From Eledone cirrhosa (Eukaryota): a DNA stretch of 64,000 nt. Positions within the stretch are counted from its first letter, which is position 1; each line of letters begins with the position of its first letter. The notes under the pieces were generated by a model. The model saw only the letters and a program-made list of their open reading frames with translations. It had not been told where the DNA came from and did no database searches. The DNA is taken from the NCBI GenBank assembly GCA_964016885.1, contig OZ024751.1, forward strand, positions 3,038,001-3,102,000. Direction: 5' to 3'. Below, one piece after another: positions 1-64,000 of this stretch. A program made the position numbers and the translations under genes.

Positions 1-3000
1 GTCGTACCATTGAGGTAACAACTCAAAACTGTCCTACCCCTGAGGTAACAAATCACAACTGTCCTACCACTGAGATTACAACTCACCAATGTACTACCAC
101 TGAAGTAACATCTCACAACTGTCCTACCACTGAGTTAACATCTCACAACTATTCTACCACTGATGTAACAACTCAGCACTGTCCTACCATTGAGGTAACA
201 ACTCACAACTGTCCTACCACTGAGGTAACAACTCACAACTGTCCTACCACTGAGGTAACAACTCACCACTGTACTACCACTGAGGTAACATCTCACAATT
301 GTCCTACCACTGAGGTAACAAGTCACAACTGTCATACCACTGAGGTAACATCTCACAATTGTCCTACCACTGAGGTAACATCTCACCACTGTCCTACCAC
401 TGAGATATCATCTCACAACTGTCCTACCACTGAAGTAACAACTCACCACTGTCTTACCACTGAGGTAACAACTCACCACTGTCCTACCACTGAGGTAACA
501 ACTGACAACTGTCCTACCACTGAGGTAACATCTCACAAGTGTCTTACCAGTGAGGTAACATCTCACCACTGGCCTACCATTGATGTAATATCTCACCACT
601 GTCTGACCAATGAGGTAACAACTCACCACTGTCCTACCACTGAGGTAACATCTCACCACTGTCCTACCATTGAGGTAACATCTCACCACTTTCCTACGAC
701 TGAGGTAATATCTCACCTCTGTCCTACCATTGAGGTAACAACTCACCTCTCTCCTTCCACTGAGGTAACAAATCACAACTGTCCTACAACTGAGATAACA
801 ACTCACCACTGTCTTACCACTGAGGTAACAACTCACCACTGTCCTACCATTGAGGTAACATCTCACCACTGTCTGACCAATGAGGTAACAACTCACCACT
901 GTCCTACCACTGAGGTAACATCTCACACTGTCCTACCTTAGAGGTAACAACTCACCACTGTCCTACCATTGAGGTAACAACTCACCACTTTCCTACGACT
1001 GAGGTAATATCTTACCTCTGTCCTACCATTGAGGTAACAACTCACCTCTCTCCTTCCACTGAGGTAACAACTCACCACTGTCGTACAATTGAGGTAACAA
1101 CTCACCACTGTCCTACCACTGAGGTAACATCTCACAATTGTCCTACCACTGAACAAACAACTCACCACTGTCCTACCACTGAGGTAACATCTCACCACTG
1201 TCCTACCATTGAGGTAACAACTCTCTTCTCTCCTACCATTGAGGTAACAATTTACCACTGTCCTACCTCTGAGGTAACAAATCACAACTGTCCTACAACT
1301 GAGATAACAACTATCCACTGTCCTACCACTGAGGTAACAACGCACCACTGTCCTACCATTGAGGTAACAACTCACAACTGTCCCACCACTGAGGTAACAA
1401 CTCACAACTGTCCTAAATTGAGGTAATATCTCATCACTGTCCTACAATTGAGGTAACATCCCACCAATTTCCTACCACTGAGGTAACAACTCACCACTGT
1501 ACTACCACTCAGGTAACATCTCACCACTCTCCTACCATTAAGGTAATAGCTCACCACTGTACTACCACTGTGGTAACAACTCACCATTGTACTACTACTG
1601 TGGTACAACTCACCACTATCCTACCACTGAGGTAACAACTCACAAGTGTCCTACAACTTACGTAACAACTCACCACTGTCTTACCACTGAGGTAACAACT
1701 CATAACTGTACTACAACTGAGGTAACAACTCACCACTGTCCTAACATTGAGGTAACAACTCACAACTGTCCTACTACTGTCATACCACTGAGGTAACAAC
1801 TCAACACTGTCGTACCATTGAGGTAACAACTCACAACTGTCCTACCACTGAGGTAACAACTCACAACTTTCCTACCACTGAGATTACAACTTACCAATGT
1901 ACTACCACTGAAGTAATATCTCACAACTGTCCTACCACTGAGTTAACATCTCACAACTATCCTACCACTGAGGTAACAACTCACAATTGTCCTACCACTG
2001 AGGTAACAACTCAGCACTGTCCTACCATTGAGGTAACAACTCACAACTGTCCTACCACTGAGGTAACAATTCACCACTGTACTACCACTAAGGTAACATC
2101 TCACAATTGTCCTACCCCTGAGGTAACAAGTCACAACTGTCCTACCACTGAGGTAACAACTCACAATTATCCTACCATGAGGTAACATCTCACCACTGTC
2201 CTACCACTGAGATAACATCTCACAACTGTCCTACCACTGAAGTAACAACTCACCACTGTCTTACCACTGAGGTAACAACTCACCACTGTCCTACCACTGA
2301 GGTAACAACTGACAACTGTCCTACCACTGAGGTAACATCTCACCAGTGTCTTACCAGTGAGGTAACATCTCACCACTGTCCTACCATTGATGTAACATCT
2401 CACTACCGTCTTACCACTGAGGTAAAAACTCACCACTGTCCTACCAATGAGGTAACATCTCACCACTGTCTGACCAATGAGGTAACAACTCACCTCTCTC
2501 CTTCCACTGAGGTAACAACTCAGCACTGTCGTACAATTGAGGTAACAACTCACCACTGTCCTACCACCGAGGTAACATCTCACAACTGTCCTACCACTGA
2601 ACAAACAATTCTCCACTGTCCTACCACTGAGGTAACATCTCACCACTGTCCTACCATTGAGGTAACAACTCTCCTCTCTCCTACCATTGAGGTAACAATT
2701 TACCACTCTCCTACCACTGAGGTCACAAATCACAACTGTCCTACAACTGAGATAACAACTCTCCACTGTCTTACCACTGAGGTAACAACTCATAACTGAC
2801 CTACCACTGAGGTAACAACTCACCACTGTCCTACCATTGAGGTAACAACTTACAACTGTCCCACCACTGAGGTTACAACTCACAACTGTCCTAAATTGAG
2901 GTAATATCTCATCACTGTCCTGCCATTGAGGTAACATCTCACCAATTTCCTACCACTGAGGTAACAACTCACCACTGTACTACCACTGAGGTAACATCTC

Positions 3001-6000
3001 ACCACTCTCCTACCATTAAGGTAATAGCTCACCACTGTACTACCACTGTGGTAACAACTCACCATTGTACTACTACTGTGGTACAACTCACCACTATCCT
3101 ACCACTGAGGTAACAACTCACAACTGTCCTACAACTGAGGTAACAACTCACCACTGCCCTACCACTGAGGTAACAACTCATAACTGTACTACAACTGAGG
3201 TAACAACTCACCACTGTCCTAAAAGTGAGGTAACAACTCACAACTGACCTACTATTGTCATACCACTGAGGTAACAACTCACCACTGTCCTACCACTGAG
3301 GTAACAACTCATAACTGTCCTACCACTGAGGTAACAACTCACAACTGTCCTACCATTGAGGTAACAACTCAGCACTGTCCTATTATTGGGGTTTCATCTC
3401 ACCACTGTCTTACCTCTGAGGTAACAACTCACCACTGTCCTACCATTGAGGTAACAACTCACCACTGTCCTACCATTGATGTAACATCTCACCACCGTCC
3501 TAACACTGAGGTACCATCTCACAACTGTCCTAAAATTGAGGTAACATCTCACCACAGTCTGACCACTGAGGTAACAACTCACCACTGTCCTACCACTGAG
3601 CTTACATCTCACCACTGTTCTACCATTGAGGCAACAACTCACCTCTCTCCTAACAACTCAACACTGCCGTACCAGTGAGGTAACAACTCACAACTGTCCT
3701 ACCACTGAGGTAACAACTCACAACTCTCCTACCACTGAGGTAACAACTCACCACTGTACAACCACTGAGGTAACATCTCACAATTGTCCTACCACTGAGG
3801 TAACAAGTCACAACTGTCCTACCACTGAGGTAACATCTCACCAGTGTCTTACCAGTGAGGTAACATCTCACCACTATCCTACCATTGATTTAACGTCTCA
3901 CCACCGCCTTACCACTGTGGTAAAAACTCACCACTGTCCTACCATTGAGGTAACATCTCACCACTGTCTGACCAATGAGGTAACAACTCACCACTGTCCT
4001 ACCACTGAGATAACATCTCACACTGTCCTACCTTAGAGGTAACAACTCACCACTGTCCTACCATTGAGGTAACAACTCACCACTTTCCTACGACTGAGGT
4101 AATATCTTACCTCTGTCCTACCATTGAGGTAACAACTCACCTCTCTCCTTCCACTGAGGTAACAACTCACCACTGTCGTACAATTGAGGTAACATCTCAC
4201 AACTGTCCTACCACTGAACAAACAACTCACCACTGTCCTACCACTGAGGTAACATCTCACCACTGTCCTACCATTGAGGTAACAACTCTCTTCTCTCCTA
4301 CCATTGAGGTAACAATTTACCACTGTCCTACCCCTGAGGTAACAAATCACAACTGTCCTACAACTGAGATAACAACTATCCACTGTCCTACCACTGAGGT
4401 AACAACGCACCACTGTCCTACCATTGAGGTAACAACTCACAACTGTCCCACCACTGAGGTAACAACTCACAACTGTCCTAAATTGAGGTAATATCTCATC
4501 ACTGTCCTACCATTGAGGTAACATCTCACCAATTTCCTACCACTGAGGTAACAACTCACCACTGTACTACCACTGAGGTAACATCTCACCACTCTCCTAC
4601 CATTAAGGTAATAGCTCACCACTGTACTACCAATGTGGTAACAACTCACCATTGTACTACTACTGTGGTACAACTCACCACTATCCTACCACTGATGTAA
4701 CAACTCACAACTGTCCTACAACTGACGTAACAACTCACCACTGTCTTACCACTGAGGTAACACCTCATAACTGTACTACAACTGAGGTAACAACTCACCA
4801 CTGTCCTAACATTGAGGTAACAACTCACAACTGTCCTACTACTGTCATACCACTGAGGTAACAACTCAACACTGTCGTACCATTGAGGTAACAACTCACA
4901 ACTGTCCTACCACTGAGGTAACAACTCACAACTGTCCTACCACTGAGATTACAACTCACCAATGTACTACCACTGAAGTAATATCTCACAACTGTCCTAC
5001 CACTGAGTTAACATCTCACAACTATCCTACCACTGAGGTAACAACTCACAATTGTCCTACCACTGAGGTAACAACTCAGCACTGTCCTACCATTGAGGTA
5101 ACAACTCACAACTGTCCTACCACTGATGTAACAACTCACAACTGTCCTACCACTGAGGTAACAATTCACCACTGTACTACCACTGAGGTAACATCTCACA
5201 ATTGTCCTACCACTGAGGTAACAAGTCACAACTGTCCTACCACTGAGGTAACAACTCACAATTATCCTACCATGAGGTAACATCTCACCACTGTCCTACC
5301 ACTGAGATAACATCTCACAACTGTCCTACCACTGAAGTAACAACTCACCACTGTCTTACCACTGAGGTAACAACTCACCACTGTCCTACCACTGAGGTAA
5401 CAACTGACAACTGTCCTACCACTGAGGTAACATCTCACCAGTGTCTTACCAGTGAGGTAACAACTCACCACTGTCCTACCACTGAGGTAACATCTCACCA
5501 CTGTCCTACCATTGAGGTAACAACTCACCACTTTCCTACGACTGAGGTAATATCTCACCTCTGTCCTACCATTGAGGTAACAACTCACCTCTCTCCTTCA
5601 ACTGAGGTAACAACTCACCACTGTCGTACAATTGAGGTAACAACTCACCACTGTCCTACCACTGAGGTAACATCTCACAACTGTCCTACCACTGAACAAA
5701 CAACTCACCACTGTCCTACCATTGATGTAACATCTCACCACCGTCTTACCACTGAGGTAAAAACTCACCACTGTCCTACCATTGAGGTAACATCTCACCA
5801 CTGTCTGACCAATGAGGTAACAACTCACCACTGTCCTACCACTGAGGTACATCTCACCACTGTCCTACCATTGAGGTAACAACTCACCACTTTCCTACGA
5901 CTGAGGTAATATCTCACCTCTGTCCTACCATTGAGGTAACAACTCACCTCTCTCCTTCCACTGAGGTAACAACTCACCACTGTCGTACAATTGAGGTAAC

Positions 6001-9000
6001 AACTCACCACTGTCCTACCACTGAGGTAACATCTCACAACTGTCCTACCACTGAACAAACAACTCACCACTGTCCTACCACTGAGGTAACATCTCACCAC
6101 TGTCCTACCATTGAGGTAACAACTCTCCTCTCTCCTACCATTGAGGTAACAATTTACCACTCTCCTACCACTGAGGTAACAAATCACAACTATCCTACAA
6201 CTGAGATAACAACTCTCCACTGTCTTACCACTGAGGTAACAACTCATAACTGTCCTACCACTGAGGTAACAACTAACAACTGTCCTACCATTGAGGTAAC
6301 AACTCACAACTGTCCCACCACTGAGGTAACAACTCACAACTGTCCTAAATTGAGGTAATATCTCATCACTGTCCTACCTTTGAGGTAACATCTCACCAAT
6401 TTCCTACCACTGAGGTAACAACTCACCACTGTACTACAACTGAGGTAACATCTCACCACTCTCCTACCATTAAGGTAATAGCTCACCACTGTACTACCAC
6501 TGTGGTAACAACTCACCATTGTACTACTACTGTGGTACAACTCACCACTATCCTACCACTGAGGTAACAACTCACAACTGTCCTACAACTGAGGTAACAA
6601 CTCACCACTGTCCTACCTCTGAGGTAACAACTCACCACTGTCCGAACATTGAGGTAACAACTTACCACTGTCCTACCACTGAGGTAACAACTCATAACTG
6701 TACTACAACTGAGGTAACAACTCACCACTGTCCTAAAAGTGAGGTAACAACTCACAACTGACCTACTACTGTCATACCACTGAGGTAACAACTCACCACT
6801 GTCCTACCACTGAGGTAACAACTCATAACTGTACTACAACTGAGGTAACAACTCACCACTGTCCTAAAAGTGAGGTAACAACTCACAACTGACCTACTAC
6901 TGTCATACCACTGAGGTAACAACTCAACACTGTCGTACCATTGAGGTAAAAACTCACAACTGTCCTACCACTGAGGTAACAACTCACAACTGTCCTACCA
7001 TTGAGGTAACAACTCAGCACTGTCCTATTATTGGGGTTTCATCTCATCACTGTCTTACCACTGAGGTAACAACTCACCACTGTCCTACCATTGAGGTAAC
7101 AACTCACCACTGTCCTACCATTGATGTAACATCTCACCACCGACCTAACACTGAGGTAACATCTCACAACTGTCCTAAAATTGAGGTAACATCTCACCAC
7201 TGTCTGACCACTGAGGTAACAACTCACCACTGTCCTACCACTGAGCTTACATCTCACCACTGTCCTACCATTGAGGTAACAACTCACCAATGTCCTACCT
7301 TTGAGGTAACAACTCACCAATTTCCTACAACTGAGATAATATCTCACCACTGTTTTACCATTGAGGTAACAACTCACCTCTCTCCTACCACTGAGGTAAC
7401 AACTCACTACTGTCGAACCACTGAGGTAACAACTCACTACTGTCCTACCACTAAGGTAACATCTCACAACTGACCTACCACTAATTTAACAACTCACCAC
7501 TGTCCTACCATTGAGGTAACAACTCACCTCTCTCCTAGCACTGAGGTAACAACTCACCACTGTACTACCACTGAGGTAACAACTCACAACTGTCCTACAA
7601 CTGAGGTAACAACTCACCACTGTCCTACCACTGAGGTAACAACTCACCACTGTCCTAACATTGAGGTAACAACTCACAACTGTCCTACCACTGAGGTAAC
7701 AACTCACCACTGTCGTACCATTGAGGTAACAACTCACCACTGTCCTACCACTGAGGTAACAACTCATAACTGTACTACAACTGAGGTAACAACTCACCAC
7801 TGTCCTAACATTGAGGTAACAACTCACAACTGTCCTACTACTGTCATACCACTGAGGTAACAACTCAACACTGCCGTACCAGTTAGGTAACAACTCACCA
7901 CTGTCCTACCATTGAGGTAACAACTCACCTCTCTCCTAGCACTGAGGTAAAAACTCAACACTGCCGTACCACTGAAGTAACATCTCACAACTGTCCTACC
8001 ACTAAGATAACAACTCACAATGGTCCTACCACTGAGGTAACACCTCACCACTGTCCTACCATTGAGGTAACAACTCACAACTGTCCTACCACTGAGGTAA
8101 CAACTCACCACTGTACTACCACTGAGGTAACATCTCACAATTGTCCTACCATGTGAAGTAACAAGTCACAAATGTCCTGCCACTGTGGTAACAACTCACA
8201 ACTGTCCTACCATGAGGTAACATCTCACCACTGTCCTACCACTGAGGTAACATCTCACAACTGTCCTACCACTGAAGTAACAACTCACCACTCTGCTACC
8301 AATGAGGTAACAACTCACCACCGTCCTACCATTGAGGTAACATCTCACCACTGTCCTACCACTGAGGTAACACCTCACAACTGTCCTTCCACTGAAGTAA
8401 CAACTCACCACTGTCTTACCACTGAGGTAACAACTAGCCACTGTCCTAAGACTGAGGTAACAACTGACAACTGTCCTACCACTGAGCTAACATCTCACCA
8501 GTGTCTTACCACTGAGGTAACATCTCACCACTGTCCTACCATTGATGTAACATCTCACCACCATCTTACCACTGAGGTAAAAACTCACCACTGTCCTACC
8601 ATTGAGGTAACATCTCACCACTGTCTGACCAATGAGGTAACAACTCACCACTGTCCTACCACAGAGGTAACATCTCACCACTGTCCTACCACTGAGGTAA
8701 CAACTCACCACTGTCCTACCATTGAGGTAACAACTCACCACTTTCCTACGACTGAGGTAATATCTCACCTCTGTCCTACCATTGAGGTAACAACTCACCT
8801 CTCTCCTACCACTGAGGTAACAACTCACCACTGTCGTACAATTGAGGTAACAACTCACCACTGTCCTACCACTGAGGTATCATCTCACAACTGTCCTACC
8901 ACTGAGCAAACAACTCACCACCATCTTACCACTGATGTAAAAACTCACCACTGTCCTACCATTGAGGTAACATCTCACCACTGTCTGACCAATGAGGTAA

Positions 9001-12000
9001 CAACTCACCACTGTCCTACCACTGAGGTAACATCTCACCACTGTCCTACCATTGAGGTAACAACTCACATCTCTCCTACCATTGAGGTAACAATTTACCA
9101 CTGTCCAACCACTGAGGTAACAAATCACAACTGTCCTACAACTGAGATAACAACTCACCACTGTCTTACCCTTGAGGTAACAACTCATAACTGTCCTACC
9201 ACTAAGGTAACATCTCACCACTGTCCTACCATTGAGGTAACAACTCACCTCTCTCCTACGATTGAGGTAACAAATCACAACTGTCCTACAACTGAGATAA
9301 CAACTCACCACTGTCCCACCACTGAGGTAACAACTCACCACTGTCCTAAATTGAGGTAATATCTCATCACTGTCCTACCATTGAGGTAACATCTCACCAC
9401 TTTCCTACCACTGAGGTAACAACTCACCTCTGTACTACAACTGAGGTAACATCTCACCACTCTCCTACCATTAAGGTAATAGCTCACCACTGTACTACCA
9501 CTGTGGTAACAACTCAACATTGTACTACTACTGTGGTACAACTCACCACTATCCTACCACTGAGGTACAACTCACAACTGTCCTACAACTGAGGTAACAA
9601 CTCACCACTGTCCTACCACTGAGGTAACAACTCACCACTGTACTAACATTGAGGTAACAACTCACAACTGTCCTACTACTGTCATACCACTGAGGTAAAT
9701 ACTCAGCACTGTCTTACCATTGAGGTAACAACTCACAACTGTCCTACCACTGAGTTAACATCTCACAACTGTCCTACCACTGAGGTAACAACTCACCACT
9801 GTACTACCACTGAGGTAACATCTCACAATTGTTCTACCACTGAGGTAACAACTCACAACTGTCCTACCACTGAGGTAACAACTCACAACTGTCCTACCAT
9901 GAGGTAACATCTCACCACTGTCCTACCACTGAGGGAACATCTCACAACTGTCCTACCACTGAAGTAACAACACACCACTGTCTTACCACTGAGGTAACAA
10001 CTCACTACTGTCCTACCCTGAGGGAACAACTGACAACTGTCCTACCACTGAGGTAACATCTCACCAGTGTCTTACCACTGAGGTAACATCTCACCACTGT
10101 CCTACCATTGATGTAACATCTCACCACCGTCTTACCACTGAGGTAAAAACTCACCACTGTCCTACCATTGAGGTAACATCTCACCACTGTCTGACCAATG
10201 AGGTAACAACTCACCACTGTCCTACCATTGAGGTAACATCTCACCACTGTCCTACCACTGAGGTAACAACTCACCACAGTCCTACCATTGAGGTAACAAC
10301 TCACCACTTTTCTACGACTGAGGTAATATCTCACCTCTGTCCTACCATTGAGGTAACAACTCACCTCTCTCCTACCACTGAGGTAACAACTCACCACTGT
10401 CGTACAATTGAGGTAACAACTCACCACTGTCCTACCACTATGGTAACATCTCACAACTGTCCTACCACTGAGCAAACAACTCAACACTGTCCTACCACTG
10501 AGGTAACATCTCACAACTGTCCTACCACTGAGGTAACAATTCACCACTGTCGTACCATGAGGTAACAACTCACCACTGTCCTCCCTTGAGGTAACAACTC
10601 ATAACTGTACTACAAATGAGGTAACAACTCACCACTGTCCTAACATTGAGGTAACAACTCACAACTGTCCTACTACTGTCATACCACTGAGGTAACAACT
10701 CAACACTGTCGTACCACTGAAGTAACATCTCACACCTGTCCTACCACTTAGTTAACATCTCACAACTGTCCTACCACTGAGGTAACCACTCACAACTGTC
10801 CTACCACTGAGGTAACAACTCACCACTGTCCTACCTTTGAGGTAACAACTCACAACTGTCCTACCACTGCGGTAACAACTCACAACTGTCCTACCACTGA
10901 GGTAACAACTCACCACTGTACTACCACTGTTGTAACATCTCACAATTGTTCTACCACTGAGGTAACAACTCACCACTGTCCTACCGTGAGGTAACATCTC
11001 ACCACTGTCCTACCACTGAGGTAACATCTCACAACTGTCCTACCACTGAAGTAACAACTCACCAGTCTGCTACCAATGAGGTAACAACTCACCACCGTGC
11101 TACAACTGAGGTAACATCTCACCACCATCCTACCACTGAGGTAACATCTCACAACTGTCCTACCACTGAGGTAACATCTCACCAGTGTCTTACCACTGAG
11201 GTAACATCTCACCACTGTCCTACCAATGATGTAACATCTCACCAGCGTCTTACCACTGAGGTAAAAATTCACCACTGTCCTACCATTGAGGTAACATCTC
11301 ACCACTGTCTGACCAATGAGGTAACAACTCACCACTGTCCTACCACTGAGGTAACAATTCACCACTGTCCTAACATTGAGGTAACAACTCACAACTGTCC
11401 TACCACTGAGGTAACAACTCACCACTGTCGTACCACTGAGGTAACAACTCATAACTGTACTACAACTGAGGTAACAACTCACCACTGTCCTAACATTGAG
11501 GTAACAACTCACAACTGTCCTACTACTGTCATACCACTGAGGTAACAACTCAACACTGTCCTACCATTGATGTAACATCTCACCACCGTCTTACCACTGA
11601 GGTAAAAACTCACCACTGTCCTTCCATTGAGGTAACATCTCACCTCTGTCTGACCAATGAGGTAACAACACACCACTGTCCTACCACTGAGGTAACATCT
11701 CACCACTGTCCTACCACTGAGGTAACAACTCACCACTGTCCAACCATTGAGGTAACAACTCACCACTTTCCTACGACTGAGGTAATATCTCACCTCTGTC
11801 CTACCACTGAGGTAACATCTCACCACTGTCATACCACTGAGGTAACAACTCACCACTGTCGTACAATTGAGTTAACAACTCACCACTGTCCTACCACTGA
11901 GGTAACATCTCACAACTGTCCTACCACTGAGGAAACAACTCACCACTGTCCTACCACTGAGGTAACATCTCACCACTGTCGTACCATTGAGGTAACAATT

Positions 12001-15000
12001 CACCACTGTCCTACCACTGAGGTAACAAATCACAACTGTCCTACATCTGAGATAACAACTCACCACTGTCGTAACATTGAGGTAACAACTCACAACTGTC
12101 CCACGAATGAGGTAACAACTCACAACTGTCCTAAATTGAGGTAATATCTCATCACTGTCCTACCATTGAGGTAACATCTCACCACTTTCCTACCCCTGAG
12201 GTAACAACTCACCACTGTACTACCACTGAGGTAACATCTCACCACTCTCCTACCTTTAAGGTAATAGCTCACCACTATACTACCACTGAGGTAACATCTC
12301 CCCACCGTCCTATCCTTGAGGTAAGAACTCACCACTACTTTGAGACTGAGGTAACCACTCACGACGGCGCAACCATTGAGGTAACATCTCACCACCGTCC
12401 TACCACTGAGGTAACATCTTACCACTGTCCTACCAATGAGGTAACAAATCACCACTGTCCTAAAACTGAGGTAACAACTCACCACTGTCCTACCATTGAG
12501 GTAACATCTCACCACTGGCTTACCTTGAGGTAACAACTCACCACCGTCGTACCTTTGAGGTAACATCTCACAACTGTCCTACCATTGAGTTAGCAAATCA
12601 ACACCGTCCTACCACTGAGGTAACATCTCACCAGTGTCCTACCATTGAGGTGACAACTCACCGCTTTCCTACGACTGAGTTAACAACTCACCACCGCCCA
12701 ACCATTGAGGTAACATCTCACCACTGTCTTACCATTGAGGTAACAACTCACCACTCTACTACCACTGAGGTAACAACTCACCACTGTCGTACCCGTGAGG
12801 TAACATCTCACAACTGTCCTACCACTGAGGTAACAACTCAAAACTGTCCTACCACTGAAGTAACAACTCACTACTGTCCTACCACTGAGGTAAAAACTCA
12901 GCACTGTCCTACTACTGAGGTAACATCTCACAACTGTCCTACCACTGAGGTAACAACTCAACACTGTCCTAACATTGAGGTAACATCTCACAACTGTCCT
13001 ACCACTGAGGTAACAACTCACCGCTGTCCTACCGTTGAGGTAACAACTCACCTCTCTCCTACCACTGAGGTAACATCTCACCACTGTCCTACCATTGATG
13101 TAACATCTCACCACCGTCCTACCACTGAGGTAACATCTCACCACCGTCCTACCACTGAGGTAACATCTCACCACCGTCCTACCATTGATGTAACATCTCA
13201 CCACCCTTCTACCACTGAGGTAACATCTCACCGCTTACCTACCATTTGATGTAATATCTCAACACTGTGTTGCCACTGAGGTAACAACTCACCACTGTCC
13301 TACCACTCAGGTAACATCTCACCACTGTCTTACCACTGAGTAACAACTCACCACTGTTCTACAAATGAGGTAACAACTCACCCTTGTCCTACCATTGAAG
13401 TAACATCTCACCACCGTCCTACCATTGAGGTAACATCTCACCACCGTCCTACCACTGAGGTAACAACTCACCACATTCCTACAACTGAGGTAACAATCCC
13501 CACTCCCCTACAGTGATGTAACATCTCACCACTGTCTTACCACTGAGGTAACATCTCACCACTGTTCTACCACTGAGGTAACATCTCACCACTGTCTTAC
13601 CACTGATGTTACATCTCACCATCTTCCTACCACTGAGGTAACATCTCACCACTGTTCTACCACTGAGGTAAATACTCAACACTGTCTTACCACTGAGGTA
13701 ACATCTCACCACTGTCCTACCACTGAGCTAAGAACCCACCACATTCCTACAACTGAGGTAACAACTCACTACAGTCCTACCACTGAGGTAACATCTCACC
13801 ACTGTCTTACCACTGAGTAACAACTTTCCACAGTCCTACCATTGATGTAACATCTCACCACCCTTCTACCACTGAGGTAACATCTCACCACTGTCCTACC
13901 ATATGAGGTAATATCTCAACACTGTGTTGCCACTGAGGTAACAACTCACCACTGTCCTACCACTCAGGTAACATCTCACCACTGTCTTACGACTAAGTTA
14001 ACATCTCACCACTGTCCTACCATTGATGAAAATCTCACCACCGTCCTACCGCTGAGGGAACAACTCCCCACTGTCCTACCACTCAGGTAACATCTCACCA
14101 CCGTCCACCACTGAGGGAACAACTCCCTACTGTCCTAACATTGACGTAACAACTCCCCACTGTCCTATCACTGAGGTAACATATCACCACATTGCTATCA
14201 CTGAGGTAACAACTCATCACTTTCCTACAACTGAGGTAACAACTCCCCACTATCCGACCAGTGAGGTAACATCTCACCACTGTCCTACCACTGGGGTAAC
14301 AACTCACCTCAGTCCTATTATTGGGGTTTCATCTCACCACTGTCTTACCACTGAGGTAACATCTCACCAGTGTCTTACCACTGAAGCAACATCTCACTAC
14401 TGTCCTACCATTGATGTAACATCTCACCACCGTCCTACTACTGAGGTAACAACTCCCTACTGTCCTAACATTGAGGTAACAACTCCCCACTGTCCTACCA
14501 GTGAGGTAACATCTCACCGCTGTCCTACCATTGAGGTAATATCTCACCATAATAGGACTGAGGTGAGATGTTACCTCAGTGGTAGGAATGTGGTGAGATG
14601 TTACCTCAGTGGTAGGACGGTGGTGAGATGTTACCCCAATGGTAGGACGGTGGTGAGATGTTACCTCAATGGTAGGAGAGTGGTGAGTTGTTACCTCAAT
14701 GTAAGGACAGTGGGTAGTTGTTAACTCAGTGGTAAGACAGTGGTGAGATGTTACCTCACTAGTAGGACAGTGGTGAGTTGTTACCACAGTGGTAGGAATG
14801 TGGTGAGATGTTACCTCAGTGGTAGGACGGTGGTGAGATGTTACCCCAATGGTAGGACGGTGGTGAGTTATTACATCAATGGTAGGACAGTAGTGAGTTG
14901 TTACCTCAATGGTAAGACAGTGGCGAGATGTTACCTCAGTGGTAAGACAGTGGTGAGATGTTACCTTAGTGGTAGGACTGTAGTGAGTTGTTACCTCAGT

Positions 15001-18000
15001 TGTATTATGTGGTGAGTTATTACCTAATTGGTAGGAATGTGGTGAGTTCTTACCTCAGTGGTAGGACAGTGGTGAGATGTTACCTCCCTGGTAGGACAGT
15101 GGGGAGTTGTGTCCTCAATGGTAGGAGAGTGGTGAGGTAACAGCTCACCACTGTCCTTCCTTGAGGTAACATCTGACCACTGTCGTTCCACTGCGGTAAC
15201 AACTCACCATTGTGCAACCCTTGAGGTAAAAACTCACCACTGTCCTACCATTGAGGTAACAACTCACCACTGTCCTACCTTTGAGGTAACAATTCATCAC
15301 TGTCCGACCATTGAGCTAACACCTCACAACTGTGCTACCATTGAGGTAACAACTCACACACTGTCCTACAACTGAGGTAACATCCCACCACTGTCCTAAC
15401 ATTGACGTAACAACAGACCACTGTCCTACCTTGAGGTAACAACTCACCACTATCCTACCCCTGAGGTAACATCTCACCACTCTCCAAATCATTAAGGTAA
15501 CATCTCACCACAGTAGTACCACTGTGGTAACAATTCACCGCTGTACTACCACTGCGGTATCAACTCACCAGTGTCCTACCATTGAGGTGACAACTCAGAA
15601 CATTCCTACGATTGAGTTAACAACTCACCACGGCGCAACCATTGAGGTAACATCTCACCACCGTCCTACCACTGAGGTTACATCTTACCACTGTCCTACC
15701 AATGAGGTAACAAATTACCACTGTCCTAAAACTGAGGTAACAACTCACCACTGTCCTACCATTGAGGTAACATCTCACCACTGGCTTACCACTGAGGTAA
15801 CAACTCACCACTGTCATACCTTTGAGGTAACATCTCACAACTGTCCTACCATTGAGTTAACAACTCACCACCGCGCAACCATTGAGGTAACATCTCACCA
15901 CTGTCCTACCATTGAGGTAACAACTCACCACTCTCCTACAACTGAGGTAACAACTCACCACTGTCGTACCACTGAGGTAACAACTCACCACTCTCCTACC
16001 ACTGAGGTAACATCGCACAACTGTTCTACCACTGAGGTAACATCTCACAACTGTCCAACCACTGAGGTAACAACTCACAACTGTCCTACCACTGAGATAA
16101 CATCTCACCACTGTCCTACCACTGAGGTAACAACTCACAACTGTCCTACCACTGAAGTAACAACTCACTACTGTCCTACCACTGAGGTAACAACTCAGCA
16201 CTGTCCTACTACTGAGGTAACATCTCACAACTGTCCTACCTCTGAGGTAACAACTCAACACTGTCCTAACATTGAGGTAACATCTCACAACTGTCCTACC
16301 ACTGAGGTAACAACTCACCGCTGTCCTACCGTTGAGGTAACAACTCACTACTCTCTTACCACTGAGGTAACAAGTCACCACTGTCCTACCAGTGAAGGAA
16401 CAACTCACCACCCTCCTACCATTGAGGTAACAACTCACAACTGTCCTACCACTGAGGTAACATCTTACAATTGTCCTAACATGGAGGTAACATCCCACCA
16501 CTGTCCTGCCATTGAAGTAACATCTCCCCACTGTCCTACCACTGAGGTAACATCTCACCACTGTTCTACCACTGAGGTAACATCCCACCACTGTCTTACC
16601 ACTGATGTTACATCTCACCATCTTCCTACCACTGAGGTAACATCTCACCACTGTCCTACCATTGATGTAACATCTCACCACCCTTCTACATCTGAGGTAA
16701 CATCTGACCGCTTTCCTACCATTTGAGGTAATATCTCAACACTGTGTTGCCACTGAGTTAACAACTCACCACTGTCCTACCTCTCAGGTAACATCTCACC
16801 ACTGTCTTACCACTGAGGTAACATCTTACCACTGTCTTACCACTGAGGTAACATCTCACCGCTGTCCTACCATTGAAGTAACATCTCACCACCGTCCTAC
16901 CATTGAGGTAACATCTCACCACATTCCTACCACTGAGGTAACATCTCGCCACTGTCCTACCACTGAGGTAACATCTCACCTCAGTCCTATAATTGGGATT
17001 CATTTCACCACTGTCTTACCACTAAGGTAACATTTCACCACTGTCTTACCATTGAGGTAACGACTCACCACTGTCTTACCACTGATGTTACATCTCACCA
17101 TCTTTCTACCATTGAGGTAACAACTCACCACTGTCCTAACACTCAGGTAACATCTCACCACTGTCTGACCACTAGGTAACAACTCACCACTGTCCTACCA
17201 CTGAGGTATATTCTCACCACTGTCTTACCATTGAGGTAACATCTCACCACTGTCTTACCACTGAGGGAACATCTCACCACTTTCCTACAATTGATGTAAC
17301 ATCTCACCACCGTCCTACCACTGAGGTAACATCTCACCACCGTCCTACCACTGAGGTAACATCTCACCACTGTCCTACCATTGATGTAACATCTCACCAC
17401 CGTACTACCATTGTGGTAACACCTCACCACTGTCCTACCAGTGAGGTAACATCTCACCACTGTCTTACCACTGAGGTAACATCTCACCACCGTCCTATCA
17501 ATGAGGTAACATCTCACCACCATCCTACCACTGAGGTAACAGCTCCCCACTGTCCTTAAATTGAGGTAACAACTCCCCACTGTCCTACCATTGAGGTAAC
17601 AACTCACCATTGTCCTACCATTGAGGTAACATCTCACCATCGTCCTACCATTGAGGTAACATCTCACCACCGTCCTACCATGAGGTAACATCTCACCACA
17701 TTCCTACCATTGAGGTAACAACTAACCAGTGTCGTACCAGTGAGGTAAGAACTCCCCACTGTCCTACCTATGAGGTAGGAACTCACCAAATTCCTACCAA
17801 TTAGGTAACAACTCACCACTTTCCTACCACTGAGGTAACAAGTCCCTACTGTCCTCACATTGAGGTAACAACTCCCCATAGTCCTACCAATGAGGTAACA
17901 TCTCACCGCTGTCGTTCCATCGATGTAATATTTCACCACTGTCTTACCACTGAGTTAACAACTCACCAATGTTCTACCGTTGAGGTAACAACTCACCACT

Positions 18001-21000
18001 GTCCTACCAGTGAGGTAACATCTCACTACTGTCCTACCACTGAGGTTACAACTAACCACATTCCTACCACTGAGGTAACAACTCACCAATGTCCTACTAC
18101 TGAGGTAACATCTCACCACAGTTCTAACATGAGGTATCATCTCACCACTGATGTTACATCTCACCACCTTCCTACCACTGAGGTAACATCTCACCTCAGT
18201 CCTATTATTGGGGTTTCATCTCACCACTGTCTGACAATTGAGGTATCAACTCACCACTGTCCTACCACTCAGGTAACATCGCACCACTGTCTTACCACTG
18301 AGGTAACATCTCACCACTGTCTTACCACTGAGGTAACATCTCACCACTGTCCTACCATTGATGTAACATCTCACCACTGTCCTACCACTGGGGTAACATC
18401 TCACCACTATCCTACCAGTGAGGTAACATCTCACCGCTGTCCTACCATTGAGGTAATATCTCACCGCTGTCCTACCATTGAGGTAATATCTCACCACTGT
18501 CTTACCACTGAGTTAACAAATCACCACTGTTCTACCATTGAGGTAACAACTCACCATTGTCCTACCATTGAGGTAACATTTCACCACCGTCCTACCTTGA
18601 GGTAACATCTCACTACCGTCCTACCACTGAGGTAACATCTCACCACATTCCTACCACTGAGGTAACAACTCACCACTGTCCTACCAGTGAGGTAACAACT
18701 CCCCACTGTCCTACCATTGAGGTAATATCTCACCACTATCTTACCACTGAGTTGACAACTCACCACTGTTATACCATTGAGGTAACAACTCACTATTGTC
18801 CTACCATTGAGGTAACATCTCACGACCGTCCTACCATTGAGGTAACATCTCACCACTGTCCTACCATTGAGGTAACATTTCACCACCGTCCTACCACTGA
18901 GGTAACATCTCACCACATTGCTACCACTGAGGTAACAACTCACCACATTCCTACCACTGAGGTAACAACACACCATTGTCCTACCAGTGAGGTAACTACT
19001 CTCCACTGTCCTACCAGTGAGGTAACATCTCACCACTGTCCTACAACTGAGGTAACAACTCAGCTCAGTCCTATTATTGGGTTTCATCTCACCACTGTCT
19101 TACCACTGAGGTAACATCTCACCACTGTCTTACCACTGATGTTACATCTCACCATCTTCCTACCGCTGAGGTAACAACTCACCACTCTCCTAACACTCAG
19201 CTAACATCTAACCACTGTCTGACCACTAGGTAACAACTCACCACTGTCCTACCACTGAGGTAACATCTCACCACTGCCTTACCACTGAGGGAACATCTCA
19301 CCACTGTCCTACCATTGATGTAACATCTCACCAACGTCCTACCACTGAGGTGACATCTCACCACCGTCCTACCACTGTGGTAACACCTCACCACTGTCCT
19401 ACGAGTGAGGTAACATCTCACCACTCTCTTACCCTTGAGGTAACGTCTCACCACCGTCCTACCAATGAGGTAACAACTCCCCACTGTCCTACCAGTGAGG
19501 TAACATCTCACCATTGTCCTACCACTGAGGTAACAACTCACCACTGTCCTAACATTGAGGTAACAACTCCCCACTGTCCTACCAGTGAGGTAACATCTCA
19601 CCGCTGTCCTACCATTGAGGTAATATCTCACCACTGTCTTACCACTGAGGTAACAACTCCCGACTGTCCTACCAGTGAGGTAACATCTCACCACTGTCCT
19701 ACCACTGAGGTAACAACTCACCTCAGTCCTATTATTGGGGTTTCATCTCACCACTGTCTACCACTGAGGTAACAACTCACCACTGTCTTACCATTGAGGT
19801 AACAACTCACCACTGTCCTACCATTGATGTAACATCTCACCACCGTCCTACTACTGAGGTAACATCTCACCACTGTCCTACCACTGAGGTAACAACTCAC
19901 CACTGTCCTAACACTCAGGTAACATCTCACCACTGTCTGACCACAGAGGTAATAACTCACCACTGTCCTACAACTGAGGTAACATATCACCACCGTCCAA
20001 CCACTGAGGTAACATCTCACCACTGTCCTACCATGAGGTAACAATTCACCACTCAGGTAACAACTCACCACTCTCCTAACACTCAGATAACATCTCACCA
20101 CTCTGACCACTAGGTAACAACTCACCACTGTCCTACCACTGAGGTAACGTGACACCACTGTCCTATCATTGAGGTAACATCTCACGACCGTCCTACCATT
20201 GAGGTAACATCTCACCACCGTCCTACCACTGAGGTAATATCTCACCACATTGCTACCACTGAGGTAACAACTCACCACATTCCTACCACTGAGGTAACAA
20301 CACATCATTGTCCTACCAGTGAGGTAACAACTCTCCACAGTCCTACCAGTGAGGTAACATCTCTCCACTGTCGTACCACTGAGGTAACAACTCAGCTCAG
20401 TCCTATTATTGGGTTTCATCTCACCACTGTCTTACCACTAACGTAACATCTCACCACTGTCTTACCATTGATGTAAGAAGTAACCACTGTCCTACGTTTG
20501 AGGTAACATCTCACCACTGTCTTACCACTGAGGTAACATCTCACCACTGTCTTACCACTGATGTTACATCTCACCATCTTCCTACCACTGAGGTAACAAC
20601 TGACCACTCTCCTAACACTCAGCTAACATCTAACCACTCTCTGACCACTAGGTAACAACTCACCACTGTCCTACCACTGATGTAACATCTCACGACTGTC
20701 TTAGCACTGAGGGAACATTTCACCACTGTCCTACCATTGATGTAACATCTCACCACCGTCCTACCACTGAGGTAACATCTCACCACCGTCCTAACACTGT
20801 GGTAACACCTCACCACTGTCCTACCAGTGAGGTAACATCTCACCACTCGCTTACCACTGAGGTAACATCACACCACCGTCCTACCACTGAGGTAACAACT
20901 CCCCACTGTCCTTACATTGAGGTAACAACTCACCACTGTCCTACCAGTGAGGTAACATCTCACCATTGTCCTACCACTGAGGTAACAACTCACCACTGTC

Positions 21001-24000
21001 CTAACATTGAGGTAACAACTCCCCACTGTCCTATCAGTGAGGTAATATCTCACCGCTGTCCTACCATTGAGGTAATATCTCACCACTGTCTTACCACTGA
21101 GTTAACAACTCACCACTATTCTACCATTGAGGTAACAACTCACCATTGTCCTACCATTGAGGTAACATCTCACCCCCGTCCTACCATTGAGGTATCATCT
21201 CACCACATTCCTACCAGTGAGGTAACAACTCCCCACTGTTCTACCATAGAGGTAACATCTCACCAGTGTCCTACAACTGAGGTAACAACTCACCTCAGTC
21301 CTATAATTGGGGTTTCATCTCACCACTGTCTTACCACTCAGGTAATATCTCACCACTGTCTTACCATTGAGGTAACAACTCACCACTGTCCTACCATTGA
21401 TGTAACATCTCACCACTGTTCTACCACTGAGGTAACAACTCACCACTGTCCTACCACTCAGGTAACATCTCACCACTGTCTGACCACTGAGGTAACAACT
21501 CACAACTTTCCTAAACAGAGGTAACATCTCACCACTGTCTGACCACTGAGGTAACATCTCACCACCGTCCTACCACTGAGTAACATCTCACCACGTCCTA
21601 CCAATGAGGTAACATCTCACCACTGTCCTACCATTTATGTAACATCTCACCATCGTCCTACCACTGAGGTAACAACTCACCACTGTCCTACCACAGAGGT
21701 AACATCTCACCACTGAGGTAACATCTCACCACTGTCCTACCATTGATGTAACATCTCACCAGCGTCCTACCACTGAGGTAACATCTCACCACCGTCTACA
21801 CCTGAGGTAACATCTCACCACTGTCCTACCATTGATATAACATCTCACCACCGTCCTACCACTGAGGTAACAACTCACCACTGTCCTACCAGTGAGGTAA
21901 CATCTCACCACTGTCTTACCACTGAGGTAACATCTCACCACCGTCCTACCACTGAGGTAACATCTCACCACCGTCCACCACTGAGGGAACAACTCCCTAC
22001 TGTCCTAACATTGAGGTAACAACTCCCCACTGTACTACCACTGAGCTAACATCTCACCACATTGCTACCACTGAGGTAACAACTCATCACATTCCTACCA
22101 TTGAGGTAACAACTCCCGACTGTCCTACCAGTGAGGTAACATCTCACGACTGTCCTACCACTGAGGTAATAACAACTCACCTCAGTCCTATTATTGGGGT
22201 TTCATCTCACCACTGTTTTACCACTGAGGTAACATCTCACCAGTGTCTTACCACTGAAGTAACATCTCACCACTGTCCTACTATTGATGTAACATCTCAC
22301 CACCGTCATACCACTGAGGTAACATCTCACCACCGTCCTACCACTGAGGTAACCACTCCCTAATGTCCTCACATTGAGGTAACAACTCGCCACTGTCCTA
22401 CCAATGAGGTAACATCTCACCGCTGTCGTACCATTGATGTAATATTTCACCACTGTCTAACCACTGAGTTAACAACTCACCAATGTTCTACCGTTGCGGT
22501 AACAACTCACCATTGTCCTACCATTGAGGAAACAACTCACCACCGTTCTACCACTGAGGTAACATCTCACCACAGTCCTACCACTGAGGTAACAACTCAC
22601 CACTGTCCTACCACTGAGGTAACAACTCACCACATTCCTACCACTGAGGTAACAACTCACCACTGTCCTACTACTGAGGTAACATCTCACCACAGTTCTA
22701 CATGAGGTAACATCTCACCACTGATGTTACATCTCACCACCTTCCTACCACTGAGGTAACAACTCACCTCAGTCCTATTATTGGGGTTTTATCTCACCAC
22801 TGTCTGACAACTGACGTATCAACTCACCACTGTCCTACCACTCAGGTAACATCTCACCACTGTCCTACCATTGATGTAACATCTCACCACCGTCCTACCA
22901 CTGGGGTAACATCTCACCACTATCCTACCAGTGAGGTAACATCTCACCGCTGTCCTACCATTGAGGTAATATCTCACCGCTGTCCTACCATTGATGTAAT
23001 ATCTCACCACTGTCTTACCACTGAGTTAACAACTCACCACTGTTCTACCATTGAGGTAACAACTCACCATTGTCCTACCATTGAGGTAACATTTCACCAC
23101 CGTCCTACCATTGAGGTAACATCTCACTACCGTCCTACCACTGAGGTAACATCTCACCACATTCATACCACTGAGGTAACAACTCACCACATTTCTACCA
23201 CTGAGGTAACAACTCACCACATTCCTACAACTGAGGTAACAAGACACCATTGTCCTACCAGTGAGGTAACAACTCTCCACTGTCCTACCAGTGAGGTAAC
23301 ATCTCACCACTGTCCTACCACTGAGGTAACAACTCAGCTCAGTCCTATTATTGGGTTTCATCTCACCACTGTCTTACCACTAATGTAACATCTCACCACT
23401 GTCTTACCATTGAGGTAACATCTCACCACTGTCTTACCACTGAGGTAACATCTGACCACTGTCCTACCATTGATGTAACATCTCACCACCGTCCTACCAC
23501 TGGGGTAACATCTCACCACTATCCTACCAGTGAGGTAACATCTCACCGCTGTCCTACCATTTAGGTAATATCTCACCGCTGTCCTACCATTGAGGTAATA
23601 TCTCACCACTGTCTTACCACTGAGTTAACAACTCACCACTGTTCTACCATTGAGGTAACAACTCACCATTGTCCTACCATTGAGGTAACATTTCACCACC
23701 TTCCTACCATTTAGGTAACATCTCACTACCGTCCTACCACTGAGGTAACATCTCACCACATTTCTACCACTGAGGTAACAACTCACCACATTCCTACCAC
23801 TGAGGTAACAAGACACCATTGTCCTACCAGTGAGGTAACAACTCTCCACTGTCCTACCAGTGAGGTAACATCTCACCACTGTCCTACCACTGAGGTAACA
23901 ACTCAGCTCAGTCCTATTATTGGGTTTCATCTCACCACTGTCTTACCACTAATGTAACATCTCACCACTATTTTACCAATGAGGTAACATCTCACCACTG

Positions 24001-26829
24001 ACCTACCATTGATGTAACATCTCACCACCGTCCTACCACTGTTGTAACACCTCACCACTGTCCTACCAGTGAAGTAACATCTCACCACTGTCTTACCACT
24101 GAAGTAACATCTCACCACCGTCCTACCACTGAGGTTTCAACGCCCCACACTCCTTACATTGAGGTAACAACTCGCCACTGTCCTACCAGTGAGGTAACAT
24201 CTCACCATTGTCCTACCACTGAGGTAAAAACTCACCACTGTCCTAACATTGAGGTAACAACTCCCCACTGTCCTAACAGTGAGGTAACATCTCACCGCTG
24301 TCCTACCTTGAGGTAATATCTCACCACTGTCTTACGACTGAGTTAACAACTCACCACTGTTCTACCATTGAGGTAACATCTCACCACCGTCCTACCATTG
24401 AGGTAACATCTCACCACCGTCCTAAAACTGACGTAACATCTCACCACATTCTTAACACTGAGGTAACAACTCACCACAGTCCTACCACTGAGGTAACAAC
24501 TCACCACTGTCCTACCAGTGAGGTAACAATTCCCCACTGTCCTACCATTGAGGTAATATATCACCACTGTTTTTACCACTGAGTTAACAACTCACCACTG
24601 TTCTACCATTGAGGTAACACCTCACCATTGTCCTACCACTGAGGTAACAACTCACCACATTCCTACCACTGAGGTAATAACTCACCACTGTCCTACCACC
24701 GAGGTTACATCTCACCACAGTCCTACCACTGAGGTAACATCTCACCACTGTCTTACCACTGATGTTACATCTCACCATCTTCCTACCTTTGAGGTAACAA
24801 CTCCCCACTGTCCTACCACAGAGGTAACATCTCACCACTATCCTACAGCTGAGGTAACAACTAACCTCAGTCCTATTATTGGGGTTTCATCTCACCACTG
24901 TCTTACCACTGCGGTAACATCTCACCACTGTCTTACCATTGAGGTAACAACTCACCACTGTCCTACCATTGATGTAACATCTCACCACCTTCCTACCACT
25001 GAGGTAACATCTCACCAGTGTCCTACCACTGAGGTAACATCTCACCACCGTCCTACCACTGAGGTAACATCTCACCACTGTCCTACCATTGATGTAACAC
25101 CTCACAACCGTCCTACCACTGAGGTAACATCTCACCACTGTCCTACCATTGAGGTAACATCTCACCACTGTCTTACCACTGGGGTAACATCTCACCACCG
25201 TCCTACCACTGAGGTAACATCTCACCACATTGCTACCACTGAGGTAACAACTCACCACATTCCTATCACTGAGGTAACAACTCACCACTGTCCTACCACT
25301 GAGGTAAGAACTCACCACATTCCTACCAATGAGGTAACATCTCACCACTGTCCTACCATTGAGGTAACAACTCACCACTGTCCTACCACTGAGGTAACAA
25401 CTCCCCACTGTCCTACCACTGAGGTAAGAACTCACCACATTCCTACCAATGAGGTAACATCTCACCACTGTCCTATCACTGAGGTAACAACTCACCACAT
25501 TCCTTCCACTGAGGTAACATCTCACCACTGTATTACTACTGAGGTAACAACTCACCTCTGTCCTACCAGTGAGGTATCATGCCACCTCTGTCCTATCACT
25601 GAGGTAACATCTCACCAACGTCCTACCACTGAGGTAACAACTCACCACTATCCTACCACTGAGTTAACAACTCACCACTGTTCTACCATTGAGGTAACAA
25701 CTCACCATTGACCTACCACTGAGGTAACAACTCACCACCGTCCTACCATTGAGGTAACATCTCACCACCGTCCTACCACTGAGGTAACAACTCACCACTG
25801 TCCTACCAGTGAGGTAACATCTCACCACTGTCCTACCAGTGAGGTAACAACTCCCCACTGTCCTACCAGTGAGGTAACAACTCCCCACTGTCCTACCAGT
25901 GAGGTAACTACTCCCCACTATCCTACCACTGAGTTCATAACTCGCCACTGTTCTACCACTGAGGTAACAACTTCCCACTGTCCTACCAGTGAGGTAACAA
26001 CTCCCGACATTCCTACCACTGAGGTAACAACCCACCACTGTCCTACCAGTGAGGTAACAACTCCCCACTGCCCTACCACTGAGGTAAAACTCCCCACTGT
26101 CCTACCACTGATGTAACAACTCACCACTGTCCTACCAGTGAGGTAACATCTCACCACTGTTCTACCAGTGAGGTAACAACTCCCCACTGTTCTACCACTG
26201 AGGTAACAACTCACCACTGTCCTACCAGTGAGATAACAACTCACCACTGTCCTACCAGTGAGGTAACAACTCACCACTGTCCTACCAGTGAGGTAACATC
26301 TCACCACTGTTCTACCAGTGAGGTAACAACTCCCCACTGTTCTATCAGTGAGGTAACAACTCCCCACTGTCCTACCAGTGAGATAACAACTCTCCACTGT
26401 TCTACCAGTGAGGTAACAACTCACCACTGTCCTACCAGTGAGGTAACAACTCCCCACTGTCCTACCAGTGAGGTAACAACTCCCCACTGTTCTACCAGTG
26501 AGATAACAACTCCCCACTGTTCTACCAGTGAGGTAACAACTCACCACTGTCCTACCAGTGAGGTAACAACTCCCCACTGTTCTACCAGTGAGATAACAAC
26601 TCCCCACTGTTCTACCAGTGAGGTAACATCTCACCACTGTTCTACCAGTGAGGTAACAACTCCCCACTGTCCTACCAGTGAGGTAACAACTCCCCACTGT
26701 TCTACCAGTGAGATAACAACTCCCCACTGTTCTACCAGTGAGGTAACAACTCACCACTGTCCTACCAGTGAGGTAACAACTCCCCACTGTCCTACCAGTG
26801 AGATAACATCTCACCACTGTCCTCCCACC
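1..26829. repeat. 30-bp tandem satellite, consensus ~ACTGTCCTACCACTGAGGTAACAACTCACC, roughly 890 units, continuing past the window start
   Basis: 30-bp periodicity is visible throughout, with variant units and occasional 29-bp and 39-bp units. The array ends at ...cctcccacct (~26829). Confidence 0.98.
14549..15136 (-). repeat. Inverted block of ~20 satellite units inside the array
   Basis: Sequence switches to the reverse complement (ggtgagatgttacctcagtggtagga) at ~14549 and switches back at ...ggtgag|gtaac (~15136). Confidence 0.95.
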
Positions 26830-27039
26830 TATATACAACACTATATATTAACCCTATCTCTGAGATAGTATTTTCATTGAGTTACCTTTTCACTAAGATA
26901 ACCTTAAGGCTTACCAAATCATCTGCAAAGACATTTTATCAATAGAAAACTCTACGCCTTTACCGTTGAAGAAATTTCGCCATTGAAGAAGATAGCTTTT
27001 GACGTAACTTTATCATTACTGAATTAATACACCGTACAA

Positions 27040-27262
27040 ATGGCTGGCTGGGCGATTGCCTGGTTGGTTGCTTGACTGTGTGGCTGTGTGGTTGGCTGGT
27101 TGCTCGGCTGGCTGGTTGCTCAATTGGTTGGTTGGCTGGATTAGTTGCCTGACAGTTTGGTCGGTTAATTGATTGATTTGCTGGTTGGTTGTCTGTCTGT
27201 TTTGTCGGTAAATTGATTGGTTGTCTGATTGTTTGGTCGGTTAATTGATTGGTTAGTTGGTT
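27040..27262. repeat. Degenerate (TGGT/TGGC/TGAT)n tetranucleotide repeat
   Basis: Runs of tggt, tggc and tgat are visible directly. Confidence 0.8.
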
Positions 27263-27419
27263 GCCGAATAGACACAGATGTTGTTGAACGGCTTCCATTT
27301 CGACCAAAGCATTCTCATTCCTTTCCATGTGGATCATTGTTAGACAAAATAAACATCTGCTTGGAAATTACCAATATCAAAATTATGTTCGATATGAGTA
27401 TCTTTATATAAACCATTCA

Positions 27420-27740
27420 CTACTAAAAACTGCACTGTTCATTGTTAAATACTTTGCTGTTCGTTGCTTAACTGTAAACAGCTTATTGCTAAGCACTTCC
27501 CTGTTCACTATTAAACACTTCACTTTTCACCACTAAACACTTCATCGTTCGTAGCTAAAGAGGTTGTGTTCATTGCTAAACAGGTTAACATTAATAGCTA
27601 AACAGGTCAACAACTTTATTGCTAAACTGGTCAGCAATTTTATTGCTAAAGAGGTGTTCAAAGTTAAACAAACTGTGTTCATTGCTAAACAAGTCAATAT
27701 GTTTATTGCTAAACTGTTCAGTATTCATGGCTAAATATTT
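27420..27740. repeat. Degenerate ~20-bp minisatellite with core ttcattgctaaac
   Basis: attgctaaac-like cores recur at about 20-bp spacing. Confidence 0.6.
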
Positions 27741-28130
27741 CACATCAGAGATCAATTGAAATATAAAGTTTTATTCATTTTTTTCTTGTAATTTAATGGT
27801 ATAAAATAAGACTTCTCTCTCTCCACACACACCCGCACACCCAATCACACATTATGAATCTCTCTCTCACTCTCTCTCTCTCTTTCTCTCTCTCATATAC
27901 ACACATTCACGTGTATTCCTATTTCTACTTTCAATCTCTCCTTCTTCCACAACCAATACCAATTTACATATTTTATTCACTGCTAGTTCATGTCATTTAT
28001 TTAAAAGACTAAAGCAGCCATTTTCAGTCTTTTCCGAACCACACCACATTGAATAGGGCACTAAAAGTTTACAACATATCACTACATATATATATTTATA
28101 TATATATATATATATACATACATACATATA

Positions 28131-28292
28131 CAGGGCCTTTGAGCGGGGGGAAGGGGGGTCCATCCGGTACTTTGTTCCGGGGCCCAAAAACTAAGAAGGC
28201 CACTGAGCAACCATGCAACATCCAGTTTGAGAAAAATCTTTGCCTGTTTCGGACGGGTCTTGTATTGCTTTGCAAAATTACTCTTGGAGACC

Positions 28293-28295
<3 letters not shown>
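28131..28295. mobile_element. Candidate short MITE with CAGGG...CCCTG termini, inserted in (TA)n
   Basis: Imperfect terminal inverted repeats (cagggcctttgag / ctcttggagaccctg), with TA tracts on both sides. Confidence 0.4.
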
Positions 28296-28383
<88 letters not shown>

Positions 28384-28387
<4 letters not shown>

Positions 28388-28889
28388 TAAGGATTCGTTA
28401 AAAGCCTCATAGAAGGACACTAACATCTCTGCTGATACATGGGAAAGCATGGCTGCTGATCGTAATAAATGGAGAAATACTGTGCATGAGTGGAAAGTTG
28501 CTTTTGAAGCATCTCGAATCGTATACGAGAAAGTAAAAAGGGATGTCAGGAAAGGCATTGCTGTTACATTTCCAGACAACAAAGGTCCTCCTATGGCGCT
28601 GACATGCAGCCTTTGTGCAAGACTCTGCCTCAGCAAAGCTAGACTCAAAAGTCATCTTCTCAGTCATAAAGTGAGAGCAGAGGTTGACTACCAGGCTGCT
28701 GTCCGAGATGCTACTCATCATACTTGTCAAGCATGTGGAAAAGACAGATCAGCAGGAGGGCACAAAAAACATACAAAAGTAGTGAAGACCAACCACAGCC
28801 GTCTATTGTCAATGAATGTTTTTGTCATGGATGCCAACTCCGTGCAAGACATTTCAGATCATTGTCACATTCGATCGCAGCACCGTTAA
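28384..28889 (+). mobile_element. Degenerate 3' fragment of an RTE-clade LINE (C-terminal region with C2H2 zinc-finger-like motifs)
   Basis: Translation gives RYKDSLKAS...DTWESMAADRNKWR...CSLCARLCLSKARLKSHLLSH...CQACGK, typical of RTE/BovB-type ORF ends, with a stop or frameshift. Confidence 0.7.
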
Positions 28890-28892
28890 TTA

Positions 28893-29003
<111 letters not shown>

Positions 29004-29158
29004 GCGTGCGTGTTAGTGTGTGTGTGTGCATATGTATGTGTGTATTTTTTTCATTTTTTATCGTGTAGTGGCCATAATCGATAACGAGGGGGCAGCCATC
29101 ATCTATGTATATGTGTATGTATGTATGTGTGTGTATATGTATGTATGTATGTGTGTGC

Positions 29159-29387
29159 GTGTAGATCCCGAGTTAAATCAGGGGTATTCACAGTGAATAA
29201 GGTACTCAATACATTAGTAGAGTGAAAACATTAATATTTAATATAGAAATGGCTTCTACCGGAGCCATTTCTGTGGTGTGTATATATCTATTGTGTGTAT
29301 ATATATATATATATATTGCTGTGTGTGTATATATATATATATTGCTGGCTGACGAATGAAACAGTTCTAGTTATGTAGAAGCTATTC

Positions 29388-29461
<74 letters not shown>

Positions 29462-29612
29462 GAATACTTCTACATAACTAGAACTGTTTCATTCGTACGA
29501 AATCATCAGGATTGAAACAGTTCTACTCGTGTAGAAGCCATTTCTATATTAGATATTGATGTTTTCACTCTACTAATGTATTGCGTGCCTGATTTAACTC
29601 GGGATCTACACA
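29159..29612. repeat. Nested inverted repeats of a PLE-end-like element around a (TA)n tract
   Basis: 29161-29259 is an inverted copy of 29531-29609, and 29352-29392 of 29457-29496. A related fragment lies at 38611-38647. Confidence 0.75.
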
Positions 29613-29825
29613 CACATACATACATATATGCATACAGACATATGAATTTTTGGTAACGTTTGTCTATTTTTTTTCATTAAACTTATATTTTAGAGTTAGC
29701 TCAGTTTAAATGATTATTTGTCTAGTTAATTTCTTCGGACTAAGAGGAAAGACTAGGTAAATTTTATTTAACTGTTGCTCATAAAAGAATATCGATAAAA
29801 TTTACCTTTTATTTCTTCTAACTTC

Positions 29826-29875
<50 letters not shown>

Positions 29876-29880
<5 letters not shown>

Positions 29881-30192
29881 ATAACAGAGTAAAGTTTAAG
29901 CAAAGAATCGCTGCTTTCACCCTTAACGAGATCTTCTGAAACTAAAAAAATCAATCTGTGGACGCAGAAGTAAATATTTCGAAAAACGTTGCAACCGAAG
30001 GAAAACAGAAAGACGATACTTTGGTTCGTGAAGACGTTCCCTGGCAATGAACGGAAAAAAGCGAAGATAATACTTCGGAGCGCGGAAGAACAATCACACG
30101 CAAACACAAAACCACGTTAATGGTATAAATGGAGTCATTAGACTAATATTCCATTTGGGAAACCGAATGATTCTCAGCTTCGGAGTTAAGAA
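29876..30192 (+). repeat. Unclassified interspersed repeat
   Basis: The shared core aaagaatcgctgctttcacccttaacg recurs inverted at 31170-31492 and 38675-38745, and direct at 41265-41380. Confidence 0.8.
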
Positions 30193-31169
30193 TAATTGTT
30201 TCTTCTTTTGGCACAAGGCCAGCAAATACCCAGTGTATTTTATCGACCCCGTAAGGATGAAAGGCAAAGTTAACCTCGGCGGGATTTGAACTCAGAATGG
30301 AAAGAAGAATAATGTAAATAAATTTGTTGAATGAAAATGACAGAGGTTATTAAAATAGTAAAAGTAACAATATTTAAGATTTATACAATTATATATATAC
30401 ATACACACGTTCGTATGTGTGCGGGTATATGTGTCGTGTCTAGTATACGTACGTGTGCGCGTGTTTATGTGTATGTACATCTATATGTACGTACGGTGTG
30501 CGTTTTCGCGTATCCACGTGTATGTATGTATCCACGTGTGTGTATGTATATATATAATTGTGTGCCTAAAGTAGAAACAATTATTACTTTTATGATGTCA
30601 TTTTCGTTCAACAAATTTATTTACATTACTGGCAGATAAACCACCCAACGGGTGGTTTTCTGCTAGCCTGTGCAGTGTGCATATTGATATTATACGCAAG
30701 CATATATACATGTAGATATGATATCAAATAAAATCGTAATTGACAATATACATAGAAATTGAACGAATACTGTGTTACACTGTCTTATGTAATCAGTAAC
30801 GTAAAGTAAAAAAAGACGATATTATATATAAACTGCATTAGGAGAAAATTAGTGATGGAAATATATGAATGTTTATTTAAACGATCGCTAACCGGAAGTT
30901 TTGACATTTGAACATTTTAAAGAAATGAATCTTAAAATAAGTGATAAAATTATTTATATTTAATCAAGAATAACGAATTTAGTAGATAAATTATGTAATA
31001 TTCATTTAGGGTCGATAAAATAAAGTACCAGTAATACACTGGGTAATTGCTGGCCTTGTGCCAAAAGTAGAAACAATTATTTATTTAAAGTAATCCAACT
31101 TATTTTACAAACGGGATGAAAAAAAAAATATTTTGGGCGCTGTCCCGCACTCCTCTCTTTATTATAGTT

Positions 31170-31492
31170 TAGATTCTTAACTCCGAAACTGAGAATCATT
31201 CGGTTTCCTAAATAGAATATTAGTCTATGACTCCATTTATACCACAAGCATGGTTTTCCTTTGCGTGTGATTGTTCTTCCGTTCCACATAACGACGTATT
31301 ATCTTCGCTTTTTTCCGTTCATTGTCAGGGAACGTCTTCACGAACCAAAGTATCGTCTTCCTGCTTTCCTTCGATTGCAACGTTTTTCGAAATATTTACG
31401 TCTGCGTCCACAAATTGATTTTTTTTAGTTTCAGAAGATCCCGTTAAGGGTGAAAGCAGCGATTCTTTGCTTAAACTTTAATCTGTTATTTT
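31170..31492 (-). repeat. Inverted copy of the 29876-30192 repeat
   Basis: Reverse-complement match over ~320 bp. Confidence 0.8.
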
Positions 31493-31589
31493 AATAAATA
31501 TTTTCTCTATGGTTTTATATATTTTGATATATATATATTATCCTTATCGAGGCCGCTTCGGATTTTAGTCTTCACATTTATTATTATTA

Positions 31590-31712
<123 letters not shown>

Positions 31713-31961
31713 CCTATGTATATATATATATCGGAGTTATATATATAAAACCTGCGGCTCATAGTTACCGATGATGTTGATCTTTTCTTCTTTTCGGGTT
31801 ATAGCTACTCTCGCTCAGAGAGTGGGATTGGCTCATTGCACAGACTTTCGTCACTTTAAAAAATATCTTCACGCACGCACAGGCATTTCACGATAGAATT
31901 AATTAATTATTATCAATAATGGTATATCGTGCAATGGCCATACTCAATAACGAGGGGGGCA

Positions 31962-31994
<33 letters not shown>

Positions 31995-32085
31995 AGCGAA
32001 AACCAACCAAACAGTGAGTGTGTTCTGTTATTAATTGTGACAATATGATTACACAAATATGACTCTCCCCAAGTATAATAATAAT

Positions 32086-32140
<55 letters not shown>

Positions 32141-32364
32141 CGGCTCACCTGCGAACCATACGTTGCACAGTTACATACCGTACGTGACCCACATGTGTGA
32201 TTGGTTTGCCGCGGCACAGTGGATAAAAACTAATGGGTGTAGATCTTCGGGAATAAAAAGTGATGAACATATTTTTACGCAGAAAGATAGAGAGAGTAAC
32301 TTCGAAGCAGCCTCAATTTCACAGTGTCTTCTTGTTCACCAATATGGCGGCCATAACAGTTCCG

Positions 32365-32688
32365 TTATTTACTATAAACACTTAATATACCCATGGCAAC
32401 GCTGTGTTCATGTGCTTTAAGTCGTAAAGAAGCAATACTTGAACTGCGTCGTTCAGTGTCCGAGCAGTGATCCAATCCTCTGACCGGTAAATTATTGTTG
32501 AAAAATGTAGAGGTTTGGGCCTGAATCGATGGTCCTTGAGATCGAGGTTGTTGTGAAGTTTGTTGTAGATGGCTAGGATTTGCTAGACCCATGAAACTAG
32601 GGAGATCTGTGTGAGGTGCCATGCATGAACTGGAGATTGTAAGCGGATTAGAAGCAACACATTTGTTTGACCAAGCGCTGTCTAGGAT
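32365..32688 (-). CDS. Terminal coding exon of a paired-like homeobox gene with an OAR domain (aristaless/Arx-like)
   Basis: Polypyrimidine acceptor ctttcctttgttatttcag|ATC (phase 0). The reading frame ends ERRSSSIASLRLKAHEHSVAMGILSVYSK*, which matches the OAR motif SSIAxLRLKAKEH. The homeobox exons were not found in this window. Confidence 0.85.
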   Translation of the reverse strand: MLDSAWSNKCVASNPLTISSSCMAPHTDLPSFMGLANPSHLQQTSQQPRSQGPSIQAQTSTFFNNNLPVRGLDHCSDTERRSSSIASLRLKAHEHSVAMGILSVYSK

Positions 32689-32761
32689 CTGAAATAACAA
32701 AGGAAAGATAGATAAGTTGTGACAAATGGATTTAAAACTTTCAGTATAAGAGAAATAATGA

Positions 32762-33549
32762 TTTCTACATTAGGTACAAGTACAGTAATTTTGGAGAAAG
32801 AGGACAGATTAAAACCGACCCCAGTTCGTTACTGGTACTTTATTTCATCGACCCCGTAAGGATGAAAGGTAAAGTTGACCTCAGCGAGATTTGAACTCAG
32901 AACGTAACGAGATGTAACTATATGTCGCAAAGCATGGTGTCTGACGCTCTATCGATACTGCCAATCTACCACCCTTTAATAATGGTTTCTTATTTAGGCA
33001 CAAGGTCAGCAATTTTGAGGGAGGGGAAAGTCGATTAAATCGACCCCAGTGCGTGACTGGTACTTTATTTTAGCGACCTCGTAAGGATGAAAGGCCAAGT
33101 TAACCTCGGCAGGATTTGAACTCAGATAATAAAGGGCCGTAACTCTATGCTGCAAAGCATGGCGTCCGACCCTCTACCGATACTGCCAATCTACCGCCCT
33201 CACCACCCTTTAATAATAATAATAGTAATTGTTTCTCCTTTAGGAACAAGGCCAGTAATTTGAAGGAGAGTGGAAAGTCGATTAAATCGTCCCCTGTCCG
33301 TTACTGATACTTTATTTTATCGACCATGTTAGGATGAAAGGCAAAGCTAACATCAGGTTAGATTTGAACTCGGAACGTAAAGGGATGTAACGATATGTCT
33401 TTTACATTCTGAGTTCAAATCCTGCCGAGGTTAGCTTTACCTTTCATCCTCACGGGGTCGATAAAATATAGTACCAGTAATGCACTGGGTCGATTTAATC
33501 GACTTCTCCCTCCCCAAATATTGTTGGCCTTTGCCTAAATCAGAAACCA
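32762..33549. mobile_element. Cluster of four tRNA-type SINE copies (three on minus, one partial on plus)
   Basis: A-box-like tggcagtatcggtagag, B-box gagttcaaatcc and core tttgcctttcatccttacggggtcgataaaataaagtaccag. Confidence 0.85.
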
Positions 33550-34210
33550 TAATTTATCTTTAAAATAGTAGAAATCATTAATAAAAACAATGCTTTTTAT
33601 TGTTTAAATTCCTACTGGAATTGATTGAAGTGAGGCTCTCTTAACTGGAATACTCAATAGTTTCTTATATAACTGTTTATTTTGTACGGTTTTCTACTTC
33701 AGTAGAAATACATTAAGTAATGGACATAATACTGGCTGTAGAGTGAAGAAGACTCAATCGGCGAAACTTCGAAATAAACAGTAAACATTGATGATAAATA
33801 TTGGCTTTCTGTACATACGTTTAACTATATATAAATGCGTTTGTGTGTGTGGTTGCATGTATATGTGTGTCCATGTGGTGAGTGTGTATATATATATGCA
33901 TGTCTCCACGTGTATGTGTATGAGTGCGGGTGTATCAGAATGTGTGTGTTTCTACGTGAGATTTATAAGATAGATAGATAGACAGATAAATAGATAGATA
34001 TGTTTATAGATAGATACACAGGTACATAAATAAATAGATAAATATACAGATAGACAGATAGATAGATAGATAGAGAGCTAATGTGTTACAACAATACATA
34101 ACTCAGAATACACTTTTTTGTCTTGCATCCTTATGCCAATTGTTCCTTGTTAGAAACGGCACTAAAGCCTACTTTTAGTCCGGTTTCTGTACACACACAC
34201 GTATATAATA

Positions 34211-34247
<37 letters not shown>

Positions 34248-34248
<1 letters not shown>

Positions 34249-34391
34249 ACGAAGGAAATGTGGTAAGGAACCAGGTGGACCATAACGCACCAAAGTACTC
34301 AATACATGAGGTAGTAGAGTGGGTAATGATTTTAGTCCAGAATTAGCCGTCGAAACGGCTTGAGCTCAGCTGTCGGGGTCTTACTGGTTCC

Positions 34392-34392
<1 letters not shown>
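34248..34392. mobile_element. Rearranged PLE-terminus-like repeat (family also at 44750-44890, 49263-49465, 52750-52804)
   Basis: Shares the blocks gtggtaaggaaccag...gtactcaatac...gagtggg and agccgtcgaaacggcttgagctcagccgtcgggg, and is flanked by (TA)n. Confidence 0.6.
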
Positions 34393-34422
<30 letters not shown>

Positions 34423-34439
34423 TATATATATATATATAT

Positions 34440-34504
<65 letters not shown>

Positions 34505-34801
34505 TGAAACAAAATGAAAACGAAATTTCATTTCTCACTCTTAGTATGGCACTTACTTAAATGTAAGTATGCATGTATACGTACATACATATATGTATAC
34601 AGACGTACAGTAGCATGCACATATATATATATATATACATATATACATACATATGCATACAGGTACACATACATATATGCACGTATCAGTTTAGCGGCGC
34701 TAACGTCGCTTTGTTCGTTTGTAAACAAACTGAACAGCCTGAATTTATGCCATACGGTGTTAAGGCAACCACGTCACCTTTTTGTTCAACACTGACACAG
34801 G

Positions 34802-34846
34802 AACGATGTACTAGTTTCAAGCTTGTTAGCTATCATCAGCACCGTT
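34802..34846 (-). ncRNA. Minimal type I hammerhead ribozyme
   Basis: Minus strand reads aacggtg CTGATGA t-agct-aaca-agct-t GAAA ctag TA catcgtt. Confidence 0.85.
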
Positions 34847-35267
34847 TACCCATCTGCCAGATAGTTGAACGTTCGAAAGTATATACTTTCCTTATGAAAA
34901 TTAACGGCTGAGCAGCCTAATTTGCATATTGAGTGAGTTAAATCGGTCAGGCATACCGAAAACGATAAATTGAAACAAAATGAAAACGAAATTTCATTTC
35001 TCACTCTTAGTATGGCACTTACTTAAATGTAAGTATGCATGTATACGTACATACATATATGTATACAGACGTACAGTAGCATGCACATATATATATATAT
35101 ATACATATATACATACATATGCATACAGGTACACATACATATATGCACGTATCAGTTTAGCGGCGCTAACGTCGCTTTGTTCGTTTGTAAACAAACTGAA
35201 CAGCCTGAATTTATGCCATACGGTGTTAAGGCAACCACGTCACCTTTTTGTTCAACACTGACACAGG

Positions 35268-35312
35268 AACGATGTACTAGTTTCAAGCTTGTTAGCTATC
35301 ATCAGCACCGTT
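35268..35312 (-). ncRNA. Minimal type I hammerhead ribozyme
   Basis: Identical to the motif at 34802-34846. Confidence 0.85.
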
Positions 35313-36276
35313 TACCCATCTGCCAGATAGTTGAACGTTCGAAAGTATATACTTTCCTTATGAAAATTAACGGCTGAGCAGCCTAATATATATATGTATT
35401 TGTGCGTATACACACACCCCTTATATTATTAGTTCATTACAAGCAAGGAGTTATTGTTGCTGTTGTTTCCCCTTTCCTACTTCCAACTGACAAGAAAGCT
35501 GGTTGAAAAGCATATCAGATAGCAGTGAAAATATTGACAGAACTAATCCTTGCTCTTGCTTACACGCTTAATCGGATATAGAAGACTATACTATACGAGT
35601 GTGGAATTGAGGCAGGGAGGCATGAAGCTTCATCAATTCCAATGTATGTTTTTAATTGCTAATTTGACTGTCTTTTCTTCTGTCTTACCCTTTGCCAAGA
35701 AAACAACAATGCCGTTAAAGAAACAATCAACGATCTTTTGAACAGCTTCTTCCTTTAAAGATACGGAGCCGTGCTTTCACGCTGTGCGAAACTGAACGAT
35801 CAGCAGACAACGTGACCACCCGGGACGCTAACTTGTTTGAAACTTGAAAGAATAGCTGGCATCCTAAATAAAGGGACAGGGGGTACGTCTCTTTGAAAAG
35901 TTATACAAACGGTTTTTTTTCCACTGACGTCCTCTATCGCCGCTATCGCCTCACATACTTTCTGTTCACTTAACGTCAATTGTCGTCTGCTCAAGTAATG
36001 GTGGATGTTGTCTTTCCTTCATTTAATTTTTCAACCTTTTTATTTTTTGTTTCCGTTAATTTTTGAAGGTTTGACATTTCTTCTCCTTTCTTTTTTTGTA
36101 CGAATGACGTTTCAAGAAAGAAAGTGTTAACTGAGTATGTGTGTAGCATATACGGTTAAATTCCCATACACTCGCACACACACAATGTGAGGGGATATAT
36201 ATGTGTGTGTATGTGTTAGTATGCGTGTGTATCAGCTTGCATGTTGATGGGTTAATACTGTAATGAACTAGTCTGA

Positions 36277-36311
<35 letters not shown>

Positions 36312-36877
36312 CCGATACCATAGCACCGACCAAAAAATTGTGTTTTGAAAAGATCACTTTAATTAGTATAGAGAGAACAATATGGTGACCAGCCAAGCAA
36401 TCAACAGAGAAAAAACAACATCGAAACCATGTCTTGTTATTTCTTAACAATCATCTTAACATGTTCTTGAGGGTGGTAATCTGGTATATTACATGTTATC
36501 GCATCACTCAGTGACTACTTCAAACACAGACAGACAGACACACTCTCCCTCTCTCTCCTGCCTATAAATATAATATAATATGATATAATATCTCCTTATA
36601 ATATATAACCAGCAATTTCTCTGTCTGTCTGTCCGACAGTGGAAACACGTGCGCGCGTGGTTGCTATCTCTCTCTCTCTCCAGCTATCCCTCTCTTTTAG
36701 TCTGTCTGTTTCTCTCACTCTCACTCTTTCTCTTTGTAACACACTAACATTCCTCCCCTCTATCGCTGTGACGAATGGGGAGGAGGAGGAGGAGGAGGAG
36801 GAGGAGAGAGTCACTTCGTCACATCACCTCTGCCTTTCTTTCTCTCCCCTCTCAGTCCCTCATTACGTACAGACATT

Positions 36878-37066
36878 AGGGCGGTGGATTGGCAGAATCT
36901 GTAGAGAGTCGGTCACCATGCTTCATAGCATGGAGTTACGTTCCTTTACGGTCTGAGTTCAAATACCGCCGAGGTAAACTTTGCCTTTCATCCTCACGGG
37001 GTCGATAAAATAAAGTACCAGCAATGTACTGGGTAATTGCTGGCCTTGTGCCAAAAGTAGAAACAA
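36878..37066 (+). mobile_element. tRNA-type SINE
   Basis: A-box-like tggcagaatc, B box gagttcaaatacc, and the family core. Confidence 0.85.
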
Positions 37067-37219
37067 TTATTAGAAACATTGCTTCATTTTTACATATCTA
37101 AGCATTAGTAAAATAACTAATAATTTCAAAAGTAATTTTTCAATTCCAATTGTTATGAACAGCAAAACATTAATAATAATTTTGTTCTAAGAAATATATA
37201 TACATTTCTGTGTGTGTAA

Positions 37220-38600
37220 TCTATATATATAAAACTGTGGTTGTCTGTCTGTCTATCGATTTTTGGCACACATCTCCTCTTAGAATCTCTCACCGAAATT
37301 GCTATACTTGTACATTGAGCCCTAGCGAAGACATCGGAAAAAAAAAATTTCAAATTGACCCACCCTATGTGACGAAATCGAATATAATGTATCGATTTTT
37401 GAGCGTAAGTTATCAGTTATTTCCCTTTGTTCTGTTTACATTGAGCGTCTTACGTAAAAAATTACGCTGGCTTTCTCAGCGTTTAAAATGACATTAACAC
37501 AATACACGAACAGTTGTCGAGCCAGCAAAATATTGACCTGCAAAATTCATCAGTTCGAACACTAAGCTTCCGTTTTGCTTCATTTCCATTTAAAAGCATT
37601 TTAAAACAATATTTTTACTTGAAAACAAGTCTATTTAAAGACTACGTAAAACAAGCAAATATTTCGTCGTTAGGCGTGCAGACAGACAGTCGTGCAGACA
37701 GACAGTCGTGCAGAGAGGTGATATACGCGTGCAGACAGACAGTCGTGCAGAGAGGTGATATAGGCGTGCAGACAGACAGTCGTGCAGAGAGGTGATATAG
37801 GCGTGCAGACAGACAGTCGTGCAGAGAGTTGATATAGGCGTGCAGACAGACAGTCGTGCAGAGAGGTGATATAGGCGTGCAGACAGACAGTCGTGCAGAG
37901 AGGTGATATAGGCGTGCAGACAGACATAACTGATAATTTGGTTACGCTAATGTTTTTCTCTGCGTTGCAGTGTTTACATTTTCGATCTTTGTTAATAAAT
38001 AACCAGTGCAGTTTCTATCCCCAGCATCCTCTTTTGTTATAACATTCGGGTTATCGTTATGTTTTCTTAACTTCATAAGGCATATTGTTGGTTGAGGGAA
38101 TATTAATCAAAAACACCACATGCAAGTCTGCACAGTAGACACTACAGTTTTTAAGCCAAGAAAGAAACTTAACATTGTAACTTTAACACAGCTACTGAGC
38201 GACCCCGAGCAACGCCGGGCTTTCATGCAGAGAGGTGATATACGCGTGCAGACAGACAGTCGTGCAGAGAGGTGATATAGGCGTGCAGACAGACATAACT
38301 GATAATTTGGTTACGCTAATGTTTTTCTCTGCGTTGCAGTGTTTACATTTTCGATCTTTGTTAATAAATAACCAGTGCAGTTTTTATCCCCAGCATCCTC
38401 TTTTGTTATAACATTCGGGTTATCGTTATGTTTTCTTAACTTCATAAGGCATATTGTTGGTTGAGGGAATATTAATCAAAAACACCACATGCAAGTCTGC
38501 ACAGTAGACATTACAGTTTTTAAGCCAAAAAAGAAACTTAACATTGTAACTTTAACACAGCTACTGAGCGACCCCGAGCAACGCCGGGCTTTACTGCTAG
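37220..38600 (+). mobile_element. Non-autonomous Helitron-like element
   Basis: Starts a|TCtatatatataaaac and ends with the subterminal hairpin cccgagcaacgccggg followed by CTAG|t, so the insertion lies between A and T. Confidence 0.75.
37671..37925 (+). repeat. 37-bp minisatellite inside the Helitron-like element
   Basis: aggcgtgcagacagacagtcgtgcagagaggtgatat repeated about 6 times. Confidence 0.9.
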
Positions 38601-38746
38601 TATATATATAGACTAGAACTGTTTCATTCTTGAGAAATCACCAGGAATATATATATATATATATATATATTGGTTAGTTTCAGAAGATCCCGTTAAGGGT
38701 GAAAGCAGCGATTCTTTGCTTAAACGTTAATCTTTTATTTTAATAA

Positions 38747-38798
<52 letters not shown>

Positions 38799-39056
38799 GT
38801 AGGTATCTAATATATTAATAATATATATATATATATGTGTGTGTGTGTTATATGTGTGTGTATGCGTGTGTGTGTGTGTGTTATATGTGTGTGTATGCGT
38901 GTGTGTGTGTTATGTGTGTGTGTGTATGTGTGTGTGTATGTGTGTGTGTACGTGTGTGCGTGTGTGTGTTATATATGTGTGTGTGTGTTATGTGTGTGTG
39001 TATGTGTGTGTTTTATATATGGGTGTTTGTGTATATATAATATATATATATATATA

Positions 39057-39243
39057 ATTGTTTCTACTTTTTGGCACAAGGCCAGCAAATACCCAGTACA
39101 TTACTGGTACTTTATTTTATCGACCCCGAAAGGATGAAAGGCAAAGTTAACCTCGGCAGGATTTGAACTCGGATCAGAAAGGGGCGTAACTCTGTACTAC
39201 AAAGCATGTTGTCCGACCCTCTACCGATACTGCCAAACCACCA
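39057..39243 (-). mobile_element. tRNA-type SINE (further partial copies at 30195-30297, 31003-31077, 39543-39644)
   Basis: Same family core, reverse complement. Confidence 0.85.
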
Positions 39244-40432
39244 ATATATATATATATATTATATATGTATATTATGTGTGTCTCTCTATATATATACATA
39301 TATATAGGTTTAAGTGTGCATGTACGTGTGTATGTGTGTCTTAACGTGTGTGCATATGTGCGTATGTATGAGTGTGTGTATGGTATGCGTGTGTGTCTGT
39401 GTGTATCTGTGTAAGTGTTTGTGTGTGTGTGTGTGTGTACAGGAATTCATATGTTTCCTAAAATATGTCTGTATGCTTAATTTTTCTTAAAAATTATAAA
39501 CTGGTTCTTCCTGTCAGAGATAATAATCTGATTTGAGAATAATTGTTTCTACTTTTGGCACAAGGCCAGCAATTACCCAGTGCATTACTGGTACGTTATT
39601 TTATCGACCCCGTAAGGATGAAAGGCGAAGTTAACCTCGGCGGGTTAACCTGATTTGAGAATAATGCATCTCAAAATATGAACATGGGTGTATATATATA
39701 TATGTATGTGTGTGTGTGTCTGTGTTTGTGTTTGTGTGTTTGTGTGTGTGTTAAATATGACACGACACTCGCACACAGAACAGTGTGGCCATTGTCGTCA
39801 TTGAAATATATATCACAGCATTATTATTAAAGGACTTGAACATCTGAAACTACTTCGCTTTTCCTTATTCGATATTTACTCCGTCACTCCTATGTGGAAA
39901 AAGTACGTTGAGTGCTTGAATTGAATTGCATCAATGTTTACCCTAATATATATATATATATGTATGCTTGGTACATATATGCTTGGTAAACACAGGTCTG
40001 TGCTGAAGGTGTTGCTGTACTCCGTCTCCGAATATAAGGGTGGTGCTGATGTTTCACCAGGCGATGAAGTATGTCTGTATATGTTTCGGCCCCTTCCGCT
40101 GAGATACCACAGCTACTCGGGACCTTCCAGTGTTGTAGGCGACGAACTCCCTGCACAACAGCACAATCTTTGGTGAGTCTGATGTGACTCCGTCCACATC
40201 AACGCGTCAGAACACTTTGAAATTTGATGGGTCTGGTGTTATGACGCCGAGCGTGACGTCTCCATCAACCTCAATGTGTCAGGTACACCATTCACGTATA
40301 TATATATATACATATATATTAAGATGGCTAACTGAATACGAACGTGTTTTTTCACCCTTTTTTCTCATTTTCACCCGTTCCTGCCTATTCTCACTCTTTA
40401 TCTCTTTATTTTGTCTTTTATTTCTAACTCTC

Positions 40433-40468
40433 TCTTCTGATGACCGACTAGTGTCCGAAACGTTAAGA
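40433..40468 (+). ncRNA. Minimal type I hammerhead-like motif (PLE pLTR type)
   Basis: tctt CTGATGA cc-gac-tagt-gtc-c GAAA cg TT aaga, with a palindromic AACGTT stem III. Confidence 0.55.
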
Positions 40469-40504
40469 CTCTTCTCCTGCTATTTCATATATGTATATAA
40501 AGAA

Positions 40505-40636
40505 AGCAAGTGGATTCGGGGTTAGGGTGCTGGGCTGACAATCGTGAATCCCGGACCTGGCGGCGTATTATGTCTTTCAGCAAGACACTTTACTTCACCT
40601 TGTTCATCCGATCTATTCAGTTGGGGGAAATGAATT
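40505..40636 (+). mobile_element. Degenerate SINE of a second family (CORE-like central domain)
   Basis: tRNA-like head followed by agcaagacactttacttcaccttgttc. The family assignment is recalled from memory only. Confidence 0.45.
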
Positions 40637-40638
40637 AT

Positions 40639-40872
40639 ATCACAGGTACCAAACTCTTTTGATTTTTACCTTTGTAATGTCACAGGTACCACGTTATATC
40701 GATATTTACCTTTGTAATGTCACAGGTACCACGTTATATCGATATTTACCTTTGTAATGTCACAGGTACCACGTTATATCGATATTTACCTTTGTAATGT
40801 CACAGATACCACGTTATATCGATATTTACCTTTGTAATATCACAGGTGCCAAGTTATATCAACATTTAACTT
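40639..40872 (+). repeat. 40-bp minisatellite, ~5.8 units
   Basis: gtcacaggtaccacgttatatcgatatttacctttgtaat repeated. Confidence 0.9.
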
Positions 40873-41092
40873 TCCTTTGGAACAATAAATGTTATAACGC
40901 GTCTGGCAATCGATCACCATGGAATGTATCGATATAAATCATATTATTACATGGATCTATTGCTTTTTACTCAATGAACCTTCGAATGATAAGATAATTA
41001 ATAGATTGGACCTCTGTCGGTTTTGACGATGAGTGTTCCATTTGTTCAATCCATGGAACAACATGCTTGTGAACTTAATGTTTTAGTAAAAA

Positions 41093-41393
41093 CTAGCAGA
41101 ATGGCCCGGCGTTGCTCGGGATGTGCTCTAGGGTTCTTATATATTTGATATATATTTATCCTTATCGAACCTCGTGAAATAAATACGTTTGTTTATATTT
41201 TGTTATGTATGCAAAAATATCTGTACACGAATATATAATTATATATATATATATATATATATTAAAATAACAGATTAAAGTTTAAGGAAAGAATCGCTGC
41301 TTTCACCCTTAACGGGATCTTCTGAAACAAAAAAAAAAATCAATCTGTGAACGCAGAAGTAAATATTTCGAAAAACGTTACACACTATATATA

Positions 41394-41433
<40 letters not shown>

Positions 41434-41726
41434 AGCGTCATAATGTCGTAATGCAGACAGCCAGACATACAGACAGATATTATAAGGGCGCAACGTTATA
41501 TCTATGTATCTATCTAAAAAGAAAGACTAAGAATTATAGAGAGAGATCGCTAAATCGCCTAATGCGGTCCCTAGGGCATTGAAAATTTGAAAACTTTTCC
41601 TCTGAAAACACTCACAGGACCATAAGTATTTCATGTATAAAGTTTGAAAACATCGGTTGGGTGGTTCTCGAGTTTTAGCGAGCTGACAGACAGACAGACA
41701 GACATACTCTGTTTTAGATATATAGA
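41093..41726 (-). mobile_element. Helitron-like element, possibly composite
   Basis: Minus strand starts a|TCtatatatctaaaac...gtctgtctgtc and ends cccgagcaacgccggg-ccattctg-CTAG|t, with termini similar to 37220-38600. Confidence 0.6.
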
Positions 41727-42188
41727 TTGGCAGTATCGGTAGAGCGTCGGACAATATGTTTTGTGGCATAGAGTTATGGTCCTTTACGTTCTGAATTCAA
41801 ATCCTGCTGAGGTTAGCTTTGCCTTTCATCCTTACGGGGTCGATAAAATAAAGTATCAGTAATGCACTGGGGTCGATTTCATCGACTTTCCCCTCTCCCC
41901 CAAATTGCTGGCATTATGCCTAAATTAGAAATAATAATAATTATTATTATTATTAAAGCACCAGTAAGGTGGTGGATTGGTAGTATTGGTAGGGGGGTCG
42001 GACGCCATGCTTTGCAGCATAGAGTTACGCCCCTTTATAGTCTGAGTTCAAATCCCGCCGAGGTTTACTTTGCCTTTCACCCTTACGGCGTCGATAAAAT
42101 AAAGCACCAGTGATGCACTGGGGTCGATTTATTCGACTTTTCCTTCCCCTTAAAAAAATTGCTGGCCTTGTGCCTAAATTAAAAACAA
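41725..42188 (+). mobile_element. Two tandem tRNA-type SINE copies
   Basis: A/B boxes and family core at 41725-41930 and 41968-42188. Confidence 0.85.
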
Positions 42189-42894
42189 TTATTAAAGCAC
42201 CAGTAATGCATCAACAACCAGCTTAGAAAAATAAAGTATTATTCAATTTTCCTACTGTTTTATTTAACTACGGTCGGGTCCCAAATAACGTGGAATAATC
42301 TTGAGGAGTTATATACGGTAATTCTTTTAGGTTGTCTCTGTTGATTTTTTAAAATACTAGAATTAGTCGTTTATTTACATATTGAGACAAAAACCCATCC
42401 TATTTATTTTATAACGCATAGGATTTCTAGTAATGTGTTTTTTTTTCTCTCAAACATAATGTTATTTTAATGTATAAAGAAATTTAATTGTCGCAGGAAT
42501 AAATTAAAATTTTGCCGGAGATAGATTAACAAAATTTAATAAGCGCGGGGGCGGGGTTGGAATAAGAGCGATGGGGTTGGAAAAAATCCGAAAAATTAAT
42601 AAACAGGGGTGGGGGAGGATTATTCGAGACTCAAGAGTATTTAGAAGAATTATTTATTCATTAAACAAAATGAAAATGAACAACTGTTAATTCTGCATGA
42701 TCCATGTATTAAACTTTATATTGCTGATGGTTATATCACAGCGAGTCATGGAATTAGTTGTGGTTCCGACAGACAAAATAATGTGATATTGCACTGAAAG
42801 TACCACTTCATCTTGTGGAGTTCATTCTTATGGATAGCCATCTTGAATTTAGTAGAGCTGGAGGTGGGAATCTAGGCCAATTCGAGATTCCAGC

Positions 42895-43255
42895 CTGTCT
42901 GATGTTTCCAAAGTTGCAGGTTAAAAAAGAACATATGAGAAAGCAAAGAGGTGGTGGTTGAGAGGCCTAGGATACCAGATGCTTCCACCGGTGTAGATGT
43001 AAAAAGAAAACTCCTGGAGAGCAAACAGGTATGGTTCAGAGTTCTAAAACACCAGATGTTTCCAGCGCTGAAGATTCGGAAAGAAAACGTTTAGAGAGCA
43101 AGCAGGGTGTTTCAGAGGCATATGATACCAGATGCTTCCACCGGTGTATATATAAGAAGAAAAAAAAACCGTCAAAGAGTAAGCAGGAGGTGGTTCAAGG
43201 TCCCATGACACTAGATGTATCCAGCGCTCAGGGATCGAAAGGAAAACTTTCAAAG
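42895..43255 (+). repeat. Degenerate ~77-bp tandem repeat, ~5 units with alternating variants
   Basis: The core (cca)gatgYttcca recurs at ~42901, 42978, 43055, 43131 and 43215. Confidence 0.65.
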
Positions 43256-43874
43256 AATAAACGGTATTTTGCCAGCTTGTGGTTCTGTCTGTCGTGCGAC
43301 AAAGCCCGGGTTTGACGCCGATTTAAACAAATTGCTGCTGGAGAATGCATCGCTGCAGGCCGAAGCTGAAATTAGAGACTTGTCACCTCAGAGACAAAAT
43401 TTGCCAGATATTCCAAAATTAGCTGCACAATTCAATTTAACTTAATCTACTGCACATAACTTAATTTAACTAATTAACCAACGTTAACTAAAATATTTGT
43501 TTAATGTATCTAATTTAATCCCATTTAATTACTTTATTCAGAAATTTCATTTGAAAATAATTGCTGAAAATAAGCCTTCAGAATTAGCTCACTTCCCACC
43601 TTCATACAACCTTAAGATTATTGATCCTCCTTCCCCCACTGTTAGCAAGTTAGACGGGTGGACGGATAGGCAAACGAACACCCAATAAGCTGAAGGTTAA
43701 AAACAGACAACTTGCCAGGCGACTACGTAAAATAATACCGACCAAACTAGTCGTATCATATATTCACTAAGTCGAATATTTAACATTTATAATGGTTACA
43801 TCATAATTAAAACACACCCTCACGCACAAGGACGTGGGTACACGAGCACGTACACACGCATATGTGTCTGAATA

Positions 43875-43950
<76 letters not shown>

Positions 43951-44152
43951 TATGTATACGTACATACATATATGTATACAGACGTACAGTAGTATGTATA
44001 TATATACATACATGCACACATATATATATATCTACGTATGGATTTACCGAACATTTATTAAAATGCTCGGTTTGTTTGTAAACAAACAGCCCGAATTAAG
44101 CCGTACAGTGTTTAGCAACCATCGTTGCCCTTTTGTTCAACACTGACAAAGG

Positions 44153-44197
44153 AACGATCTACTAGTTTCAAGCTTGTTAGCTATCGTCAGCACCGTA
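44153..44197 (-). ncRNA. Minimal type I hammerhead (CUGACGA core, mismatch at the base of stem I)
   Basis: acggtg CTGACGA tagctaacaagctt GAAA ctagTA gatcgt. Confidence 0.7.
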
Positions 44198-44584
44198 TAC
44201 CTTTCTGCCAGATGATTGAACGTCTGAAAGTATATACTTTACTTATGCATATTAACGGCTGAGCAGCCTAATTTGCATATCGAGTGAGTTAATCGGCCGG
44301 GCGCACCGAAAACGATAAATGGAAGAAAAAAAACGAAATTTCATTTCTCACTCTTAGTACGGCTGTTACTTAAATATAAGTATGTATACGTACATACATA
44401 TATGTATACAGACGTACAGTAGTATGTATATATATACATACATGCACATATATATATATATATGTACGTATGGATTTACCGAGCATTTATTATAATGCTC
44501 AATTTGTTTGTAAACAAACATCCCGAATTAAGCCGTACAGTGTTTAGCAACCATCGTTGCCGTTTTGTTCAACACTGACAAAGG

Positions 44585-44629
44585 AACGATGTACTAGTTT
44601 CAAGCTTATTAGCTATCGTCAGCACCGTA
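44585..44629 (-). ncRNA. Minimal type I hammerhead (CUGACGA core)
   Basis: acggtg CTGACGA tagctaataagctt GAAA ctagTA catcgt. Confidence 0.8.
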
Positions 44630-45659
44630 TACCTTACTGTACGTCTGTATACATATATGTATGTACGTATACATACTTATATTTAAGTAACAGCCGTACT
44701 AAGAGTGAGAAATGAAATTTCGTTCCATTTTTTCCACATATATATATATAACAAAGGAATTGTGGTAAGGAACCAGATGGACCATAACGCACTAGGGTAC
44801 TCAATACTTAGGGTAATAGAGTGGGAAATAGGACAAAGTATGACCCCGACGGCAGAGATCAAACCGTTTCGACGGCTATTTCTGGAGTAAATTAGAATTT
44901 TTAGCCCGGTGAATAAATAGCCGAACTTGTCATGGGGGTATTTCCTTGAATGGGAAGATTGTAGTTGTCAAGAGGATTGGTTAAAATTTGTTGTAAACAC
45001 AAATAAGTCTATCATGACATTTGGTGGTAGGTAGGGGTGGCTGAACTTGCCAGTAGAACAATAAGGGAGTGAGTGGAGCAGTCAAGCGTTGAAAGTGATA
45101 TGTATACAGGAGATTCCAAGGATAGTGTATAAAGTGGAGGAGGGAGGTTATAGAATAGGTAAATCGAATGAGAGTAGGAGACAATAAAAGATAATAGAAA
45201 GAAATAAAAAAATATGTAAAATTAGATAGTGAGAAAGGTAATAACAAAAATCACAATGCTATCTTACAGTTATAGGTTAATAAGTTGAGAATAGAAAAAA
45301 CTTGTAGAAATTGAGTAGTACCAGAACTGATACAAAATTAAAGGGGTTTAACACGTCTGCTATAAGTAGTTAGTAAAACGTATCCGGCCAATTCTATCTT
45401 AAAATTACAGAGGTGGGGAAACTGACGCTACAGAGGGCTGATGGGCTGCATCGGGGTAGGCTAAAGGGGAATAGCAGACGAGGAAGAAAATAGGGGGTGG
45501 AAGGAAGTGATAGGATGAGACAGGGGGAAGAAGAAGACAAAGAGGAAAAGAAAAGAAAAGAGATACATCTACCTAAGTAAGCTGGGGTTTCCCCTAACTT
45601 ATACGGCAAGTGTGTGTGTGTGTGGGGGGGGGGGGGGTATCAGCTCTTGTCTACCCTCC

Positions 45660-46160
45660 CGGGTCGTTATGGGGTTCGAGAACGACCTTTTCCACCTGGT
45701 CAAGAGCATTAAATTCAAACCCAGACACAACAGATTCCTACAACAACTACGTAGCAAAATAACAGAGTATGAAAACACCAACGACATCATGGTGCACTTG
45801 AACAAAACTGGAAACCTCTAATTCGTCAACCCTGACAGATACCACACACTGATCGGGAGCAGCCTAAACTCCACCTATAAAAAGGCTAACCATTCAATTA
45901 TCGAGGACATAAATCGAGATGGACAATAAATTACCTCCAGCCTCGGGGTCGCCGACCGCACTGAACCCCTAGACCCAAGGACTCCCTACTTCACACTGAA
46001 GGACCACAAATCCGACTTCGACCGCAAACCATCTATTAGGCTTATAAACTTAACAAAGTCGGACATAGGAAAATCAGTAAAAAGATCCTAGACCGAGTTA
46101 TACCAAAAGTTAACCAAAACGTGAGACTTAGCCTATGGGTCAGCACCCAGGAAGTAATTC
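45660..46160 (+). pseudogene. Degenerate Penelope-like ORF fragment (N-terminal region and start of RT)
   Basis: GFENDLFHLVKSIKFK...KTGNL*...TYKKAN...YFTLKDHKSDFDRKPSIRLIN.TKSDIG parallels the 50277-51677 ORF (FLTLKDHK...CRLINPARTDMG). It contains stop codons. Confidence 0.75.
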
Positions 46161-46618
46161 TAATAAATTTATAATAAATTTCTGGTTGGTTGGTTGGTTC
46201 CACAACCAGATAGTTGTTTATATATTGTCATAGTTCTTTCGTCACACACTCTGTGACCTCTTCAGTGACTGGGGATTCCTTTCTTTGTTTCTGTGCCTCT
46301 CCTTTGTTCTGTCCTACGCCATTTTGTTTCTGTGTGTGTGTTGTGTGTTCAGTCTGCGCATGCGCCACATCCCTAAGTATAACAATATCGGTTTCAACAC
46401 ACGATTTCAGATAAATAATCTTGCTAAACAAATTCAGATACGAAATATATATATATATTATATATATAATATAATATATATATATTATATATATAATATA
46501 TATATATAATATATATAATATATATAATATATATATAATATATATATAATATATATATATTATATATATAATATATATATATATATTTTATATATATAAT
46601 ATATATCTATCTATCTAT

Positions 46619-48625
46619 CTAAGGCGGGTAAAATTCCCGAGATCCATGGACGAGTTCTCTCCAGCGGTCTCTGTCCCTCATTATCGCTGCCATGTCCTGC
46701 GTCTCCAACAGACCAGTGTCTGTCCTTAGGGCATCAACATATGTTAACCTTGGTCTTCCTCTTCCAGTGTGTCCATGTAGGGGCTCCCAAAGGAGCACTG
46801 AGTGCAATGTCAACTCTGGATGTCGGTGAGCATGTCCAGCCAACCTCAGTCTCCTCTGTGTCACTTTTGAGCTGACTTTTGGGAGGCTCCCATACAGCTC
46901 TGAGTTTTTCATCCTCAGTGTATACTGATTAATGTTCAGAGCCATCCTCAGCATTCTCGTGTAGCACCCATCCACCATCTGAGTGAGTCTCTTGGTCAGT
47001 GTCCAAGTCTCAGACCCATACAGCAGCACAGACTCCACTACAGCAATGAAGAGGCAGATTTTCAGGTCTCTACGAAGGTCCGACTTCCACACCGATCTCA
47101 AGCTGTGGCACGCCGCCCAGGCCTTGCTCTTCCTCTCAACCACATCATCTTCCGTATTCCCAATCTTTGCTCCCAAATACAGGAAGTCCTCAACCAATTC
47201 CAGCGGCTTCCCGCCTACATTAGTGATCCCCTCTGGCTTCTCAACATTCTCTACCAGATATTTTGTTTTAGTCTCATTCATTCTCAGCCCCACACTCATC
47301 GACACAGTCTCAACCTCCCGCATCAAATCCTCTGCCTCCTTCACTGTATTTGTCACCAAAACTATGTCGTCGGCAAATTCAGCATCCGATACCTTTTTCG
47401 CCCCAACTCTCCTGCTCTGAGCCGGTGCTACAGTAAAGCCAGAGTCCTGGTGTTTCTCCAGTGCAAGGCGCATACAATAGTCCACTACGATGATAAAAAG
47501 GTAGGGAGCCAATATATCTCCCTGGAGCACTCCAGCCAGTATCTCAAAGAACTCTGTCATCCCATCAGGTGTAATGACTTGGGCTTTGGTGTTGGTGTAG
47601 AGCAGTGATATCAGGTCCACTATCCTCTTGGGGATTCCATAAGCCTGTAAGATCTTCATCAGGCAGTAACGGTCCACAGAATCAAAGGCCTTCCTAAAGT
47701 CAATGAAAACCATGACCGCAGGAAGGCACTTTGCTCTAGCTCCCTCTAATATCCTCCTCAGCATCAGGATGTGACTGGTGGTTGATCTACCCTCTCTGAA
47801 GCCGTTCTGGTTGTCCCTGAGCTTCTTCTCCATCTCAGGCTGGATCCTGTTAAGAATCATCCTGTTGAGGGTCTTTGCCACAAGTGACGTCAGTGAGATC
47901 CCCCGGTAGTTGTTGGTGTTAGAGAGATATCCCTTCTTTGGCACTGGGACGATGTTACTGATCCTCCACTGATTCGGGGCAACTCCTTTCTCCAGTGCCC
48001 CGTTACAGAACCCCAGGATGATATCATCAAAATCACACCACTTCATCACCTCTGATGCCACTCCATCTTCTCCATGAGCCTTGCCCTCCTTGATCTTCTT
48101 CTTGGCTCTCTGAAGCTCCTCTCTGGTGAAGGGCTCTGTCTCAACATCCAGTTCCTCAAACAGCCGCCTGATCTCCCCAGTGCTCTGGGCTGTGGAGGGT
48201 GGCTCTCCTAGTTGGGTCCTAAAATGGTCTAGCCATTTCCTCTTCCTATCCTCGGGCCCCGTTCCCTGGATCTGACTCGAACACCTTTTCTTCCTCCCTG
48301 TGATCTCGCTGATGATCATCCAGCTCTCCTTACATCCAGATCTGTCAACCGCTCTCTCCACACTTCTGATCTTCTCTATCAGTGCCTCCTCTCTGACCTC
48401 AGTGTAAGCGGTACAGAGCTCTTCCCTCATCACCTCCACAGTCTCCATCCTCTCCTCCGTAGGATCAGCATAGAATTGGTCCCTGGCAGCTTTCAGGTGT
48501 TCTCTGGCTGCACACACTTTTGGGTCTGAAGAGCTGACGTGCTTCCCTTTGTTCTTTTTCCTCGGCACCAGGGTTTCACTTGCTTTCGCCACTGCATTGG
48601 TGAAGTGCCCGTACCTCCTCGTCAC
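46619..48625 (-). CDS. Non-LTR retrotransposon reverse transcriptase (RTE clade), lacking the N-terminal APE endonuclease
   Basis: Motifs NYRGISL, QNGFR.GRST, FIDFRKAFDSV, GVLQGD.LAPYLF, FADD, FLYLG, LLYGSETW and GRGRP. Confidence 0.9.
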   Translation of the reverse strand: MTRRYGHFTNAVAKASETLVPRKKNKGKHVSSSDPKVCAAREHLKAARDQFYADPTEERMETVEVMREELCTAYTEVREEALIEKIRSVERAVDRSGCKESWMIISEITGRKKRCSSQIQGTGPEDRKRKWLDHFRTQLGEPPSTAQSTGEIRRLFEELDVETEPFTREELQRAKKKIKEGKAHGEDGVASEVMKWCDFDDIILGFCNGALEKGVAPNQWRISNIVPVPKKGYLSNTNNYRGISLTSLVAKTLNRMILNRIQPEMEKKLRDNQNGFREGRSTTSHILMLRRILEGARAKCLPAVMVFIDFRKAFDSVDRYCLMKILQAYGIPKRIVDLISLLYTNTKAQVITPDGMTEFFEILAGVLQGDILAPYLFIIVVDYCMRLALEKHQDSGFTVAPAQSRRVGAKKVSDAEFADDIVLVTNTVKEAEDLMREVETVSMSVGLRMNETKTKYLVENVEKPEGITNVGGKPLELVEDFLYLGAKIGNTEDDVVERKSKAWAACHSLRSVWKSDLRRDLKICLFIAVVESVLLYGSETWTLTKRLTQMVDGCYTRMLRMALNINQYTLRMKNSELYGSLPKVSSKVTQRRLRLAGHAHRHPELTLHSVLLWEPLHGHTGRGRPRLTYVDALRTDTGLLETQDMAAIMRDRDRWRELVHGSREFYPP

Positions 48626-48688
48626 ACTCTCCTCAGTCCATCCAATCTCTCTCTCCTCTGACTCTCCACACAGAGCACTAAACCTGTT
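46619..48688 (-). mobile_element. 5'-truncated RTE-clade LINE inserted in (TA)n
   Basis: Long uninterrupted RT ORF with TA microsatellite on both sides. The stop codon directly abuts the simple repeat. Confidence 0.9.
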
Positions 48689-49342
48689 TAATATATATAT
48701 ATTTTATATATATAATATATATATATATTTTATATATATAATATATATATATATATTTTAATTATATAATATATATATATATATTTTATATATATATTAT
48801 ATATATATATTTTATATATATAATATATATATAATATATATATATATATTTTATATATATAATATATATATATTTTATATATATTATATATATATATTTT
48901 ATATATATAATATATATATATATTTTATATATATAATAAATATATATATTTTTATATTATATAATATATATATATTTTATATATATAATATATACATATA
49001 TTATATATATATAAATGAAAATAGAGAAATTAGTGTAAGCAAAACTCCAACAATATTTCAGACATATAAGTGACTATACCATCAGGATGAAAAAAAATGT
49101 TAATGTCAAAGTAATACTATCTTAATTTAAAACAAATCAAGAAGAAAAACTTTATCCTCAGACTTTGTTTAAGTTCGGGAAAAAAACACTATAATCTTAA
49201 CACAAAATAAAATCAGGAAGAAATACCTAACCGTCATATATTATATATATATATATATATATAACGAAGGAAATGTGGTAAGGAACCAGGTGAACCATAA
49301 CGCACCAAAGTACTCAATACTTAGGGTAGTAGAGTGGGTAAT

Positions 49343-49465
49343 AGGAACCAGTAAGACCCCGACGGCTGAGCTCAAGCCGTTTCGACGGCTAATTCTGGAC
49401 TATTTAGTCCAGAATTAGCCGTCGAAACGGCTTGAGCTCAGCCGTCGGGGACTTACTGGTTCCTA
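49343..49465. repeat. Near-perfect ~120-bp palindrome of the PLE-terminus-like repeat
   Basis: aggaaccagtaag...ctggacta-tt-tagtccag...ttactggttcct. Confidence 0.9.
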
Positions 49466-49859
49466 TAAATATATATATATATATTATATATATATAGTTG
49501 TAGTACACTGGAATGTAATATCCGTAGTGGTAGAGCACTCAGTCCATGGGACAAGTAAGGTAGATGTGGTTACACAGCAGTTAGTTCACCATACCGAGAA
49601 CAATTGTTTCACCTGAGCGCATCCTCACCTCATAATGGACATGGTTATACGGAACAGGAAGAATAACCGTACGTACGCGCATGCGCAAAAACCGTCACTT
49701 CACACAGGCAATACTAAAAAGCGTGCGAGAGGTGTAAGGGAGATAACTGCGAAAGTCCGAAAAGTTTCTAGTTGATAAGAAAATTAGGATGTTGTTGTGA
49801 TTCAATCCGGAGCTTTGTAGTTATGTAAGAGGTGTTTCGAGACGTGTGGACAACGTGTG

Positions 49860-51890
49860 AAGAATTAATTTCTCGTGTTTAGGCAATCACCATTGCATAA
49901 TCTCTTTAGAATATTTATTCGTTCATCAATACATAGTCCACACGACGGATTTCCCCTTGCGTATGGCTTGGACTTAGTGATGGCTTTTCATTGAATGGAG
50001 AAGTCTAAACTTGAGTCCTTGAGGGACCATACGTGGCTCGCGAGTTTCGTGGATGAATGTCTGTCCGAGTACCTAAAGGTCGACTGGTGGTTCAGGAAGC
50101 GTTCCTTAAATCGGCCCTCCGCTATACCCACATAGGATTTGGTCGGTTGGAATTGACCACAGCTTCATAAATTACAGCGGGTGTGTTGCATTGCTGTTGA
50201 AGGGGACAAGCTTCGGGCTTACATCAATAGCACCCCGGTGGGGTGTTGCTCTTAAGGTTTTTTGTGATGTGGGACTTCATGTTTCAGCGCAGGAGTATCC
50301 TAGTTTTACTTTGTGTCGGTTAAAGATGGAGCGGTATTTATGACCTATGGGAAAGTGTCTATCTAAGAGGGCTAGACATTTTTTGCCTACATTGGTTTTA
50401 ACGTTCAGTGAGAAGGGAGGAGAGAACCAGATAGTTTGTCTATTGTTACGCTTTCTTTTCTTATTGCTGTTGTTGATAGTGGGAGTGTAAGTGATAGGTT
50501 GCGAGAAGCCGCTGTTAGCTAACACCGTGTTATAGTAGGGTGCCGCCCTGTCAAATATAGCCTTATTAGAGGAGAGGCTTGAGATTCTAGTCCTGATATT
50601 AGTTGCGAAGTTTCTAAAAACAGTGGGAGGGTGGCTTGAGTCCTTGTGAATGTTATTGAGTTTTTTGTTTAGCTTATGGATGGGTCTGTAGGTATGTGTC
50701 CGAAGGTCTAAATTAATGTCTAAGAAATCTACGCTAGAGAGGTTGGTAGCTACCGTTATCGTAAGTCCTATCTCATTGAAGGTAGACGCTAAGTCTTTTT
50801 TAAACCAGTCGAGGTCTTGACGACTTTTATGGCTCGATAAGATCAGTCCGTCGTCGCGGTATATTCCCGTGTGGAAGTCCGGGAATCTAACACGAAATAT
50901 ATCTAAAATAAATAGGCCAACCAAGTCGCATACGTCAGCACTGTCAAACGATCCCATGGAGACGTCGAATAGGTCTGAAGTTGTTGACTTCTTTTCCCAT
51001 GCTACTCCGTCGTTGAAGAGGAGGGTTTTTCTGCAGTGAGAAATTATTTCCCTGTCTAAACCATCGATGGTAGTGTAAGTGGTAGCGAAGTCAAACGCTG
51101 TGTTTAACAGGGTCTCTGAGATCGACGGGTAAAAATCAACAATGTCGAACTGTGTGAACTTCGCTTTTTTGGATTTTAAGGAGTTAAACCACCTAATTAC
51201 GGAGTCACTGTTCTCCCACTGGGACAGGTTGGACTTGGTCCTAATGGTCTTAACTATGTTTCTGAGTATGGCCTTACTGACTAGTCCCATATCTGTGCGA
51301 GCCGGGTTTATTAGTCTACATGTGGAGTTAGAAGTAAAGTCTACCTTGTGATCTTTCAGGGTGAGGAACGCCACCCGCTTAGCTAGAGATTGTAGATTCT
51401 TATCTACCTTAAGGGCGGCGGCAAGTTCTTTGGCTTCTGTATTAATGTCGTGGTAGGCCATAGGGTTAGCTTTCTTATATTTGGAAGTAATAGCGTTATG
51501 GGCCAGGTGGCGGAAAGTGGTGTTGTCGACTTCGTAAATATTATTACTTTTGTCGGAAAGAACGAAAGTGTTATTAGAGGACCTAAATTTCTTAATATCA
51601 TTTCTAAGTTTAGTTTGAAAGGTGTTAGGGTGTTTGCGAAAGGAAATGTTAGCGACTAAGTCAAGAAGGTCCGCCACGAAAGGAGCAAGTTCAGTTCCCT
51701 TAGGAAGGTAGGCTCTCGATTTCAGGTTGAAGGTGTTATTGGTGCCTGCAATTTTGCCGTCAAAAGCTAGGGCTCACGATCTTAAGCGTCTGACGACATC
51801 TTCCGATTTTTGTAGGAGTATGTTTTGGTAAACATGGTTGGAGGGAGTGGGAATGTTCTTCAGGGAGTAATCCAGTTCGTATAAATCCAT
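49860..51890 (-). pseudogene. Frameshifted Penelope ORF (RT plus GIY-YIG endonuclease)
   Basis: MDLYELDYSLKNIP..., TLKDHK, QFDIVDFYPSI, SMGSFDSADVCDLVG, YRDDGL, WFSPPFS, then in other frames VIYEA...SYVG...RFKER..NH...CGLC. The upstream repeat keeps VVYEA...KSYVG in one frame. Confidence 0.88.
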
Positions 51891-52144
51891 ACTGACGTTG
51901 ATGAGACGCAAAATTGTGTAGGACACGAGGATATAGAGAGCGCTCACAGGGTTGTAAGCCAAACTCGCACATGGTGAAGAATATGCTAAAATCCAATCTT
52001 CTACGTAGTGAAGAGAATCTGCTGACCGTTGCTGGAGACGTATATAGTGGTAGACCACTGGAAGGTAATGTCCGTAGTGGTAGAGCACTCAGTCCATTGG
52101 ACGAGTTAGGTAGAAGTGGTTACACAACAGTTAGTTCACCATAC

Positions 52145-52182
52145 CGAGAACAATGGTTTCACATTATCGGATCCTCAGCTCG
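52145..52182 (-). ncRNA. Minimal hammerhead motif in the Penelope pLTR (degenerate twin at 49595-49632)
   Basis: cgag CTGAGGA tccgataatgt GAAA ccattG TT ctcg. The twin has a palindromic ACAATTGT stem III but a GTGAGGA core. Stem II is weak. Confidence 0.55.
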
Positions 52183-52812
52183 TAATGGACATGGTTATAC
52201 GGAACAGGAAGGACAACCGTACGAACGCGCATACGCAGAAACCGTCACTTCACAGAGGCAATACTAAAAAGCGTGCGAGAGGTGTAAGGGAGAGAACGGC
52301 GAAAGTCCGAGAAGTTTCTAGTTGATAAGAAAATTAGGATGTTGTTGTGATTCAATCTGGAGCTTTGTAGTTATGTAAGAGGTGTTTCGAGACGTGTGGA
52401 CAACGTGTGAAGAATTAATTTCTCGTGTTAGAGGCAATCACTATTGCATAATCTCTTTAGAATATTTATTCGTTCATCAATACATAGTCCACACGACGGA
52501 TTTCCCCTTGCGTATGGCTTGGACTTAATGATGGCTTTCCATTGAATGGAGTAGAATATACTTGAGTACTTGAGAGATCATACGTGGCTCGCGAGTTTCG
52601 AGGATGAACCTATGTCGGGGTACCTAAAGGTCGACTGGTGGTTCAGGAAGCGTTCCTTAAATCGGTCCTCCGCCATACCCACATAGGATTTGACCTCCTG
52701 TGGTTGATTTGGTTGGTTGGAAGTGACCACAGCTTCATAAACTACAGCGGCTAATTAGCCGTCGAAACGGCTTGAGCTCAGCCGTCGGGGTTTTACTTGT
52801 TCCTATATACAT

Positions 52813-52875
<63 letters not shown>

Positions 52876-52913
52876 ATTATATATATATATATATATATTA
52901 TATATATGTTTAT

Positions 52914-52945
<32 letters not shown>

Positions 52946-52951
52946 ATATAT

Positions 52952-53508
52952 CTAAGGCGGATAAAATTCCCGAGATCCATGGACGAGTTCTCTCCAGCGG
53001 TCTCTGTCCCTCATTATCGCTGCCATATCCTGCATCTCCAAGAGACCAGTGTCTGTCCTTAGGGCATTAACATATGTTAACCTTGGTCTTCCTCTTCTAG
53101 TGTGTCCATGTAGGGGCTCCCAAAGGAGCACTGAGTGCAATGTCAACTCTGGATGTCGGTGAGCATGTCCAGCCAACCTCAGTCTCCTCTGTGTCACTTT
53201 TGAGCTGACTCTTGGGATGCTCCCATACAGCTCTGAGTTTTTCATCCTCAGTGTATACTGATTAATGTTCAGAGCCATCCTCAACATTCTCGTGTAGCAC
53301 CCATCCACCATCTGAGTGTATTTGGGAGCAAAGATTGGGAATACGGAGGATGATGTGGTTGAGAGGAAGAGCAAGGCCTGGGCGGCGTGCCACAGCTTGA
53401 GATCGGTGTGGAAGTCGGACCTTCGTAGAGACCTGAAAATCCGCCTCTTCATTGCTGTAGTGGAGTGTGTGCTGCTGTATTGGTCTGAGACTTGGACACT
53501 GACCAAGA
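52952..53508 (-). mobile_element. Short RTE LINE copy with inverted 5' part
   Basis: 52952-53318 matches the 3' end of the 46619 element. 53318-53508 is the adjacent upstream segment in the opposite orientation. Confidence 0.9.
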
Positions 53509-53544
53509 ATATAATATATATATATATATATATAGAATAGTATA

Positions 53545-53675
53545 AAACGAAATTTCATTTCTCACTCTTATACGGCACTTACTTAAATGTAAGTTTATAT
53601 GTATGTATACGTACATACATATATGTATACAGACGTACATATATTATATATATATATATTAATTATATATATATA

Positions 53676-53748
<73 letters not shown>

Positions 53749-53901
53749 ATATATTATATATATATTATATATATATATATTATATATTTATATATATATA
53801 TATATTATATATATATTATATATATATATATTATATATAAATATATAAATATATATATATATATACAGTATATATATATATAATATATATAATATATATA
53901 A

Positions 53902-53944
<43 letters not shown>

Positions 53945-54379
53945 TAAGTATGTACACGTACATACATATATATATATACAGACGTACAGTAGTATGTATG
54001 TATATATACATACATGCACACATATATATATGCACGTATGGATTCACCGAACATTTATTATAATGCTCGGTGTGTTTGTAAACAAACATCCCGTATTAAG
54101 CCGTAGTGTCTAGCAACCACCGTTGCTCGTTTGTTCAACTCTGAAAAAGGAACGCTGTACTAGTTTCAAGCTTGTTAGCTATCGTCAGCAACGTATACCT
54201 TCCTGCCAGATTGTTGAACGTATATACTTACCTTATGCATATTAACGGCTGAGTAGCCCAATATGCATATCGAGTGGGTTAATCGGCCGGGTGCACCGAA
54301 AACGATAAACGAAAAAACGAAACGATATTTCATTTCCCACTCTTAGTACGGCTGTTACTTAAATATAAGTATGTACACG
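53545..54379 (-). mobile_element. Retrozyme-like family A, older ~1.1-unit copy with expanded internal (TA)n
   Basis: Homologous to the 43945 subfamily, with an HHR at 54151-54195. Confidence 0.75.
54151..54195 (-). ncRNA. Minimal type I hammerhead with a covarying stem I
   Basis: acgttg CTGACGA tagctaacaagctt GAAA ctagTA cagcgt, where U.G replaces the family G.U pair. Confidence 0.8.
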
Positions 54380-54635
54380 CAACCAAGACAAAATTGATAC
54401 GCTTTCATCAGATAAAATACAAAGTTTGTTTTATTAATAGAGACATACCTATAAAAATCATACCCTATCGGTCGGAAATTCACTGGATAGTGGAAATATA
54501 TTAGGGATTATTCAAACTTATGTGTGAATATGCAAATTAATATGTAAATATTTGAAAAACAACCGTTTATTTCAATGACACTGGAGAAAGAGAGAGAGAG
54601 AGAGAAAAAATAAAATAATATATATATATAATATA

Positions 54636-54670
<35 letters not shown>

Positions 54671-54675
<5 letters not shown>

Positions 54676-54747
54676 GTAAGTATGTATGTATACGTACATA
54701 CATATATGTATACAGACGTACAGTAGCATGCACATATATATATATAT

Positions 54748-54791
<44 letters not shown>

Positions 54792-55253
54792 GCATACAGG
54801 TACACATACATATATGCACGCATCAGTTTAGCCTACGTTTATTATAACGCCGGCCGCTTTGTTCGTTTGTTTGTCAACAAAGCGAACAGCCTGAATTTAT
54901 GCCATACGGTGTTAAGGCAACCACGTCACCTTTTTGTTCAACACTGACACAGGAACGATGTACTAGTTTCAAGCTTGTTAGCTATCATCAGCACCGTTTA
55001 CCCATCTGCCAGATAGTTGAACGTTCGAAAGTATATACTTTCCTTATGAAAATTAACGGCTGAGCAGCCTAATTTGCATATTGAGTGAGTTAAATCGGTC
55101 AGGCATACCGAAAACGATTAGTTGAAAAAAAAATGAAAACGAAATTTCATTTCTCACTCTTAGTATGGCACTTACTTAAATGTAAGTATGTATGTATACG
55201 TACATACATATATGTATACAGACGTACAGTAGCATGCACATATATATATATAT

Positions 55254-55307
<54 letters not shown>

Positions 55308-55769
55308 GCATACAGGTACACATACATATATGCACGCATCAGTTTAGCCTACGTTTATTATAACGCCGGCCGCTTTGTTCGTTTGTTTGTCAACAAAGCG
55401 AACAGCCTGAATTTATGCCATACGGTGTTAAGGCAACCACGTCACCTTTTTGTTCAACACTGACACAGGAACGATGTACTAGTTTCAAGCTTGTTAGCTA
55501 TCATCAGCACCGTTTACCCATCTGCCAGATAGTTGAACGTTCGAAAGTATATACTTTCCTTATGAAAATTAACGGCTGAGCAGCCTAATTTGCATATTGA
55601 GTGAGTTAAATCGGTCAGGCATACCGAAAACGATTAGTTGAAAAAAAAATGAAAACGAAATTTCATTTCTCACTCTTAGTATGGCACTTACTTAAATGTA
55701 AGTATGTATGTATACGTACATACATATATGTATACAGACGTACAGTAGCATGCACATATATATATATAT

Positions 55770-55815
<46 letters not shown>

Positions 55816-64000: not shown

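Follow-up and report, generated by a model that had tools for sequence, protein, structure and literature searches.

The return of retrozymes to DNA in animals has been a matter of hypothesis since 2020. In those parts of the account of metazoan non-LTR retrozymes on which we draw (Cervera and de la Pena, 2020; PMC7229834), Penelope-like elements (PLEs) are named merely as a 'strong candidate', and the same parts of its main text describe neither inverted insertions nor fixed ends. The main text of a more recent preprint (Li, Clavereau and Pollet, 2026; 10.64898/2026.07.22.740005) contains neither 'tail' nor 'insertion site', deals with no mollusc and leaves the mechanism open. For PLEs themselves, in vitro work on a lizard element revealed two internal RT starts that delimit the tail and nicking of both AT-rich DNA strands; uncleaved RNA was the main substrate and the start sites were alike on both strands (Frangieh, 2024; PMC11167929). 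In this study, we describe a retrozyme of Eledone cirrhosa with insertion junctions of a kind which indicates that Penelope-like machinery likely mobilises retrozymes; we have found no such junction-level evidence in print.

The window, i.e., the whole stretch analyzed here, comprises 64,000 nucleotides (GCA_964016885.1, contig OZ024751.1, positions 3,038,001 to 3,102,000 of the forward strand) and contains 18 hammerhead motifs within non-coding units of 420–540 bp. Judged by its sequence, the motif is a type I hammerhead, with CUGANGA and GAAA cores, a UH site and stems I–III in type I order; of 74 flank-anchored copies, 66 have intact catalytic positions. At the base of stem II, 71 of 75 copies carry U.U in place of the usual G-C pair (G10.1-C11.1). 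A search with the Rfam hammerhead models returned no hammerhead at the gathering thresholds and none among the best 150 of 200 E-value matches. The initial annotation had reported hammerhead-bearing units of 466 and 432 bp, which are indeed present on the minus strand together with the variants it listed: position N7 carries U in the 34.5-kb copies but C in those at 44 and 54.1 kb, AACA is the loop II sequence except in the AAUA copy, and the third stem I pair is G.U in all named hammerheads but the one with U.G. The stem I mismatch of the 44-kb copy is likewise real, as a G.G, but involves base 44159 rather than 44153.

The unit can be classed as a non-LTR retrozyme, a kind of element already known. 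It consists of short non-coding tandem units with one type I hammerhead each, has neither LTR nor ORF, and is predicted to form a stably self-paired circular monomer (z −6 to −12, values inflated by the (TA) hairpin). Genome copies, counted by pattern matching, amount to 24,001 exact matches of a 31-nt core pattern against 0 for the reversed control, so that the core is not a chance motif, and to 23,038 matches of a flank pattern. The family is thus high in copy number, and the earlier view of a dispersed mobile element rather than a local satellite is supported. The units at 34.5, 44 and 54.1 kb differ from one another, as had been noted; outside the (TA)-rich part, divergence between the three is 15.8, 20.8 and 8.2%. 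The 54.1-kb copy had been regarded as older; with 1.0% divergence from two loci on a different contig, it is not old. The U.G pair that it carries was found in 32 of 75 sampled copies, which makes the double change a single lineage event.

The informative feature, absent from the initial annotation, is the Penelope-type ends. Among arms drawn largely from the initial 30 Mb of a single contig, 125 of 146 stop at either of two internal sites, S (short) or L (long), whose windows were defined after viewing the data. Both sites lie within the unit, 56–59 nt apart, S immediately 3' of a small hairpin loop, and 112 of the 125 ends adjoin (TA)n, inside which a target-site duplication is indiscernible. 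All 46 inverted pairs are head-to-head and none tail-to-tail; 35 of them combine S with L, none S with S or L with L, and 11 have one odd end. Inverted 5'-truncated arms joined head-to-head, two fixed 3' ends of which one bears a tail, and a microsatellite target are together the anatomy of a PLE-type insertion. There are 34 independent loci, and in 21 of these, by arm length, the S arm is the one that extends further upstream. Neither arm can therefore be a fold-back copy of the other, and arm lengths rule out fold-back self-priming as the origin of the second arm. The 5' ends of 124 arms are scattered round the unit with none at the predicted cleavage site, implying a template with an intact junction. 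Arms in the window are listed in Table 1; its fourth locus, starting just beyond the interval covered by the initial annotation, is a two-armed array of 13 ribozymes (54671–61326). The 11 full monomers of this array differ solely in private changes and in (TA) length, and the two arms have no order of variants in common.

Table 1. Retrozyme arms, named hammerhead motifs and the Penelope-like element in the window (positions counted from its first nucleotide).
Feature	Position	Strand	Remarks
Single-arm insertion, 1.9 units of 466-bp subfamily	34499..35387	-	L 3' end; (TA)n on both sides
'Tail', 59 nt between S and L sites	34499..34558	-	monomer positions 251-310; conserved hairpin
Hammerhead motif	34804-34844	-	type I including stem I; predicted cut 34809/34808
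Hammerhead motif	35270-35310	-	type I; predicted cut 35275/35274; 466-bp spacing to 34804-34844
S-ended arm, 1.6 units of 432-bp subfamily	43941..44633	-	3' end in (TA)n
Hammerhead motif	44155-44195	-	private G.G mismatch at first stem I pair
Hammerhead motif	44587-44627	-	loop II AAUA; 432-bp spacing to 44155-44195
Inverted L-ended arm	44634..44738	+	head-to-head with 43941..44633, one insertion; 3' end in (TA)n
Broken autonomous Penelope-like element	49490..52200	-	Hydra-clade motifs; own hammerhead at 52178
Separate L-ended stump without ribozyme	53535..53713	-	between (TA)n tracts
S-ended single arm of a third, young subfamily	53939..54379	-	5' end adjoins another hammerhead-bearing repeat
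Hammerhead motif	54153-54193	-	U.G at third stem I pair, subfamily-diagnostic
S-ended arm, 7 ribozymes, units 506-516 bp	54671..58393	-	two-armed array
L-ended arm, 6 ribozymes	58394..61326	+	head-to-head with 54671..58393; shares its monomer sequence

LINEs can target simple repeats, and a LINE-type RT is present in the window (46622–48703, Pfam RVT_1). An RTE-like LINE enzyme, or a DNA-level rearrangement, with the two-armed shape due to twin priming, is nevertheless disfavoured to the point that we give it hardly any weight. Twin priming yields arms that do not overlap and that stem from a single RNA 3' end, whereas the retrozyme arms overlap and end at two fixed internal sites, following the rule of the PLEs in the same genome.

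Three autonomous PLE families obey this rule: each has two ends in (TA)n, the distance between them being about 70, 83 and 88 nt, respectively, and the two arms of an insertion bear different ends. Their proteins, compared by eye, carry the Hydra motifs given in section 11 of PMC8557442, the part of that paper used here, namely RWK-like and DKT motifs, a CxCX5C linker, a C-terminal GIY-YIG, CxxC and CxH; the (TA)n target fits the same clade. On these motifs, a provisional 'Neptune' label was dropped in favour of Hydra, and Pfam gave no match for the candidate Hydra-clade proteins. The broken element in the window belongs to a family with the two-end rule, but is regarded as context and assigned no partner role for the retrozyme. 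Between the unit and the PLE families examined we detected neither homology (four or five families) nor a match in tail length. A second, unrelated retrozyme with a 310-bp unit (8,712 core matches) has ends about 26–30 nt apart, and all four of its two-armed insertions combine S with L.

We consider it probable that the RT-endonuclease of a Hydra-type PLE copies the retrozyme in trans from a structured, probably circular RNA, giving insertions in (TA)n that end at two fixed internal sites and are often head-to-head. Tandem copies would first be transcribed. As in known retrozymes, the hammerheads may then cleave the multimeric RNA, probably pairing as dimers via the palindromic stem III, and the monomers would be ligated into circles. 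The RNA is predicted to fold into a multi-branch structure, the conservation of which is apparent from covariation. A PLE protein, probably a dimer, would nick both (TA)n strands, and RT would start at two internal sites, one per strand, as the observed ends suggest. Each cDNA would cross the intact ribozyme junction and extend over a variable distance, up to the 7 units seen in the products, after which the truncated ends of the two cDNAs may be joined, or one cDNA may be lost to leave a single arm.

Arrays might instead have grown by unequal crossover after a short PLE insertion, a process proposed for pLTR-derived retrozymes (10.64898/2026.07.22.740005). Most of the 124 arms are indeed short, with one ribozyme in 74 and none in 31, and the (TA) tract differs in length from monomer to monomer. 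Yet arrays of the same monomer occupy both arms of single insertions (7+6, 2+7) with exact S and L ends, and young arrays scarcely differ from copies at distant loci, so that we regard this route as very unlikely.

The initial annotation had further proposed that the ribozyme fold was selected during propagation, with covariation. For the core this holds, modestly: the 15 catalytic and stem III columns show 0 shared against 11 private changes, compared with 54 against 128 in the flanks (Fisher p = 0.036). As a whole, however, the hammerhead is conserved no differently from its flanks (p = 0.72), and a single covarying pair, in stem I, lies inside it. Equal divergence inside and outside the motif, or a lack of significant covariation, had been named as the outcome that would refute selection, and it was found in part. 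Constraint on the hammerhead alone is thus weak. The strong signal comes from the whole-unit fold, with 6–8 compensatory pairs against 0.7–2 expected (p = 0.0005, (TA) hairpin excluded), and the hammerhead does not stand out because structural constraint acts on the flanks too. RNA editing is not put forward as general support: on the sense strand A>G changes outnumbered T>C by 23 to 5 (p = 0.001), but over the whole unit this excess did not recur (33 and 27, p = 0.8), and two loci alone hint at editing.

All covarying helices are equally compatible with a tandem transcript. The same PLE machinery could have used a linear read-through multimer left uncleaved, or have jumped repeatedly between templates, with the hammerhead as a passenger or serving another step and no circle involved. 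The in vitro preference for uncleaved RNA (PMC11167929) favours such a template, as does the predicted minimum fold, which lacks the catalytic core (active fold at −0.5 against −10.2 kcal/mol for the monomer, −17.8 against −23.1 kcal/mol for the dimer). Both points also weigh against our main explanation, together with the lack of a strand difference in vitro, the U.U in stem II and the lack of homology or of a matching tail length between the unit and the PLE families examined. In addition, tandems of 4 units occur in one autonomous PLE family that has no canonical hammerhead core, which means that tandems need not imply circles. The 15 columns without shared change speak against a linear template, as do the palindromic stem III that the second retrozyme keeps in a different sequence, the monomer variants of the 13-ribozyme array, which show no order common to both arms, and the circles that other retrozymes make in vivo according to the parts of PMC7229834 used here. 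On balance, we hold a linear template to be rather unlikely. Returning to the circular template, we tentatively propose, somewhat short of an even chance, that animal retrozymes serve as rolling-circle templates of a dimeric Hydra-type PLE enzyme: the circle would be recognized by its fold without homology to the helper, two structure-defined start sites would each serve one (TA)n strand, and head-to-head multimers would arise in a single event.

The insertion scars point to an enzyme class, a target, two priming sites and a selected RNA fold. Young, intact candidate PLE helpers are present in the genome, among them one with a 784-aa protein. The one-short-one-long rule constrains how PLE enzymes treat the two target strands. 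An enzyme writing DNA from circular RNA by internal priming would also be of interest as a tool.

In comparison with known systems, we agree with Li, Clavereau and Pollet (10.64898/2026.07.22.740005) that animal retrozymes are mobilised by PLEs. They rely on co-occurrence and on homology to pLTRs in Xenopus, whereas our evidence is junction anatomy, with no pLTR homology found (in the PLE loci fetched, the only matches were nested retrozyme copies). As far as the parts of PMC7229834 considered here describe them, metazoan non-LTR retrozymes resemble the Eledone unit in non-coding tandem units with one type I hammerhead each, low GC, thousands of dispersed copies and a highly paired predicted circle. 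Axolotl HHR_Amex2, which is weakly active, shares the U.U at the base of helix II and HHR_Amex1 the weak palindromic helix III, while the Eledone units are longer (420–540 bp with a (TA)-rich hairpin against 170–400 nt). Relative to EN+ PLEs, the retrozyme has no ORF, a closed unit of 420–540 nt repeated up to 7 times per arm, a tail of 56–59 nt against 30–40 nt in the descriptions drawn on, and a strict one-short-one-long pairing that contrasts with the absence of a strand difference for the lizard PLE in vitro (PMC11167929). Nonetheless, head-to-head arms, a tail at one end, random 5' truncation and two internal end sites are common to the retrozyme and to EN+ PLE insertions (Craig, 2021, PMC8557442, and Arkhipova, 2013, PMC3846280, in the parts used here; Frangieh, 2024, PMC11167929), and its (TA)n target is that of the Hydra clade PLEs, as given in the same parts of PMC8557442.

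The retrozyme insertions of the window belong to a family that is dispersed through its 3.0-Gb source genome, an animal genome whose repeats look like those of a cephalopod, since a 31-nt core pattern has 24,001 matches genome-wide and an 18-nt flank pattern, independent of the core, has 23,038, against 0 for either reversed control; the initial annotation, whose named features were all found in the window sequence, was right to call the element dispersed. The minus-strand motif is a type I hammerhead built from the CUGANGA and GAAA cores, a GUA site, a stem I of 5 bp, a stem II of 4 bp that has a U.U closing and an AAYA loop, and a very short, palindromic stem III; an Rfam search of the window did not detect it. 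Five copies lie between 34500 and 54379; a two-armed array holds another 13, and its 11 full monomers vary at 8 columns, each variant being private to one monomer. The 54.1-kb copy, initially taken as older, is young, lying 1.0% from two other loci.

The anatomy of the insertions was read from places listed by the two patterns over the initial 30 Mb of contig C1 of this genome, together with the window and 10 kb on either side (81 regions, 423,988 bases), a single-contig sample that is small relative to the family. The 3' ends of 146 arms concentrate at two fixed internal sites, a short one (S, 61 arms, about 221 nt past the cleavage site) and a long one (L, 64 arms, about 277 nt), with 21 elsewhere; these classes, at 251 and 310 in 466-bp numbering and separated by what we call the tail, have windows chosen after inspecting the data. 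The (TA)n target adjoins 112 of the 125 S or L ends. Neighbouring arms form 46 head-to-head pairs and no tail-to-tail ones; 35 of the pairs are S+L (34 independent loci once one duplicate is removed), none is like-with-like and 11 have one odd end. Because the S arm extends further upstream in 21 of the 34 S+L pairs while the tail sits on the other arm, both arms are derived from template and neither was copied from the other. The 5' ends of 124 arms are scattered round the unit; all six scored at the predicted cut read through the junction into the ribozyme, and at least two ribozymes occur in 19 of the 124.

The same genome holds Penelope-like elements (PLEs) with paired ends. The family of the broken PLE at 49.5-52.2 kb ends about 35 and about 105 nt past its own hammerhead, in (TA)n, and its opposite arms carry opposite ends; in a young intact family, 36 ends fall at one site and 37 at another 83 nt away, and a third family has 29 at each of two sites separated by 88 nt. 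Their proteins contain Hydra-clade motifs, judged by eye without a tree; a Pfam search of them gave no match. We found no sequence shared between the retrozyme and the three PLE families compared, so each of them is at most a candidate helper. A second retrozyme of 310 bp obeys the same S+L rule, all 4 of its 4 two-armed insertions conforming. This second family has 8,712 core matches and is unrelated to the first; it has S and L ends of its own, and its arrays reach 27 or more units in an arm. Its hammerhead shares the U.U and the AAYA loop of the first design, while the palindrome of its stem III differs. Among the young Hydra-type PLEs, one with a 713-aa frame and an 88-nt tail (L209-L220) has a hammerhead-like motif in which U4 is replaced by A; another, with a 784-aa frame, lacks the canonical CUGANGA core, has only a degenerate hammerhead-like arrangement and commonly leaves small head-to-head S+L stumps. 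Further CUGANGA motifs in the window, several within palindromic stumps, are probably PLE ends.

Coordinates of repeats and related features (window positions unless a locus or contig is named)
Feature	Position	Strand	Remarks
30-bp-unit array	1-26828		26.8 kb, strong C/G skew
37-bp tandem repeat	37691-38592		nested within two-copy 369-bp repeat
LINE-type reverse transcriptase fragments	46622-48703, 52955-53554	minus	Pfam RVT_1
Two-armed retrozyme array	54671-61326
CUGANGA motifs of other repeat families	29509, 40437, 46265, 54411, 62493, 63037, 63390, 63982
Palindromic stumps with CUGANGA	62460-62700
784-aa-frame PLE, S+L stumps	34246-34391, 44740-46150		one adjoins 34.5-kb insertion
784-aa-frame PLE, very young, intact	L175:3256-5607		3,531-bp unit, 4-unit tandems
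310-bp retrozyme	L241:1532-1841 region; G000:C1:5544272-5546336
Copy with A>G changes	L038:1410-2164		16 and 11 private changes, RNA strand

Constraint was examined in 75 copies picked with the flank pattern, each locus contributing a single copy per strand (4 rows partly masked as truncated). The 11 catalytic and 4 stem III columns show 0 changes on internal branches of the tree, with 5 and 6 private ones, against 54 internal and 128 private in the flanks (Fisher p = 0.036); where copies share a change within the motif, it lies at N7, in loop II or in stem I. The whole motif is not more conserved than its flanks (p = 0.72), an equality that the initial annotation had set against its idea of a selected ribozyme fold. 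The stem I double change that it noted is real but a single lineage event; the third pair is U.G in 32 copies, G.U in 28 and A-U in 11, with a few U.U intermediates.

Circular folding of monomers predicts one common multi-branch plan across different subfamilies. We tested covariation with our own permutation test rather than R-scape, on structures predicted from single sequences (145 rows; the (TA) hairpin, core columns and hypermutated locus L038 excluded), re-dealing partners while keeping rows intact. Compensatory pairs numbered 7, 6 and 8 against 1.2, 0.7 and 2.0 under re-dealing (p = 0.0005 each), and pairing was kept versus lost at 29:19, 39:9 and 37:27 for pair types in at least 5 copies, versus 33:122, 35:109 and 35:129 for singletons; long-range stems bracketing S and L are among the covarying helices. 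Selection therefore worked at the RNA stage, its target being the whole-unit fold.

We consider it very probable that the retrozyme is mobilised by a PLE and, given this, a circular template is likely. A Hydra-type enzyme would prime retrozyme RNA at both sites, S serving one strand and L the other, and the multimers would be products of rolling-circle copying. Counting against this scheme, the active hammerhead fold is not the predicted energy minimum, a PLE in vitro prefers uncleaved RNA (PMC11167929), one autonomous PLE family forms tandems without a canonical hammerhead core, and an A>G signal was not replicated on further testing. The A>G-rich copy at L038 resembles hyper-edited RNA copied into DNA, and four private A>G changes are common to both arms at another locus (L097).

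A PLE-retrozyme link was proposed in 2020 (PMC7229834), is restated in a review of that year (PMC7761336), and is argued in a 2026 preprint via co-occurrence and pLTR homology (10.64898/2026.07.22.740005). A search of openly accessible articles, covering the main text of PMC7229834 and of the preprint, found none that describes a tail or an inverted arm for a retrozyme insertion; in the portions available, a 2026 octopus repeat annotation (PMC13282606) lacks the words 'ribozyme' and 'retrozyme', and a schistosome satellite paper (PMC8490949) the word 'tail'. According to earlier reports, retrozymes elsewhere self-cleave, some as dimers, and accumulate as circles (PMC7229834; PMC4209133), and in PLE insertions one arm is inverted and truncated and a tail is present on one side only (PMC8557442; PMC3846280). 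One PLE protein has been shown to nick AT-rich DNA on both strands and to begin reverse transcription at two internal positions that mark off the tail (PMC11167929). Retrozymes of this kind are already known; what is new here is the mechanistic evidence.
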